DNA of 64,000 nucleotides from Candidatus Poribacteria bacterium. Lineage in GTDB: Bacteria > Poribacteria > WGA-4E > WGA-3G. The DNA is taken from contig OZ240248.1 in NCBI GenBank assembly GCA_965198235.1, positions 2,592,001-2,656,000 on the forward strand, read 5' to 3'. This document shows positions 1-64,000 of the stretch, piece after piece (position 1 is the first letter of the stretch; each line of letters opens with the position of its first letter). The position numbers and the translations under genes are program-made. The notes beneath the pieces are model-generated. The model was not told the origin of the DNA. It worked only from the letters and a program-made list of their open reading frames with translations, and did no database searches.

Positions 1-2
1 TT

Positions 3-143
3 ACACGGCTGTCCGAAACCAGTCCGTATATAGCGAGATATAGAAATAGATCGCTACAGGATTCAATGGATAAAGGGCTGAATAGGTGGGCAAATGAGCA
101 GTCTGTCGGTTTCGCTCTGCCGCTCATTCAAATTCGCTTCTAA
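3..143 (+). CDS. 3' end of a gene entering from the window edge (partial, hypothetical)
   Basis: Open frame from base 3 to TAA at 141-143, ending ...GFALPLIQIRF. Confidence 0.4.
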   Translation, partial: TRLSETSPYIARYRNRSLQDSMDKGLNRWANEQSVGFALPLIQIRF

Positions 144-267
144 CTATGGCCTCTTGAACTGCTCTCCATTACATTGCGAGCAGGTTTTTGGTGGGTCCAC
201 AACTACCATAAGATGTAGGGTATAACATCAAAACCGTTAGCACGTGATGTAGCCAAAATACAGAACC

Positions 268-356
268 TGTAGCCTGCAACAACGGCGCAGGCGGATTTGA
301 GAAAGGCACGCTAAAGATAGAACCCACGTCGTTTAACCGCAAGGAATAATTAAAAA
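268..356 (+). repeat. Start-codon-linked structured element, copy 1 (family A)
   Basis: Hairpin GCCTGC-AACAACGGC-GCAGGC at 272, AACCGCAAGG at 335, GTG of fmt 22 nt later. Confidence 0.85.
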
Positions 357-1295
357 GTGCGTATTGTGTTTATGGGGACCAGTGAGTTTGCCGTGCCAGC
401 ACTCAAAGGACTCATCTCCCACAAATTTGAACTCATCGGTGTCGTCACACAACCCGACCGACCGAGCGGACGCGGGAAACGGCTCAGTCCACCACCTGTC
501 AAAGCAGTTGCTACAGAACATGATATACCGGTTTATCAACCTGAGAAGGTGAGAAAGCCGGATTTTGTGCGGACCCTTAAACGTCTCGCACCGAATGTGA
601 TTGTTGTTGCTGCCTTTGGCCAGATTCTGCCCCAGGCTGTTTTGGATATCCCTCCCTGTGGCACTATCAATTTGCATCCCTCTCTTCTTCCAAAGTACCG
701 CGGTGCCGCTCCAATTCAGTGGGCACTAATTAATGGCGAAACCGAGACAGGTGTAACGCTTATGTTACTGGATGCAGGTGAGGATACAGGCGATATTGTC
801 TCTGCAGACCGAGTCCCGATCCGAGATGAGGATACTGCTTTCACATTGACGGAACAGTTGGCACAACTCGGTGCCAACCAACTTGTCCGATGTTTGTCCA
901 ATATGCCGAATGGGGAACCGCCATCGGCAGTTCCACAGAACGACGCAGAAGCAACTCACGCACCGCGGCTGACGAAGGAAATCGGACAAGTTGATTGGAA
1001 TCAACCGGCGACCACAATTCACAATTTAGTCAGAGGTACAGCAATCTGGCCCGGTGCTTATACTTTCTTCCGGGAGAAACTTCGGCTGAAAATTGTCCGT
1101 TGTCAACCACTTCCACAGAAACTCGCTGGACAACCGGGAACCCTTGAAATAGCCGGAAGACAAAAACTGCTCGTTGCCACGGCGGAAGGAACGCTCCAAT
1201 TGTTGGAAATCCAACCCGCAACCAAAAAATCTATGGAAGCACACGATTTTATTAACGGTTATCAATTGCAAACAGGCGAGTTTTTTAATTATTAG
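357..1295 (+). CDS. fmt: Methionyl-tRNA formyltransferase
   Basis: MRIVFMGT start, VVTQPDRP and INLHPSLLPKYRGAAPIQ motifs. Confidence 0.97.
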   Translation: MRIVFMGTSEFAVPALKGLISHKFELIGVVTQPDRPSGRGKRLSPPPVKAVATEHDIPVYQPEKVRKPDFVRTLKRLAPNVIVVAAFGQILPQAVLDIPPCGTINLHPSLLPKYRGAAPIQWALINGETETGVTLMLLDAGEDTGDIVSADRVPIRDEDTAFTLTEQLAQLGANQLVRCLSNMPNGEPPSAVPQNDAEATHAPRLTKEIGQVDWNQPATTIHNLVRGTAIWPGAYTFFREKLRLKIVRCQPLPQKLAGQPGTLEIAGRQKLLVATAEGTLQLLEIQPATKKSMEAHDFINGYQLQTGEFFNY

Positions 1296-1334
1296 ATTTT
1301 CGCGCTGCCCTCCACTCCTACTTGAAATCTGGAC

Positions 1335-1424
1335 GCAAGCCTGCAACAACGGCGCAGGCGACTCTTGAGCAGAACACGTCAAAGTTCAAACTCACATTGT
1401 TTAACCGCAAGGTAAAATTAAAAT
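1335..1424 (+). repeat. Family A element, copy 2
   Basis: AGCCTGCAACAACGGCGCAGGCG identical to copy 1, AACCGCAAGG at 1403, ATG at 1425. Confidence 0.85.
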
Positions 1425-2402
1425 ATGAATAGTCTGAATAATACCCTATTTGCGTCATTCAAGGTTTTCCTCTATCTCTTGATTTTCCTCGGTATAATCG
1501 GAGCGTTAGCCATTTTCGTGGTTATTCCGAGTTGGGTCAGAACTGAGGAGGTGCTTGTTCCCAACATTACCGGCGAAAGTTACTATGAAGCCGTGCGGAT
1601 TCTTGGTGATGCAGGGTTGCAGCCCGCAAAAACCATTCAAGAGGCGAGTAGCGATGCTCCGAAGGGTGAAATCGTCTCACAAAATCCAGAGGCGAACTTT
1701 AGAATAAAATCATATCAACCCGTTGAAATCACAGTTAGCATAGGAGCTGAGTTAGTCCCTGTTCCCTCCGTCATTGGAAAATCGCGAGATGCCGCTTTTG
1801 AATCGCTTGCGACTGCTGGTTTTCGTCCGAATCGAGTTGCCTTCGTCCACTCCGAAGATTATCTACAGGATACTGTCATCGCACAAACACCTCCAGAAGG
1901 GGGTGGTCAACGTCGCAGCAGCCCTGTAAATCTTTTAGTGAGTCGCGGACCTAGACCACAAGTGGTACAACTTCCGAATTTCCAGAGTCAGCTTGCTGCC
2001 GATGTCGTTGCTGTACTGGAAGCAGTGGGACTAAAGGTTGAGACTGAATATAGTTCACACCCCAAAATCCCTCAAGGTGCAATTATCACTCACGAACCTG
2101 TAGGCGGCGTGATGGTGAAAACCGGAGACCGTATCCTACTCGAAATCAGTGGTGTGCAGGGTACGACTGAAAACATCAGTAGACCCTTACCCTTCAAATA
2201 TACGGTTAGTGAAGAAGGAAAACTTTCACGTCGCGTCAAAATTGTTATAATTGATGACTATAGTGAACGCATTGAAGTGGATCAACGCTATGCCCCGGGT
2301 ACAGTGATTGATTTGGAGCAGAAGGGGGTCCGCGTCTTTGGCAAAGCACGAGTGATCGTCTACGAAAATGGTGAAAAATTACCTGAAGTGGTTTATAGAT
2401 AG
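1425..2402 (+). CDS. Membrane-anchored PASTA-domain protein (three repeats)
   Basis: N-terminal TM helix; VPNITG/VPSVIG/LPNFQS repeats with VIAQTP-like motifs; lies between fmt and rpe. Confidence 0.9.
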   Translation: MNSLNNTLFASFKVFLYLLIFLGIIGALAIFVVIPSWVRTEEVLVPNITGESYYEAVRILGDAGLQPAKTIQEASSDAPKGEIVSQNPEANFRIKSYQPVEITVSIGAELVPVPSVIGKSRDAAFESLATAGFRPNRVAFVHSEDYLQDTVIAQTPPEGGGQRRSSPVNLLVSRGPRPQVVQLPNFQSQLAADVVAVLEAVGLKVETEYSSHPKIPQGAIITHEPVGGVMVKTGDRILLEISGVQGTTENISRPLPFKYTVSEEGKLSRRVKIVIIDDYSERIEVDQRYAPGTVIDLEQKGVRVFGKARVIVYENGEKLPEVVYR

Positions 2403-2425
2403 GACTCAACTAAAGGAGATTACAA

Positions 2426-3091
2426 ATTCCTATTCCTAAAATTGCGCCTTCATTGCTCGCTGCCGATTTCAGTCGTCTTGGTAAAGAAGTTAAACGGATC
2501 GTCGCGGCTGGGGCAGACCTACTTCACTTTGATGTGATGGATGGCGAGTTTGTGTCAAATTTCGCTATTAGTCCACCCTTTATCGCTGCTGTTCGCGAGA
2601 TCACCGATGTCCCTTTTGATGTCCACATTATGGTGATGCACCCGCTTCGTTATATCGACGCGCTCGCAGCAGCAGGAGCAGATCTGATTACCTTTCACAT
2701 CGAAAGTGCTGATAAACCGAACGAAGTAATTTCAGCGATCAAAGCACACGGGCTTAAACCGGGTTTAGCACTTTGTCCGAAGACACCTGTCTCGGCGGTT
2801 ACACCTTACCTTTCAGACATTGACTTAGTCCTGCCAATGAGTGTTGAACCTGGATTCGGAGGTCAACCCTTTCAACGAAATACACTCGAAAAAATAGCAA
2901 CATTACATCAAATAGTTCAGGAAATGACAGAGCCTCTTGACATCTCCGTTGATGGTGGTGTAACTACAGAAATCGCGCCCCTCACAATTCATCGAGGTGC
3001 GACGATTCTCGTCGCAGGGACCGCTATCTTCCGCAGTCAGCAACCAGAGATGATTATTCAAAAATTGCGCACCGCTGCCACCTATTTTTAA
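2426..3091 (+). CDS. rpe: Ribulose-phosphate 3-epimerase (probable ATT start)
   Basis: KIAPSLLAADF, HFDVMDG, MSVEPGFGGQ, VDGG motifs; SD AAGGAG at 2413-2418. Confidence 0.93.
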   Translation: MPIPKIAPSLLAADFSRLGKEVKRIVAAGADLLHFDVMDGEFVSNFAISPPFIAAVREITDVPFDVHIMVMHPLRYIDALAAAGADLITFHIESADKPNEVISAIKAHGLKPGLALCPKTPVSAVTPYLSDIDLVLPMSVEPGFGGQPFQRNTLEKIATLHQIVQEMTEPLDISVDGGVTTEIAPLTIHRGATILVAGTAIFRSQQPEMIIQKLRTAATYF

Positions 3092-3180
3092 TTTCGCTTG
3101 CGTTCTTCTGGTTAGAAGATGATCTTTCTGACCGTGTTCGCAGTCAGCGGTGTTGACTGCTGCAAATGTTGGCCAAAGAT

Positions 3181-3274
3181 CGTAAGCCCAAACAACGTTT
3201 GGGCTGGATATACGGAGAGGGACGTGAAATTCCCAATCTACCTCACCGAACCGCAAGGAACATTAGAAAAATAG
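3181..3274 (+). repeat. Family A element, copy 3
   Basis: Hairpin AGCCCAAAC-AAC-GTTTGGGCT, AACCGCAAGG at 3249, ATG at 3275. Confidence 0.8.
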
Positions 3275-4012
3275 ATGCACACTTTCTATGTTTCCCCTTC
3301 TCAGATCTCCAATAATATTGTTACGATTACGGGTTCGGAGCATCATCATCTTCGCAATGTCCTACGGACAAAACCGGGTGAGACTGTCCGAATTATTGAT
3401 GGGAAAGGGAATGCGTATACCGCACAAATTCTTGAAACACACGATGCTTGGCTTTCAAGCGAAGCAAGGATCCTCAGCCATGAATTTCACGCAGTTGTTT
3501 TGCCGAGCCTCACACTCTTTCAAGGACTCCCCAAAAACGATAAGATGGAGTTAATTCTCCAAAAAACGACAGAACTCGGTGTTACACAGATTGTACCACT
3601 GCATTCAGAATACGCCTTGCAGAAACCGAGTCAAAACCGATATGAGCGTTGGCACCGTGTTCTTATCTCTGCTACGAAGCAGTCCGAACGTCTTTATTTG
3701 CCTGAATTATGCAACGCACAAGGGTTTGATGCCTCCTTGGCACAACTCCATAAGTTTTCGCTCTGCCTGCTCCTCAGTCCGCGTCGTGATCAGGAATCGC
3801 ATATTCAGCATATCCAGACGGTTTTGCGAAAGGTGCCGCGTCCGGCTTCTATCGCGCTCTTTGTCGGACCAGAAGGCGGATTTTCCGATCAAGAGGTCAC
3901 CAGTGCTATTGAAAGCGGATGTACACTTGTGACGCTTGGGAGGAACATCCTCCGCACGGAAACTGCCGCAATTGTAGCTGTCGCCGTCGCCGCTTATGAA
4001 TACCAACTGTAA
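3275..4012 (+). CDS. rsmE: 16S rRNA m3U1498 methyltransferase
   Basis: HHLRNVLR, QKTTELGV, VGPEGGFS, LGRNILRTETA motifs. Confidence 0.95.
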   Translation: MHTFYVSPSQISNNIVTITGSEHHHLRNVLRTKPGETVRIIDGKGNAYTAQILETHDAWLSSEARILSHEFHAVVLPSLTLFQGLPKNDKMELILQKTTELGVTQIVPLHSEYALQKPSQNRYERWHRVLISATKQSERLYLPELCNAQGFDASLAQLHKFSLCLLLSPRRDQESHIQHIQTVLRKVPRPASIALFVGPEGGFSDQEVTSAIESGCTLVTLGRNILRTETAAIVAVAVAAYEYQL

Positions 4013-4053
4013 GGGTGATCTCTAAATTGCGACGCTCTGCTCTAAAAAAATCA

Positions 4054-4082
4054 TTGACAAACTTCACTGCTTTTTGTAAAAT
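4054..4082 (+). promoter_or_regulatory. Sigma70-type promoter
   Basis: TTGACA (4054-4059), 17-bp spacer, TAAAAT (4077-4082). Confidence 0.6.
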
Positions 4083-4090
4083 TGCTGATT

Positions 4091-5215
4091 ATGGATGCAA
4101 AAGAATTGACCAGAACCCTCATTGGGTATAATACAGTAAGCCCTCTCAGCAATGTTGAGGTCATGGATTTTCTCACCGAAGTGCTGGAATCCATTGATTG
4201 TGAAGTCGAACGGGTTGAATATAAAGACCCAGCAGGTGTACTGAAGGTGAATCTAATTGGTCGTAAAGGACCGATGAACGGTGAGCGCGGACTTGCGCTG
4301 CTTGGACACATAGATACTGTGCCTGCTATCGGTTGGGCGATGGATCCGTTTGAGGCACGGATCGCCGATGAGAAGATGTACGGCAGGGGCAGTTGTGATA
4401 TGAAGGGCAGTGTTGCGTGTATGGTTGAGGTCGCGTCACACTATGCGGCATCGGATTTGAAGGCACCGCTCTATGTCGTCATCACGGCTGATGAAGAGGT
4501 GGGTTACCTCGGGGCAACAGCCGTTGCCGAAAAGTCGCAGATGTTCAAAAAGCACGGCTTTCCGAAGTGTGGGGTCGTCGGTGAACCGACAGAACTCCAT
4601 GCGGTATATGCCCACAAAGGGACTGTCCGATTTACTGCCACAGCCCACGGGCGTGCAGCGCACAGCAGTACAGGTGAAGGTGACAACGCGAATCTAAAGT
4701 TAATTCCCTTTCTCGCAGAAATGCGGGATATTTATCACGAATTGACAACCAATACTCGGTATTTCAACGATGAATTCACACCAGCTTTTACGGATTGGAA
4801 TATCACTATCAGTGATGGCGAGTGTCCAGGGAATATTACTTCGCCGTTAAGCGTGTGTTGTATCAACTACCGCCCAATGCCGGGGGATGATTCGCAAGAG
4901 TGGATAGACCGCGCGCGGGACTCGGCTGAAAAGCACGGGTTAATATTCGATTTGTATATTGATGCGCCTCCAGTACACACACCGCCCGATGCGGAGATTA
5001 TCCAAGCCGCACTTGAAATAACCGGCGAGACCGTACCTCAAACCGTCGCCTATGGCACCGATGCTGCCGTCTTCGCACAGCACATGGAGACCGTCATTAT
5101 CGGACCCGGCAGTATTCTACAGGCGCATACCGTGGATGAGTGGATGGCGTTGGACCAGTTCCCACAAGGAGTTTCAATCTTTAGTCAATTTGTGAAGCGG
5201 TTTTGTGTGGCTTAG
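4091..5215 (+). CDS. argE: M20 metallopeptidase / acetylornithine deacetylase-like
   Basis: GHIDTVP, YGRGSCDMKG, DEE, GEPT, AHTVDE motifs; exact substrate uncertain. Confidence 0.8.
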   Translation: MDAKELTRTLIGYNTVSPLSNVEVMDFLTEVLESIDCEVERVEYKDPAGVLKVNLIGRKGPMNGERGLALLGHIDTVPAIGWAMDPFEARIADEKMYGRGSCDMKGSVACMVEVASHYAASDLKAPLYVVITADEEVGYLGATAVAEKSQMFKKHGFPKCGVVGEPTELHAVYAHKGTVRFTATAHGRAAHSSTGEGDNANLKLIPFLAEMRDIYHELTTNTRYFNDEFTPAFTDWNITISDGECPGNITSPLSVCCINYRPMPGDDSQEWIDRARDSAEKHGLIFDLYIDAPPVHTPPDAEIIQAALEITGETVPQTVAYGTDAAVFAQHMETVIIGPGSILQAHTVDEWMALDQFPQGVSIFSQFVKRFCVA

Positions 5216-5642
5216 GAGCGTCGAAAAAAACAGCATCCGGTTTCACCCATTCCGTTTCACCATCTGCCCAGACTTCACGCTTCCAGATAGGTACAGTCTG
5301 TTTGAGACGATCCATCGCGTATTGACACGCTTCAAATCCGTCTTTGCGATGCGGGGACGCGACTGCAACTGCTACGCTTACCTCACCGATCTCCAATTTT
5401 CCGACACGGTGAGCCATTGAGACGCGATCGATACCCCACTTGTCTGAAATTTCTTGCGCGATTTCTGCCATTTTTTTCTCTGCCATCGGTGGGTACGCTT
5501 CATATTCAAGACATTTTACGGGTCTGCCGTCAGTGTTATTCCGAACCGTCCCAAAAAACAGCACTACTGCTCCGGCATCTGGTCCTTCTACTGCTTCGCG
5601 GACTTCTTCACCTGTGATAACTTCTGTAGTTATCTTAAACAT
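5181..5642 (-). CDS. moaE: Molybdopterin synthase catalytic subunit
   Basis: GAVVLFFGTVR, LEYEAY, HRVG, PIWKRE motifs. Confidence 0.95.
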   Translation of the reverse strand: MFKITTEVITGEEVREAVEGPDAGAVVLFFGTVRNNTDGRPVKCLEYEAYPPMAEKKMAEIAQEISDKWGIDRVSMAHRVGKLEIGEVSVAVAVASPHRKDGFEACQYAMDRLKQTVPIWKREVWADGETEWVKPDAVFFDAPKPHKTASQID

Positions 5643-5889
5643 TGCAGCCTCCCGTCACAGGTGGAATTAGGGCGACCTCGTCTCCCTCTGCAAGTTCAGT
5701 ATTTTCCGTAGCGTATTCCCAGTTGACGGACATTTGCATCACTTCATAGAACTCGGCAATCTCGGGCCATTCTTCCTCAAGACGTTCTAATATCGTTTTT
5801 AGGGTAGCACCGTCCGGTAGTTCCATCTCTTCTTCAGATCTATCTAACATTTCATGGCATACGGCGAAGTATTTGACTGTGACGTTCAT
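5635..5889 (-). CDS. moaD: Molybdopterin synthase sulfur carrier
   Basis: VKYFA and GDEVALIPPVTGG, followed by a short CNV extension; coupled to moaE. Confidence 0.92.
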   Translation of the reverse strand: MNVTVKYFAVCHEMLDRSEEEMELPDGATLKTILERLEEEWPEIAEFYEVMQMSVNWEYATENTELAEGDEVALIPPVTGGCNV

Positions 5890-6144
5890 AAAAATTCCTT
5901 TTCGACAGAGTTTTGGAGATTAACAACATATCGCTCACACTGAAAAGTGTAGCACAAAATCGGTTGTGAAGCAACCCCTTATTGTGAACTCGAATGAAAA
6001 ACGCTTAGGTTTTTAACCGAAAATAAAATCAATATTCCTGCAAGAATCAAAATTGTATTGATTTTTATCGTGAGATAAGGTAGAATAGAATAAAGTGTGT
6101 AAACGCGATTTACCTATCACCTTCAACAGAGGAGAGAAGGCAGT

Positions 6145-6759
6145 ATGAAACCGAAAGCGATTTATTATTTCATCTTCGTTTTGCTTGCCGTTGGACTGAT
6201 GGCTTGCGGCGGCGACACTGATGATGAAACAGAAGCACCCGATAAGCAAACCCAGCCGACAACATCCTCCGAATCAACGCAACCCGATGTGGCTGCTGGA
6301 AGGGATGTTGACTTTGCCGCTGACGAGCAAGCGATCCGCGACCTTTATGCAGAATACGCTGTCGCCCACGGCGACAAAGATGTTGATGTGCTGGCAGAGG
6401 TTTGGCTCAGAAACGAGGGAAAGGACGTTTTCACTGCTTGGACGTTCTGGGCTGGCACCTTTGAAAAAAATGAAGGGTGGAAGGCAGTAACCAAGGCGTG
6501 GGAGGGGATCTTCCGACTGCGCGGTGGAAAGATGGTCGTTGACATCACCTACCTCACTATTGATAGCAAAGGCAGAGAAGCCGTTTTGCGTGGGGCATAT
6601 AATTGGGGGAATCAGAAGGGCGACTTGATTTCCGCACTCAAGAAGGATGGCAAGGGCTGGAAAATTCGCGCCATTGATTATACTGATGGACGGTTTGGGA
6701 AACAGGTTAAATACCTCCTCGAACCCGCCCATACCTTCGGAGAAATTCCCGAAGATTAG
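6145..6759 (+). CDS. Lipoprotein with NTF2/SnoaL-like domain
   Basis: Lipobox LMAC; ADEQAIRDLY and GWKIRA ends typical of the fold. Confidence 0.7.
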   Translation: MKPKAIYYFIFVLLAVGLMACGGDTDDETEAPDKQTQPTTSSESTQPDVAAGRDVDFAADEQAIRDLYAEYAVAHGDKDVDVLAEVWLRNEGKDVFTAWTFWAGTFEKNEGWKAVTKAWEGIFRLRGGKMVVDITYLTIDSKGREAVLRGAYNWGNQKGDLISALKKDGKGWKIRAIDYTDGRFGKQVKYLLEPAHTFGEIPED

Positions 6760-6761
6760 TC

Positions 6762-7118
6762 ATGGATAAAATTATCCTCAAAGGGATTCGATTTCATGGT
6801 CACCACGGCGTTCCGGAAGCGGAACGCCAAGTCGGTGGCCATTATGAAATTGACGCAACCCTGGGGTGTACGCTTGCCAACCCCGGCAGGACAAACGCAC
6901 TTGCCGATACGGTTGATTATGCTGAAGTCGTCACGCGCATCGTCGAGATCGGCACGCAGCAGTCCTTCCAGCTCATTGAGGCACTTGCTGAGAAGATCGC
7001 CGCAGTGATTTTAGAACAATTCGCAGTAGATGAGGTCCATCTCATCGTCAGGAAGCTGCATCCTCCCATAGATCAACCAATTGACTATTTTGCCGTTGAG
7101 ATTTTTCGTAATGCGTAA
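6762..7118 (+). CDS. folB: Dihydroneopterin aldolase
   Basis: MDKI..FHGHHGV..ER, DTVDY, LIEALAE motifs. Confidence 0.95.
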   Translation: MDKIILKGIRFHGHHGVPEAERQVGGHYEIDATLGCTLANPGRTNALADTVDYAEVVTRIVEIGTQQSFQLIEALAEKIAAVILEQFAVDEVHLIVRKLHPPIDQPIDYFAVEIFRNA

Positions 7119-8304
7119 ATTCTGTGCCATCATCTGTTTACTGTTGATAACAGCCACTGTCGCACACGCTGGTGGCGAGAAAAAAACGTTATTTCCAGAT
7201 TTGGCACCAGGGCTCCATCTCTACCGTTACGACTGGGATGTCGAGACGTGTGTCCTTTACGTCGCCGAGATATCCCGCCATGAGCCGTCACTACACTTTG
7301 AGGTAGCACTCGCAAATGCGCAAGTACTCGGCAAAGAAACCGTGCGTTCTATGGCGAATCGACGCACCCGGCGTGGTGACCGGCGCGTCCTCGTCGCAGT
7401 CAATGGAGGGTTCGGAGTTCTTGGTGATATGCGCGGCTACGGCGGCGTATTAGAGAACCTGCATGTCCAAGACGGTGAACTCATCACTCAACCTACAGAT
7501 ACCGAGGCCTGCTTTGGTGTAACTGAATCTGGCGAATTCCTGAGCACTCCCGTTGAAATGAAAGCAAGCGTGCAAATAGGCGCGCGCACACTACCCCTCG
7601 AATGCGTTAATCAACGGCGGCTTGATGGGTGTCAGGTAACGCTCTACACACCACGACTCGGCGAATCAACCCATACCAACCGGCGCCGAGGCAGTGAGGT
7701 GATAATCGGCGGACTCCCACTCCCTTTGACCCCGAATTATGCGCACCCCTACCTTGTAAAAAGTGTCTCACGCGATGGAAATAGCACGATCCCCAGAGAC
7801 GGGGCGGTTCTCTGGATTAGCACACGGTTGAAAGACCCAAGCGTTTCCGAGTTCAATACTGGCGCGAACGGCACACTCACCCTTACCCTCTCACCGCCGG
7901 AATGGAATCGAGTTCAACATGCTATTGGCGGGCGACTTCGACTCCTCACGGACGGTAAGATAAATAAGACGCTCGTGGAGATGCACCATGCCGAGAAGCG
8001 GCATACCCCCGGCAAGCGCGCATCAGTGCTGAATCTGAGCCATGAACCGCGCACTGCCCTTGGATACAATGCGGATACACTGTTTTTAATAGTTGTAGAC
8101 GGACGGCAACCGAAATATAGCACTGGATTAACCCTCTATGAACTCGCCAGTATTCTCATTGAACTCGGCGCAACAGAAGCGATCAATCTTGATGGCGGTT
8201 CCTCCAGTACCTTTGTCGTTAACGATGCGGTCATTAACAAGCCATCAGGGCAGCGAGAACGGGATGTCTTAAATGCCGTCTTTATCACAGCAGATGTCCC
8301 GTAA
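7111..8304 (+). CDS. Secreted phosphodiester glycosidase (NAGPA family)
   Basis: Signal peptide; AVNGGF, PRTALG, VVDGRQ, AINLDGGSS. Confidence 0.88.
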   Translation: MRKFCAIICLLLITATVAHAGGEKKTLFPDLAPGLHLYRYDWDVETCVLYVAEISRHEPSLHFEVALANAQVLGKETVRSMANRRTRRGDRRVLVAVNGGFGVLGDMRGYGGVLENLHVQDGELITQPTDTEACFGVTESGEFLSTPVEMKASVQIGARTLPLECVNQRRLDGCQVTLYTPRLGESTHTNRRRGSEVIIGGLPLPLTPNYAHPYLVKSVSRDGNSTIPRDGAVLWISTRLKDPSVSEFNTGANGTLTLTLSPPEWNRVQHAIGGRLRLLTDGKINKTLVEMHHAEKRHTPGKRASVLNLSHEPRTALGYNADTLFLIVVDGRQPKYSTGLTLYELASILIELGATEAINLDGGSSSTFVVNDAVINKPSGQRERDVLNAVFITADVP

Positions 8305-8331
8305 AAACAATCTCCAGATTGAGGTTCTTCT

Positions 8332-8356
8332 GTAGGAGCGATCTCCAGGTCGCGAT
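8332..8356 (+). repeat. GTAG-type REP-like palindrome
   Basis: GTAGGAGCGATCTCCAGGTCGCGAT, imperfect hairpin after GTAG. Confidence 0.5.
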
Positions 8357-8377
8357 AAACAAGTTTGAGGGCTTATT

Positions 8378-9430
8378 TTGAAGGTTTATTCTGAAATAAT
8401 TTATAGGTTTCCGATACTTCTGTCTCTACTATTTTGTCCCATTTTAGTTGCCAATTCAGCGGATGCCCCAAAACTGCTAAAGGCGACACCGCTTTCACAA
8501 ACCGCAATTCAACTACAATTTGATGGACAATTACAAGCAGAGACCGCAGAAGACCTGACTAATTATCATATTACCCCAGATGTCCAATTGGAATACGCGC
8601 TGCTTGATTCACGACTGAATCGTGTCCTACTACTCACTTCACTATTAGAGGCAGAAAAAACCTATCATCTCACGCTTCCGAATTCGCAAACGGGAATAGT
8701 GATAACCCTTCCATCTGTAAATGAAATAACCTTTGGCGCAGGCGACTCCGTTACATTCTCCGGGGGCTTGCAAGATACGAGTCTGATTGTCAATAAAGAT
8801 CGCAAGGCGCGAAACAACAATGCCGGTGCCGAACCGACCCTCCTGTGTAATCCGACTGGGAGTGTTTTCTTCGTCGTTTTTGACCTGTATGATGCATTTG
8901 AAGACATGGGTATCCGAGAACCGACACAAGTCTTAAAAGCGACGATAAGTCTACATGTCCAGCAGTATGCTACTGATGCTGCTCAGACCGTCATCTTCCG
9001 CCGTGTTTTGCTTCCGTGGCGAGAGGGCAGGGGTGTCTCCGAACGGGCAGAAGATAACGAACTCACCTATAACAGCGCGTTGCATCGCAATCTCCCGTGG
9101 AATAAGCCTCCCGCGCAAGCGATGTTAGCAGGCATAGACGGCGATAGTGAAAGCGATTACAACGGTTCTGAGGATGTCGCCCATCGGATTGATGGCACGT
9201 GCGAGATTCAAGGGGCAGGAACGCGTTATACATTTAAAGGCGAACTCCTCACCGACGCCGTCCGCTTTTGGGTGGCGAATCCCGATTACAACTACGGGTA
9301 TCTCTTTGTCTTGCGTGATGGCAGTGTGCCTATCGTTTTTTCGTCAAAAGAGTCAGATGATGAAAACCTACGTCCGGTTTTAACGATCCGCTACCAGACA
9401 CAATCGGGAGCGGAAACTGCACCGCGATAG
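8378..9430 (+). CDS. Secreted protein with Ig-like and DNRLRE-like domains
   Basis: Signal peptide; C-terminal NYGYLF..FSSKE..RPVLTIRY. Confidence 0.65.
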   Translation: MKVYSEIIYRFPILLSLLFCPILVANSADAPKLLKATPLSQTAIQLQFDGQLQAETAEDLTNYHITPDVQLEYALLDSRLNRVLLLTSLLEAEKTYHLTLPNSQTGIVITLPSVNEITFGAGDSVTFSGGLQDTSLIVNKDRKARNNNAGAEPTLLCNPTGSVFFVVFDLYDAFEDMGIREPTQVLKATISLHVQQYATDAAQTVIFRRVLLPWREGRGVSERAEDNELTYNSALHRNLPWNKPPAQAMLAGIDGDSESDYNGSEDVAHRIDGTCEIQGAGTRYTFKGELLTDAVRFWVANPDYNYGYLFVLRDGSVPIVFSSKESDDENLRPVLTIRYQTQSGAETAPR

Positions 9431-9465
9431 GTTCTCCCTCGGTTAACCAAATCAGCCTAAATGAT

Positions 9466-9495
9466 TTGATTCGCATTGTAGACGTATGGTATAAT
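9466..9495 (+). promoter_or_regulatory. Extended -10 promoter for the Rpn gene
   Basis: TTGATT at 9466-9471, TGGTATAAT at 9487-9495. Confidence 0.55.
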
Positions 9496-9520
9496 TTGCT
9501 GAACTGGCAAAAGGAACAGA

Positions 9521-10426
9521 ATGGCGATCTTTGATACTGTTACCAAAACGCAAGCACAGACACACCCCATGGACTTCGTCAATTACTGCTTAAATTTCGA
9601 GCAAGACGATGTCACTTTTGTTGAACTGATCGTACCTGAACAACCCACAGTTGAAATGCACCAGGCAGATATGGTCATCAAAGTGGAACTCAACGGTAAA
9701 GAGGTACTGGTACATTTCGAGTTTCAAACCACCGACAGTTATGACCCTGAAATGTCACTGAGGATGGCAGGTTATATCATTCGGCTTATTGAGACCTATC
9801 GGTTGCCAGTGTATTCAAGTGTCATCTATCTTCGACCAGACGCAGGTCGGCGGGATCGTGGAGCTTACGAGCAAAATATAGCGGGCCATCAGATTTTCGT
9901 TGAGTATCAAGTGATCCGGCTGATTGAAATGGAGGGCGATCAGGTTCTTGATACAAAGCCGACGGGTTTACTCCCGTTTACACCGCTGATGAAACGACCC
10001 GCGGGTGTAGATGCTGAGCAATGGCTGCGCCGTTGTGTTCGGACAGCGGATAACGTTGAGGTCCCGAACAAGGCAGCCTATCTCGGAGCGTTGGCGATTT
10101 TGGGCAATTTAGTGTATGAATCGGAACTGATCTCAAATATTATTCAGGAGGAAACCATGCAGCAACCCAATATTATTGAATACTGGACAGAGAAAGCCAC
10201 AGCAGAAGCACATCAACAAGGACTTCAACAGGGGTTAAAAGAACGCGCACTTGAAGACATCCTTGAAGTACTAGAGCTCCGATTGCAGCCCGATGCAGCG
10301 CGTACCTTCAAGCCTGTATTAGAAGCAATTGATGACTCCCAACGTCTTAAGCAGTTGCATCGCGCCGCGCTCTTAGCAGAAAGCGCGGAGGACTTCCGAC
10401 AGGCTTTAGAGGCAAACGGAGAGTGA
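9521..10426 (+). CDS. Rpn/YhgA-like PD-(D/E)XK nuclease (putative transposase family)
   Basis: ADMVI..VHFEFQ, RMAGY, PVYSSVIYLR and C-terminal QQGLQQG..AIDD..LKQLHRAA tail. Confidence 0.85.
   Translation: MAIFDTVTKTQAQTHPMDFVNYCLNFEQDDVTFVELIVPEQPTVEMHQADMVIKVELNGKEVLVHFEFQTTDSYDPEMSLRMAGYIIRLIETYRLPVYSSVIYLRPDAGRRDRGAYEQNIAGHQIFVEYQVIRLIEMEGDQVLDTKPTGLLPFTPLMKRPAGVDAEQWLRRCVRTADNVEVPNKAAYLGALAILGNLVYESELISNIIQEETMQQPNIIEYWTEKATAEAHQQGLQQGLKERALEDILEVLELRLQPDAARTFKPVLEAIDDSQRLKQLHRAALLAESAEDFRQALEANGE
10157..10426 (+). CDS. Putative intragenic small protein (RpnS-like antitoxin), in frame with Rpn
   Basis: AGGAGG at 10146-10151, 5-nt spacer, in-frame ATG (Met213). Confidence 0.6.
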   Translation: MQQPNIIEYWTEKATAEAHQQGLQQGLKERALEDILEVLELRLQPDAARTFKPVLEAIDDSQRLKQLHRAALLAESAEDFRQALEANGE

Positions 10427-10447
10427 ACCTTGCTTCGGCTCAGTGGG

Positions 10448-10471
10448 ATAGGTGCGGTTTCTAACTGCATC
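10448..10471 (+). repeat. REP-like palindrome, related to 43952-43976
   Basis: ATAGGTGCGGTTTCTAACTGCATC versus GTAGGTGCGGTTTCCCAACCGCACC. Confidence 0.55.
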
Positions 10472-10567
10472 CTGCTCATTCCCCAGCCTCAGTAACTGCG
10501 ATTTTCATCCTCTGCCAGACAGTAGATCAAAGGTAAGCACTCAGAAACCGACAACAGAAAGACTTAT

Positions 10568-12940
10568 ATGAATCAACTTTTTAATTTATTGCTTCCGTGG
10601 CCATGGCGCGCCTTCAATCCTATTACTGACACTTTTGTTTACGGTATCTTTCTATCTTTTATCATCTGTTTGGTATTTCTCCTTGTGAAAACTATTCGCC
10701 GCGCCCGTTTAATTGGTAGTTTAACCAAGAAAGTAAGTGAGTACGGGAAATCTGTTAAACCGGATATTCTACATGAATTAAAAGAAGCATTTGATTGCAA
10801 CAGTGAACTTGCTGAAGTCTGGCAGGGGTTTGCGGACTCACTCATTACGCGCCAACGTGGTGAAAATCAAGAAAAAATAGTATACAAGACAGATGAAGCC
10901 TCGCTTTTCTTCAGCGAAGAACGCATATTAGAGCAATATCTAAACCTCCGACTGTGGAACAGTGTACCGGCTTTGTTAGTTGGGATCGGGATTCTTGGCA
11001 CCTTTGTCGGATTGGTTTGGGGATTGATTCCTTTTTCCGGAATTAACTTCGCTCAGACTATCGAGATTCAGGAAGCCATTAAGAAACTTTTACCAGGCGT
11101 GTCAACTGCGTTTGTGACCTCCGTTTGGGGAATGCTAGCTTCGATCGTGTTCAACTTTGTAGAGAAGCTAGGTATTGGCAGCGTCAGTAAAACAATTGCA
11201 ACCCTACAACGCGCACTTGATAAGTTATTCACACTGACAACACAAGAGGAAATCTCGTTTAGACAGGAAGAGGAACTTGCACAACAAACCCAGGCACTTA
11301 AATCATTCTCAACAGACTTAGCAGACAAAATTAAAATTGCGATGGACAATATTATGTCCGAATCACGCGATCAGAGAGCACAGGATAGTCAAGAAATTGT
11401 TCAGGAACTGCACAAGGTACCTGATGCCATCAGTGGTGCGCTGGCGGAAAGATTAGCTCCGAATCTCAATAATCTGAATACGATTGTTAAAAACATTCAA
11501 GATATGACAGCACAGAGCAGACAAGAGGTTGTTCAAGAACTACACAAAGTTCCTGATGCTATCAGCAGTGCAATGGGAAAAAAGTTGATTCCCAATCTCA
11601 ACAATCTGAATACTGTAGTCGAAGAATTGCAGAATCAATCCGAAAAATTAGATATTTTGGGTCAAAGTTTGATGGAGTCGCGCGCCCAAAGCGCGCAGAA
11701 TAGCCAAGAGATTGTTCAAGAACTCCGCAATGCTCCCGATGCCATCAGTAATGCGATGGAACCCAGCTTTAATCGCTTGAACACGGCGGTTGAAAACCTC
11801 GATACTACTGTAACGCAATCGAAAAGCGATATTCAAAATGAAATGGTGCAGGGAAGAGAAGTGATGCTTCGCCAACTTCACGATGCTGGCTATGCCCTCA
11901 GCAATGTGATAACAGAAGAGTTGATTCCACGTCTCAATAATCTGATCACAATTATTAGTGATATTCAAAGTGTGGCAGAACAAGGTAGACAAGAAGTTGC
12001 TCAGGAACTTCATAAGTTGGGTTTGTCAATGACAGAAATAGAAACTCTCGCGGGAACAGTTGATAAGGTGAGCGAAAACTTCATCAACGTACCTGAGCAT
12101 GTGGCACAGATCTCTGACAATGTCCAGGAACTGGTGAAATCGGCGGTCAATCAGACTGATGAGCAGTTCAACCAGAGGTTAGCTGATATGGATGCCTTTT
12201 TTCTCCGAGCTGCCCAAACGCTTCAAGATGTTCAGCAAAGTGCCGGTACGCTTTTACAGTTACAGAACGAGCAAATCGAAGCTATTAATAACCAACTTTC
12301 TAACTCACAGGCAACACTCGCAAGCGGACGGGACATGTTGCAGGAGATGAACAAAAGCATAACAAGCATCCGCCAAATTATTGAGAGAATGCAAATTGTA
12401 TCAGGGCGGTTAACAGTAGGAGCAGAAAAAATTGAGAGTGCAGGACAGCAGCTGAACCGAGCAGGAGTAATGTTTAGTGAAGGGAACCAAAATTCTCTCG
12501 CGGTGATTCGTGAAACGGCACATCAGATTCAAAACGCGCTTGCCCAATCACGACCATTACTTGATAACTTCACGGAAGGGTTCCAAATGATCTCTAACAG
12601 ATTGAACCGGAACTTTCAAAGTTTCCAAACAATTGATGAGGGATTGAATGGAATCTTTGCGGAAATTGAGAGAGGTTTGAATACTTATGCCGATACCACT
12701 CGCGAATCTATCAACGAGTATCTTAGGGACTTCTCTGAACAATTAACTCAGGCATCAACAGCACTTGCTAGGAATGTTGAAACTCTGAGAGAAAGTGTTG
12801 AGGGATTAACCGAGATGAATGAGAATCAGTTGACGAGTGCAGCAAAAACCCTCGCTGACAGTGTTGAAGTTCTCAAGGAAAGCGTAGGGCAACTGAACGA
12901 AATAAACAAGCATCCGGCACATACGGTAGGGAACAGATAA
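10568..12940 (+). CDS. zorA: Zorya protein ZorA (MotA-like TM region plus long helical tail)
   Basis: VPALLVGIGILGTFVGL and STAFVTSVWG TM motifs, long coiled-coil tail, coupled to an OmpA-domain gene. Confidence 0.88.
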   Translation: MNQLFNLLLPWPWRAFNPITDTFVYGIFLSFIICLVFLLVKTIRRARLIGSLTKKVSEYGKSVKPDILHELKEAFDCNSELAEVWQGFADSLITRQRGENQEKIVYKTDEASLFFSEERILEQYLNLRLWNSVPALLVGIGILGTFVGLVWGLIPFSGINFAQTIEIQEAIKKLLPGVSTAFVTSVWGMLASIVFNFVEKLGIGSVSKTIATLQRALDKLFTLTTQEEISFRQEEELAQQTQALKSFSTDLADKIKIAMDNIMSESRDQRAQDSQEIVQELHKVPDAISGALAERLAPNLNNLNTIVKNIQDMTAQSRQEVVQELHKVPDAISSAMGKKLIPNLNNLNTVVEELQNQSEKLDILGQSLMESRAQSAQNSQEIVQELRNAPDAISNAMEPSFNRLNTAVENLDTTVTQSKSDIQNEMVQGREVMLRQLHDAGYALSNVITEELIPRLNNLITIISDIQSVAEQGRQEVAQELHKLGLSMTEIETLAGTVDKVSENFINVPEHVAQISDNVQELVKSAVNQTDEQFNQRLADMDAFFLRAAQTLQDVQQSAGTLLQLQNEQIEAINNQLSNSQATLASGRDMLQEMNKSITSIRQIIERMQIVSGRLTVGAEKIESAGQQLNRAGVMFSEGNQNSLAVIRETAHQIQNALAQSRPLLDNFTEGFQMISNRLNRNFQSFQTIDEGLNGIFAEIERGLNTYADTTRESINEYLRDFSEQLTQASTALARNVETLRESVEGLTEMNENQLTSAAKTLADSVEVLKESVGQLNEINKHPAHTVGNR

Positions 12941-13725
12941 TGCAAAGGCTACATCGAAAATCCAAAACGCTTGCCGATGAAAATCCGTTCAGTCTCTCGT
13001 TGGGTGACTTGATGGCGGGGTTACTGCTGATCTTTGTACTCCTGTTTTCTTTCGTTATGTTGCGCCTTGAAAACTTGATGGAGGACAGGCGGAACGACTT
13101 AGAGCAACTTGACGAAAGAGAGCAAATTAAGAGGCTCCTTATCAGCCGCCTCCTTAAAGAACTCGCAGACTTTGATGTTGAAGTTGACCCTGACACCGGA
13201 GTAATCCGCATCAAGGAGGGTATCCTGTTTGATTCTGATAAAGACGAACTCAAGCAGGACGGCAAGGAATTCCTGCGTCTGTTTATTCCGAAATACGTAG
13301 GGGTTTTACTCACTAACCCTGATGTAAGTGAACATATTGCGCAAGTGATTGTTGAAGGACACACGGATAACGTCGGCAGTTGGGATCACAATCTCGACCT
13401 GAGTCTACGTCGGGCAAATAGTGTCGCTGTGTATCTATTTACGGAAGAGTTTGGCACATTCCGTTATGCCGAGAATTTGAAAAAATTACTTTCCGCGAAC
13501 GGACGGAGTTTTGCTCAACCGATTCTGCCTGATGGCGTTGAGCCGGAGTGGAAACATAACAGTGCACAAACTCTTAGAGTGTGGATAGAAAAATATAATG
13601 ATACTGGAGAAGAGCGTGCGCAAAACCGTCGCGTTGAATTTCAATTTCGGTTAAGGGATTGGGACCTGGTCTCGCCTAAAGTAGAAAAATTATTCGAGGT
13701 AGAAACTGGGTTGTCTATTCGCTAA
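12940..13725 (+). CDS. zorB: Zorya protein ZorB (MotB/OmpA-like)
   Basis: SLGDLMAGLL TM with conserved Asp; EGHTD, NLDLSLRRANSV, NRRVEF. Confidence 0.9.
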   Translation: MQRLHRKSKTLADENPFSLSLGDLMAGLLLIFVLLFSFVMLRLENLMEDRRNDLEQLDEREQIKRLLISRLLKELADFDVEVDPDTGVIRIKEGILFDSDKDELKQDGKEFLRLFIPKYVGVLLTNPDVSEHIAQVIVEGHTDNVGSWDHNLDLSLRRANSVAVYLFTEEFGTFRYAENLKKLLSANGRSFAQPILPDGVEPEWKHNSAQTLRVWIEKYNDTGEERAQNRRVEFQFRLRDWDLVSPKVEKLFEVETGLSIR

Positions 13726-13737
13726 AAAGGAGTCAAT

Positions 13738-15108
13738 ATGGAATCCGCCAAAAAGTTACTTGGATTTGACTTTGATGCCTCCGCGTTCGCTCATCGTGCA
13801 CTACAGCCAATGAAAATCAGGCAAGACATAAGGGATATTCTAAAAAAAATTGTAGATGAGTACGATGATAAAAGCGATTTACCAGATCAGGAAAGTTTTC
13901 GCCAGATTTACTTCCGTTTCATTGACAGTCCTCCCGGGAAACTCCCCACAGAATTTGATACATCATCACGGATCCGAAAACTCAGTCGAGTGTTGACCTA
14001 TTCTGAATCTGAACTCCCTAGGATTATAGATACACAGCTACTCAAGAATGCTCTTCAGTTAATTGAGCACCGTTTTAGCCTCATAGCCCTGCTTAGTGTT
14101 TTCGATGCGTTGTTGCAAGCCTGGGACTCATCGAATGCACGGATGCTACAAGCGTTCATCAAAAAGCATCTGATCGATTACGACGGACCCCGGAAATCGG
14201 TTCTGAGGCTGAAAGCAAATATGGAATTGTATTGTAAGCAGAACGGTCCGACGCACCTCGCGATAAAGTTGTTGCGTTCGCAAGTAAAACTGTCGGATGT
14301 TTGGTCCTATCTTGAATTGCCAGACTGTACACATAGTTATTGTTATTTTGGTGCTGTCGCGGAAGCATTTGTGACAAATAACATACATTTCAAACAAGCA
14401 GATATGATAGAAGTGGTGAAAGATATTGTCAGCTTCTTCATAAAACATAACAGCGAAAAGACAAGTCGTGCTGTTTTGCCGAAACTCATCAGGCAACTTG
14501 GGCGTACTGCCCCTGAGAATTTGCGGCAACCTATTCAGGACTATGTGCTCCAAGAGTGGCAAGACCCCAGAATTGCTGGTGCCAATATGCGTTGGTATGG
14601 TATACCTGATGAAACGTGGCGGATTTTTATGCAATGGATTATGAAAGAGGACTTGTGCTTCTTCTACGATGTGGTCCTTAAAAGAAGTGAAAAAAGAGAT
14701 TTTTGGTTGCGATATTTCGGAAAGATTTCTTCCTGCCGTGTTGTGTTAGGTGGAAATGCTGAAAGGCTGTTTGGAAACGCCTCATATTACCAAAAACAGA
14801 AAGGGAGCATGGCGAAACTAAAAGACAGTGATCGTAATCAGCACGCTTTTATTATTAAGATGGGCAACCAGACTTTTATTGAGCGTAGTACGGCCGATGT
14901 TTGTTATGTTTATAACAACGCTGACTTTCCTCTTGATTTGAGTGAATCGGAGTATTATATCCAAGAATTAGCCGATAAGTCGCGAGCTAAAGATTGCGTG
15001 ATTTATAAAAAATCAGCGAATATTAATTGGCGAGTAAAACTGGATTCCTTGATAGCAGGTGAAGCTGGAATTGACTTGTTGCCAGAAAGCCAGTTAGGAA
15101 GGTGGTAA
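13738..15108 (+). CDS. zorC: Zorya protein ZorC (EH-signature-like)
   Basis: Position between zorB and helicase; WQDPR..RW, RDFWLRY, HAFIIKMG..FIE motifs. Confidence 0.78.
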   Translation: MESAKKLLGFDFDASAFAHRALQPMKIRQDIRDILKKIVDEYDDKSDLPDQESFRQIYFRFIDSPPGKLPTEFDTSSRIRKLSRVLTYSESELPRIIDTQLLKNALQLIEHRFSLIALLSVFDALLQAWDSSNARMLQAFIKKHLIDYDGPRKSVLRLKANMELYCKQNGPTHLAIKLLRSQVKLSDVWSYLELPDCTHSYCYFGAVAEAFVTNNIHFKQADMIEVVKDIVSFFIKHNSEKTSRAVLPKLIRQLGRTAPENLRQPIQDYVLQEWQDPRIAGANMRWYGIPDETWRIFMQWIMKEDLCFFYDVVLKRSEKRDFWLRYFGKISSCRVVLGGNAERLFGNASYYQKQKGSMAKLKDSDRNQHAFIIKMGNQTFIERSTADVCYVYNNADFPLDLSESEYYIQELADKSRAKDCVIYKKSANINWRVKLDSLIAGEAGIDLLPESQLGRW

Positions 15109-18100
15109 CTGTGCTAAACCTATTCCGAAAAAACAAACCAGAACCCCCACAATTCAGTTGGCAGGAAACACCGACTGGTATTCAGTTTACCGCGCCATCG
15201 GGTGACCTTTCCCCAATTAAATATGCTAACACCTTGCCACCAGGTGCTTACCAAGCACAGGCACAATGGCTGCTGCTTAAGGAGTTGCTTGATAACGGTC
15301 AAGCAGAAGCGTTAGACATCGCGATTCATATTCCATTTGAAGAAGTGTGTCGTCTTGACCTCGTTGAACAGGAAGTGCTCGGCCTACCACAACCGTATCC
15401 ATTTGATCTTGAAGTTCGATCGAATGGAACTTTCAATCAGCCAGAGTTTCGCTACAATTATCAATTCTTAAAACCTGATGGAAAGCCTTTGCATCCAACA
15501 CGAATCGGTTGTGTGTTGCGTTTGACGCAGGAGTGGGCATACCTGTTAACGCGAGAGCAGTTCATCTTCTTGGAAGAATTGGACGCGTTCAACGCGCGAG
15601 ATGCCGCAGACAAAGATTATCAGGGAAATCTGATCGACTTCGCAAAAATTAAGGGGCTTGCCAAAGACACGCGGGCGACGCTGGATAGTTACCTGAACAA
15701 AGAGGAAGTCGTTGCACCGAAAACTGTCCGCTTGCGTCTACGTGAATCCGGCGATAGTGTTGAAATAATCCCTGACGCGGCTGACATCGACAGTAAACAA
15801 TTTAAAGAGGTGTTTGATAAATTTCCAGTTCCGCAAACCACCTACAATCTCCCCCAACCCGACGGTGGACGAACCCGCCTCCTCTTTCAAGAAAAGCAGA
15901 AGGAAGCTTTGCAAACCTTTAAGCACTATCGACGCGTTTCTCGTGAGCAACTCGCGGAGATTGCGGAACAACCGCAGGCATACTTTGACGCGGAAACTGT
16001 TGAACTCGACGCGACAGATGAAACGCCATCCTTTAGCGAGCGGGTCCGTGAAATCGGTATCTACCAGCCGAGGGTCTATCCGTTTGTGTCCCCTTACAAA
16101 AGTGAGTGGATTCCCGGTATTTTGGTTGAAGATGAATCAGGAACGCGGACAAAGTTGCAGATTAAAACCAATGAAGAATTTACAGAGTTGAAGCGGACGA
16201 TTCATGAGGCAAAGCGGACAGGCCAAAAACAGGTTAAATGGAAAGGGCAAGAACTTCTCGTTCCTGATGTTGAAAAACATCTTCCATTCATCGAAAAACA
16301 GCTCAAGCACCGCAAGAAACCTTCGCGCCCCGAAGTAGAAAAATCAGAGACTACGGTCTTAATTATTGAGGAAAACATTGAAGAGACTGATTATGTTGGA
16401 AAAACGTCCAGTTTACAAGTTGAAGAACCATTTCGGCATCTCTTAGAACCTACACCAAATCTGAAGCAGGAAGTTAAACTCCTACCACATCAAGAGGAGG
16501 GGCTTGCATGGGCACAGCAGCTTTGGGAAAAACGGTATCTCGGCGGCTTGCTCGCAGACGACATGGGACTTGGCAAAACACTACAAGTGCTCTGTTTTCT
16601 GGAGTGGCATCATGCAGAATATCGCCTGCGAGAACCACAGCGGAAACCGTACCTCATTGTTGCCCCGATTGTCCTCTTAGAAAATTGGGCGGCGGAATAT
16701 CCGAAGTTTTTTGACAAAGGTGCGTTGGATTTCATAACACTATACGGAAAGGAGTTGCAAAACTTCAAGTGTGATCCATCCGATGTAGTCAACCTTCAAG
16801 TTCCAGAGATTGAGGGCGCGGAAAAGCTCCAAGAATTACGCAAACGCCGCGGCGCGCTTGATGTCAAACGTCTCCTAAATGCTGATGTCCTGCTAACTAC
16901 TTATGAGACCGTTCGCGACTTCCAATTAGATTTAGGCTTGATTCCATGGGCAACGGTTGTTATTGATGAAGCGCAGCGCATCAAGACACCGGGCACACTC
17001 GTCACAAACGCCTTGAAAGCCCTCAAGACCGATTTTCGTCTCGCGATGACGGGAACGCCTGTCGAAAACTCATTAATGGATTTGTGGTGTATTACCGATT
17101 TTGTAGCACCGGGCTATCTTGACAGCGCGAAAAATTTCAATACTGAATTTTGCCTGCCTCTCAAAAAACCTGAAACTGACATTCATGTACTTGGTGATCG
17201 GATTCGCCAACGCATAGGCGTTCACCTCAAGAGGCGACTGAAGACCGACATTCTTGAGGACCTACCGGAAAAACAGATTCACGTCGGAAATTGTCAACAA
17301 CAGATGCCGCCCGCGCAGATAGAACGTTATCAAGACGTCCTTCAATCCACACAGCAGAGCGGATCAGGCGGACCGCAACCACGCAATCAGATATTGCAAG
17401 TGCTACACCAGTTACGAGACATATCAGATCATCCGTTGTTAGCCGGTTCGCAATGGGAGCGAATTGCTACTGCTGAATTAATCGAACAATCGGCGAAGCT
17501 GACAGTGACGGTGCAATTGCTCGAAGATATTCGCACTGCTAACGAAAAGGTCATTTTGTTTGCTGAACGCCGGAAGACACAGCATCTTTTAGCACACGTC
17601 ATTCGCGAACACTTCGGGTTGAAGGGTGTCTATATCGTCAATGGTGATACCCCTGGAAGCACACAGCGAGCAAGTTCAATGAAAATGAGTCGCCAACAAA
17701 GCGTAGAGCGTTTCCAAAACACTCCGGGTTTCAACGCTATCATCATGTCTCCACTCGCTGCGGGTGTAGGTCTCAACATTACCGAAGCAAACCATGTTAT
17801 TCACTATAGCCGTTGGTGGAATCCCGCCAAAGAAGATCAGGCAAGTGACAGGGTTTATCGTATCGGACAGAAGCGACCTGTGCATATCTATTTGCCAATG
17901 GCGACCCATCCTGAGTTCCAAACGTTTGACGTTATTCTGCACGAACTTCTTGAGCGAAAACGCCGACTTTCACAAGGGACTCTCTTCCCGACCGAGCAAG
18001 CCGAAGTAACCCCTAAAGAGATTCTTGATAAACTGCAGCCAATACCTGTTAATAATGAAAGGAGTTCACCGTTAACAATAGAAGACATTGACAAGCTTGA

Positions 18101-18503
18101 ACCGAGATTCTTTGAGGCTTTTGTTGCTGCCCTTTTTGATAAGCAAGGATATTATGTTGTATTAACCCCCTATTCGGGGGACAAGGGCGCAGATGTCGTT
18201 GCGCGTCAGCATGGAAGCGAACCAGATGGACTGTTGATACAGGCGAAGCATCGACAAGCAGGTGCGAAATCGGGCCGTCAGGCTACGGACGAGGTTTTAG
18301 CAGCGAGAACGTTTTATGAAAAAGAATATGGAGCGATTTTCCAACCCGCAGTCATTACAAACCGTGAGTTTAACAGATCGGCGCGTCGGTACAGCCGTTC
18401 CGAGAAGGTGGAAATGTACGAACGCAGATGGTTGATGCAAAATTTGAAACAATATCCTGTGACATGGCAGGATGTCAATAAAAGTCAGTTTCATACGAAT
18501 TGA
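15102..18503 (+). CDS. zorD: Zorya protein ZorD (SNF2 helicase plus Mrr-like nuclease)
   Basis: LADDMGLGKT, DEAQ, TGTPVEN, WNPAKEDQASDRVYRIGQ; C-terminal GDKGADV..IQAK. Confidence 0.88.
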   Translation: MVTVLNLFRKNKPEPPQFSWQETPTGIQFTAPSGDLSPIKYANTLPPGAYQAQAQWLLLKELLDNGQAEALDIAIHIPFEEVCRLDLVEQEVLGLPQPYPFDLEVRSNGTFNQPEFRYNYQFLKPDGKPLHPTRIGCVLRLTQEWAYLLTREQFIFLEELDAFNARDAADKDYQGNLIDFAKIKGLAKDTRATLDSYLNKEEVVAPKTVRLRLRESGDSVEIIPDAADIDSKQFKEVFDKFPVPQTTYNLPQPDGGRTRLLFQEKQKEALQTFKHYRRVSREQLAEIAEQPQAYFDAETVELDATDETPSFSERVREIGIYQPRVYPFVSPYKSEWIPGILVEDESGTRTKLQIKTNEEFTELKRTIHEAKRTGQKQVKWKGQELLVPDVEKHLPFIEKQLKHRKKPSRPEVEKSETTVLIIEENIEETDYVGKTSSLQVEEPFRHLLEPTPNLKQEVKLLPHQEEGLAWAQQLWEKRYLGGLLADDMGLGKTLQVLCFLEWHHAEYRLREPQRKPYLIVAPIVLLENWAAEYPKFFDKGALDFITLYGKELQNFKCDPSDVVNLQVPEIEGAEKLQELRKRRGALDVKRLLNADVLLTTYETVRDFQLDLGLIPWATVVIDEAQRIKTPGTLVTNALKALKTDFRLAMTGTPVENSLMDLWCITDFVAPGYLDSAKNFNTEFCLPLKKPETDIHVLGDRIRQRIGVHLKRRLKTDILEDLPEKQIHVGNCQQQMPPAQIERYQDVLQSTQQSGSGGPQPRNQILQVLHQLRDISDHPLLAGSQWERIATAELIEQSAKLTVTVQLLEDIRTANEKVILFAERRKTQHLLAHVIREHFGLKGVYIVNGDTPGSTQRASSMKMSRQQSVERFQNTPGFNAIIMSPLAAGVGLNITEANHVIHYSRWWNPAKEDQASDRVYRIGQKRPVHIYLPMATHPEFQTFDVILHELLERKRRLSQGTLFPTEQAEVTPKEILDKLQPIPVNNERSSPLTIEDIDKLEPRFFEAFVAALFDKQGYYVVLTPYSGDKGADVVARQHGSEPDGLLIQAKHRQAGAKSGRQATDEVLAARTFYEKEYGAIFQPAVITNREFNRSARRYSRSEKVEMYERRWLMQNLKQYPVTWQDVNKSQFHTN

Positions 18504-18511
18504 CGTTCATT

Positions 18512-19798
18512 TCACACATACTCCCGCAAATGCGCCAAAGTCCGATCCACCGCGCCGAGATTTTCCTCAATCAATTGCTTCCCGATGCTGCCTGCCGTTG
18601 TCCGCACCGCATCGTCCTTTAGCCACACCGTGGTCGCATCTGCCAATTGTTGCGCGGTATGAACCAGTTTCGCTCCACCCCGATCCACGAGGAGAGACGC
18701 TTCATACGCGTTCTGAATAGTCGGACCGAACAGGACAGGCTTCGCCATCGCAGCGGGTTCCATTACGTTGTGAACGCTTCCGCGAAAACTTCCCCCAACA
18801 AACGCAATATCTGCCAGTCCATATAACTTTGCAAGAAGCCCTATCCTATCAATGATGAGGATGTCCACTGCTGCTAAATCTATCCCGGAGGCAAGTTCAG
18901 AGAAGCAGAGATATGAAAGTTGCTGGCGGTTCAGAGCGGCACGGATCTCACTTATCCGTTCAGGTGTCGGTTCGTGTGGGACCAGAATCAAATGAGGAAA
19001 GTTGTCGCCTGTATTCTCACGCAGTAGTTGATATGCCGGCAACAGTACTTTCTCGTCTTCTGTATATGTACTGCCAGCGATGAGGATCGGACGTTTTAAG
19101 GTCGCTTGCCCGGGAAAAAATTCGGTGTCAGGCTCAACTGCTACTGCCCGTCGGTAAACCTGCTCATAGCGGGTATCGCCGGTGACAACGATTTCATGTG
19201 TTGGTGAGCAGAGCTCTTGAAAGCGCGCCGCATCTCCTTCGGAAATCGCACAGTGCACTCGGATGTGCCGATGCACACTCCGAAAAAACGGCTTCGAGAA
19301 ACGAGACAATCGTTTCGATTCAGCGTGCAGCGTTCCAGCGATAACAATGATCGGAATACCGTGTTTAGAAGTTTTCCAGACGAGGTTGGGCCAAATATCG
19401 AATTTGGAAAAAACTATCAAGGTAGGCTCGATGAGACGTATCAAGCGTTCCGCGTTGCGGGATGTATCCAACGGAAGGTAAACAGCCGCATCGGCGTAGG
19501 GGTAAGATCGTGCATTTGGTGCGACGGAAGGGGAAAAGAAAGTTAAAACAATTCGGGTCTCTGCATAAATCGCTTCGATAAGTGGTTTTGCTTGTTCAAA
19601 TTCGCCGACAGAAGTAAAGTGAAACCATGCTGTTTTCTCCAGATGTCGAGCGGTCTGGAGTTGGTCTACGAGTTCTGAAAACACTCGTTTCCGCCCATCA
19701 ATGCCCTCTTGGATTTTGGGATTGCAACATCCCGCGCCGTAAAAACCGACAAACATAATGGGGACAGCAAACAGGTTATAAACAAGTTGCCAAAACAT
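18512..19798 (-). CDS. waaA: Kdo transferase
   Basis: WFHFTSVGE, YLPLD, TGDTRYE, AGST, FVGGSF..HNVMEPA. Confidence 0.92.
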   Translation of the reverse strand: MFWQLVYNLFAVPIMFVGFYGAGCCNPKIQEGIDGRKRVFSELVDQLQTARHLEKTAWFHFTSVGEFEQAKPLIEAIYAETRIVLTFFSPSVAPNARSYPYADAAVYLPLDTSRNAERLIRLIEPTLIVFSKFDIWPNLVWKTSKHGIPIIVIAGTLHAESKRLSRFSKPFFRSVHRHIRVHCAISEGDAARFQELCSPTHEIVVTGDTRYEQVYRRAVAVEPDTEFFPGQATLKRPILIAGSTYTEDEKVLLPAYQLLRENTGDNFPHLILVPHEPTPERISEIRAALNRQQLSYLCFSELASGIDLAAVDILIIDRIGLLAKLYGLADIAFVGGSFRGSVHNVMEPAAMAKPVLFGPTIQNAYEASLLVDRGGAKLVHTAQQLADATTVWLKDDAVRTTAGSIGKQLIEENLGAVDRTLAHLREYV

Positions 19799-19904
19799 AG
19801 TGAACCTTAGAAGGGTGGAAGGATAGGAACAGTCGGAGAATGGAAGGGTGAATTTGATTTACAAATCTTCCATTCTCCAGAGGTGTGATTACGAACCGGG
19901 CGGC

Positions 19905-20231
19905 TTATAGGGCATCTAAGATTTTTTTCTTCAGTGCATCTTTGGGCATCGCGCCGACAATCTGCCCCGCAACTTTGCCGTCTTTGAACACGAGCAGCGT
20001 TGGGATGCTCCGAACGCCGTACTGCATCGCCGTCTGACGGTTGTCATCAACGTTTACTTTTCCAACTTTAAATGTCTCAGAGTTCTCACCGGCGAGTTCC
20101 TCTAACACTGGCGCAATCATTTTGCAAGGACCGCACCACTCTGCCCAAAAGTCGACAACAACGGGTGTGTCTGATGTAAGTACCATTCCTTCAAACGTGT
20201 CGTCACTAATTTCAAACGTGTTTCCAGCCAT
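19905..20231 (-). CDS. trxA: Thioredoxin
   Basis: WAEWCGPC; GGAG upstream of ATG at 20231. Confidence 0.96.
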   Translation of the reverse strand: MAGNTFEISDDTFEGMVLTSDTPVVVDFWAEWCGPCKMIAPVLEELAGENSETFKVGKVNVDDNRQTAMQYGVRSIPTLLVFKDGKVAGQIVGAMPKDALKKKILDAL

Positions 20232-20492
20232 GATAGCTCCTTTTTTTTGAGAGTCTGGTAGGCGAAATGCCACCGTGTAATATTGTGCTTACGTAATTCC
20301 TCTTATAAGTGCATTGGGGCATTAATATGATACCCCATTCTGAGAAAAATTGCCAATCAATTTTTCGTGTTAACTATAAATCAATTTTAATAAAAAAGTG
20401 ATAAATGCGGTTTGCAACCACATCAGGTCTGACATGATGGGCTACCGGTGGCAAAATCAAAATATGCTTTTATCGGATTTCCAATAACCGAC

Positions 20493-20622
20493 AGGACTTA
20501 CGCAAATTGCGTAAAGAAGCAGTATATTTCACCCAAAAATGCCTTGCAGTGAGGGTATTTCAGTTATTTAACCCCCTAAATCCCCTTATCAGGGGGACTT
20601 CAAGAGGAAGCGCGTAAGTCCT
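20493..20622 (+). mobile_element. MITE-like element, family C (130 bp)
   Basis: Terminal IR AGGACTTACGC/GCGTAAGTCCT; internal CCCCCTAAATCCCCTTATCAGGGGG; inverted homolog at 41412-41542. Confidence 0.8.
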
Positions 20623-20783
20623 AACCAATATAAAAGACCGAAACCTAATTATTATTCGCTTGTTTTTTTCTTGATAAAAAATGTGAGATATAATATACTG
20701 GAAGAAATTGAGAGATAACGAATTTTCCAACCAACGCGATGAACATAACGTTAATCCGAACTCACAATTGAAGGAGGTCCCGC

Positions 20784-21419
20784 ATGCCTGATAAGGATAA
20801 AAAACAGGGGACGAACATTTCGCGCCGAAACTTCTTGAAAGGCGTAGGTACAGGTACCGTTGCTGCAACTGTCGCACCGAGCGTCCTGATCGGCAGTGAG
20901 AAAGCCGCCGATGCCCAAATGGGCGACGCTATCGCTAATGCGACAATCCAACTCAATATCAACGGTAAATCGTATCAGGTCGAGGTCGAAGCGCGAACAA
21001 CGCTTTTAACCGTTTTGCGTGATGGAATTGATACAAGTGGGAGCAACATCGACTTAACCGGTGCTAAACTAATTTGTGATCGTGGTGAATGTGGTGGCTG
21101 TACCGTCATGGTAGATGGGAAGCCGGTCTACGCTTGCATGATGCTCGCAATTGATGCACAGGACAAGCAGATAACAACCGTTGAGGGATTAGCAGACGGC
21201 GACGATTTGCACCCTGTTCAGGAAGCATTCATCCAACACGACGCGATGATGTGCGGATTCTGCACACCCGGTTTCATCGTCTCATCCGCAGCACTGTTGA
21301 ACGAAAACTCTAAACCGACACTCGAAGAAATTAAAGACGGTTTGTCTGGTAACACGTGTCGCTGCGGAACCTATCCATTCATCTTTGATGCTATCAAAAC
21401 CGCATCACGGAAGATGTGA
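20784..21419 (+). CDS. Tat-exported 2Fe-2S subunit of xanthine-dehydrogenase-family oxidoreductase (PaoA-like)
   Basis: SRRNFLK Tat motif; CDRGECGGC, CGFCTPG, CRC. Confidence 0.92.
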   Translation: MPDKDKKQGTNISRRNFLKGVGTGTVAATVAPSVLIGSEKAADAQMGDAIANATIQLNINGKSYQVEVEARTTLLTVLRDGIDTSGSNIDLTGAKLICDRGECGGCTVMVDGKPVYACMMLAIDAQDKQITTVEGLADGDDLHPVQEAFIQHDAMMCGFCTPGFIVSSAALLNENSKPTLEEIKDGLSGNTCRCGTYPFIFDAIKTASRKM

Positions 21420-21496
21420 TTTGAAAGCAAGGTTTGACTTGCGAGACGCAAGAGTCCACTGCTCCAATGGGGCAGTTGACTATAGGAGGAAAACGC

Positions 21497-23617
21497 ATGG
21501 CATCATGGGGAGAAGCAAGTGAATCTCGCCTCATCGGAAAACGGGTAACCCGTTTGTCCGGTAAGGATAAAGTCACTGGAAAAGCGAAGTATACTTTTGA
21601 TATTAATGAACCGGGGATGCTGTACGGACGCATCTTGCGTTCTGAAACCGCACACGCAACCGTTATGGGCATTGACCTGAGTGAAGCAGAGGCATTACCC
21701 GGGGTCCAGGCAGCTATTCCGCTCATTGAGGTTGGCAATAAACTCCGGTACCAAGGGCAGGAAATTGCTGCTGTTGCCGCTGAAACCGATGACATCGCTA
21801 AGGACGCAATTCGGCTCATTCGTGTCGACTTGGAGGAATTACCCCACGTCGTCACGGAAGCGGACGCGATGGCAGAAGGCGCGCCGCAAATCCGAGAGGA
21901 TTGGGCGGACAATCAGAGCGAACCGAATGTCAGGGAAGATGGCGACATCAATGCAGGATTTGCTGAAGCCGCTGTTGAGGTCGAGGCTACCTATCATACG
22001 CCTGTTCAGACGCACGTTTGCTTGGAAACACATGGACACGTCGCAAAATGGGAAGATGAACAAAATCTTACCGTTTGGGCGTCTACACAAGGTGTTTTTG
22101 GGGTTCGCAACGATTTCGCGCAGCGCTTTGAATTGCCTGCAAACCAGGTCAGGGTCATTACAGAGCACATGGGTGGCGGATTTGGGAGCAAATTCGGACC
22201 CGGCATAGAAGGCCGCACCGCGGTTGAATTGTCACGTATCACTGGCAAAGCAGTGAAGTTAATGCTGACCCGGAAAGCCGAGCATCTTGTTGCTGGCAAT
22301 AGACCCTCAATGACACAGCAGGTCCGCGCTGGCGCGACACGCGACGGGCGACTTATCGCTTACGATATGAAGGGCTATGGCACAGGGGGTATCTCCAGTG
22401 GAGCAGGTTTCACGGGACCTTACGTCTACCACGTACCGAACAGTCGGGCGGAACGGGTTAACGTGGCTACCAACGCCGGCAATCAACGCGCGATGCGCGC
22501 CCCTGGACACCCGCAAGGTGCATTCGCGATGGACTCTCTGATGGATGAACTTGCCGAAAAACTCGGTATGAACCCATTGGAGTTTCGTCGTATCAATGAC
22601 CCGAATGAAGTGCGTCAGGCACAATACACCCTTGGTGCGCAAGAGATAGGCTGGCACCGCCGTAACAGCGTACCAGGCTCCGGCACAGACGTGAAAAAGC
22701 GCGGCATGGGACTTGGCAGCGGACAATGGGGTGGCGGTGGTGGTGGCGGCACAGAAGCGCGCGTTACCATCAATGCAGACGGCACTGTTGAAGCTGTCAC
22801 GGGAACACAGGACATTGGAACCGGTGTCCGCACAGTTATTGCGATGATTGTTGCCGAAGAATTCGGTCTTGAGACTACCGATATCCATGTGAAGGTTGGC
22901 GATAGCGGGCCCGGATTACCCTCTGGCGGCAGTGGGGGTAGTCAAACAACTCCGTCAGTCGCTCCTGTCATCAAAACCGCAGCAGCGGCGGCGAAACAGA
23001 AATTATTTGAACGCATCGCGCCACTGCTTGAGGCACCCATTGGTGATCTCCGTGTCGGCACCGGCACTATCTATGCCGTCTCTGATAGGACAAAGACCAT
23101 TACGTGGAAACAGGCAACCGGGCAACTCGGCATGGAGAGCATTAGCGAAGGCGGAACTTGGGATGAAGACCTCCGTCAAGGGGGTGCCGCAGGTGCCCAG
23201 TTCGCTGAAGTTGAAATTGATACGCAGACCGGAGCTATCAGGGTTATCAAAATTGTCGCCGTTCAGGATTGTGGATTGGCGATTAACAGGTTGACGACGG
23301 AAAGCCAGATTAATGGCGGTGTTATCATGGGGTTGGGTCAGGCACTGCTTGAAGAGCGGTTCATGGACGCGCAGACGGGTCGAATGCTCAACGCCAACCT
23401 TGAGGACTACAAGGTTCCTGGGACTTTCGAGATCCCTGAAATTAAATCCATTGTTTTTGATACGCACCGCAAGGTTACAGGGGTCGGTGAACCGCCGTGT
23501 ATTCCGACGCCTGGGGCTATCGCGAATGCCGTTTACAATGCGATTGGCGTTCGGGTTCGGTCGCTACCGATAACACCTGATAAGATCCTTGACGCACTCG
23601 CCGAAAAGCAGGCATAA
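21497..23617 (+). CDS. Molybdopterin-binding subunit (PaoC-like)
   Basis: SD AGGAGG; KVTGKAKY, MGGGFGSK, AMRAPG, QDIGTG, GVGEP. Confidence 0.93.
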   Translation: MASWGEASESRLIGKRVTRLSGKDKVTGKAKYTFDINEPGMLYGRILRSETAHATVMGIDLSEAEALPGVQAAIPLIEVGNKLRYQGQEIAAVAAETDDIAKDAIRLIRVDLEELPHVVTEADAMAEGAPQIREDWADNQSEPNVREDGDINAGFAEAAVEVEATYHTPVQTHVCLETHGHVAKWEDEQNLTVWASTQGVFGVRNDFAQRFELPANQVRVITEHMGGGFGSKFGPGIEGRTAVELSRITGKAVKLMLTRKAEHLVAGNRPSMTQQVRAGATRDGRLIAYDMKGYGTGGISSGAGFTGPYVYHVPNSRAERVNVATNAGNQRAMRAPGHPQGAFAMDSLMDELAEKLGMNPLEFRRINDPNEVRQAQYTLGAQEIGWHRRNSVPGSGTDVKKRGMGLGSGQWGGGGGGGTEARVTINADGTVEAVTGTQDIGTGVRTVIAMIVAEEFGLETTDIHVKVGDSGPGLPSGGSGGSQTTPSVAPVIKTAAAAAKQKLFERIAPLLEAPIGDLRVGTGTIYAVSDRTKTITWKQATGQLGMESISEGGTWDEDLRQGGAAGAQFAEVEIDTQTGAIRVIKIVAVQDCGLAINRLTTESQINGGVIMGLGQALLEERFMDAQTGRMLNANLEDYKVPGTFEIPEIKSIVFDTHRKVTGVGEPPCIPTPGAIANAVYNAIGVRVRSLPITPDKILDALAEKQA

Positions 23618-23649
23618 GGAAGAAAGATGTTCTTCGCAACATCAAAAAC

Positions 23650-23739
23650 CTAAGCCTGTAATGAAATGGAAGGCGAATCTACGGAAAGGCACTTCATTCA
23701 TTCAACTTACCTAACCGAACCGCAAGGAAAATTAGAAAG
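23650..23739 (+). repeat. Family A element, copy 4, inside the oxidoreductase operon
   Basis: GCCT..AGGC hairpin at 23654, AACCGCAAGG at 23718, ATG at 23740. Confidence 0.8.
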
Positions 23740-24720
23740 ATGGAAAAATTCAGTTACGTTAACGCTACCAGTCTGGAGCAGGTCACGTCACTCCTGAGTG
23801 AAAGCGGTTGGGGCGAAGTCATGCTTATCGCCGGTGGCACGGATCTGCTTGCGGAACTCAAAGAGTACATTGAGACCCCCAAGACGCTGGTTAATCTCAA
23901 GACGTTACCCGGCATGGATAGTATTGAAGCTGATGCATCGGGCTTAAAGATCGGGGCATTAGCCACTGTCGCTGACATCGCTATGCATCCGACTATCCAG
24001 CATCACTATACCGTTCTGGCGCAAGCCGCCGGTTCTGTCGCGACACCACAGATCCGAAACGTCGGGACACTCGGCGGAAATCTCTGCCAGCGTCCGCGGT
24101 GTTGGTACTACCGGGATGAAGCCACCAATTGCCTGAAAAAGGGTGGAGACATCTGTTATGCGGTTGATGGTTTGAGCAAATATCATGCGATCCTCGGTGG
24201 TGATCCTGTCTACATTGTGCATCCTTCAGACCTCGCGCCAGCATTGATTGCCTTGGGTGCCTCGATCAAAATCGTCGGACCTGAGGGCGAGAAAGCTATG
24301 TCGCTTGAGGAATTCTTTACATTACCGGCTGCAGATCCGTACCGTGAGAACGTGTTGGAACCCAATGAAATTGTCGTTGAGGTCAGTGTCCCGGCACCGA
24401 AGCCGAATACGAAGAGTTTCTATTTAAAGGCGCGTGAGAAGGGTGCCCCTGACTTCGCGTTATCAAGCGTTGCTGGCGTTTTTGAGATGGATGGGAAGAC
24501 CTGTAAAACCGCCAGTATCGTTCTCGGCGGTGTCGCGCCCGCGCCTTGGCGTTCTAAAGAGGCAGAAGCGGCAGTCACGGGCAAGATGATCGACGAATCG
24601 GTAAGTCAGCAGGCTGGTGCCGATGCTGTCAAGGACGCACAACCCTTGAACGACAATATGTATAAGGTAACCTTAACACAGAATCTCGTCAGCCGCGCCG
24701 CGATGATGGCTGCAAGCTAA
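23740..24720 (+). CDS. FAD-binding subunit with Fe-S motif (PaoB-like)
   Basis: AGGTDL, QIRNVGTLGGNLCQRPRCWYYR..C....C. Confidence 0.93.
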   Translation: MEKFSYVNATSLEQVTSLLSESGWGEVMLIAGGTDLLAELKEYIETPKTLVNLKTLPGMDSIEADASGLKIGALATVADIAMHPTIQHHYTVLAQAAGSVATPQIRNVGTLGGNLCQRPRCWYYRDEATNCLKKGGDICYAVDGLSKYHAILGGDPVYIVHPSDLAPALIALGASIKIVGPEGEKAMSLEEFFTLPAADPYRENVLEPNEIVVEVSVPAPKPNTKSFYLKAREKGAPDFALSSVAGVFEMDGKTCKTASIVLGGVAPAPWRSKEAEAAVTGKMIDESVSQQAGADAVKDAQPLNDNMYKVTLTQNLVSRAAMMAAS

Positions 24721-24732
24721 AGGAGCACTGAT

Positions 24733-24972
24733 ATGTTACAAGAAAAAGCCCTTCCAATCTTTAATCGCCCGATATGTCAGTATCTTCGGACGAAGGCGAT
24801 TTACATTCCGGGCGGCAACTTGCAGAACCTCGTTGAAAACAACCCCGGTTCGCACTATTGGTGCAATTGCACTATGCAAGTCGTAGGACCCGATGACGAA
24901 TTTGTGTCGCCAGACGCTTGTAAGCAGTCGCGCCCCTGTTTTAACCCTGTTGGTGGTAAGCCGGTGGTGTAA
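24733..24972 (+). CDS. Small Cys-rich hypothetical protein
   Basis: SD AAGGAG; CQYLRTK, YWCNCT, GPD, C..RPCF. Confidence 0.7.
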   Translation: MLQEKALPIFNRPICQYLRTKAIYIPGGNLQNLVENNPGSHYWCNCTMQVVGPDDEFVSPDACKQSRPCFNPVGGKPVV

Positions 24973-25009
24973 CATCGCAACGGCTGGAACACACGGAGAC
25001 AGAAAATCG

Positions 25010-25046
25010 AGAAGGGCAGTCGGCATACGAAACCGGCTGCCCTTCT
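25010..25046 (+). terminator. Hairpin after the operon
   Basis: AGAAGGGCAGTCGG / CCGGCTGCCCTTCT inverted repeat; no clear U-tract. Confidence 0.5.
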
Positions 25047-25086
25047 GCCATAGTGTCTGTATGTTTTTTAAGGTGAGTTTGATCTT

Positions 25087-25349
25087 CTGCTCCGTAGGAG
25101 CAGTATGTCTATAGCATTGATATTTCCGCTCCAGAGAAGCGGTATGTTATTTCTTACGCAGTTTACCCGTTTTCGTACAGTCTTTGGTTTGTAGTTGCGC
25201 AATTCATTGCGCTTTCTTGGGTAATATCCTCCCAGTGTGGGCACGGACTCCAAATTTGCGTAAGTCCTGTTCATCTTACATAGCACTCCTCTGGAGTGCG
25301 AGCGCATGAACATCCGGTTTTCTATAGACATAACACTCCTCTGGAGTGC
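25087..25349. repeat. Composite repeat cluster (family B hairpin units around a family C-like end and a REP)
   Basis: Hairpin+TATGTCTATAG at 25087, inverted units at 25279 and 25321, GCGTAAGTCCT at 25258-25268, REP at 25191. Confidence 0.7.
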
Positions 25350-25514
25350 CGAAACGCAACTGTAAGCAAACCTACGATAGACGTGATATATCGTGTTAGA
25401 TTTCTTTAAATCCTTAAGTCGAACTCACATTTTTAGTTTCTGTGTTGTTGAAATGCATCGAAAACCCGATTTTGACATCGGAAAAATCGGCGCGAAAACT
25501 CAATAATTAAAAAG

Positions 25515-25973
25515 ATGTTGCTGAAATCGTTGATGCAGTGGATACATGTCGGATCCGTCGTTCTGATGATAGGAGGATTCTTTTTTTTTCGTGTTGTTTT
25601 TCTCCCGATTGCCAACCGGCACTCTGAGTCGGAATCTTTGGTTTCATCCGCCCTGCGACGTTTCGGTGGTGTTGTCTGGACAGCATTGTTAACCGTCCTC
25701 ATATCGGGATTGTATAATTTTATCACTTTTTTTCGCACTGCACGTTCCGTTGCCGCTACTGGAACGTTTATATCAGATTACTCACTCTACATCCTCGTCT
25801 TGGGTGTCAAACTTTTTATCGTCTTTTTAATATTTACATTAGCAATTATTCTGACGTTCCCATATCCCGTCTTTGATGTATTTCAGAAGAAACCAGCACC
25901 GTGGCTCAATCTCACTGTAATTTTAGGATTGATAGTTATTTTTCTCTCTGCTTTTTTACGTCGGTTGGGGTAG
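25515..25973 (+). CDS. CopD-like four-TM membrane protein
   Basis: WIHVGS..IGG, LISGLYN, LGVKL. Confidence 0.7.
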   Translation: MLLKSLMQWIHVGSVVLMIGGFFFFRVVFLPIANRHSESESLVSSALRRFGGVVWTALLTVLISGLYNFITFFRTARSVAATGTFISDYSLYILVLGVKLFIVFLIFTLAIILTFPYPVFDVFQKKPAPWLNLTVILGLIVIFLSAFLRRLG

Positions 25974-26035
25974 ACCCGCTGGAATTCTGATTCCCCGACT
26001 GAGTCCTTTCCGTACAATACAATTGGAGGAAAAAA

Positions 26036-26854
26036 ATGGCTGTTTTGAGTTCTGAAGATCGCGCTTTCTGGGAGGAAAACGGTTATGTCGTTATACACGA
26101 TGCAGCACCCCCAGAATTAATACAGAATACGGCACAAGCTGTCTGGAATTTCCTTGATATGGATGTCGACGATCCAGACACTTGGTATCCCGACCCCCCT
26201 CGTAAAAGCATCATGGTAGAGATCTATCAGCACCCGGATCTGTGGGCAACTCGCCAATACCCGCGTGTCCATCAAGCGTTCTCAGAGATTTGGGGGACTG
26301 AGAAGTTATGGGTAAGTTTTGACCGTGCGAGCATGAGTCCACCCAATCTTCCCGGGAAATTTGAACGGACAAACTTAGGACTCCACTGGGATGCATCTGT
26401 GGACATCCCTTTCCGGTTCCACGTCCAAGGTGTGCTTTATCTTACCGATACCGCTGCCGATCAAGGGGCGTTTACTTGTGTTCCTGGGTTCCACAATAAG
26501 ATTGACGGGTGGATAGAGAGTCTTCCATCGGATGCCGATCCGAGGCAACAGGATTTAGTGGCACTCGGCGCAGTTTCAGTCCCAGGCAAAGCCGGAGATC
26601 TCGTCATTTGGCACAGTGCGTTACCTCATAGTGCGGGTATCAATACTGCCGATGCACCACGCGTCGCCCAATACATTACTATGTCCCCGACAGGAGAAGC
26701 GAATCCGGAGGCACGCGAACGCCGCATCAACGCATGGGAAGAACGTATGGCGGGTTTTAGTGGCGAACGCCCAGAAAAGGAGCATAAATTAGGCGAGACC
26801 GCATATCTGACTGAGCTCGGCAAAAAACTACTCGGGCTTGAGACGTGGGGATGA
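26036..26854 (+). CDS. Phytanoyl-CoA dioxygenase family protein
   Basis: FWEENGYVVI, HWD, AGDLVIWHSALPH. Confidence 0.9.
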   Translation: MAVLSSEDRAFWEENGYVVIHDAAPPELIQNTAQAVWNFLDMDVDDPDTWYPDPPRKSIMVEIYQHPDLWATRQYPRVHQAFSEIWGTEKLWVSFDRASMSPPNLPGKFERTNLGLHWDASVDIPFRFHVQGVLYLTDTAADQGAFTCVPGFHNKIDGWIESLPSDADPRQQDLVALGAVSVPGKAGDLVIWHSALPHSAGINTADAPRVAQYITMSPTGEANPEARERRINAWEERMAGFSGERPEKEHKLGETAYLTELGKKLLGLETWG

Positions 26855-27726
26855 ACCCGCAACTCAACTATCTTGTCCGCAGCTACCTCCGGTGGTGTCC
26901 AATCACTGATGGGAAACGTTTGCTCTTGAACCTAACGAGGGATTGGATTACACCTGAGGACCCAGTTGCTATTTTTGATAGCAAGTACCAGTTCCAATTG
27001 AAAGCCAACTTAGCGAATCCTGAGCACCAGTACCTCTATTTTTACGGCACGCATGATGAGAGGCAGGTCGTTACCAAACTCCTGAAGATTATTCAGCCGG
27101 GAGATATCTGTTGGGACATCGGGGCGAACATCGGATTTTATACGTGCTTCCTCGCCTCACGGGTTGAAGATGCTGGTGCCGTCGTCGCGTTTGAACCTGC
27201 CTTACGCACTTGTGGCTATCTTCGTGAGAATGTCTCTCTGAATCAATTCGCGAATGTTACTGTTGTCAATAAGGGACTCAGCGACAGGGTAGAACAACGG
27301 TATCTCTATTACTCCGAGGCAGGACTTGCGGAAGGCACAGCTTCCTTAAAGTATGCCAACGGGCGAGCGGCATCGGAACGCGTAACGCTTGACACGATTG
27401 ACAATCTCATCCGTGAACTCCCGGTTCCAGATTTCATCAAGATTGATGTGGAAGGGTATCAATTAGAGGTGTTACGCGGCGGTGAGCACTGCTTAAAAAC
27501 GCACGCTCCTCTCTTAATGGCGGAGTTAAAAGATGTTGGTGAAACTAATCGTGCCTTGTTCGGAGAAATAGAGAATTACGTTTCAGATTTAGGGTATCAA
27601 CTTTATGAGATCAAGAAATATTCTATCCGGCGATGTAAGAAACTTTCTGACTCACCGAAAAGAAATTTCTTCCTCGTCAAAGAGCATTCCCGTGCCTTTT
27701 CCAGAATCTTACCGTGGCTCAGGTAA
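26851..27726 (+). CDS. FkbM family methyltransferase
   Basis: DIGANIG, AFEP, IKIDVEG. Confidence 0.9.
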   Translation: MNPQLNYLVRSYLRWCPITDGKRLLLNLTRDWITPEDPVAIFDSKYQFQLKANLANPEHQYLYFYGTHDERQVVTKLLKIIQPGDICWDIGANIGFYTCFLASRVEDAGAVVAFEPALRTCGYLRENVSLNQFANVTVVNKGLSDRVEQRYLYYSEAGLAEGTASLKYANGRAASERVTLDTIDNLIRELPVPDFIKIDVEGYQLEVLRGGEHCLKTHAPLLMAELKDVGETNRALFGEIENYVSDLGYQLYEIKKYSIRRCKKLSDSPKRNFFLVKEHSRAFSRILPWLR

Positions 27727-27784
27727 GCAAAGCCTTTTGTGTGTGCCACGATGACATTTTGGAAATGATACACGCCTGCGCGCC

Positions 27785-28792
27785 CTAACCTTGTGTGAAC
27801 CGTCCCAGCACTGGGTACGCCGGATCGTTATACCCTTTGCCGGTGTGTTCTCCGGGTGGAACCAATTCGTTAATAGTTGCCTCGTCGGCTTCCGTTAGCG
27901 TGCAGTCTAAGCATCCCAAGTTATCCTCTAATTGTTTCATTGTGCGCGGTCCGATGATAACAGAGGTAATTGTCGGATTTGCCAGTACCCACGCCAATGA
28001 AAATTGCGTCAGCGTTTTACCGTGCGCATCTGCCAGAGGCTTCAGTTCTTGCGCGACTTCATAGCTTTCCTCGCGGAGTTCCGTCTGCAAAATTCGCCTA
28101 TCCTTACGTGCTGCCCTTGAGCCCGCGGGGGGTTTTTTGCCGGTCAAATACTTCCCAGACAGCACACCTCGCGCCAATGGGCTATACGGCACAACGCCGA
28201 CACCGTATTTCTCACAGAACGGCAATAACTCTACCTCGGGATCTCGGTTAACAATGTTATAGAGAGGTTGGACGCATACAAATTCCTCCAGTCCTTGTTT
28301 TTCGCTTGTCCAGAGTGCTTCGCAAATACGCCACGCCTGAAAGTTAGAACACGCAATGTAGCGCACCTTTCCCTGTCGCACGCAATCGTCCAGAGCCCGT
28401 AACGATTCCGCAATTCGCGTGGAGGCATCCCAACGGTGCAAGTAATAGACATCGATGTGATCTGTGTCAAGACGTTTCAGGCTCGCTTCAACTGCCGACA
28501 TGATATGGAATCGGTGTGAACCTGCTGCATTCACATCTTCTCCCATCCCACCGTGTACCTTTGTAGCAATAACCCAGTTCTCTCGGTTTTCGCGAACAGC
28601 TTTCCCAATTATTCGTTCTGATTCACCGTCGTTGTAGACATTCGCGGTGTCCATAAAATTAATGCCAGCGTCTAATGCTTTGTGGATAATCCGAATTGAA
28701 TCCTTTTCGTTCGTCGGTCCACCGAACATCATTGTACCGAGACAGAGCGGTGAGACTTTTACGCCTGCTCGCCCAAGTGCTTTATAGTCCAT
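27785..28792 (-). CDS. Aldo/keto reductase
   Basis: LCLGTMMFG, DTANVY, SLKRL..D, YSPLARG. Confidence 0.93.
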   Translation of the reverse strand: MDYKALGRAGVKVSPLCLGTMMFGGPTNEKDSIRIIHKALDAGINFMDTANVYNDGESERIIGKAVRENRENWVIATKVHGGMGEDVNAAGSHRFHIMSAVEASLKRLDTDHIDVYYLHRWDASTRIAESLRALDDCVRQGKVRYIACSNFQAWRICEALWTSEKQGLEEFVCVQPLYNIVNRDPEVELLPFCEKYGVGVVPYSPLARGVLSGKYLTGKKPPAGSRAARKDRRILQTELREESYEVAQELKPLADAHGKTLTQFSLAWVLANPTITSVIIGPRTMKQLEDNLGCLDCTLTEADEATINELVPPGEHTGKGYNDPAYPVLGRFTQG

Positions 28793-28816
28793 ATGTTTTC
28801 TCCTTCATAGTTATTT

Positions 28817-29548
28817 TTATGCCATCCGTATCCCACCGTTAACATCAAGTGTTGCCCCGGTTACATAGCGTCCCTCTTCCGAGGCGAGAAAGAGGATGGC
28901 ACTCGCGATCTCCGAGGCATCGGCGACGCGCCCTAATGGAATCTGATCTGTCATGTCGGGATGATTCTTTGCCATCTCTGTTGCCGCTACTCCCGGTGCG
29001 ATAGAATTCACCGTAATTCCGTACTCTCCAAGCACACGTGCCAACGATTTCGTCAGACACATGACACCCGCCTTTGAGGCAGAATACGGGGCAGATGCGA
29101 CCAAGCCCCCAACCTGTCCCGCCAACGAACCGAGGTTGATGATCCGTCCGGAGCGTTGTGTTTTCATCGTCTCCATTACCGCTTGTGAGCAGAGGAAGGG
29201 ACCCTTGAGGTTCACAGCCATCATCCGATCCCATTCTGCTTCTGTGCACGCATCAATGCGCGTATAACTAAAAATACCAGCATTGTTGACTAAAATATCG
29301 ATCCGTCCGAACGTGTCGAGTGTTTCCTGAACCATCTTACGCACGGAGTCGCCATCCGCTACATCCGTTTCAATCACTCGACACTGCCTACCGAGCGCAG
29401 TTATTTCTGCTGAAGCCGCTTCCGCATTCGCTAAATTCACTTCTGGGATTACAATATCCGCACCTTCTTTGGCGAACGCGAGACACGTTGCTTTCCCAAT
29501 ACCTCCGCCACCACCTGTAACAATCGCAACCTGTCCTTCTAAACGCAT
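28817..29548 (-). CDS. SDR family oxidoreductase
   Basis: TGGGGGIG, NNAG, YSASK. Confidence 0.93.
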   Translation of the reverse strand: MRLEGQVAIVTGGGGGIGKATCLAFAKEGADIVIPEVNLANAEAASAEITALGRQCRVIETDVADGDSVRKMVQETLDTFGRIDILVNNAGIFSYTRIDACTEAEWDRMMAVNLKGPFLCSQAVMETMKTQRSGRIINLGSLAGQVGGLVASAPYSASKAGVMCLTKSLARVLGEYGITVNSIAPGVAATEMAKNHPDMTDQIPLGRVADASEIASAILFLASEEGRYVTGATLDVNGGIRMA

Positions 29549-29772
29549 CTATGTTCTCCTTTTACTATTTTAGTGGCACGCAGTCAAGTCAGTCCTGCGC
29601 TCTTTTCTTTACTTGCAAAATTGTAATAGATATAGTAATATACTTCTATTATCACACGAAGCTTGGAAAAAGTCAACAGGATAGGTTGCGTTGAAATTGG
29701 CATTTATTGTAATTATTATACCTATATTTTGGGAACGAGCGGTCTGTCTACCTTTGAATTGTAGGTGGATTC

Positions 29773-29800
29773 GTTTGTAGTAGTGCGATTCATCGCACGT
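29773..29800 (+). repeat. GTAG-type REP-like palindrome
   Basis: GTTTGTAGTAGTGCGATTCATCGCACGT, related to 25187, 42211 and 43850. Confidence 0.65.
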
Positions 29801-29885
29801 CGTCATATCAAATGAATTGATCAACTCCAAACAAACCCCAATTTTAGACTGGACAGACTACGAGTGGCATAAGGAGGATTAAAGT

Positions 29886-30860
29886 ATGAAAGAAACTATA
29901 TTTTTACGTTTGCTCAAGCCAGTTCTGGTCATCAGTTTCGCTTGTTCGTTTGTATTTACAGCGGTGGGACAGAATTATTATCCGGCAGACGTTGGGAATA
30001 CGTGGGTTTTAGAGAGCATTGATGGCGAAGAACGAAGCACCTATACCCTTGAGACATCCGAAACTGCTGACGGTGAAGAGCGTATCCTATTGAAAATTAG
30101 GACTGAGGAGCTCAGCACGGGTGAAGCTGAAACAGATCACTATTTTTTGACTGTTGATAGTGAAGCCATTAAACTTCATAGAATCATCTTGGAAGACGCT
30201 GTTGCTACCTTGCATGCTGATTTTCAAACACCTGTTACTTTTTTCCCTTTACACTTGGAACTGGGTGATAAATGGCAGATAGCGGCGGACGCAGAGGCGA
30301 AATTAGTAGGCGGAATCACAATACCTGGGAAAAGCGTCACAGATTTGGAGGTCGTTGGGTTTGAGGACGTGGACACACCCGCAGGAACGTTCCAGAACTG
30401 CGCGAAGGTCCAGTTAGACTTGCGTCTCACTGCCAGGGGTGGATTCCTAAATCTTGATATTGATTCAACTACCTACCAATGGCTCGCTCCAGATGTAGGT
30501 CCCGTCCAGTACGAAAATAGTGATCGCTTGATTTTTGGCTTGGTAAGTTCCAACCTGCTAACCGTGCCTGAGGAACCTGAAACTACAGAGGAAAACGTTA
30601 TGCCCGAAACGTCTCCGGAGGAAGATGTTACACCCGAAACACTTCCTGAGGAGGACACTGTGCCTGAACAGCCTTCTAAGGAGGACACGATGCCTGAACC
30701 ATCGCCTTACGATGTGACAGGGGATGGTGTTGTGAATATCTTAGACCTCACTTTTGTGGCTTCTCGCTTCGGAGAATCCGATTCCGACGCAGATGTCACA
30801 GGCGATGGCACTGTTAACATTTTGGATTTGGTCCTTATCGCACAAAATTTTGGGAACTGA
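29886..30860 (+). CDS. Secreted protein: shared N-terminal domain, acidic repeats, dockerin-like C-terminus
   Basis: Signal peptide; QNYYPADVGNTW; duplicated DVTGDG.VNILDL. Confidence 0.85.
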   Translation: MKETIFLRLLKPVLVISFACSFVFTAVGQNYYPADVGNTWVLESIDGEERSTYTLETSETADGEERILLKIRTEELSTGEAETDHYFLTVDSEAIKLHRIILEDAVATLHADFQTPVTFFPLHLELGDKWQIAADAEAKLVGGITIPGKSVTDLEVVGFEDVDTPAGTFQNCAKVQLDLRLTARGGFLNLDIDSTTYQWLAPDVGPVQYENSDRLIFGLVSSNLLTVPEEPETTEENVMPETSPEEDVTPETLPEEDTVPEQPSKEDTMPEPSPYDVTGDGVVNILDLTFVASRFGESDSDADVTGDGTVNILDLVLIAQNFGN

Positions 30861-30968
30861 CCTTAAAAATCCTGTAATGAGTGTCCTAATCCGATATTTT
30901 TTCTTGAAAACCTTTGATGAATGTGATAATCTTTGTGTGTTGTTGCATGGAGCTTGGAAAAGATCAGT

Positions 30969-31172
30969 ATGGTAAGTTGGAAAATAGCATTAGTTGTTGT
31001 TATCATTGTCGCTCTGGTGATGGCGATCGGAATGTGGTTTGGGTATCGATGCGTCTCAGAACAGGATGACATCTCGCCAGAGGGATGGCGTGAGCGCTCT
31101 AACACGACTGACTTGCATCTTGATAAATTATTTGTGCTTGCACCCGCCCTCGCGAGCGTTTCACAGGAATGA
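30969..31172 (+). CDS. Small membrane protein (hypothetical)
   Basis: Single hydrophobic N-terminal helix. Confidence 0.4.
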   Translation: MVSWKIALVVVIIVALVMAIGMWFGYRCVSEQDDISPEGWRERSNTTDLHLDKLFVLAPALASVSQE

Positions 31173-31232
31173 TTTAACTTTTTGTGAACATTACTTAAGT
31201 TTATATCTTTTTGAAAAAAGGAGATATGGGTT

Positions 31233-33263
31233 ATGAAAACTCCCAAATTTGTGTCTTGGCTGACACTGGTCTTGGTGTTAAGCCTTGTTTGTAGTTTTGC
31301 ACTCACAGCGGTGGCACAAAATTATTACCCGTCGGAGGTCGGCAATACGTGGGTTTTCTTGAGTGCTGACGGTGCAGAGCAACGCACCTATTCGCTTGAA
31401 AAACCTGAGGACGTTGATAGTGAGGAACTTATCGTCCTGAAGATTACCACTGAGGCACTCGGGACAGACGTAGTTATTGTTGACAAGTACTTTATAACTG
31501 TTGATAGTGATGGAGGGCTTTTCCTACATCAAAGTGCCGTGGACCAAGGCGCGTTCGGCATCGCAGAATCGACGCTTGACCCGCCGGCCACTTTCTTTCC
31601 AGCCGTACTGCCATTAGGGCATACGTGGGAGATTGTGACGCAAGCGGAGCTGAAACTGGTGGGGACCGCGGACACTACCAGTACTATAACAGTTGTTGCA
31701 ATTGAGGATGTCGAAACCGCGATCGGAACGTTTGAGAACTGCGTCAAGCTCGAAATTAATCGGAGAAGCGTCACGGCACTTGCAGTTGTCCGTTCGACCT
31801 ATTACCAATGGTTGGCACCTGGTGTCGGTCCCGTCAAATATCAGAACGATCAAGAGGTTCTGTTTGAATTGCAGAGTTACAATCTTGTTGAGCCATCATC
31901 TGCTGAGGAAGCACCCTCTGTTGAGGAGACCCCAGCCGCTGAAGAAGCACCCGCTGCAGAGGAGACACCACCTGCTGAAGAAGTGGCTCCCGTTGAAGAT
32001 GCACCCCCCACCGAGGAAGCACCTGCTGAAACTCCTGAGGAACCAGCCGCAGAAGAACCAATGCCAGAACCCGTCGTAGAAGGTCCTGGTTTTGATATGA
32101 CCCTTGAACCCGGTTTAAACATGATTTCTATTCCGCTGATGCCGGTAGAACCTTACACAGCGAAATCGTTGGCAGAAATGCTGAACGCGACAGCTATTAT
32201 TCAACTCGAGGCGGCGACACAGCGTTTTGTCGCTTACACGGTTGCTGATGAAGGTGATGGCTTTGGCGTTACGGGGGACAAAGGTTATATCGTGAATACT
32301 CCTGCTGGAGGCATGGTAAAGTTCACAGGTGATGCGTGGGACAACCAGCCTGAACCGGAACCGATGCCAGATGAACCTGTTGCTGAGGATGCACCCGCTG
32401 AAGATGCACCCGCTGATGACGCAGTTGCCGAAGATGCTCCTGCTGACGACGCACCCGTTGATGACGCAGTTGCCGAAGATGCTCCTGCTGACGACGCAGC
32501 TGTTGAAGATGCAGCCGCTGAGGATGCTCCTGCCGATGACGCAGCCGCTGATGCCGATGGAGACGACGCTGCTGGAGATGACGCAGCTGCTGATGCCGCA
32601 CCCGCTGATGCCGGTGGAGATGCCGCACCCGCCGCACCCGCACTCTCAACCTATGACAGCGCATGGGCGTTCATCGTTACCAGTGACATCCATGGCATGG
32701 AAACAGGCACAGGGTATATCCTCGTCGCTGAGAACCTCCGCGCTGGTACTATCGCTACCGAGAACATCACAAGCACTGCGAAACGTTCCTCTGCTGTCTG
32801 GGCAGACCTGAACCGCAAGAGCGTCGTTGAAGCAGGCGATAAACTCGAAATTGCCCTTTACGACGACCGCGGTAGAATCGTGTCAGGTCCGTTCCAACGC
32901 ACGGTTACGACATCTGACATTCGCAATGCGTTCCTGAGTCTGCAGCTGAATGTTGGAGATGTGCAGCCGCAAGACACGCTTTTGGCGCAGAACTTCCCGA
33001 ATCCGTTCAATCCAGAAACATGGATTCCGTATCAGTTGAGCAAAGCGACAGAAGTCAAGATTGATATTTATGATGTATCGGGTCACTTAGTTCGTTCGTT
33101 GGATTTGGGTTGGCAGCCGTTAGGTTCGTATATGATGCCGTCGAGTGCTGCTTACTGGGATGGTAAGAACGCAGTAGGTGAGCGTGTAGCGAGTGGTATT
33201 TACTTCTATACGCTACAGACATCAGATTTTACCGCAACCCGACGGATGGTTATCCTCAAGTAG
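31233..33263 (+). CDS. Secreted paralog with acidic repeats and FlgD-Ig/sorting-type C-terminal domain
   Basis: QNYYPSEVGNTW; LAQNFPNPFNPETWIPY..WDGKN..GERVASGIYFY. Confidence 0.88.
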   Translation: MKTPKFVSWLTLVLVLSLVCSFALTAVAQNYYPSEVGNTWVFLSADGAEQRTYSLEKPEDVDSEELIVLKITTEALGTDVVIVDKYFITVDSDGGLFLHQSAVDQGAFGIAESTLDPPATFFPAVLPLGHTWEIVTQAELKLVGTADTTSTITVVAIEDVETAIGTFENCVKLEINRRSVTALAVVRSTYYQWLAPGVGPVKYQNDQEVLFELQSYNLVEPSSAEEAPSVEETPAAEEAPAAEETPPAEEVAPVEDAPPTEEAPAETPEEPAAEEPMPEPVVEGPGFDMTLEPGLNMISIPLMPVEPYTAKSLAEMLNATAIIQLEAATQRFVAYTVADEGDGFGVTGDKGYIVNTPAGGMVKFTGDAWDNQPEPEPMPDEPVAEDAPAEDAPADDAVAEDAPADDAPVDDAVAEDAPADDAAVEDAAAEDAPADDAAADADGDDAAGDDAAADAAPADAGGDAAPAAPALSTYDSAWAFIVTSDIHGMETGTGYILVAENLRAGTIATENITSTAKRSSAVWADLNRKSVVEAGDKLEIALYDDRGRIVSGPFQRTVTTSDIRNAFLSLQLNVGDVQPQDTLLAQNFPNPFNPETWIPYQLSKATEVKIDIYDVSGHLVRSLDLGWQPLGSYMMPSSAAYWDGKNAVGERVASGIYFYTLQTSDFTATRRMVILK

Positions 33264-33288
33264 GGAACACGGCAAACACAATTCACTC

Positions 33289-33322
33289 AAACGCCTTGGT
33301 GTCTTCATCAAGGCGTTTTTTT
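33289..33322 (+). terminator. Intrinsic terminator
   Basis: AAACGCCTTG / CAAGGCGTTT stem followed by a T-run. Confidence 0.8.
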
Positions 33323-33343
33323 AGCGCATCTCGCTATTTTTAG

Positions 33344-33352
33344 TGGTATAAT
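33344..33352 (+). promoter_or_regulatory. Extended -10 element
   Basis: TGGTATAAT about 35 nt before ATG 33387. Confidence 0.5.
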
Positions 33353-33386
33353 TGTAACCACACCCACTTCGACAAAGGGGAATCAA

Positions 33387-34193
33387 ATGGTCAGAAATAC
33401 CGTCCTGCTTGTTGTACTGCTCTGTGTTTTCGCCAGTATAACGAATGCTCAGAATTATTACCCTGCTGATATCGGGAATACTTGGGTATTGGAGAGCGAA
33501 GACGGTGCGGAACGTACCACTTACACAATTGAGGCAACCGATGAACCTTTCAACGGCGAACACGTCCGCATCCTTAAAATCACAACAGAAGTATTAGGCA
33601 CAAGCACTGTCAATACAAGCACCTTCTTTGTACAAGTAGACGAAGAGGGGATGAAACTTCACAGAATAGTTGCCGAGCTTGGTGACGTTTTTGGCGTGGC
33701 GCGCGTAGAATTCTCGCCACCTGCTATATTTTTTCCGCCGATGCTTCGACTTGGAGAAGTATGGGAGACGCAGGGAGAGACAGAAGTAAATATAGTAGGT
33801 GCCCTTACGATCTCCAGTGTGAACGAAGTTGTCGCCATTGAGGACGTAAACACATCGGCAGGACCATTTGAGAACTGCTTGAAAATTCGAGTGAGATCGA
33901 AAACGACCGCTGCGTTGGGAGCGAGTCGTTCCACCTCCTACCAGTGGCTTGCTCCTAATTTCGGACCCGTTAAATTTGAAACAGATCAGGATATTATCTT
34001 TGAATTGATAAGTTCAAATCTGCTCGCGACCGAGATGCCTTATGACGTGAATGCCGATGGAACTGTGAATATCTTGGACCTCGTCTTTGTGGCTTCTCGC
34101 TTTGGGCAGGCTGATCCGACTGCTGATGTAAACGCCGATGGCATCGTTAATATTCTCGATTTGACGCTTATTGCTCAGAATTTCGGGAATTAA
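33387..34193 (+). CDS. Secreted paralog with dockerin-like C-terminus
   Basis: QNYYPADIGNTW; duplicated DVNADG.VNILDL. Confidence 0.85.
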   Translation: MVRNTVLLVVLLCVFASITNAQNYYPADIGNTWVLESEDGAERTTYTIEATDEPFNGEHVRILKITTEVLGTSTVNTSTFFVQVDEEGMKLHRIVAELGDVFGVARVEFSPPAIFFPPMLRLGEVWETQGETEVNIVGALTISSVNEVVAIEDVNTSAGPFENCLKIRVRSKTTAALGASRSTSYQWLAPNFGPVKFETDQDIIFELISSNLLATEMPYDVNADGTVNILDLVFVASRFGQADPTADVNADGIVNILDLTLIAQNFGN

Positions 34194-34248
34194 AAATATA
34201 AAGATAGGTTTCCATATCTCAATACCTTCGCCAAAAAATAAAGGAGGG

Positions 34249-35829
34249 TTACAAAACTCGCTTTTGAGTTTTATGTGTCGCAAGTGTTTCCTCATGCCAC
34301 GCGGATGCTTCGTCTCTGGTTCGAAATCGCCACGAAAATGTAAGCAACGTATCGCCTCCGTTATAGAAAACTGCTTCTGTGTTCCCTTCTCTGTTTCCTA
34401 AAATAGGACGCACCAGAGAGAGCAGTGTCGGTGGTGGATGTTTTCTTCCGTTGCTCTGTCGGACCTCCAGAAGTTGTGTAACTTCACTCTGAACCTCACG
34501 CGTGCCAAGAAGCAGGGGACCATAGCACGCCGTGACCGCGCCTTGTCCCCAGTTCCGTCCATGTCCCGCCGCAATTGAGCAGACCGCGCCTCCCATATCG
34601 GCGTGTTCCCTGCCACCGCGTAGCACACGCCTCGCAATATGTAGACGCGTCGCAGCACTTCGCAACGCACGCGCCGCGTAAGCAATCTCACCTGTCACCT
34701 CATAGGCAAGCGTTAGGGTGGCAGTTGACGGCTCTTGAATCGGTTTCACGGATCCATCATCCGACCATTCACCCCAATATGCCATATCCGCGCGTTTACC
34801 GACACCGAGTTCCCGACGGCGTGTCTCTTGTGGGAAAATCAAAGCCAGCAGTTCTGGGGGTTCATCACGGAGCTCCGCCAATCCCGCACAGATCTCCTCA
34901 TCAAATCCAGTATCCTTAAAAGTCCAACGATAGTAACTCAACGCAGCCGCTGCAGGGTCATTATACGGATCGCTCAACGATGTTACTAATGGTTCTATAA
35001 TCCGCTTTGCCGCCCTTTTGAAAACCTCTTCTCCGGACAGCAGATAGAGATCCCCCAACGCATAGATGGCACCGGAAGCCAACAAGACTTCAATGCCAGC
35101 GATCGGGTCGCCCGGTATATGGTGCGTACTTGCTACAAGCCGATGTAAATTCTTCGCATCAACCGCTGCTTCGTCAAGCCCCTCTCCGTCAAGCGTCCAG
35201 AGCAACGGCATTGGGTCCGGTGCCTCAATAAGCCGTTCGGCGCGCTTTCTTCCGTACCGCAACGCCCACGTTAGATAGCGTTCCTCGCCTGTCACACGAT
35301 ACGCCGCAATCGCGATATGGATGAATCGAAAATGTTCCGCCATTTCATACGCGTCCTTTTCATCGTTCGTCACATCTCGGCTGCCAATGTTGTAACCGAT
35401 AAACGTATCTCGGTCGTAATCATACCAAGGTGGGATCTCTGATACCCAATTCCCGATGTGTTCCGCCGCATCTGTCAGGAGCGTAACCGCTTCCGTATCC
35501 TCCGGCATCAGACCGATGTAACGCGGTAGGAAAAGGAGGAAAGGTTCCGGTCCGTGATGTGCCTCTGCCTTCGGTTCATAGCCGTGGACGCAATCACGTT
35601 TCACCCAACCGAGCAGTGCCCCCTTCAATGTGTCGAAGTGCTGTAGGACGGTCGCATCACCAGTAATTAGGTAATGCGGGAACCATGCGAGTGCATAGTT
35701 CGCCTCGTCCTCGCCGCCATCGTTGGGACCTGGCGGATCGAGCAGCATGCTCTGTTTCAGCCATCGTCCCATTTCGCTTTTGAGCGTGGTATACGCCTCA
35801 TAGCATTCATCATGGATAGTCTTGTTCAT
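34249..35829 (-). CDS. Hypothetical protein, possibly alpha/alpha-barrel carbohydrate-active
   Basis: 526-aa ORF with SD AGGAG; recurring (Y)xxTGExxY helix-hairpin motifs. Confidence 0.6.
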   Translation of the reverse strand: MNKTIHDECYEAYTTLKSEMGRWLKQSMLLDPPGPNDGGEDEANYALAWFPHYLITGDATVLQHFDTLKGALLGWVKRDCVHGYEPKAEAHHGPEPFLLFLPRYIGLMPEDTEAVTLLTDAAEHIGNWVSEIPPWYDYDRDTFIGYNIGSRDVTNDEKDAYEMAEHFRFIHIAIAAYRVTGEERYLTWALRYGRKRAERLIEAPDPMPLLWTLDGEGLDEAAVDAKNLHRLVASTHHIPGDPIAGIEVLLASGAIYALGDLYLLSGEEVFKRAAKRIIEPLVTSLSDPYNDPAAAALSYYRWTFKDTGFDEEICAGLAELRDEPPELLALIFPQETRRRELGVGKRADMAYWGEWSDDGSVKPIQEPSTATLTLAYEVTGEIAYAARALRSAATRLHIARRVLRGGREHADMGGAVCSIAAGHGRNWGQGAVTACYGPLLLGTREVQSEVTQLLEVRQSNGRKHPPPTLLSLVRPILGNREGNTEAVFYNGGDTLLTFSWRFRTRDEASAWHEETLATHKTQKRVL

Positions 35830-35838
35830 CGTTCTCTC

Positions 35839-36648
35839 CTATAGCAGCGACTTCACAAATTCAATGCTCTGTTTTGCAATCGTTTGCGGATCCGGGTTGA
35901 AGTCGAAAACCTCCGTCGAGACATAACCTTTGTAATCAATCTCTTTCAAGGCTTCAATAATTGGCGGATAATCTACATTGCCAGAACCCGGCAGATAGCC
36001 GTTGTCGTCGTTGGAATGGAAATGTGCAACGTGCGGAGCATGGTTACGGATTTGTGTCGGCATATCCAAGCCCTCTTTCGCAGTGCTACACACATCCAGG
36101 ATCATCTGGAAGTTTGGATGATTGACATCCGTCACCATTTCGACTGCTTTGTCTGGGTTCGTGATGAAGTTCGTCTGATCGCTCGATAATGGTTCCATGC
36201 ACAACACCACATCTCTTTCACCTGCCAGTTCAGCACCTTCTGAGAAAGTCGCCCGCGCGTATTCCCAAGCTTCTTCAAACGAGAGGGGTTCCATTACATT
36301 TCGTTGCTGTGGTGAACCGATAACCATCACTTTGCCATCTAAGTCGGCACATAGGTTAATCAGCGCGAGGAAATAGTCCCGCGTTTCTTTCCGAATATCT
36401 GCGTCCGGGTGATTAATATACAGTCCGGGGGGCGAGACGAGTAGCCAATGAAGTCCAGCAATCTCTATCTTCGCGCTTTCTGCTGCCTTGCGGATGCGTG
36501 TCCGTTCGGTCCCGCTGATGTCAAGGACTGAGTCGGCTAAAGTGAACGGTGCGATCTCAACTGCCTCGTAACCGAGTTCAGCAGTATAGGTAAAAATATC
36601 TTCGATTTTCCAATTTTCAAACATTTCGTTGCATATTGCAATTCTCAT
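35839..36648 (-). CDS. Sugar phosphate isomerase/epimerase (TIM barrel)
   Basis: GYEAVEI, MEPL, HFHSND..PGSG, STEVF. Confidence 0.88.
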   Translation of the reverse strand: MRIAICNEMFENWKIEDIFTYTAELGYEAVEIAPFTLADSVLDISGTERTRIRKAAESAKIEIAGLHWLLVSPPGLYINHPDADIRKETRDYFLALINLCADLDGKVMVIGSPQQRNVMEPLSFEEAWEYARATFSEGAELAGERDVVLCMEPLSSDQTNFITNPDKAVEMVTDVNHPNFQMILDVCSTAKEGLDMPTQIRNHAPHVAHFHSNDDNGYLPGSGNVDYPPIIEALKEIDYKGYVSTEVFDFNPDPQTIAKQSIEFVKSLL

Positions 36649-36718
36649 TCTCTGTCCTACTTTCATTTTTTCCACTATTCTAAAGGGACTGTGCATTTTT
36701 GTCAAATTTTGCTATTGT

Positions 36719-36900
36719 TCAAAAACGCCGGACCAATTCCATGCTCCAAAATCGCGGTTCATTGACATAACCGGTCAGATTGTTGAAGTCAATACCACCA
36801 GTGGGAGATGTATCGTTAAGGATATTGCGTCCTATAAGTGCTACCTCTATATCGGCGTTTGGGAATAGGTAAGCGAGTCGGACACCGCCCTCCAGGAGCC
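36719..36900 (-). pseudogene. C-terminal remnant resembling a TonB-dependent receptor
   Basis: EVALIGRNILND..YVNEPRFWSMELVRRF end with no upstream barrel. Confidence 0.55.
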
Positions 36901-37020
36901 AATCGTCAGCGAATTCCACCGATTCATCATAACTCTCCTGTGGAAGTGATCTCCTGATCGCGACATTGTGATGTATTGTGTCAGATTTCACGACATTCTA
37001 TTTGACCTATAGGTTATCCC

Positions 37021-37050
37021 GCTGATTGCTGACCGCTGACTGCTGAGTGC
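37021..37050. repeat. 7-bp tandem repeat (GCTGAnn x4)
   Basis: GCTGATT GCTGACC GCTGACT GCTGAGT GC. Confidence 0.7.
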
Positions 37051-37067
37051 CATTCCATAAATATTCC

Positions 37068-37095
37068 TTGACATTCGATCTCGTGTTCGTATAAT
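37068..37095 (+). promoter_or_regulatory. Consensus sigma70 promoter
   Basis: TTGACA, 16-bp spacer, TATAAT. Confidence 0.75.
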
Positions 37096-37141
37096 AGCCA
37101 GATAGCACTACGTTACAAATTTCAGATTTTGGAGATGAACT

Positions 37142-38143
37142 ATGGCGAAAATACGGATGGCGCAGTACGGAACCAAACACGGGCATGCACGCGGGAAGTT
37201 GCAGGCAATGCTTGTCAATCCTGACGTTGAAGTCGCAGGTGTATTTGAACCCGACGCGCAACAACGCGAAAAACTTCAAGCTGACGGCGAGACGTTTGCT
37301 GATGTTCACTGGTTTGCGGATGCTGCAGAAATGTTGGATGATGACACTATCGTAGCAGTTGCTTCTGAAGGTAACAACGCCGAGAGTTTAGATCAGACGG
37401 AGCAGATTGTAAACGCTGGCAAACACCTCTGGTACGACAAGCCTGCTGGTGAAAACTGGGAGCAATGGCAGCGCGTCATTAACACCGCCCAAGAAAAATC
37501 ACTACTTGTACAAATGGGCTATATGTTGCGGTATCACTCTGCCTTTAAACAGGTCGCCGAGTGGGTGAAATCTGGATTTTTAGGTGATGTTTTTTCCGTT
37601 CGCGCACACATGTCGACCAATATTTCTCACGAAGCGCGCACGCGTATCAGCCAACACATCGGTGGTATCTTTTTCGATTTGGGTGGACATGTACTCGACC
37701 AAGTGCTCTGGCTTCTCGGACGACCGGAGAAGGTGACCTCTTTCCTCCGAAACGATGGCGATTCAGTCGAGCCTTTCAAAGATAATACCCTAACTGTCTA
37801 TGAGTTTGAAAAGGCAGTGGCATTTATCTCGATTTCTGCTTTGGAGCCGAGACCGGTTGCGCGTCGATTTGAAGTCTACGGTACCAAGGGGAGTGCTATC
37901 ATCGTTGAACCCTTTGAACCGGGATTGAAGGTTCGACTCTGCTTGGAGGAAACGAAGGATGGATATTCACAGGGTGAACAGGTTGTTGAGATAGCGGGTG
38001 AAAGCCGTCAACGCACCTATGAGCTTGAACTTGACGCGTTTTTAGCGACCATTGCCGGAACGCAGCCTCCTGATCGTCCGGTATCACATGAACTGTTGGT
38101 ACAGGAAACGCTACTGCGAGCCACGGGAGTTATATCGGGTTGA
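37142..38143 (+). CDS. Gfo/Idh/MocA oxidoreductase
   Basis: Rossmann N-terminus, GKHLWYDKP, DLGGHVLD. Confidence 0.9.
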   Translation: MAKIRMAQYGTKHGHARGKLQAMLVNPDVEVAGVFEPDAQQREKLQADGETFADVHWFADAAEMLDDDTIVAVASEGNNAESLDQTEQIVNAGKHLWYDKPAGENWEQWQRVINTAQEKSLLVQMGYMLRYHSAFKQVAEWVKSGFLGDVFSVRAHMSTNISHEARTRISQHIGGIFFDLGGHVLDQVLWLLGRPEKVTSFLRNDGDSVEPFKDNTLTVYEFEKAVAFISISALEPRPVARRFEVYGTKGSAIIVEPFEPGLKVRLCLEETKDGYSQGEQVVEIAGESRQRTYELELDAFLATIAGTQPPDRPVSHELLVQETLLRATGVISG

Positions 38144-38156
38144 CCCCAAAATTGAG

Positions 38157-38181
38157 TAGGCGCGCTTCGGAAGCGCGCCTA
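38157..38181. terminator. Perfect hairpin between convergent genes (terminator or REP)
   Basis: TAGGCGCGCTT-CGG-AAGCGCGCCTA. Confidence 0.65.
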
Positions 38182-38214
38182 ACGGAGAAACGTTTGTCGT
38201 AGATTGGATAGCAA

Positions 38215-38880
38215 CTAATCTTCCAATCCGCCCGCCCATTTGAGACATCCTATGATGTGTTCGTGGAACCATTTTTCGCTCCAAAGGGCATCGGGATGTC
38301 CGAGTGCCGTATACATCACGCGCCCTTTTCCGTAGGTATGGCACCAGCCGAGTGCGTAATCGTGGTCATCACGGTTACCGCGAGAGAGATCAATAGAATC
38401 GTTGTCCAAACGCATCAGGACCCGTGTTTTGGAGCGATCCCAATCTTTGAACGTGTAGATTTCATCGACGACCTTGAAACTGCTGCCTAACATACGAGTT
38501 GCTGGATGGTCCCCGTCTTCCACAATCACGTTCACTTCTTCATGCCACGGGTGTCCGGCGAAATAACCACCGAGCATCTCACCGTATTCGGGCCAGTCGT
38601 AGCAGGTATCTGTCGCGTTGTGGATGCCAAAGAATGCTTTGCCGTTCCGTACGAAACTCAACAGTGCCTCTTTTTGAGCGTCATCAAACGCGAGGTTACC
38701 TGTCGTTGCGAATGCGAGGATATCTTGGTTTTCGAGGTTTTCAGCAGTAATCCGGTCGCATCGGTGCGTTGTGGTGACGTTCCAACCGTTTGCTGCACCA
38801 ATCTGCTTCAGTGTAACTTCCGCATCCGGTAGATACGTGTGCTCAAAGCCAGCGGAATGGCGTAACATCAGAATGTTCAT
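38215..38880 (-). CDS. ThuA-like domain protein
   Basis: SAGFEH, GIHNATD, DEIY, GRVMYTALGH. Confidence 0.88.
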   Translation of the reverse strand: MNILMLRHSAGFEHTYLPDAEVTLKQIGAANGWNVTTTHRCDRITAENLENQDILAFATTGNLAFDDAQKEALLSFVRNGKAFFGIHNATDTCYDWPEYGEMLGGYFAGHPWHEEVNVIVEDGDHPATRMLGSSFKVVDEIYTFKDWDRSKTRVLMRLDNDSIDLSRGNRDDHDYALGWCHTYGKGRVMYTALGHPDALWSEKWFHEHIIGCLKWAGGLED

Positions 38881-39152
38881 AAAAAACTCCTTTGCAATAG
38901 GGCGGTGCGCGAGATTCATGACAATTAATTAAATTGATAATTCTCTGGTTTCCGAGTTAAATTTAGGAACTTTATCGGATCACGCGCTTTTTTCGTATAC
39001 GTATTATACAAAATTATCGGAAAAAATGTTAAACTATTTTGAGTTAAACCGTCACATAAAGCAGTGTTGACGTTCCGCTATGTGGTACGCTATTATTGAC
39101 AGTGACCCAACACTTTCTGAATATCCAATAAACAAAACTATAGGAGAACCGA

Positions 39153-40103
39153 ATGAGATTTCTGAAAAAAGGCGAGAAAGAAAAGCCAAAACCTCAGTCC
39201 GATTCTGCGACAAAAGGACATCCCGAACTTCAAGTTATCAGTGGTTCACAGATCTCTGGACGGCAACCCCGACAACCGACACCACCGCAGCAGCAACAGC
39301 AACAGAATATAACATTGCCGAATATCAAGTATAAAATCGCGGTTGCTAGTGGAAAGGGCGGCGTAGGAAAATCTACTGTCGCTACCAATCTCGCGATCTC
39401 CTTGGCGAATGCAGGTAGCACAGTCGGCTTGCTGGATGCAGATGCCTACGGTCCCAGTATCCCAACAATGATGGGTATTCAAGAACAGCCGAAGACCAGC
39501 CCGGAACGTAAGATTATTCCGCTCGTTCGTCACGACATTAAACTCATGTCGATTGGATTTATGGTGCCAGAAGAGCAGGCGATGATCTGGCGGGGACCGA
39601 TGTTACACGGTGCCATCCGCCAACTTCTCGGTGACGTAGACTGGGGTGAACTCGATTATCTGATTATCGATCTCCCGCCGGGAACAGGCGATGTTGCTCT
39701 CTCTTTAACGCAGGCGCTTCCGCTCACCGGCGCACTCATTGTTACGACCCCACAAGATGTCGCTCTCGCCGATGTCCGACGCGGCGTTGCCATGTTTGAG
39801 CGCCTCGGTGTTCCTATTCTCGGTATTATTGAAAATATGAGCTATTTCCTCTGTCCGCACTGCAATGAAAAAACAGAAATCTTTAGAGCAGATGGTGGTA
39901 AGAACACCAGCGAACGATTCGGTGTTGCGTTCTTGGGGCAAATCCCACTTGATGCTGAAGTCTGTACTGCGGGTGACATCGGTGTTCCGATTGTCGCTGG
40001 GCATCCAGAATCCCCACAATCCGGAGCATTCGGCACGGTCGCCGCGGAATTGGCGACGGTCCTGGAGGAAAGTGGCGAAGAAGATGAATTGACGATCCTC
40101 TAA
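39153..40103 (+). CDS. mrp: Mrp/ApbC Fe-S cluster carrier ATPase
   Basis: SGKGGVGKST, DADAYGPS, WRGPM, DLPPGTGD, ENMS..CPHC. Confidence 0.95.
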   Translation: MRFLKKGEKEKPKPQSDSATKGHPELQVISGSQISGRQPRQPTPPQQQQQQNITLPNIKYKIAVASGKGGVGKSTVATNLAISLANAGSTVGLLDADAYGPSIPTMMGIQEQPKTSPERKIIPLVRHDIKLMSIGFMVPEEQAMIWRGPMLHGAIRQLLGDVDWGELDYLIIDLPPGTGDVALSLTQALPLTGALIVTTPQDVALADVRRGVAMFERLGVPILGIIENMSYFLCPHCNEKTEIFRADGGKNTSERFGVAFLGQIPLDAEVCTAGDIGVPIVAGHPESPQSGAFGTVAAELATVLEESGEEDELTIL

Positions 40104-40231
40104 TTCTTGACACGGCAAAATCTGTTGACGATTTCTCTGTTTCCTGTTACAGTACGTTTAGATTCCTTGTTCAAAACCGTTAACGCTTTCTCATTCGAGT
40201 TATCGAGAAACCTTACGTAAGGAGGCTACTC

Positions 40232-41353
40232 ATGGCGAATACAGGTTGGGGAAACATCTACAAAAAACTCGGCGCACGACCCGTTATTAATGCGACAGGC
40301 AACCAGACTGTCCGAGGCGGATCCACACCTTCGGCAACCGTCCGAGACGCAATGCGCCAAGCGGATGAAAGTTACGTCGAAATGGAGGAATTGCTCGAAA
40401 AATCGGGGCAATTCATCGCTGAGCAGTTGGGGGTTGAAGACGCGTATGTCACTGCTGGGTGCTATGCCGCACTCGTCTTGGCATCAGCCGCAGTCATGAC
40501 TGGGAACGATCCTGACAGGTGCGCACAACTGCCAGATACCACCGGACTCAAGGACGAAATCGTTTTTCAGAAGATACAGCACTACGGCTATGATCGTGCG
40601 TTTACAGTTCCAGGGAGTAAACTTATATCTGTAGGGGACGAAAACGGATGCACCGAGGTGGCGTTGAAAGAGGCTATCGGCGAGAATACAGCCGCAGTCG
40701 CGTATCTTATCCAACCGAATCAGGGCAACGCGGTCCCGTTGGAGACAGCGATTGAGATTGCGCATGCGAATGGCTTACCACTCATCGCTGATGCTGCCGC
40801 TCAAATCTATCCACTTGATTACTTTCGGCGGAACGCCCAGTCTGCGGATCTCGTCTGCTTTGGCGGTAAGTATTTCAATGCACCCCACTCTACAGGGTTC
40901 GTTTGTGGCAGAAAAGATCTGATTGAAATAGTGCGGGCGCACGGTTTCATTGGACCAAGACCCGTTGGGCGTGGTATGAAGGTAGACCGTCAGGAGATTA
41001 TCGGATTGGTGACCGCTATTGACATCTGGTTGTCAACGAACCATAAGGTGCGGTCAAAGGAACAGGATGGGAGATATGCTGTCCTCGCACAGGGGCTTGA
41101 GAATCTCGACGGTGTATCCTGCGAAGTCCACTACCAAGAGAAAAGCCATACACTGTCGAATCTACATGTTACGTTTGATACTGCCATTAGTGGCAAAGAT
41201 GCTACGCAGGTCGCACACGAATTGGATGTTGGCACCCCGCGTATCAAGGTGAACACGGACGGTAAAGAAACCATTGTGATTAGTGCCTACACCCTGAATG
41301 CAGGAGAAGAGGATATCATCGCAAACGCCTTGCGACACCTCTTGCGTGGATAG
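40232..41353 (+). CDS. SelA-like PLP-dependent enzyme (DgaE-like)
   Basis: VINATG, DAAA, FGGK, GRGMKVDRQEI. Confidence 0.82.
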   Translation: MANTGWGNIYKKLGARPVINATGNQTVRGGSTPSATVRDAMRQADESYVEMEELLEKSGQFIAEQLGVEDAYVTAGCYAALVLASAAVMTGNDPDRCAQLPDTTGLKDEIVFQKIQHYGYDRAFTVPGSKLISVGDENGCTEVALKEAIGENTAAVAYLIQPNQGNAVPLETAIEIAHANGLPLIADAAAQIYPLDYFRRNAQSADLVCFGGKYFNAPHSTGFVCGRKDLIEIVRAHGFIGPRPVGRGMKVDRQEIIGLVTAIDIWLSTNHKVRSKEQDGRYAVLAQGLENLDGVSCEVHYQEKSHTLSNLHVTFDTAISGKDATQVAHELDVGTPRIKVNTDGKETIVISAYTLNAGEEDIIANALRHLLRG

Positions 41354-41369
41354 TATTTTGTTTTTTCGC

Positions 41370-41395
41370 GGTGGCGAGTCCTCAGGCTTGCCACC
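41370..41395. terminator. Hairpin downstream of the SelA-like gene
   Basis: GGTGGCGAGTC-CTCA-GGCTTGCCACC. Confidence 0.5.
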
Positions 41396-41411
41396 ACCTC
41401 GCTATATTAAT

Positions 41412-41542
41412 AGGACTTACGCGTTTCCTCTTAAAGTCCCCCTGATAAGGGGGATTTAGGGGGTTAAGTACAACGAAGTACTCTCACTGCGAGGCATTTT
41501 CAGCAAAATATACCCTTTTTCTGTTCAATTTGCATAGGTCCT
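41412..41542 (-). mobile_element. MITE-like element, family C (inverted copy)
   Basis: Reverse-complement homolog of 20493-20622; ends AGGACTTACGC / GCATAGGTCCT. Confidence 0.8.
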
Positions 41543-41580
41543 AATTAATTCGGAAACTTCTGCCTCACGCCGTGATGGGA

Positions 41581-42015
41581 TTACCAGAAAACCCAGTCTG
41601 CCCACGGCTTTATATTAAGCACCATCCCTAATAAACAGAACGCAGCCGACCCGCCGAGTGCCCCTTTCCCAGCAGCCTCCAGTTGTAGCCTCCGCGCTCG
41701 CGCTTTATAGGCATCGGTATAGATACTAACATAGTCGGCTGGTTTGCCGAGAAGTCGCTCAGCGGACGGAATAGGCTGGTAGACATAAGCCCCACCCATA
41801 GCAATAACACCGAGCGGAAGATTCCCCACCACTCCTAAGATTCCCCCGGCAGCAAGCCACACTGTTGTATTTATATCCTCTTCGGCGTCAAATTCTGCAT
41901 CCGATTTGGCGGTAAGGATTACCGTGTTCTGCTGTGCGAAGCAGTGCATCGAGACGTTTAAACTGAGTCCGAACATCAGGACGATCAGAATGTGAAGTAG
42001 CAGACCTCTTTTCAT
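41581..42015 (-). CDS. Hypothetical membrane/secreted protein
   Basis: Signal-like N-terminus, hydrophobic Gly-rich segments. Confidence 0.65.
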   Translation of the reverse strand: MKRGLLLHILIVLMFGLSLNVSMHCFAQQNTVILTAKSDAEFDAEEDINTTVWLAAGGILGVVGNLPLGVIAMGGAYVYQPIPSAERLLGKPADYVSIYTDAYKARARRLQLEAAGKGALGGSAAFCLLGMVLNIKPWADWVFW

Positions 42016-42047
42016 TTCCACTTCCTTTTGAAAACGTGAATTTGATT

Positions 42048-42182
42048 TATAGTAAAGCCCGAAAATATATGAACACTTTAGAAAACACAAATGACCGACT
42101 CGCTGGCGGGGTTTCCTGAGGAAACACCCAAGCAAAAACACCCCGCTAATCTTTGGGTGAATTAATGGTGGGTTTTACTATA
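42048..42182. mobile_element. MITE-like element, family D
   Basis: Terminal IR TATAGTAAAGCCC / GGGTTTTACTATA. Confidence 0.75.
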
Positions 42183-42210
42183 AACATTTCAAGCGCAATA
42201 CAGGTTTTCC

Positions 42211-42279
42211 GTTTGTGGTAGGGCAATTCATTGCCCGTTCCATCCACGGTTAACGGGTGATAGATCGCCTAACTACGAA
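42211..42279. repeat. Inverted REP doublet
   Basis: GTAGGGCAATTCATTGCCCGT followed by inverted ACGGGTGATAGATCGCCTAACTAC. Confidence 0.6.
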
Positions 42280-42307
42280 TGCATAAGCCTAAAAAAGTCA
42301 AATGTTT

Positions 42308-43363
42308 CTATGGTGACAGTATTTCAATGGCGCGGCGTTCCGTGGTTGCTTTACGTGCGGCTTCGATAATTGCGAGATTGTGATACGCTTTCTCTGCAGG
42401 CACCGGTAGTGCTGTGTTCGCCGCAAGTGCGTTGAAGGTCTCTGTGAAATAGCGGACATGTCCACTTGCGTCCTGCTGTTCTGCTTCATTAAATTCAGAG
42501 AGTTCCAGTTGTTTCCATCCGTCTGCCCGTGTGAAACGCCGGAGTGCATCCTCCACATTTCGGCGGTGTTGGACGCGTAGAGAGCCGTTTTCAGCGTGCA
42601 TCTCGCACCAGCCGGAATCCGTACCAGGCACACACCACGCCCCTGAAACCGTTGTGACAGCCCCGTTTTCATGTTCACACAGTAGCATCGCGATGTCGTC
42701 AACGTCAATGTCAAGTCGTAACGTTTGCACGCGTGCCTCAACGTAACACACCGGGGATCGCATCAGCGTACAGACGGAATAAATTTCATGGTAACTTGTG
42801 TCAATGATACAACCACCGCCTTTCGCTTTGCTGGCGCGCCACGCGAACGCTGGAGTCGGATGATCCGCTGAGAAATCTGTCGGTTTCAGCCCCATTCCAA
42901 CACTTCGTCCGAAGTGCGATTCACCCAAGGCATCCAGTTCTGTCATCGCCGATCGCATCCCAGCGGTAAAGATGTAGTTATGTACCACTGTATAGGGGAC
43001 GCTGTTACGACGGACTGCCTCCAGAATTTTATCCGCCTCTTCTAACGTCGTCGCCATCGGTTTTTCAGAGATAATAGCTACGTCTGCTCCTGCTGCTTCT
43101 ATTACCTGCTCGGCGTGAAGTGAGTGCGGTGTGGCAACGGTCACCGCGTCGATTGTTGCGTGTTCCAGCATGTCTCGATAATCTGCATATCGGTTTTCTG
43201 TAGGCACGCTGAACATGTCTCCAATCTTTTGCAAATTCGCCGGGACAATATCCGCGAGTGCAGTAACCTTAACAGTATCTGGGAGGGAGCGGTAGGCACG
43301 GGCATGCGTATTTTGCACAATACCCCCACAGCCAATCAGTCCTAAGCGGATCGGTTTTTTCAT
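42308..43363 (-). CDS. Gfo/Idh/MocA oxidoreductase
   Basis: GLIGCGGI, ISEKPM, GGGCIIDTSYH. Confidence 0.92.
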   Translation of the reverse strand: MKKPIRLGLIGCGGIVQNTHARAYRSLPDTVKVTALADIVPANLQKIGDMFSVPTENRYADYRDMLEHATIDAVTVATPHSLHAEQVIEAAGADVAIISEKPMATTLEEADKILEAVRRNSVPYTVVHNYIFTAGMRSAMTELDALGESHFGRSVGMGLKPTDFSADHPTPAFAWRASKAKGGGCIIDTSYHEIYSVCTLMRSPVCYVEARVQTLRLDIDVDDIAMLLCEHENGAVTTVSGAWCVPGTDSGWCEMHAENGSLRVQHRRNVEDALRRFTRADGWKQLELSEFNEAEQQDASGHVRYFTETFNALAANTALPVPAEKAYHNLAIIEAARKATTERRAIEILSP

Positions 43364-43402
43364 TGTATATCTCCTTTGTATAGAGTTTAGCATATTTTTT
43401 AT

Positions 43403-43533
43403 TATAGTGAAATCCAAAAATATGTTTACACTTGTAGCATAGGAAACCGTTGGTCTCCTGTGCCAGCGTGAGCCGCAACTTCATAGTTCGCACTACGATA
43501 CGAGTGTCCAAAGTAATTACGGAATCTACTATA
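43403..43533. mobile_element. MITE-like element, family D
   Basis: TATAGTGAAATCC / GGAATCTACTATA ends. Confidence 0.72.
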
Positions 43534-43591
43534 ATGTCAAATTCTTTGCGCGGCTTGATGTGGGCATTTGGTTTCCTCACTCTTTCTCCGC

Positions 43592-43631
43592 TCCATTCCT
43601 TGTATTACATTTCCATTCCTTGTATTACATT
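43592..43631. repeat. Perfect 20-bp tandem duplication
   Basis: TCCATTCCTTGTATTACATT x2. Confidence 0.8.
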
Positions 43632-44045
43632 GCAAAAACCCCAAGCAAAAACACCGCACCGAGCATGGTTGGGACATTACCGAATTGAATTGTTAATCTT
43701 CATGCAACCGCCCCAGTGTTTATCTGAATCGCGGATTATCGCAGATGACGCAGATTTCGCGGATTTTAAGAGTTTGTCGCGTTGTGATTTTTGAGTCCTG
43801 TAGGGGTCGGATGTTTAGAATCTCGGTTCTTTGATGGCGGGGTTTCGCTGTTTGTAGTAGGGCAATTTATTGTCCGTCCGTTGGATCTATAGATATCTGA
43901 TGCCTCTCCGCTGCTGACGAGATTTGAAACCTTGCCGATTCCCCAGGCCCGGTAGGTGCGGTTTCCCAACCGCACCGAATATCATTAGAACCTTAGTGGG
44001 ACTCGCGACTTTCCTTGATTGTTTAGGTTAAATGTGCTACTATTT

Positions 44046-44201
44046 TAACCCAAGTTGCTACTCACAAATTTTGGACATTTCAACAAGGTTTTCAGGCACT
44101 TTCCCACCCCGTAGGGGTGATATGTCTATAGAAAATCGTGTTGTCAAAACACTGCACTCCAGCGGAGTGCTATGTCTATAAAAAAGGGGCAACTTGCGTT
44201 A
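44046..44201 (+). mobile_element. MITE-like element, family B (156 bp)
   Basis: TAACCCAAGTTGC / GCAACTTGCGTTA ends; two hairpin+TATGTCTATA units; same-length homolog at 59994-60149. Confidence 0.8.
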
Positions 44202-44379
44202 TTTTAATAAGCAATGATATGTTTAATCGCTCCAAAATCCATTTTGAGGACAAGTAGAGGAATATAGGAGGAACATAGCAGCTTTTCAACACGCTATTAA
44301 TAACTATACTGAAACTATCAAATTCTTGAAAAATGCCCTCTAACATAGCGGAAGGAAGGACTGATAAGTTAGCACGACT

Positions 44380-45120
44380 ATGACTGTTATTGATGAGAAA
44401 TACCTTAACAAGCTCAGTAAATTTCCTAGTGGCTGTGCATTTCGTGGACAAGTTAAAAGCAAATGGCTGTTACATTCTGGGGCTACCCGTCGCCTGATTA
44501 AGTATTATTCTGAAGATGTTACGCAAAATCCTAGTTTCTCGCAGATTTACGTGAACTATCATAGTGCTGTGCTTATAAACCCTGCCCATACGAACGGATT
44601 TGACATTGATGATGGCCATCAAGTTTCTGACCTGCAACTTCTGGCAAAACTACAACACTTTGAGGCAGCAACGGGGTTACTTGACTTTACATGGAACCCT
44701 TTAGTTGCATTATGGTTTGCATGTAAAGATAATGATAATTGTGACGGAAAGGTTTTTGTTGCTGATTTGAGAAATCCGATAACGTTTCAACAAGTCTCTA
44801 ATGAAACGGAAAAACAAAGCGTTGAAGCAATCTTTTTGCCCAATAGTGATGTCGGCAAACTACTATACTGGGAAGCAAAGATTCATGGCGAAGCTGCCGC
44901 AAGAATTTTGCGACAACGTAGTGTGTTCGTCATTGATCGCCCGTTGATTCTCGAAGATGTCGTAGATTACATAGAAATTAAGGCATCGGACAAAGCCTTG
45001 ATCAGAAAAGAACTTGAAGATATATTTGATATTAGCGCGTGGACTCTATTTATGGATATACACGGTTTTTCGCTACGTAGTGTTTTTAGGGCGTTTCAAC
45101 GAAGCCTTTCGGTGTTATAA
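44380..45120 (+). CDS. FRG domain protein (probably truncated)
   Basis: FRGQ, LQHFEAATGLLDFTWNPLVALWFAC, RILRQRSVF. Confidence 0.85.
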   Translation: MTVIDEKYLNKLSKFPSGCAFRGQVKSKWLLHSGATRRLIKYYSEDVTQNPSFSQIYVNYHSAVLINPAHTNGFDIDDGHQVSDLQLLAKLQHFEAATGLLDFTWNPLVALWFACKDNDNCDGKVFVADLRNPITFQQVSNETEKQSVEAIFLPNSDVGKLLYWEAKIHGEAAARILRQRSVFVIDRPLILEDVVDYIEIKASDKALIRKELEDIFDISAWTLFMDIHGFSLRSVFRAFQRSLSVL

Positions 45121-45409
45121 CAAAGCAATAAGAGCAGAAAATGACAATGCAGGGGTTGCTAACAACCATGGAGGAACAGCACAAATCCTCAATATGATTG
45201 ATGGCGCAGAATACAAAAGTCATTTTGCGCAGGATAAACCTCCTTCTGCTGTGTATGTACAGGTTGCTAGAGACAATTTGTCAGAGAGAATCTTTGTTTT
45301 CACTGGCAACAAGGGAAACACAGGGAACTTTGGCTATATTTCGTCCGGAGGTCAAGGATTTGATGGTGGGAACCCCTTTCTTATCAAAGTAAGCAGTCAG
45401 CAAGGTTAA
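45070..45409 (+). pseudogene. Out-of-frame C-terminal fragment with TPR-like remnant
   Basis: LGRFNEAFRCYNKAI in another frame overlapping the FRG end. Confidence 0.5.
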
Positions 45410-45606
45410 TTCAGAAGTGAATTTGGAAAGTGAAGTGGAAAAATCTGACTATCGGAGAATGCGACAAAAGGGTGTGGTTTGGGTAAGATATTAAGTTAAA
45501 TCCAATTTATCATTACGTGTTTCACGGAGAAAGGATATATTGAATCTCAGAAACCCGCGTACCATCTGACCTGAAAAAATCCTCCGTGAACCCTCCGTGA
45601 ATTGTC

Positions 45607-48600
45607 CTATAATAGTGGCAAATTTTTGACAATCTCCACCGTTTTCAGACTCACCGTGATAACACGTCCAATCAAATCCACAATATACTGCGGCTGATCC
45701 GCACGGTTCGGGTCATTCACGATCCCACTCCGTTTGTCTACTTTGACGCGATACTGATCCACCACCCATTCCACCGCAGAACGCGTGCCTAACCGATACT
45801 CATACACCTCCGCAGGGATACCATCCAGCGTCAGGAAGTCGTTGTATTTCAACTGCGTTTTGTCTTTGGAGAGTTTCATCTTTTCGACACGCCAATCTAT
45901 CGGTATACCGGGAGTTTCAATATATTTCAGTTCATCGTCCTTCGGAGCGGATTCATAGTTGACGTGGATATCTGCTAACTGTGCACCTGCAGTGGCGAAC
46001 CCCCAGAAATCTTCAGCGAAGGGGATATGCGGTAGGTCGCGCTTGAGATTCGCCTGATACTTTTCGCGATACTCGGGATGGTGTAAGAGCGCGTAGGTAT
46101 AGTGGAAGATGTCCCATTTGGTGATAGCATCGTCTCCGTAGTGATTTTGAAACGCCGCTAATGCCCAATCGGTGATATTCTCTTGTCGATTTGTGCCATC
46201 CTCATCGTAGGTGTAAAAGGGAAAGGATTGTTGTGGGTCGCCATAGAGATTCACATCGGGAATACATTGGCTCATCAACACGGCAAACTCTTTCCGACCA
46301 TAGCCTCCGACGCAAATTACTTGGTTCTCCGACTCTGTTACTGATCTTGGAAAGATTGAAGGAAACACATGGACATCATTGTTTATTGTCCGATCAAAAT
46401 AAAGATTTAATTTAGTAAATGGGCGATAGAGAGATGTCTTCACCTTGCGTTCCGCATATTCAACAATTACCCCTCGTTTTAACTTTACCTTTAGGTCCCG
46501 ACTCCAACTAACTTTCGTGTCATCATAAGCGACAAAATCATCAACGTTGATTTCCCTCTGATTTTCCTGCCGTTTCCACCTATCTACCTCTGTGTTGTAG
46601 GTTTCACTCATGCGCAGAATGTTCTCAGTAAGGACCTTTCGATTAAAGTTGTAAGCCCAGGCATCACGATTGGTTTTTACACCGTTGCTGTAGGTCTTGA
46701 AAATCACATCTGCTGCTATGCCTTTTATTCCCTTTGCTTCCTTAGTTCCCATCGGAGTAAAAGTGTCAAACTCAGCATGAAGTCCGTCGGTGAGCCACGT
46801 ATGTCGCGCGTCAGGTTGAATCGTCTGCCACACAATATTATCTGTATCTTGGGATTCGTTCAAAAAATCGAATTTCTGTCTCTTGTTCCACTTTTCATCA
46901 GTACGATAGTAAAAGATTTGGGAGGAGTTTGATGATTTTCTTCCCTTTTTCACAAAAAAATTAATGCTCACGCCGACCCGAATTCTGAATACGTTCGCGT
47001 CAGAAACTTTCAATCCCTTCCGTGCGTTCCCGCCTAAATCAAGAATGTAAATCGCGTCAAAATCGTTCATGAGATGTTTCCGCATCCCGTCAAATGCCAG
47101 ACCATCAAGAAAACTATTGTTGGTCACAAAGGCAACAACTCCTTCGGTCCCAATCCGTTTTGATGCCCAAAGAATTGCCTTTACATACGGATCTGAGAGT
47201 GCGTTTTTATTGGTCGCTTTTGAGGCTTGCGAATACGTTTCCTGCACGAGCGTGTCCATCATCTCGTACTTCCGATTCTTGTTGTTGTCATTTTGGTTAA
47301 CTTGTTTCGCGTTGTAGGGCGGATTGCCGATAACGACAAACATATCCGTCGCCTTCTGCTTTTTCACACGTTCTGTGTTTTCCTGCGTGAAGAGTTCTAT
47401 TTGTCGGTCCTCCAGCAGCTCAAACGTGTCCGCAAGTGCGATCCCGTCAAACGGCAGATACGTCCCCGTCCGTTGAAAATACTCCTGCTCGATGTTAAGA
47501 CTTGCGATGTAGTAGGGCAATAACAGAATCTCGTTGCAATGCAGCTCGTGACGGTATTTCTCTTCAAATGTTGTCGCTTGGATGTCCTGCATGAGCCGGA
47601 CGATGAAGTTGCCGGTGCCGACGAACGGATCAATGATATGAACGCCGATATCCGACAGCGACCGGTCGAACTCGGTTTCCAAAATCTGTTCAACACTGTT
47701 CACCATGAAATCAACGATCGGCTGCGGGGTGTAGACGATGCCGTGAGTGTCCGCCACCTTAACGGAAAATCCCTGAAAAAACTGCTCGTAGACGGTATTG
47801 AGAAATTGCTGTTTTTGGGAGAAGTCTTTGCAGAGCAAAGCTGCTTGTTCAATGGCGAGATAGAACGGGTCCAGTTCTCTGAGGAACGCGTCGCGACTAT
47901 ACGTCTGTCCGATAAGCACTTCAATGACCTTTTCAATTTCGCGTGCGATGATATTTCGGCGGGTGAAATCCGGATTATTGAAAACAGTACGAAAGATGCG
48001 TTCGGTGAGCAGGTGTTGGATGAGCATCTCCTCAACAGCAGTTTTAGAGAGGTTCGGATTGATTGCGGCGCGGCACTGTTGATAAAAATCTGTGAAAACG
48101 GTGACAAATTGTGGGTTCGTCTCGTGTTGTTCCGCTATGAGTTCTGCGGCTTTTCTACCGAGGGTGGGAACCTTCTCTTTAAATTCGGCGACGGCAGCGT
48201 GCCAGTTTGTGAGCGCAGCGGGTGGCACGGCGAAAAGGTGTTGGAGTGCCGTAATCAGGCGTGTTGGATCGGTAATGTCTACGTCAAAAACCTGCTCCCC
48301 GTTTTGATAGAGAATGCCGTGCTGTGGATTTTGGAAAAAAATGTTATCAAGCGGATAACCCGCTTCACGTTTCTCCTGCACGGCTTTGTAGAGGTTATCG
48401 TCTATATCTTTCGCTTCCCAGTAGGCGAACGGGAGTCCGTATGTGTCGAGTATCACGCCGTCGAGAACGATACGGTTGCCCGATGGCGCGCGCATCGCGA
48501 ATTGTGGAATCAGGGTAGCATCCACCTGTTTTGCACAGACGGTAAGCAGCGTTTCAAAAGGGGAACTGACAGCACCTTCGTGTGTGATGTCGTGCCTATT

Positions 48601-48669
48601 ATATTGCTGCAGCGTGGCGTAGTAGTCTCGGACTGCTTTGTGGCTGGGTTTGAGATTGAGTTGTGGCAT
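45607..48669 (-). CDS. Single-chain restriction-modification enzyme (nuclease, N6-adenine MTase, type ISP-like specificity region)
   Basis: DG..WEAKD, GIVYTP, DPFVGTG, GNPPY, YRPF; no helicase motifs seen. Confidence 0.88.
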   Translation of the reverse strand: MPQLNLKPSHKAVRDYYATLQQYNRHDITHEGAVSSPFETLLTVCAKQVDATLIPQFAMRAPSGNRIVLDGVILDTYGLPFAYWEAKDIDDNLYKAVQEKREAGYPLDNIFFQNPQHGILYQNGEQVFDVDITDPTRLITALQHLFAVPPAALTNWHAAVAEFKEKVPTLGRKAAELIAEQHETNPQFVTVFTDFYQQCRAAINPNLSKTAVEEMLIQHLLTERIFRTVFNNPDFTRRNIIAREIEKVIEVLIGQTYSRDAFLRELDPFYLAIEQAALLCKDFSQKQQFLNTVYEQFFQGFSVKVADTHGIVYTPQPIVDFMVNSVEQILETEFDRSLSDIGVHIIDPFVGTGNFIVRLMQDIQATTFEEKYRHELHCNEILLLPYYIASLNIEQEYFQRTGTYLPFDGIALADTFELLEDRQIELFTQENTERVKKQKATDMFVVIGNPPYNAKQVNQNDNNKNRKYEMMDTLVQETYSQASKATNKNALSDPYVKAILWASKRIGTEGVVAFVTNNSFLDGLAFDGMRKHLMNDFDAIYILDLGGNARKGLKVSDANVFRIRVGVSINFFVKKGRKSSNSSQIFYYRTDEKWNKRQKFDFLNESQDTDNIVWQTIQPDARHTWLTDGLHAEFDTFTPMGTKEAKGIKGIAADVIFKTYSNGVKTNRDAWAYNFNRKVLTENILRMSETYNTEVDRWKRQENQREINVDDFVAYDDTKVSWSRDLKVKLKRGVIVEYAERKVKTSLYRPFTKLNLYFDRTINNDVHVFPSIFPRSVTESENQVICVGGYGRKEFAVLMSQCIPDVNLYGDPQQSFPFYTYDEDGTNRQENITDWALAAFQNHYGDDAITKWDIFHYTYALLHHPEYREKYQANLKRDLPHIPFAEDFWGFATAGAQLADIHVNYESAPKDDELKYIETPGIPIDWRVEKMKLSKDKTQLKYNDFLTLDGIPAEVYEYRLGTRSAVEWVVDQYRVKVDKRSGIVNDPNRADQPQYIVDLIGRVITVSLKTVEIVKNLPLL

Positions 48670-48713
48670 GGGGTATCGTAGCAGGTTTTTGCGATAGGTT
48701 CAGAAGCGAACGT

Positions 48714-48971
48714 TTAGGTCAACAGGGCAATAAGAGCTATAATTGCGGCTCCAACGGCAGTACATACAGTCAGGACAGTTAACACTTTATTGCTGCCTTC
48801 TTGCTTACTTTCCAGTTTTCTCTTTATCCATCCCACATCGCGTTCCAAAACCCCTACGCGAGTGTCCAGAGAATCAAGACGTTTTTCCAAACGGGCATTG
48901 TTTTCTCTCGCTTGTGTCTCGATCCGTGACAAAGTTTCGAGAACCCTTTCCCGGAAATCTTGATTAGCCAT
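48714..48971 (-). CDS. Small coiled-coil protein with C-terminal TM helix
   Basis: SD AGGAG; LEKRLDSLDTRVGVLERDV heptads, hydrophobic tail. Confidence 0.7.
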   Translation of the reverse strand: MANQDFRERVLETLSRIETQARENNARLEKRLDSLDTRVGVLERDVGWIKRKLESKQEGSNKVLTVLTVCTAVGAAIIALIALLT

Positions 48972-49175
48972 TTTGATATCTCCTGTGTTCTGTGTGATGT
49001 CTTTTACCAAAGTATACCACAAATATAGGCCGAAATCAACAAAAAAGGAGGCAGAGTTTCCTCGCAAAATCCGAATGATTTTTGTCACACCTCTTTCTAC
49101 GAAATATGATATAATGCATTCAATAAAGCAATGTGTCCAAGTCTTGCCAATCAAAAAAGTGGAAAGGAATTCAAT

Positions 49176-50654
49176 ATGAGCCAAGAAGAAAAAAAAGAAT
49201 CTGAAGAGACGAAGGATGAGGAGAAAAATCCCGATATACCTGAAGATAAACTCTCGGTTACGCATCACAGCGTTACCATTAATGGCGAAGAGATGCGTTA
49301 CACCGCCACAGCGGGAACACTCGTTCTGAAAGAGGAGATCGACAAGGAGGGCGAGAAGCCGAAAGCCTCCGTTTTCTTTATTGCCTATACGCGTGACGAT
49401 GTGGAAGATACATCCAAACGTCCGATAACGTTCTCCTTCAACGGGGGTCCCGGATCTTCATCAGTGTGGTTACATTTAGGTGTCCTGGGACCGCGGTGTG
49501 TCAAGTCTGATGAAGATGACGAATTGCCGCATCCGCCGTATCAATTGACCAATAACGAATGTTCTATTTTAGACAAAACGGATCTCGTTTTCATCGATCC
49601 CGTCAGCACTGGGTTCAGCAGAGCGGTACCCGGTGAAGAAGCGAAACAATTCCACGGCTTCAAGAGGGATATTGAATCGGTTGGCGATTTTATTCTGCTC
49701 TATTTGGGACGCTACAAACGGTGGGGATCGCCCAAACTCCTCATCGGTGAAAGTTATGGAACAACGCGGGCTGGCGGACTGGCGGGTTATCTTCAGGGAC
49801 GGCACGGTGCCTATCTCAACGCCATCATGCTTGTTTCGGTCGTGCTTAACTTCCAGACAATCCGATTTGCCCCCGGTAACGATCTTCCTTATATTCTCTA
49901 TCTACCTACTTATGCAGCGACTGCACGTTATCATGACAAATTAAGCGAAATTGATGCCCAATTTGAATCGTTCATGGACGAGGTAAGGGCGTTCGCTATG
50001 GGTGATTACACCATCGCTTTGATGCAGGGTGATGCTGTGCCCCCAGATCAACGCGCGAACATCGTTCAACAACTCGCGAAGTATACCGGGCTTACACCGG
50101 AATATATTGAGCGAACGGACATACGGATTAACATTATGCGGTTTTGCAAGGAGTTGCTCCGGGATGAAGGTCGCACGGTTGGGCGTTTTGATAGCCGATA
50201 CAAGGGAATCGACCGCGATTCAGCAGGTGAAACTTACGAATACGATCCGAGTTCCGCAGTCGTGCAAGGCGCGTATACCGCCGCTCTCAACGCTTATGTC
50301 CGAGATGAACTGGAATTTGAGTCCGACCTACCGTATGAGATATTGAGCCGACGTGTTCATCCATGGGACTACAGCGACCATCAGAACGAATACGTCAACG
50401 TTGCCGATACACTCCGCGCGGCGATGACCATGAATCCTGCCTTGAAAGTCTTTGTTGCAAACGGCTATTACGACTTAGCAACACCTTTTCTCGCATCAGA
50501 GTATACCTTCAGCCACCTTGGACTCGATAAATCTTTGCAGGATAACATCACGATGGCTTACTATCAGGCTGGACACATGATGTACATAGACCAGGCGGAA
50601 TTGCGTAAGATGAAAGACGATTTGGATGCGTTCCTTGACGACGTACTTTCGTAA
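49176..50654 (+). CDS. Serine carboxypeptidase (S10)
   Basis: FNGGPGSSS, DPVSTGFS, GESYG, GYYDLATP, AGHMMY. Confidence 0.93.
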   Translation: MSQEEKKESEETKDEEKNPDIPEDKLSVTHHSVTINGEEMRYTATAGTLVLKEEIDKEGEKPKASVFFIAYTRDDVEDTSKRPITFSFNGGPGSSSVWLHLGVLGPRCVKSDEDDELPHPPYQLTNNECSILDKTDLVFIDPVSTGFSRAVPGEEAKQFHGFKRDIESVGDFILLYLGRYKRWGSPKLLIGESYGTTRAGGLAGYLQGRHGAYLNAIMLVSVVLNFQTIRFAPGNDLPYILYLPTYAATARYHDKLSEIDAQFESFMDEVRAFAMGDYTIALMQGDAVPPDQRANIVQQLAKYTGLTPEYIERTDIRINIMRFCKELLRDEGRTVGRFDSRYKGIDRDSAGETYEYDPSSAVVQGAYTAALNAYVRDELEFESDLPYEILSRRVHPWDYSDHQNEYVNVADTLRAAMTMNPALKVFVANGYYDLATPFLASEYTFSHLGLDKSLQDNITMAYYQAGHMMYIDQAELRKMKDDLDAFLDDVLS

Positions 50655-50661
50655 CCCCTAC

Positions 50662-50914
50662 GCCTTAACCGCGAGGTAAATTAAGGGATCAGACGAAATT
50701 AGTCCTAAGTGCGTAGCTTGAAACGAAGTGGAAAGCGGGTTTGTGGGAAGGAACGTCAAATCCACAACCGCTGTGCCTTAACCGCAAGGTAAATTAGAGA
50801 ATCAGATGAAATTAGCCGTAAGTGCGTAGCTTGAAACGAAGTGGAAAGCGGGTCTACGGGAAGGAACATCAAATCCCCAGTTCGCCTGACCGAACCGCAA
50901 GGTAAATTAAAAAA
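50662..50914 (+). repeat. Tandem array of family A element, 113-bp period
   Basis: AACCGC(A/G)AGG at 50667, 50780, 50893; TAAGTGCGTAGCTTGAAACGAAGTGGAAAGCGGGT twice. Confidence 0.88.
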
Positions 50915-51958
50915 ATGAGTTATCAGAGAGAATTTGAGAAAAGGCTGAACGTTGCTGTCGTCGGTGTCGGTTCACACGGTTATCGCAACGTTCTGCCGAC
51001 GCTAACCTTTCTCCCGATTCGGCTCAAAGCGTTCTGTGACCTTGATATTGACCGTGCCCGCGTCACTGCCGAACAATACGGTGTTCAGGCGTGCTATCCG
51101 AGTATGGCGGAGATGCTCCGCAACGAAGAATTGGACGCGATCTTTCTCTGCGCACCGCCGCGTCTACACCCTGAATTAACCTGTGAAGCGTTAGACGCCG
51201 GTATGCATGTCTGGATGGAAAAGCCGCCCGGAATGTTTGCTGACGAGGTCTCAGAGATGATCCGTCACCGAAAGGATCGCGTCGTGGTTGTCGGGTTCAA
51301 AAAGGCTTTCATGCCTGCCACGCAGAAGATTATCGAAATCTTCGCAACCGATGAATACGGTCCCTTACGGAGCATTTTGGGGGTCTATCCGATGACGATT
51401 TCAGAGGATGGGAAGCGTGTGCTACGCGAGAAACAGCATACGAATTGGCTCCAAAACGGGTGTCATCCACTGTCTCTGTTTGTCGCAGTCGGCGGGAAGG
51501 TTTCAGCGGTGACCGTTCGCCGGGGGCAACGGGGTGGTGGCGCGTGTATCTTGGAGTACGAAAGTGGAGCACTCGGAAACTTTCATTTAGCGGATGGCGC
51601 GAGGCATGGACAGCCTTCTGAACTTTATCAATTCTTCGGTGATGGATGCCACGCCGAAATTCGGAACAGCACGCGAGTTGTACTCCAGCGTGGCATATCC
51701 TTCAATTATAGCGGCAGCACCAGTTATGTCCCTGAAGGTTTTGACAGTGGGGCTATCGTCTGGGAGCCACAAAACAGCCTCGGCACCCTCGAAAACAAAG
51801 GGCTTTTCATACAAGGCTTCTACCAAGAGATGCGATATTTCTGTGACTGTATTCTGGAGGGCAAACCCGCAGCGCAAGGGTCGCTTGAATTTGCACTGGA
51901 AGTGATGAAGGTTTATGAGGCGGGACTCCGTTCAGAAGGCGAAACCGTTCCTGTTTGA
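50915..51958 (+). CDS. Gfo/Idh/MocA oxidoreductase
   Basis: [15 protein letters not shown]. Confidence 0.9.
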
Positions 51959-52010
51959 TGAGGTCGATTGAACAGGTAGCGAATGCTTTTAGTATTCCTT
52001 TGGATGAAAA

Positions 52011-53717
52011 ATGTTAACAAAACTGATTTGCCGTAATTTCAAAAACTTTGGCGAAGTCGAGATTGAATTAGGGAATCCCGTCGTTTTCATCGGTCCAAAT
52101 AACTCTGGCAAGACGACAGCGTTACAAGCACTCGCTCTGTGGGAGATAGGGCTCAAACGATGGAACGAGAATCGCAAGGGGAAAACAAACCCAGAAAAGC
52201 GTCCGGGTGTTGTTATCAACCGACGCGACCTCATTTCCGTTCCGGTCCCAAGTGCGCGATTACTCTGGCGAAATTTGCAAGTCCGCGATCCGCAAAATGT
52301 CCGTATAGATATTATCGTTGAGGGTGTCACAATAGGCAAAGAATGGAAATGTGGTTTGGAATTTGATTATGCCAATCAGGAATCTTTTTACTGCCGTCCT
52401 TTGAGAATGCCGGACACAGATGAGAAAGGTCCTAAACGAATGCCTGTTCCTAACGAAGCGGAAAAACTTTCTGTTGCCTACCTTCCCCCGATGTCTGGTC
52501 TCGCCTCTAGTGAATTACGCCTTGACCCAGGGGCGATCAATGTTCGTATCGGAGAAGGACGGACAGCAGAAGTCTTGCGTAATATTTGCTATCAGGTTTC
52601 ACATGAGACCCAAAAATGGGAAAAACTCTGTGAGCAAATCAGTGCGTTGTTTGGTGTGTCCCTTGATGAACCGCATTATATTCAGGAACGTGGGGAAATT
52701 GCAATGGACTTTCGAGATGAATCTGGCATTTCTCTAGACCTCTCTTCATCGGGACGTGGCTTGCAACAAACGCTACTGCTACTTGCCTACATCGCAGCGC
52801 ATCCTGGATCTGTCCTTTTGCTTGATGAGCCAGATGCGCATCTTGAGATCCTTCGACAGCGTCAGATTTACCAAGTGCTTACAGAATTAGCGCGGGAACA
52901 TGGCAGTCAAATCGTTGCCGCCAGTCATTCTGAGGTTATTCTAAACGAAGCAGCAGGCCGTGATGTTGTTATCGCCTTTCTCGGCACGCCCCACCGAATT
53001 GATGATCGCGGTAGTCATCTTATTAAATCGCTTCGGACGATTGGTTTTGAGCAGTACTATCAGTCACAGCAACAGGGCTGGGTACTTTACCTTGAAGGTG
53101 CAACGGATCTCGCAATCCTGCGGGCGTTTGCTGAAAAACTTTCACATGACGCGATGGCTGTGTTAGAACGTCCTTACGTTCATTATGTTGGTAATCAACC
53201 GACGGAGGCACGTAAACACTTTTACGGTTTGCGTGAGGCAAAGCCTGATCTCGTCGGATTCTGTCTCTTCGATCGAATTTCTGACCAACTTCAGACTCCT
53301 CCTGAATTAATAGAATACGCGTGGCAAAGGCGTGAGATTGAGAATTACATTGTGTCCAGCAGACAGGTGCTAATTGACTGGGCACGTGCGGAGGGGGAAG
53401 AACGAACTGAAGGTCCACTATTCTCAATACCCTGGGTATCTACAATGGAGGAAAGGATTACGGAGATCGAAAACGCCCGTGCAACACTTCGTCAAGAATC
53501 ACCTTGGTCTCCAGATATCAAAGTGACTGACGATTTTTTGGATGGACTGTTTGAAACGTTCTTTGAAAAATTGGAAATGCCGAACCTCATGCAAAAGACA
53601 AATTATCATACTTTAGTCCAATATGTGCCAGTAGACCAGATTGACCCTGAAATCGCCAAAGTGCTTGATGCTATTTTGGAGGTTGCAGAAAAAGCAGTGC
53701 CGTTGAGCAGTGTGTAA
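52011..53717 (+). CDS. ABC-type ATPase with TOPRIM-like C-terminal domain (OLD-like)
   Basis: GPNNSGKT, SGRG, LLLDEPDAHL, SHS; LYLEGATD and REIENY. Confidence 0.82.
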   Translation: MLTKLICRNFKNFGEVEIELGNPVVFIGPNNSGKTTALQALALWEIGLKRWNENRKGKTNPEKRPGVVINRRDLISVPVPSARLLWRNLQVRDPQNVRIDIIVEGVTIGKEWKCGLEFDYANQESFYCRPLRMPDTDEKGPKRMPVPNEAEKLSVAYLPPMSGLASSELRLDPGAINVRIGEGRTAEVLRNICYQVSHETQKWEKLCEQISALFGVSLDEPHYIQERGEIAMDFRDESGISLDLSSSGRGLQQTLLLLAYIAAHPGSVLLLDEPDAHLEILRQRQIYQVLTELAREHGSQIVAASHSEVILNEAAGRDVVIAFLGTPHRIDDRGSHLIKSLRTIGFEQYYQSQQQGWVLYLEGATDLAILRAFAEKLSHDAMAVLERPYVHYVGNQPTEARKHFYGLREAKPDLVGFCLFDRISDQLQTPPELIEYAWQRREIENYIVSSRQVLIDWARAEGEERTEGPLFSIPWVSTMEERITEIENARATLRQESPWSPDIKVTDDFLDGLFETFFEKLEMPNLMQKTNYHTLVQYVPVDQIDPEIAKVLDAILEVAEKAVPLSSV

Positions 53718-53736
53718 ACTATAAAACGGAGGCTGA

Positions 53737-54213
53737 ATGGTAAAAGTATCCCTCAGAACCATTACGCCGGAGAATCTTGACGAGTGTATTTCCCTAAAGG
53801 TAGCTGATCATCAAAAGGGATTCGTTGCCCCCAATATATACTCCCTTGCCCAAGCGTCTGTCAGTCCAAGGTATCATCCTTTCGGCATCTATGACGCAGA
53901 TGCCCATTACCGAGCGGATCCATCTATGGTAGGATTCGTAATGTATGGCCTTAGCAATGCCCGCGGCTTCATCTTACGTTTGATGATAGACGAAAAGTTT
54001 CAAAGGAGAGGATATGGTAAAGCCGCTATGGTTGAAGTGATACGCAGATTGAAATTACATCCAGAGGTCGAGCGGATTGCAACAAGCCATGATAGGAAAA
54101 ATGAAGCTGCCGCGCGACTTTATGAAAGTTTGGGATTCGTTGATTGGAAACATAAATCAAGGACGGACGATTCCGGTGAAAGGTATCTGATTCTTCAAGA
54201 GGATAGTATCTAA
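53737..54213 (+). CDS. GNAT acetyltransferase
   Basis: RLMIDEKFQRRGYG, NEAAARLYESLGF. Confidence 0.9.
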   Translation: MVKVSLRTITPENLDECISLKVADHQKGFVAPNIYSLAQASVSPRYHPFGIYDADAHYRADPSMVGFVMYGLSNARGFILRLMIDEKFQRRGYGKAAMVEVIRRLKLHPEVERIATSHDRKNEAAARLYESLGFVDWKHKSRTDDSGERYLILQEDSI

Positions 54214-54231
54214 CTATACGGAGGAGAAAGC

Positions 54232-55245
54232 GTGGAATATAGGAGACTGGGAAAAAGTGGAATTAAGGTATCCGAAATCTGTTTAGGCACGATGACCTTC
54301 GGTCACGGTGCTGACGAGGCAGAGTCAAACCGCATGGTAGATCTCGCTTTGGATGCCGGTGTCAACTTTTTTGACACGGCGAACTCTTATGCCGAAGGCG
54401 AATCCGAAGTACTTCTTGGTAAAGCACTCAAGGGGAAACGTCGCGACGCAGTTATAGCGACGAAGTTTTTCAACCCGATGGGTACCGGTCCCAACGATTC
54501 CGGGATGTCGCGCGCGCATATTATGCAAGCGATTGGCGATAGCCTCAAACGTCTCCAGATGGACTATGTAGACATCTACTATATTCACCACGTCGATACA
54601 CAAACACCGTTAGAAGAGATGCTTCGTGCCTTGGACGATCTCGTCCGGCAGGGGAAAGTCCGCTATACGGCGTGTAGCAACTACCAAGCGTGGCTGTTAT
54701 CCGAAGCACTATGGCTCAGCGATATAAACAATTGGACACGCTTTGCATGCTATCAACCGCAATATAGTCTCGTTGTCCGGGATATAGAACAGGAGATCGT
54801 GCCGCTTTGTGAACTCAAAGGGCTTGGTGTCGTCGTATGGAGTCCGTTAGCCGGTGGATTCCTGTCTGGCAAATACAAGCCGGGCGAGCGAACGCAAGGC
54901 GGAACGCGATCCGCTGAAGGGTGGGCATACCCGGAACGCTATTTCGCAGAAAACGCCGATGAAACGTTGCAGGCAGTCCTTGAGGTTTCTGATGAACTTG
55001 GACGTAGCCCCGCGCAGGTCGCACTCCGTTGGGTCCTCGAACAGCGAGCGATGACTTCGGTGATTGTCGGCGCAAGGCACGCCGGGCATTTGCGCGATAA
55101 TCTCGGCGCATCTGGATGGAGACTTGAGGGCGAGGCACTCCAAAAACTCAACGAAGTTTCACATCTGCCAGATCGGTACCCTGAAGCGATGGAAAAGAAT
55201 GTGCATGAACGGCGGGACAGCGCAGTCGATATGCCGCGGTTGTAG
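54232..55245 (+). CDS. Aldo/keto reductase
   Basis: ICLGTMTFG, DTANSY, WSPLAGG. Confidence 0.93.
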   Translation: MEYRRLGKSGIKVSEICLGTMTFGHGADEAESNRMVDLALDAGVNFFDTANSYAEGESEVLLGKALKGKRRDAVIATKFFNPMGTGPNDSGMSRAHIMQAIGDSLKRLQMDYVDIYYIHHVDTQTPLEEMLRALDDLVRQGKVRYTACSNYQAWLLSEALWLSDINNWTRFACYQPQYSLVVRDIEQEIVPLCELKGLGVVVWSPLAGGFLSGKYKPGERTQGGTRSAEGWAYPERYFAENADETLQAVLEVSDELGRSPAQVALRWVLEQRAMTSVIVGARHAGHLRDNLGASGWRLEGEALQKLNEVSHLPDRYPEAMEKNVHERRDSAVDMPRL

Positions 55246-55384
55246 AGGTCACATCAGCAGAAATCCGAACTTTTCTCTTTCAGATCTGACTAACTTAAAC
55301 AGTGAACACTTTTAGCGAATGAGGGTGGCACGAAAGAACATATTATTAAACCCTTTCGGACTTTAAGATCAGGAGGGAGTTTCC

Positions 55385-57448
55385 ATGATAGGAAAATTAG
55401 GAAAATGGAAAATTATTGCAATTGTCGGTGCAGTGCTGTTAGTGGTGGCTGCGGTCGCCGTGGGGCGCATCGTATTTACAAACGCGAACGGAACAGATAG
55501 TGCTGAAATGTCAGAATTAAAGACCGCAACGGTCGAACGGGGCGACATTGCTGTGGAAATTGACGCAACAGGTACTATCAAGCCGTTGAATATTGTTAAG
55601 GTCAGTTCCAAAGCGAGTGGAAAGATTCTGGAACTTAAGGTTGACGCAGGTGATTACGTTGAGAAGGATGAAATCATTGCGATCGTTGAAACGACCTACG
55701 TGCAGATCAGTTTAGAACAAGCACAAGCCGATTTGAGATCTGCCGAAGCACGTTTGCAACAGGCAGAAATTGACTTTGAACTTCAAAAGGAGCAGTCGGC
55801 AATCCAGATTCGGCAGGCGAGGGAATCTCTCGCTGAAGCTACACGCCGCCTCATCCAATTGAAGGAAGAGATCCGTCTTGAAAAGGTAGCGAATGCACGC
55901 GGCGTGATGGATGCCGAAAACAGTCTGAACATCTCCAAGATTCGGTATAAGTTGCTAACCTCTGATGAGGTCCGGGAGGAAAATAGACAGCGCGCGAAAA
56001 ACTCCCTGGAGCAGGAAGAGGCAAACTTAGAGTTGGTAACGTCAGAACATAAAAGAAATAAGACACTTTACGAGAAAGAACTCATTTCACAAGCCGCATT
56101 AGAATCTTCACAGGCACAACTTAAATCGGCACAAGCACGGCATCAGTCCGCTGTTGAAAATCTAAAACTGGTAGAGAAACCCGCCACTGAAGCTGAACTT
56201 GAATTGGGACAAGCCGATATTAGGAAGGCAGAATTTAACCGTGAAATCGCCGAAGAACGGGTAGAGGCTGAAGCCACACGAGACATGGATATTGAACTTC
56301 AGAATCAGCGGATTGTGCAGGCTGAAGAGTCTTTGAAACTCGTGGAAGCGAATCGGAAACAGATTGAACGTAAGGAACGCGATCTGGAAACTGCACATTC
56401 ATCGGTTAAACGCAGTGAAACGCAGCTGGAACTCCGTCAAATTGAGTATGACGATACAACCATCAAGGCACCCATCTCTGGAACGATTCTTGAAAAACTG
56501 GTCGAGGAGGGACAGGTGATTACTTCACGCCTCTCCTCACTCGCCTCAGAAGAAGGACAAACGCTTGTCACGATGGCAGACCTTGACACTGTCTATGTCG
56601 TAACAGAGGTTGATGAGACTGACATCGGTAAGGTAGAGATAGGACAACCCGTGACCATCACAGTCGAAGCCTATCCCGATACGCCGTTTCAGGGGGAAGT
56701 TTTGAAGATCGCACCCCAGGGACAATCCCTTCAGAATGTGACGACTTTTGAGGTAACCTCCGAGTTGAAAAATGTGGAAGCTACAAGTACACGGCAAGGC
56801 ATGGCACGTGGCGGCGGAAGATGGCAGGGCGGTGCCCGTCCCGACATGGCGAATATGACTGAGGAGCAGCGCGAACGTTTCCAAGCAATGCGTCAGCAAC
56901 GTCAAGCAGAAGGCGGTGGTACCGGTGAAAGATCAAGACCGACCTCCCCAGAAGCATCCGCGCAACCAACACAGGAACAGCCTGTTGCGAAGGCGGAAGA
57001 GACCAATGACGACGATTTGGGTGGGCTTTTCGGTGGCTTTTTTGCAGAAGCACCCGCTGTGGAAGCACCCACGCAACCTGAACCGGTAGAGACTGAAGAT
57101 ACAAAGATACCCTACCTCAAACCCGGCATGAACGCCAGTGTTCAAATTTCCGCTGTCAACAGAATGGATATTCTTACCCTGCCAGCCGAAGCTGTCCTTG
57201 ATATGCGCGGCAGGAAAATGGTTAGAATCGTCGGTGAAGACGGTCAACCCGGACGTCCGCAGCCCGTCGTGACCGGGGTCAGTAGTTTTGACAAGATCGA
57301 AATTATCTCAGGACTTGCTGAAGGTGATGTCGTCGCAATCGGCGGCTTTGGAGGCGGCGGTGCTGGCGGCAGCGAAACTTGGCGACAGATGATGCGGAAT
57401 CCAGCGTCCACAATGCGTCGAATGGGCGGAAGCGGACGGGGGCGATAG
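55385..57448 (+). CDS. Efflux periplasmic adaptor (MacA/HlyD-like)
   Basis: TM anchor, ATGTIKP, IKAPISG, VDETDIG, LKPGMNA. Confidence 0.9.
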   Translation: MIGKLGKWKIIAIVGAVLLVVAAVAVGRIVFTNANGTDSAEMSELKTATVERGDIAVEIDATGTIKPLNIVKVSSKASGKILELKVDAGDYVEKDEIIAIVETTYVQISLEQAQADLRSAEARLQQAEIDFELQKEQSAIQIRQARESLAEATRRLIQLKEEIRLEKVANARGVMDAENSLNISKIRYKLLTSDEVREENRQRAKNSLEQEEANLELVTSEHKRNKTLYEKELISQAALESSQAQLKSAQARHQSAVENLKLVEKPATEAELELGQADIRKAEFNREIAEERVEAEATRDMDIELQNQRIVQAEESLKLVEANRKQIERKERDLETAHSSVKRSETQLELRQIEYDDTTIKAPISGTILEKLVEEGQVITSRLSSLASEEGQTLVTMADLDTVYVVTEVDETDIGKVEIGQPVTITVEAYPDTPFQGEVLKIAPQGQSLQNVTTFEVTSELKNVEATSTRQGMARGGGRWQGGARPDMANMTEEQRERFQAMRQQRQAEGGGTGERSRPTSPEASAQPTQEQPVAKAEETNDDDLGGLFGGFFAEAPAVEAPTQPEPVETEDTKIPYLKPGMNASVQISAVNRMDILTLPAEAVLDMRGRKMVRIVGEDGQPGRPQPVVTGVSSFDKIEIISGLAEGDVVAIGGFGGGGAGGSETWRQMMRNPASTMRRMGGSGRGR

Positions 57449-57502
57449 GCTGATTGACCGTTTTATAGGCGCATTTCACAACCGCGCCAAGGAGAGAGCA
57501 CC

Positions 57503-58714
57503 GTGAGTATCTTGGAGAGTCTTACAAACGCATTAACTGCCTTGTTGGCAAATAAACTCCGATCTATTTTGACGATGTTAGGTGTGATCATCGGTGTCGG
57601 CGCAATTATAACCACGACCTCGATTGGTGAAGGCGCGAAAGCCGACATCACTGAACGGATTCAGACATTGGGAGCGAACATTCTCGCTGTCCGTCCAGGG
57701 CAAAGTCGGTTCCGGGGACGTGGATCTGCTGATGCTCGGAAAAGTCTCACCGTCCAGGACATGGCGGCTTTAGAGGAGCGCGGGCAAAGTTTTGGTTATG
57801 TCACGCCTGAGGTCAGTAGCCGTGCACAGGTGAAGTACCTCAGTAAAAATACAAACACAACTATCGTCGGAACATCTCCAGCTTATCTCGTCACCGCGAA
57901 CTTTACGGTTGAGAAAGGGCGATTTTTTACTGATAGTGAGATCCGCTACCGTCAGCGCGTATGCATCCTCGGCAAAACCGTTGTTGACAACCTCTTTGAA
58001 ACCATAGAACCCGTCGGCAAGACAGTAAAAATTAAGGGGGTCGGTTTTCATGTCTTGGGTGTTATGAAGGAGAAGGGCGCGAGTGGTTGGCGAAACCCAG
58101 ATGACCAGGTTTTCATCCCCTATTCAACTGCTATGAAACGCGTTTTCGGGGAGGACTACCTTTCCAGCATCAGTATACAGGCGAATGATGACAAACTCAT
58201 TCAAGCCGCGGAAACTGAGGTAACAGAACTCCTCCGCAAGCAACACAAGATCCCAATAAACAAAGAACTTGATTTTCATATCCGCAATCAGGCGGAATTT
58301 ATGGAAACTTTGGAAGAGTCGAGCCAAACTTTTACCAACATGATTTTGGGGATTGCTGTCGTTTCTCTCGTCGTCGGTGGTATCGGTATCATGAACATTA
58401 TGCTCGTCTCTGTGACGGAGCGAACGAGAGAGATTGGACTCCGGAAAGCCGTTGGTGCACAGCGCTCCGATATCCTCGTTCAATTCCTTGTTGAGTCTAC
58501 GACGCTCGCACTCCTCGGAGGCCTCGTCGGCATTGGTGTTGGCATCATCGGCGCGGAAGCAGTGCCATCAATCTGGGGATGGCGAACCGTCATCTCACTG
58601 ATGTACGCAGTGCTCTCTTTTGTTGTCAGCGCGTTGGTTGGGGTCTTTTTCGGCGCATATCCCGCATGGAAGGCAGCAAAACTCCATCCGATTGATGCAC
58701 TCAGACACGAATAA
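57503..58714 (+). CDS. MacB-like ABC transporter permease
   Basis: RSILTMLGVIIGV, GGIGIMNIMLVSVTERTREIG, PIDALRHE. Confidence 0.93.
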   Translation: MSILESLTNALTALLANKLRSILTMLGVIIGVGAIITTTSIGEGAKADITERIQTLGANILAVRPGQSRFRGRGSADARKSLTVQDMAALEERGQSFGYVTPEVSSRAQVKYLSKNTNTTIVGTSPAYLVTANFTVEKGRFFTDSEIRYRQRVCILGKTVVDNLFETIEPVGKTVKIKGVGFHVLGVMKEKGASGWRNPDDQVFIPYSTAMKRVFGEDYLSSISIQANDDKLIQAAETEVTELLRKQHKIPINKELDFHIRNQAEFMETLEESSQTFTNMILGIAVVSLVVGGIGIMNIMLVSVTERTREIGLRKAVGAQRSDILVQFLVESTTLALLGGLVGIGVGIIGAEAVPSIWGWRTVISLMYAVLSFVVSALVGVFFGAYPAWKAAKLHPIDALRHE

Positions 58715-58785
58715 ATTACACCAGAGGCACGATTTCATGAAGTTTAAATAAATATTTCGGTAATTCCATTTGAGAAAACGATTGT

Positions 58786-58811
58786 AGGGGGTTTTTGCTT
58801 GGGTGTTTTCC
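58786..58811 (+). repeat. Short repeat family E
   Basis: GGGGTTTTTGCTTGGGTGTTT, also near 63382 and inverted near 42121 and 43636. Confidence 0.65.
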
Positions 58812-59037
58812 TAGGTCTTGTGCCTGCCCGCGTATTACTTCATCTAACCGTGCCTCTTCCTTTATTATGGTGGAATGCGAAATATGTAGACGCTTCGCTG
58901 AAGAGTAGGAGTCCCGTAGCTCAGGTTGTGCTGGTGAAGTTTCCCAACCTCGATTCTTCACACCGTGTTGCTAACGCTATGCTTTGCTACACGGGGTTAG
59001 GACACTGTTATTCATCAGGGGCAAAAAAGGAGTTCTG

Positions 59038-59068
59038 GCACTCCAGCGGAGTGTTATGTCTATAGAAA
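59038..59068 (+). repeat. Solo family B hairpin unit
   Basis: GCACTCCAGCGGAGTGTTATGTCTATAGAAA. Confidence 0.75.
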
Positions 59069-59122
59069 GTGCTTAGGAAACCGTGTGCAAACGCCACCAA
59101 CTCGTTAGGTAGCAGCTTGGAT

Positions 59123-59239
59123 TATAGTGAAACCCGAAAATAAGTGAACACTTGTAGGGGAAACCGGTCTTGGGTTCTCCTGCCCAAAACACTCGCTAAC
59201 CTGGTCCTCCGTGTCCAAATAATTGTGGGCTTTACTATA
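59123..59239. mobile_element. MITE-like element, family D
   Basis: TATAGTGAAACCC / GGGCTTTACTATA ends. Confidence 0.75.
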
Positions 59240-59261
59240 TTATATAATAAAAGGAATTAAG

Positions 59262-59978
59262 ATGGAAAAAATAGCAGTTATCGCAGGTGTAGGTCCCGGC
59301 TTAGGGGCGGCACTCGCGCGTAAATTTGTAAACGAAGGATGCGATGTAGCACTCCTTTCACGTTCATCCGCCTACATTAAAAACCTATCCACAAGATTGT
59401 CAGAATCTGGACGCACAGCCATACCTATTCCTACAGATATTACCGAGGCTGATCAGGTCGCACGGAGTTTCGCTCGCATTCGGGAAGAACTCGGTGATCC
59501 CGACATCTTGGTAAATCATGCGGCGAACGCCGCGTGGGGAAGTTTCGCAGACCTCACGCCCGAAGCGTTTGAGGGCGCGTGGCGGGTCTGCACGCTCGGT
59601 GGGTTCCTCTGTTCAAAACAGGTCGTTCCAGGGATGCTCAAGAAAGGGGGCGGGAATATTTTATTTACTGGGGCAACCTCTGCTGTCCGTGGTAGAGCCG
59701 GTGCGTTGGCGTTCAGCAGTGCCAAGTATGCGACACGAGGTTTGGCTTCAGCACTCGCCCGCGAAGTCGGTCCCCACGGCATCCATGTCGCCCATGTCAT
59801 CGTTGATGGGGTCATTGATACGCCGGGTGTGCGTCAACGCTATAGACTCTCGGAGAATGAACCGCTTCTTGAACCCGATGCGATTGCCAATACCTATTGG
59901 GCTTTAGTGCAGCAAGAACGGAGTGCGTGGACGTTTGAAGTAGATGTCCGACCCCACAACGAGGAATTCTTTACTTAG
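59262..59978 (+). CDS. SDR family oxidoreductase
   Basis: AGVGPGLG, TGATSAVRG, FSSAK, HVIVDG. Confidence 0.9.
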   Translation: MEKIAVIAGVGPGLGAALARKFVNEGCDVALLSRSSAYIKNLSTRLSESGRTAIPIPTDITEADQVARSFARIREELGDPDILVNHAANAAWGSFADLTPEAFEGAWRVCTLGGFLCSKQVVPGMLKKGGGNILFTGATSAVRGRAGALAFSSAKYATRGLASALAREVGPHGIHVAHVIVDGVIDTPGVRQRYRLSENEPLLEPDAIANTYWALVQQERSAWTFEVDVRPHNEEFFT

Positions 59979-59993
59979 GCGTTGCCTATTATA

Positions 59994-60149
59994 TAACTCA
60001 AGTTTCTACTAACAAATTCCGAACGTTTCAACGAAAATCTTAGGCATTTTCCTCACCCCAGCGGGGTGACATGTCTATAGAAATGGGGTTCACAACTTCT
60101 TGCACTCCAGCGGAGTGCTATGTGCACAAATTGATGGCAACTGAGGTTA
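59994..60149 (+). mobile_element. MITE-like element, family B (156 bp)
   Basis: Collinear with 44046-44201; imperfect terminal IR. Confidence 0.78.
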
Positions 60150-60165
60150 TTACATATCTGTAGTC

Positions 60166-60417
60166 TGTAGGTTGGGTTGAACGGTACCAAACGACTCGGC
60201 TTCCCCAGAAACAAAAGTCCGTCGAAACGTCAGGTGTTCTGATAAAAAGGAAAATGAGTGAAACCCAACTTTAGAAGTGGCCGACATCCCCTGGGATAGG
60301 TATATGAAGTGTTGGGTTTCATTCGCCACTTTTCCAGTGGGCGATGTCTGTCTTAAAAATCGCCAGTTGTCTTGAGTTTGAAACGGTTTTGCTGTCATCC
60401 GTTCAACCCAACCTACA
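60166..60417. repeat. REPIN-like inverted-repeat element (252 bp)
   Basis: Perfect 19-bp IR TGTAGGTTGGGTTGAACGG; inner 11-bp IR TGAAACCCAAC. Confidence 0.8.
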
Positions 60418-60456
60418 ACATTGTGGTCTCACTTTGCAAGCGCGTTGAGTTTTAAC

Positions 60457-61830
60457 CTAAAACGTACTCTCTTGTGAGGTCAAAGGACACCAGCGGGTCG
60501 TCTCAAGGTAACGAAGCAACACTGCCTTTGCCGCCGGTGTGCCGATACGATAGAGCGCATGTACAGCATCGCCGCGCACATAACGGTTTTCATCGAACAG
60601 CACATTTTCTAAGTCCGCAACCGCCTCACCAGCATTCTCACCAATCCGCGCCAACGCAAACACCGCATTTTGCCGTGCACCATCGTGTGGATCTTCCAAT
60701 GCCTTCACGAGACCGGGAACCGCAATCGAACTTGATTGACTCGTTGTTCCCAATGCCTCTATCGTATGCGACCGTACGGAGCCAGAGGCATCCGCTAACA
60801 TTTCTACCAGCGCAGGCACCGCTGATTCTGCCTTATTTCCCAAGTCGCCGAGTGCTTCCGCAGCGTTATCCCGCACGTGTTCACGGGAGTCTTTCAACGC
60901 CTCCTGCAAGGCATCAACGGCAGGCGTTCCGACCGCATTGAGCGCGTAACAAGCATTTCGGCGCGTCATCTCCGATTCATCTTGCAAACACTGCACCAGC
61001 GCAGGCACTGCCTTCTCACCAAATTGCGGCATTTCATAAGCCGCCCGCAATCCTGTTGATTCCGATGTACTATTGAGAGAACTGATGAAACCGGACAGTG
61101 ATTCACCGTTCGATGTCCCGTGCGCGTCGCTGTCTTCTATTCCGCGATGCCAGTTCCAAAGGTGCCGGAACATCTCTTGATGTTCGGCACGTCCCACAGA
61201 TGTGCCGTTTGCCCAGTCTGTTTCCTTATTCGCCCAGGTGGGTTCCTGCGGTTCTGACATCCGGGCATAGAGGAACTTCATCATATAGCGTTTCTTCTCG
61301 CTGCTGTTAGGCATCGCACGGTGCCACAGGTCGTAGTTTGCGAAAGCAACCGTTCCCGCTTTCCCAACGATCGGTTGTTCCAGCGAAATTTCTGCGCCTT
61401 CACGCGTGCTATAATAGTGACTCGTTGGAACCACACCCGTTGGCCCGAGTTCGATGGGAGTATCTTGGGGATAATAGAAAACCAGCAGCCTACGGGTATG
61501 ATGAGACCAGCGTTTCCCACCATCTTGGTGCATCCCCTGTCCATTACTACTGGGAGGGTTGTAGTGCGGATGGCGGTGCGGTTGCTTGTAGTAGTCCGCT
61601 CCAAGGAGGCTTGTCAGAGCCCCGCTCACGTTCGGATCGTCAAGAATTTGCTGGATCTCTGGTATCCGCGGCACCAGATTATTACCGGGATTGCCTTCCT
61701 TGTCAAAAACCGTTACCGTCTTTTCGTAGATTGCATCGTGGAATTGCGCAGGCAATGTGGTGGTGACGGTCACATAACCGTTCACAATGAAGTGCTGCAT
61801 CTGCGCGTCTGTTAAGAGGTGTGCTGCCAT
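60457..61830 (-). CDS. PhyH-family dioxygenase fused to HEAT/PBS-lyase repeats
   Basis: FIVNGY, HQD, LWHRA; C-terminal VR..AAEALG repeats. Confidence 0.88.
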   Translation of the reverse strand: MAAHLLTDAQMQHFIVNGYVTVTTTLPAQFHDAIYEKTVTVFDKEGNPGNNLVPRIPEIQQILDDPNVSGALTSLLGADYYKQPHRHPHYNPPSSNGQGMHQDGGKRWSHHTRRLLVFYYPQDTPIELGPTGVVPTSHYYSTREGAEISLEQPIVGKAGTVAFANYDLWHRAMPNSSEKKRYMMKFLYARMSEPQEPTWANKETDWANGTSVGRAEHQEMFRHLWNWHRGIEDSDAHGTSNGESLSGFISSLNSTSESTGLRAAYEMPQFGEKAVPALVQCLQDESEMTRRNACYALNAVGTPAVDALQEALKDSREHVRDNAAEALGDLGNKAESAVPALVEMLADASGSVRSHTIEALGTTSQSSSIAVPGLVKALEDPHDGARQNAVFALARIGENAGEAVADLENVLFDENRYVRGDAVHALYRIGTPAAKAVLLRYLETTRWCPLTSQESTF

Positions 61831-62015
61831 CTTTCCCCCTTTTTCTTTTACGAAACTCGATATAAACCCTATCTACAAGAATGTGAGTTGTCCTAATTAT
61901 TCCATAAAATTTCACAATTTTCAAGAAATTCTGCTATCAAATCCATAATTATGCTAAAATAACTAAGATTAGGTCGGATTTTAACGCATAACATACGAAC
62001 ATTGGAGGTTTCAGG

Positions 62016-63221
62016 ATGGGACGAAGTTTTGAAAAATCACTCGCATGGCAGAAGCGAGCCAAAGCCGCATTGGTCGGCGGTGGGCAACCCCATAAACAGA
62101 GTCAACCACCGAGACCTGTTATGATTGCAGGTGCGAAAGGTGCACATTTTTGGGATGCCGATGGCAACGACTATATCGATTATCTGATGGGATATGGACC
62201 TATGATCCTTGGGCACGCCTATTCTACTGTGATTGATATGGTTACAAAATATCTCGTTGAACGGGGTAATGTTTATAATTTCGGACATACGCTTGAGGTG
62301 GAACTCGCCGAAAAGTTGGTTCAAATTATCCCGTCGGCTGATAGAGTCGCTTACTTCGTTGGTGGATCGGACGCAACAACCGGCGCGATTAAGTTCGCTC
62401 GCGCGTATACCGGTAGAGACAAGGTGATTCGATCCGGTTATCACGGATGGCACGATTGGTGTAGCCACGCCCGCGGACACCTACCGAGTGCTGCCGACGC
62501 TACACTCAGCGTCGACTTCAACGATCTTGAAGGGCTTGCCGACCTCTTTAAAGCGCACCCTGACGAAATCGCGTGTTTAATTATGGAACCTTCCGGACAA
62601 GACCTTCCCAAAGACGGTTATCTTGAAGAGGCAAAGGCTCTCGTCAATGCCAACGGTGCCTTGATGATTTTTGACGAGGTCAAAACGGGGTTCCGCTACG
62701 CTTTGGGTGGTGCGCAGGAATACTTCGGAGTCACCCCCGACATGTCCGTTTTCGGAAAAGCACTCGCGAACGGGTTCGCGACGGCTATCGTTGTCGGGAA
62801 AAAAGAAATCATGGATGAAGTTAGCGATGTCTGGGTAGCCGCAACTTTCCACGGAGAGGTATCACTCGTCGCCGCCGCGATGGCTACAATCGAGGAACTC
62901 GAAGTGAAGGACGGAGTCGCCTTTATGTGGAAACAGGGACAGAAGTTGTTGGACGGCTACAGAGAAATGGCGGCGCGTCTCGGTATTGAGAATGCCCGTA
63001 TCGGTGGCATCGGACCCATGCCTTACTTCGGCTTAAGTACCAACAGCGATGACGAACGTCAACAGCGGTTCCACAAAACCTTCTACGAGGCGACCTTGGA
63101 GGGCGGTTTATATCTGCCTGAAGGACATATCTGGTTCATGTCCATGTCGCACACCGATGAAGATGTTGCGAAGACGCTTAGCGTCTCTGAGGATGCCCTC
63201 AAACGCGCCAAAGCCGCATAG
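62016..63221 (+). CDS. Class III aminotransferase (GSA aminomutase-like)
   Basis: WDADGNDYIDY, FDEVKTGFR, FGKALANG. Confidence 0.9.
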   Translation: MGRSFEKSLAWQKRAKAALVGGGQPHKQSQPPRPVMIAGAKGAHFWDADGNDYIDYLMGYGPMILGHAYSTVIDMVTKYLVERGNVYNFGHTLEVELAEKLVQIIPSADRVAYFVGGSDATTGAIKFARAYTGRDKVIRSGYHGWHDWCSHARGHLPSAADATLSVDFNDLEGLADLFKAHPDEIACLIMEPSGQDLPKDGYLEEAKALVNANGALMIFDEVKTGFRYALGGAQEYFGVTPDMSVFGKALANGFATAIVVGKKEIMDEVSDVWVAATFHGEVSLVAAAMATIEELEVKDGVAFMWKQGQKLLDGYREMAARLGIENARIGGIGPMPYFGLSTNSDDERQQRFHKTFYEATLEGGLYLPEGHIWFMSMSHTDEDVAKTLSVSEDALKRAKAA

Positions 63222-63431
63222 GAAGGACAAAATTGCTGAATAATCGTAGAGATCAGGAATGTGAGTCACGCTTTCTTTAAGCCGCTCGCAATTCTTAGGA
63301 AACACCGCAACTTCACTGAAAACCTGCCCGAAATGAAATTATGCCTTAAATGGCATAATTTGTCTTTGCTTTACATTTGGAGGGGTTTTTGCTTGGGTGT
63401 TTCTTTAACCCAGGAGCGAATAGTTTAAAAA

Positions 63432-64000
63432 ATGGCACAAGTTACAGATCACACCAAACCTTTTATTGTTGATAAAAATCTCGGGACGGCACTTGACATT
63501 GATAACGCGCAACTCACGGAGACAACCTCCGATGGGACACCCGTTGTCGCACCGACACAAGAGCAGAAATACCTCTTTGACATGCGAGGATGGCTTTTAG
63601 TGCCGGGTGTGCTGTCGAGCGATGAACTCGCTGAGATGCAAGAGTTCGGGTATAAACTCCGCCACGAACCGGAGTCGATTCCGGAGCATGAACGCTCCCC
63701 ACTCGGCGGTCCCATGCAACGCCTTGCCGACCATCCGAATGTCGTCGGTTTTCTCAACGAGTTTCTCGCACATCCAGCGTTGTCAAGCCAAGACTGCTAC
63801 GGCTTCCGCATGGAATCGTGTAGCCTGTTTTATCGGACATCGGGTGATGGAAACTTTGGACCCCACAATGGAAACGGGATGCTCCGTTTCCCCGGCGATT
63901 CGCACCTCTATCGCTGTATTCCCGGCAGAGGCTATAGCGGGTTAACTCGCATCGTTTGGGAACTGAATCCTGTCAAATATCGGCAGGGAGGCACTCTGTT
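63432..64000 (+). CDS. PhyH-family dioxygenase (partial, runs off the window)
   Basis: ATG at 63432; EQKYLFDMRGWLLVPGVLS. Confidence 0.75.
   Translation, partial: MAQVTDHTKPFIVDKNLGTALDIDNAQLTETTSDGTPVVAPTQEQKYLFDMRGWLLVPGVLSSDELAEMQEFGYKLRHEPESIPEHERSPLGGPMQRLADHPNVVGFLNEFLAHPALSSQDCYGFRMESCSLFYRTSGDGNFGPHNGNGMLRFPGDSHLYRCIPGRGYSGLTRIVWELNPVKYRQGGTL

Follow-up and report, generated by a model that had tools for sequence, protein, structure and literature searches.

A structured repeat abutting start codons in a sponge-symbiont Candidatus Poribacteria genome, and its possible role as an insertion-derived translation-start cassette

The genome of a sponge-symbiont Candidatus Poribacteria bacterium contains a structured repeat of ~95 nt, here termed family A. 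On balance, and with about even confidence, we read it as an old, genus-wide, insertion-derived structured cassette that fills the ~95 nt immediately ahead of a start codon, usually as the spacer between two cistrons and otherwise as a 5' leader. Its copies most likely serve as ready-made, selectively maintained translation-start regions. From 5' to 3', the element consists of an A-rich lead-in, an AG (often GTAG) head and a hairpin, P1, whose 4-8 bp stem is free in sequence and encloses an internal loop that is conserved and purine-rich, together with a 2-bp/triloop tip. Beyond P1 follow a long-range helix, P2a, which closes a variable region, then CCGCAAGG, which does not vary, and an A/T-rich tail of 12 nt that runs exactly up to the start codon. 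Sequence conservation spans about -76 to +19 and is at background level beyond the ATG.

Six full copies and one degenerate copy in the 64-kb stretch of DNA analysed here (the window) share this build of hairpin, helix, CCGCAAGG and A-rich tail. A sequence-only reading of the window had listed the six full copies, their constant spacing and the distances to their start codons, and all of these were borne out when positions 200-1500 were read again and the window was searched for the motif. The exact 10-mer AACCGCAAGG occurs at 335, 1403, 3249, 23718, 50780 and 50893, always on the + strand. Hairpins start 63-64 nt 5' of it, at 272, 1339, 3186, 23654, 50716 and 50829, with stems that vary in sequence yet stay paired in all six copies. 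ORFs begin 22 nt past the motif start at 357 (GTG), 1425, 23740 and 50915, and 26 nt past it at 3275 (rsmE). When one mismatch was allowed, AACCGCAAGG had 15 matches in the window compared with 3.86 ± 1.83 in shuffled sequence, and none of 100 shuffles reached 15. Alignment of 12 candidates showed the six exact matches to be alike over ~95 nt; AACCGCGAGG at 50667 marks the degenerate seventh copy, and the other five aligned one-mismatch matches share the motif alone. Matches to a P1-loop regular expression on the minus strand of the window (8759, 36302 and 43599) were dismissed as chance matches.

A covariance model (R1) was built on 59 other genomic copies and then scored on the window copies, giving 74.9-95.1 bits for the six. 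Copy 1 (266..356, +; 81.8 bits) lies directly 5' of the GTG at 357 of fmt (ORF 357..1295, Pfam Formyl_trans_N/C). Its P1 pairs 272-277 with 287-292, its P2a pairs 297-301 (TTGAG) with 332-336 (TTTAA), and CCGCAAGG and the A-rich tail occupy 337-344 and 345-356, respectively. Copy 2 (1333..1424, +; 74.9 bits) adjoins the ATG at 1425 of a PASTA-domain gene (ORF 1425..2402, Pfam PASTA), while copy 3 (3179..3270, +; 87.1 bits) stands 5' of the rsmE ATG at 3275 (ORF 3275..4012, Methyltrans_RNA/PUA_4), four nucleotides beyond the usual spacing. Copy 4 (23648..23739, +; 91.6 bits) is intra-operon and adjoins the ATG at 23740 of an FAD-binding subunit gene; the gene upstream, with its stop at 23615-23617, encodes a molybdopterin-binding large subunit (Pfam), and a 9-nt direct repeat, AGAAAGATG, is present at 23621-23629 and 23734-23742. 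Copy 5 (50710..50801, +; 77.9 bits) lacks a gene of its own as a consequence of its internal position in a 113-nt tandem array, the last unit of which, copy 6 (50823..50914, +; 95.1 bits), adjoins the ATG at 50915 of a GFO/IDH/MocA oxidoreductase gene (Pfam). The first array unit (50602..50688, +; 13.9 bits, E 0.28) is the degenerate one. Just 3' of a peptidase S10 stop codon (50652-50654), its 3' module alone is recognisable, at about 50655-50687, and the same 33-nt module makes up the entire spacer at loci L236, L237, L240 and L247.

Inverted degenerate copies were also found on the minus strand of the window, two of them from a second, shorter family described below. The tail end of the first short-family copy (137..195, -; hairpin 161-181; 14.5 bits, E 0.19) meets the stop codon of the upstream gene (141-143). 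The reverse-complemented A-rich tail (TTTTTTAATTATTAG, 1281-1295) of the second (1281..1325, -) provides the last codons and the stop of fmt. More distant relatives have a different fmt end and a spacer of about 10-13 nt, and the inverted hairpin is clearer at locus L161. A further inverted copy (3084..3166, -; 18.3 bits, E 0.015) likewise provides, through its reverse-complemented tail, the stop (3089-3091) of a ribulose-phosphate 3-epimerase gene.

The covariation of the stems was examined in a set of 59 diverse genomic copies. P1 is paired in 96.6%, and four of its four pairs change on both sides; its inner 2 bp are 89% paired and alternate between C-G and U-A. Pairing in P2a reaches 83%, with CGG/CCG alternating with AAG/UUU and one pair showing 18 G-U. 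The covariation score was 0.41-0.49, as against 0.07-0.16 for slid partners and 0.22-0.25 for shuffled alignments, and none of 500 shuffles equalled it. Hairpin P1 and helix P2a therefore covary, in line with the compensated stems first noted in the window. Support is poor for the inner stretch of the long helix (50-70% paired), and the alternative inner helices 44-47/71-75 and 45-47/67-69, at 50-70% paired, were rejected. Fold energies were no better than those of shuffles (z -1.57 to +1.55), and the tail and AUG are unpaired in eight of ten minimum-energy folds. The putative CC-GCAA-GG hairpin is invariant, and covariation therefore cannot test its pairing. Among P1 stems with a single non-Watson-Crick pair, 15 have G-T and 17 have A-C, so there is no strand asymmetry, and P1 could equally be a DNA-level hairpin. 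We infer that the structure of family A acts at the RNA level.

Across the 5.17-Mb genome the exact 10-mer occurs 206 times, and family A amounts to 246-249 copies (249 by profile search), spread over the whole chromosome at 3 to 44 per 0.5-Mb bin; copy orientation showed no pattern with GC skew or with position along the chromosome. In 122 of 246 copies, an ORF of at least 70 aa has its start codon 17-24 nt after CCGCAAGG, compared with 134 of 2000 random positions (6.7%) and seven of 246 copies in antisense. Spacing is exactly 20 nt in 88 of these 122 abutting copies, the codon is ATG in 106, and a co-directional gene precedes 89 (73%). A start codon lies 25-70 nt downstream of 44 further copies, several of which have their own AGGAG, and ten of the 246 fit no class. 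The expectation that all copies would lie in sense ahead of genes and close to start codons thus holds in the window and for most of the genome, but not for the 35 copies (14%) directed at a convergent gene's 3' end. All 18 congeners searched carry family A, as does one of 12 genomes from other families; among congeners, model matches range from 10 to at least 139 per genome. The second, shorter family has ~199 copies headed by the same P1 loop, with stems that vary freely and are compensated; its copies abut a start codon in 51 of 199 cases.

Comparison with congeners revealed the orthologous sites in filled, empty, tail-only and tandem states, so that the empty loci proposed for inspection in the sequence-only reading do exist. 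At site 1 (fmt) the element is absent from ten of 16 resolved relatives. Among 17 relatives at site 2 (the PASTA gene), eight retain an ancestral short spacer, three have the tail only, four a full copy, one a 23-nt 3' module, and one an inverted fragment plus tail. Site 3 (rsmE) is empty in eight of 15 resolved relatives, holds one copy in five and tandem copies in two. Of 29 relatives' loci for site 4 (the FAD subunit), 11 are filled and 18 are empty, with a GGAGG spacer reading TAAGGAGGTAAGCAATG; here the element stands inside the operon in place of the TAAGGAGGTAAGCAATG spacer, and the GGAGG Shine-Dalgarno is lost. Site 5 (the oxidoreductase gene at 50915) has the tail adjoining the ATG in 26 of 28 resolved loci and is empty, with a GGAG spacer, in two. 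Insertion with an edge at the ATG was seen at sites 1-5: the right edge of the new sequence falls exactly at the native ATG, and the native spacer has been replaced. The empty orthologous sites, the edge at the native ATG and the replacement of the GGAGG spacer together support an insertional origin.

For one locus, window copy 4, selection was assessed against eight distant orthologues. The element body is 92.4% identical and the motif and tail 99.4%, while the 5' flank, a sequence with no second occurrence in the genome, is 91% identical; the flanking coding sequence stands at 82%, with 55-56% at third codon positions. This orthologous copy is under strong purifying selection, and this supports a function as a leader. 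The two possibilities raised at the outset, an undescribed cis-regulatory leader and a mobile element that targets translation starts, each find support in these data.

How might family A act as a translation-start region? The element would be transcribed together with its gene. The 3' end of the 16S rRNA is canonical in this genome, and the motif AAGG would be able to pair with its anti-Shine-Dalgarno end. AAGG and the unstructured A-rich tail, set at a constant spacing, would jointly form a translation initiation region, and the upstream hairpins, by folding on themselves, would leave this region single-stranded; they may also be a protein-binding or mRNA-stabilising 5' module. We infer that the tail drives initiation. 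The distance from AAGG to AUG, 12 nt, is at the long end of Shine-Dalgarno spacing, and 37% of copies have GGT or GGG in place of GGA. One abutting copy separates the genes for two subunits of a single enzyme. Metatranscriptome contigs join the element to fmt (X1 record 3, 275-1245) and to the flanks of other loci, which is weak evidence of transcription as library DNA may be present. The RNA runs (X1-X4) consist of contigs that carry no transcript starts, strand or level, their summed element depth represents collapsed repeats, and stretches that they leave uncovered are uninformative.

The main rival to the initiation-cassette reading is a promoter for leaderless mRNAs. Family A would then be a promoter cassette for leaderless or short-leader transcripts, like Neisseria REP2/CREN, with transcription starting on the start codon, a -10-like hexamer nAnAnT (e.g. 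TAAAAT, TATAAT) in the tail, its final T 7 nt 5' of the A of the ATG, and an upstream structure that is a DNA-level or regulator-binding feature. In keeping with this, 97-99% of copies have A, A and T at tail positions +9, +11 and +13 from the CCGCAAGG start, with the ATG peak at +20, and the 44 copies with a start codon 25-70 nt on, several with AGGAG, are what would be expected of leadered transcripts from such a promoter. A scan for the sigma-70 consensus passes one window copy (CTCACA, 16-nt spacer, TAAAAT; 1391-1418). However, the scan returned six sites in 3.5 kb where 4.1 were expected, and of the three copies there it flagged one. No -35-like hexamer is seen at the appropriate distance, where the sequence is of CCCACC type, and there is no TG extension. 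The RNA-library contigs cross the element body into both the gene and the upstream flanks (again weak evidence), and for the 73% of abutting copies behind a co-directional gene, including the one in a two-subunit operon, read-through would suffice. The covariation of P1 and P2a is unexplained by a promoter model. We consider this rival unlikely.

A second rival holds that family A is selfish REP/MITE-like DNA with no host function, its hairpins being recognised by a single-strand or site-specific recombination enzyme, and its adjacency to starts and stops reflecting a target preference for A-rich gene borders and tolerance of insertions there. Presence/absence polymorphism at five of the five sites studied fits such an origin, as do the tandem stacking, the tail-only remnants, the inverted copies whose tails meet stop codons, the lack of G-T versus A-C asymmetry in P1 and the variable copy number among congeners. 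Direct duplications that begin at the ATG or just before it point the same way; they measure 9 nt at site 4, 13 nt at L222 and L225 and ~20 nt at C1:1204350, and thus differ from the fixed-length target-site duplication of a MITE. The genome-wide signal for such flanking duplications, with 27 of 246 copies sharing a string of 9 nt or more between the two sides of the element versus 6.25 expected, comes mostly from tandem arrays. Against the selfish reading, conservation of the orthologous copy and of its unique flank is 91-99%, compared with 55% identity at third codon positions. The copies are also mutually diverged, unlike those of active MITEs: the nearest neighbour typically differs by 14-20 mismatches over 90 nt, and even the two most similar copies have 7 differences in 90 positions. 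Because near-identical dispersed copies are absent, family A appears to be old and not currently mobile, and the initial suggestion of a small mobile element survives with respect to origin but not present activity.

Known mobilisation machinery also failed to account for the family. Terminal inverted repeats are absent (8.36 matches between the 5' 25 nt and the reverse complement of the 3' 25 nt, against 8.46 when shuffled; 230 copies), and no parent IS or longer element with the same ends was found. One copy is split by a 342-nt insert, a nested IS-derived fragment. The six PF01797 genes of the genome comprise three IS200/IS605-like and three RAYT-like genes. The latter are flanked by a different palindrome, of GCACTCC.GC.GAGTGC type, and no REP-like P1 hairpins were found beside them, the two P1-like matches ~1.3 kb from one such gene being incidental. 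Mobilisation by RAYT/IS200 was rejected, since the RAYT-like genes are flanked by another REP. Classical REPs have a GTAG-like head before the stem, as is seen ahead of P1; in family A the AG (often GTAG) carries 1.9-2.0 bits, and the 4-8 bp stem with its large conserved loop is a module of a longer unit. SINE-like retroposition was rejected because the genome has no match to reverse transcriptase (PF00078) and the presence of this enzyme does not track copy number, estimated by proxy, across 41 congeners: it is found in 24, and the high-copy genomes G006, G014, G018, G036 and G050 are without it. An integron attC/cassette array was likewise rejected, as the copies are chromosome-wide and not in one array beside an integrase. 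Taken together, we find it distinctly improbable that family A is purely selfish.

A third proposal, which overlaps with the cassette reading and does not exclude it, is that family A is the shared leader of a global post-transcriptional regulon of several hundred co-regulated genes, in which an RNA-binding protein reads the P1 internal loop and perhaps CCGCAAGG. The P1 loop is common to family A and the ~199-copy short family, its sequence is conserved while the stems covary, and the orthologous copy is under purifying selection, all of which are compatible with a bound protein. The search for a partner was less favourable: in a genome that is 96.3% complete, CsrA (PF02599) was not found, which led us to reject it as a reader of GGA motifs, and Hfq gave a sub-threshold match alone (22.7 bits). 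Moreover, a start codon is abutted by just 51 of the 199 short-family copies, and the downstream genes have no common function. In the window they are the functionally unrelated fmt, PASTA-domain, rsmE, dehydrogenase FAD-subunit and oxidoreductase genes, which also argues against a riboswitch or gene-specific cis-regulatory leader. We give the regulon little credence.

A more speculative possibility, and one that we hold to be rather unlikely, is an undescribed system of this genus. A recombination activity that reads the junction of A-rich tail and ATG would place the cassette exactly at the border of the 5' untranslated region and start codon, and selection would then keep it as a shared leader. 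In family A and the sister family taken together, a common portable module able to replace Shine-Dalgarno initiation would start the translation of about a tenth of genes, perhaps also co-regulating them by way of a protein that binds P1. Recombination at this junction would explain both the stacking at existing tails and the duplications that begin at the ATG.

Searches of the literature and of Rfam agree with the original view that the family is undescribed. The 224 candidate RNAs published by Weinberg et al. 2017 reportedly include a 'Poribacteria-1' motif. Poribacteria are not mentioned in the main text of PMC5737381, the supplementary alignments of which may bear on the novelty of family A, and a literature search found no paper on 'Poribacteria-1' by name. 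Nothing was found on Poribacteria repeats in the literature searched, including a term search of PMC8546597. Rfam 15 gave no match in the 64-kb window at gathering score or at E<=1, and at E<=10 over positions 200-3400 it gave two unrelated weak matches alone.

By analogy, the closest counterparts of family A are the Neisseria REP2/CREN and Borrelia IR repeats. According to Delihas 2011 (PMC3184786), REP2 (CREN, contact regulatory element) has ~26 copies and holds a promoter, its own ATG and an ORF. As described there, REP2 resembles family A in being intergenic, of similar length (~100-150 bp versus ~95 nt), with two 5' stem-loops and no terminal inverted repeats, and in lying in sense immediately upstream of unrelated genes with expression signals (ribosome-binding site, ATG). 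Family A accordingly shares with REP2/CREN the 5' stem-loops, the lack of inverted ends, gene adjacency and a putative ribosome-binding region. It differs from REP2, so far as that account goes, in its ~250 copies plus ~200 of the sister family, in an ATG that is native to the gene, in a promoter that is no more than putative, and in the many intercistronic copies and some inverted at stop codons; the comparison is one of functional kind, as described. Borrelia plasmid IR sequences, also compared by description, lie immediately upstream of genes as family A does, but are plasmid-borne and low in copy, and no fixed-spacing A-rich tail or genus-wide chromosomal spread is described for them in that source (PMC3184786).

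The mycobacterial interspersed repetitive units (MIRU; 40-100 bp) of the same source (PMC3184786) are similarly found inside operons, gene-oriented, in tandem arrays and at empty versus filled sites. They are described there as transcribed in polycistronic mRNA, with ends that overlap the stop/start regions of flanking genes, and as being read as small ORFs in translational coupling; they also have direct repeats of four nucleotides and inverted ends that are imperfect. Family A, in contrast, lacks inverted ends, and its conserved features are the hairpin, helix and initiation-region tail; the copies seen to overlap a neighbouring gene were all inverted ones, with reverse-complemented tails that supply stop codons. 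TAACTGA heptamer direct repeats of Beggiatoaceae and cyanobacteria are described (PMC4679880) as preceding the start codons of unrelated genes by a few nucleotides and as displacing the canonical ribosome-binding site. Unlike family A, they are simple 7-nt tandem units with no hairpins or fixed cassette architecture. Such heptamer arrays also occur 5' of fmt in relatives of this genome. REP/REPIN elements with RAYT transposases and MITEs (Correia, ERIC, BOX, RUP) are, like family A, abundant, short, hairpin-forming and intergenic, and BOX is similarly modular, but these families are not known for a strong sense bias or for abutting start codons exactly.

Bacterial interspersed repeats are usually seen as selfish or structural, whereas family A is a putative initiation region of more than 100 genes per genome. 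Within an operon it has taken the place of a canonical Shine-Dalgarno spacer, and one copy is conserved far above neutral across species of an uncultured genus. Its exact abutment of start codons raises the mechanistic question of how copies arrive there. Should the promoter reading prove true, leaderless expression would be widespread in the phylum Poribacteria. If instead the tail drives initiation, family A would be a portable ribosome-landing cassette of natural origin that includes an insulating structure, and would bear on translation initiation in little-known phyla, on the annotation of gene starts in Poribacteria MAGs and on the design of synthetic-biology parts.

Searching the 64-kb window for exact AACCGCAAGG returned six occurrences, all on the + strand, and the six copies can be aligned along ~95 nt (266-356, 1333-1424, 3179-3270, 23648-23739, 50710-50801 and 50823-50914), just where the sequence-only reading had placed them. 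One-mismatch matches number 15 against 3.86 expected, and 0/100 shuffles gave 15 or more. Among the 12 candidates aligned, the one-mismatch match at 50667 proved to be a seventh, degenerate copy, while likeness to family A in five others was limited to the motif. The copy with its motif at 50780 is the inner unit of a 113-nt tandem array. ORFs begin behind the copies at 357 (GTG), 1425, 3275, 23740 and 50915, which agrees with the proposed distance of 22 nt from motif start to start codon (26 nt for rsmE). The genes concerned (fmt, a PASTA-domain protein, rsmE, a molybdopterin dehydrogenase FAD subunit and a GFO/IDH/MocA oxidoreductase) are mutually unrelated, as had been claimed. The fmt start behind family A is GTG in the host genome (G000) and its relatives G018, G052 and G041; it is ATG in the element-bearing G004, G012 and G050 and in every relative without family A.

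Across the 5.17-Mb host genome, whose Fmt shares 81% identity with Candidatus Poribacteria MAGs, the exact 10-mer occurs 206 times and an iterated nhmmer profile finds 249 family-A copies (142 on +, 107 on -). The conserved stretch opens ~76 nt ahead of CCGCAAGG and extends to 19 nt past its first base, and conservation is at background level beyond the start codon. A covariance model built from an alignment of 59 diverse host copies gave matches in 18/18 same-genus genomes searched (10 to at least 139 per genome), and in 1/12 genomes belonging to three further families within the order. A covariance-model search of the window against Rfam 15, a check proposed alongside the sequence-only reading, matched no described family.

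RNAalifold retains only hairpin P1 and the invariant CC/GG, and the fold energies of the copies are no better than those of shuffles. Pairing was counted for a hand-drawn structure on the same 59 copies. P1 is paired in 96.6% of cells, with both sides changed in all four pairs, and its inner 2-bp/triloop tip in 89% (C-G in 41 copies, U-A in 13). The long-range helix P2a, joining bases behind P1 with bases ahead of CCGCAAGG, is paired in 83% (CGG/CCG, AAG/UUU and an AGGAACC/GGUUCCU variant; one pair is G-U in 18 copies). The inner variable region reaches 50-70%, without consensus pairing. Covariation of the P1 and P2a stems, tested as the earlier reading had proposed, scores 0.41-0.49 against 0.07-0.16 for slid partners and 0.22-0.25 for shuffled ones, the copies being paralogues with subfamilies, so that independent events are fewer than the cells counted. 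P1 stems with a single non-Watson-Crick pair carry G-T (15) and A-C (17) equally often, which allows for P1 acting at the DNA level as well as the RNA level.

Position relative to genes was classified for 246 host copies, with distances counted from CCGCAAGG. An ORF of 70 aa or more begins 17-24 nt on in 122/246, compared with 134/2000 random positions and 7/246 in antisense, which bears out the proposed association with start codons. Among these abutting copies the distance is exactly 20 nt in 88 and the codon is ATG in 106; upstream lies a co-directional ORF in 89, a divergent one in 15 and neither within 245 nt in 18. Start codons follow at 25-70 nt in 44 cases, several preceded by their own AGGAG, and at 71-200 nt in 15; 20 copies sit inside tandem arrays and 10 fall into none of these classes. 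The remaining 35 are aimed at a convergent gene's 3' end, so the claim that all copies stand in sense ahead of genes holds for the window but fails genome-wide.

Empty alleles in relatives, the comparison suggested for recognizing a mobile element, were found at orthologous positions. Between fmt and the PASTA gene (site 2), 8/17 relatives have a short ancestral spacer without the A-rich tail, three a tail only, four a full copy (three of these with a second 20-nt tail module), one a 23-nt 3' module and one an inverted fragment plus tail module. Between rpe and rsmE (site 3), 8/15 resolved relatives are empty, five hold one copy and two a tandem, whose unit takes in the end of rpe. Between the two dehydrogenase subunit genes (site 4), 18/29 loci read TAAGGAGGTAAGCAATG (stop codon, GGAGG, 6-nt spacer, ATG), and the element stands in its place in 11/29, in the host with a 9-nt direct repeat, ATG included, on either side. 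Between the peptidase and oxidoreductase genes (site 5), 2/28 resolved loci are empty with a GGAG spacer, four have a 33-nt 3' module as the whole spacer and the remainder carry between one and three copies along with other repeats. ATG directly follows the tail in 26/28, and in two loci (L222, L225) the first 13 nt of the gene are cleanly duplicated ahead of the final copy. Wherever a site is filled, the native ATG marks the exact end of the new sequence, and nothing of the native spacer is left.

Some of these loci have further features. The filled site-4 allele (29 congeners, L188-L216) occurs in G000, G018 and some ten distant genomes, whose flanks are 78-82% identical, and is missing from closer ones (87-92%); this distribution, patchy against overall relatedness, points to an old polymorphism, to exchange of alleles or to a single source copy having inserted repeatedly. 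A 22-nt GTTTTTGCTTGGG-type block present at site 4 in distant orthologues is precisely missing from G000 and G018. The site-5 intergenic region is an insertion hotspot: in L220 (genome G014) five tandem ~75-nt units unrelated to family A separate the element array from the peptidase gene, and other unrelated inserts occur in L222, L223, L230, L238 and L242. Window copies 1-3 are preceded by degenerate copies in inverted orientation, whose reverse-complemented tails form the last codons and stop codon of the gene before them.

The architecture recurs in a shorter sister family of ~199 host copies, which shares the P1 loop on longer, freely varying stems. Its layout is a ACCAGAAACC-type lead-in, a covarying stem of 6-7 bp that bears the P1 loop, CCCAGGAG and an A-rich tail of the family-A kind. 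Only 51 of the ~199 adjoin a start codon and many are inverted at gene 3' ends; degenerate inverted examples lie at window 137-195 and 1281-1325. In a rarer variant the CGCAAGG core is inverted (reading CGCCTTGCG) with the A-rich tail and ATG still behind it (for instance at contig C1 ~2688488(+), 3104888(-) and 1699192(-)). Tail-only modules are scarce in the host, at about a dozen. P1 may contain extra sequence, such as an extended hairpin, GTTTTTGCTTGGG-type repeats or small elements of other kinds. The GTTTTTGCTTGGG-type short repeats number 254 in the host, often several in a row, alone or within the P1 3' side; in the window they lie at 58791(+), 63385(+), 43652(-) and 42139(-).

The 16S 3' end of the host is canonical, so the motif's AAGG can pair with it, and we propose that it would do so. 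AAGG lies 12 nt from AUG, an aligned spacing near the upper limit of what is usual; the remaining, A-rich part of the tail stays unpaired in 8/10 folds. Since a GGAGG spacer has been replaced inside an operon encoding an enzyme that needs both subunits, we infer from sequence that the tail may serve as the initiation region. The main rival is that a -10-like hexamer in the tail, 7 nt before ATG, yields a leaderless mRNA. The hexamer-to-ATG geometry agrees with this, but family A has no -35 and a consensus promoter scan flags just 1/3 copies. RNA-library contigs join the element to fmt (275-1245) and to flanks on both sides at other loci, which fits transcription through the element, these contigs being without ends and library DNA being possible.

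As to how copies arise, duplications starting at or just before ATG vary in length (9, 13, ~20 nt), and together with stacking at existing tails they suggest that recombination or template switching takes place where tail and ATG meet; some cases can be accounted for by unequal crossing-over between alleles. Family A has no terminal inverted repeats, and no parent element was found. Mobilization by a Y1 transposase was rejected, as none of six Y1 genes is linked to family A and the RAYT-like members are flanked by their own REP; a reverse-transcriptase origin was likewise discarded, the host having no RT and RT presence not tracking copy number. The three RAYT-like genes (C1 606918-607262, 1898775-1899119 and 3853757-3854101; L154-L156 with flanks) have on both sides a GCACTCC.GC.GAGTGC hairpin followed by TATGTCTATAG, with ~35 genome copies, unrelated to family A; the other three Y1 genes appear IS200/IS605-like. 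Separately, a 342-nt insert (C1:2377119-2377460) splits one family-A copy within its variable region. Segments of this insert match both ends of a region near C1:4647856-4649048, so that it resembles an insertion sequence shortened by deletion.

Conservation was measured at one locus, site 4, between the window copy and eight distant orthologues. Identity is 92.4% in the element body, 99.4% in motif plus tail and 91% in a 32-nt 5' flank unique in the host, against 82% in flanking coding sequence and 55-56% at third codon positions. Homogenization by other copies does not account for this, since the body is specific to its locus and only 88% identical to the nearest paralogue. The host has no near-identical dispersed copies (closest pair 7 mismatches/90 nt; typical nearest neighbors 14-20). 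Together with the site-4 conservation, this points to a family that is old and maintained, without a present burst.

We found no literature on such repeats in Poribacteria; a motif named 'Poribacteria-1', reportedly among the candidate RNAs of Weinberg et al. 2017, may bear on how new family A is. The closest described kind (PMC3184786) is that of Neisseria REP2/CREN and the Borrelia IR, which have two 5' stem-loops and no inverted ends, lie immediately 5' of genes and contain promoter, ribosome-binding site and ATG. In that same account MIRU resembles family A in being intercistronic, co-oriented and tandem-prone. The TAACTGA heptamer repeats of Beggiatoaceae and cyanobacteria (PMC4679880) resemble family A in lying right ahead of start codons. 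In our genomes these TAACTGA/CTGATAA direct repeats stand just 5' of the fmt start in relatives without family A (L063, L160, L166, L170, L172), and the host has 15 such arrays. Family A differs from the known elements in its ten-fold more copies, exact abutment to the native start codon, modular covarying architecture common to the sister family, inverted occurrence at stop codons and measured conservation. The empty and filled loci, the edge at ATG and the site-4 conservation support the original interpretation, a cis-regulatory leader or a start-targeting mobile element with its own ribosome-binding region. Family A belongs with the intergenic repeats that carry expression signals, a known kind, and its placement mechanism is possibly new.
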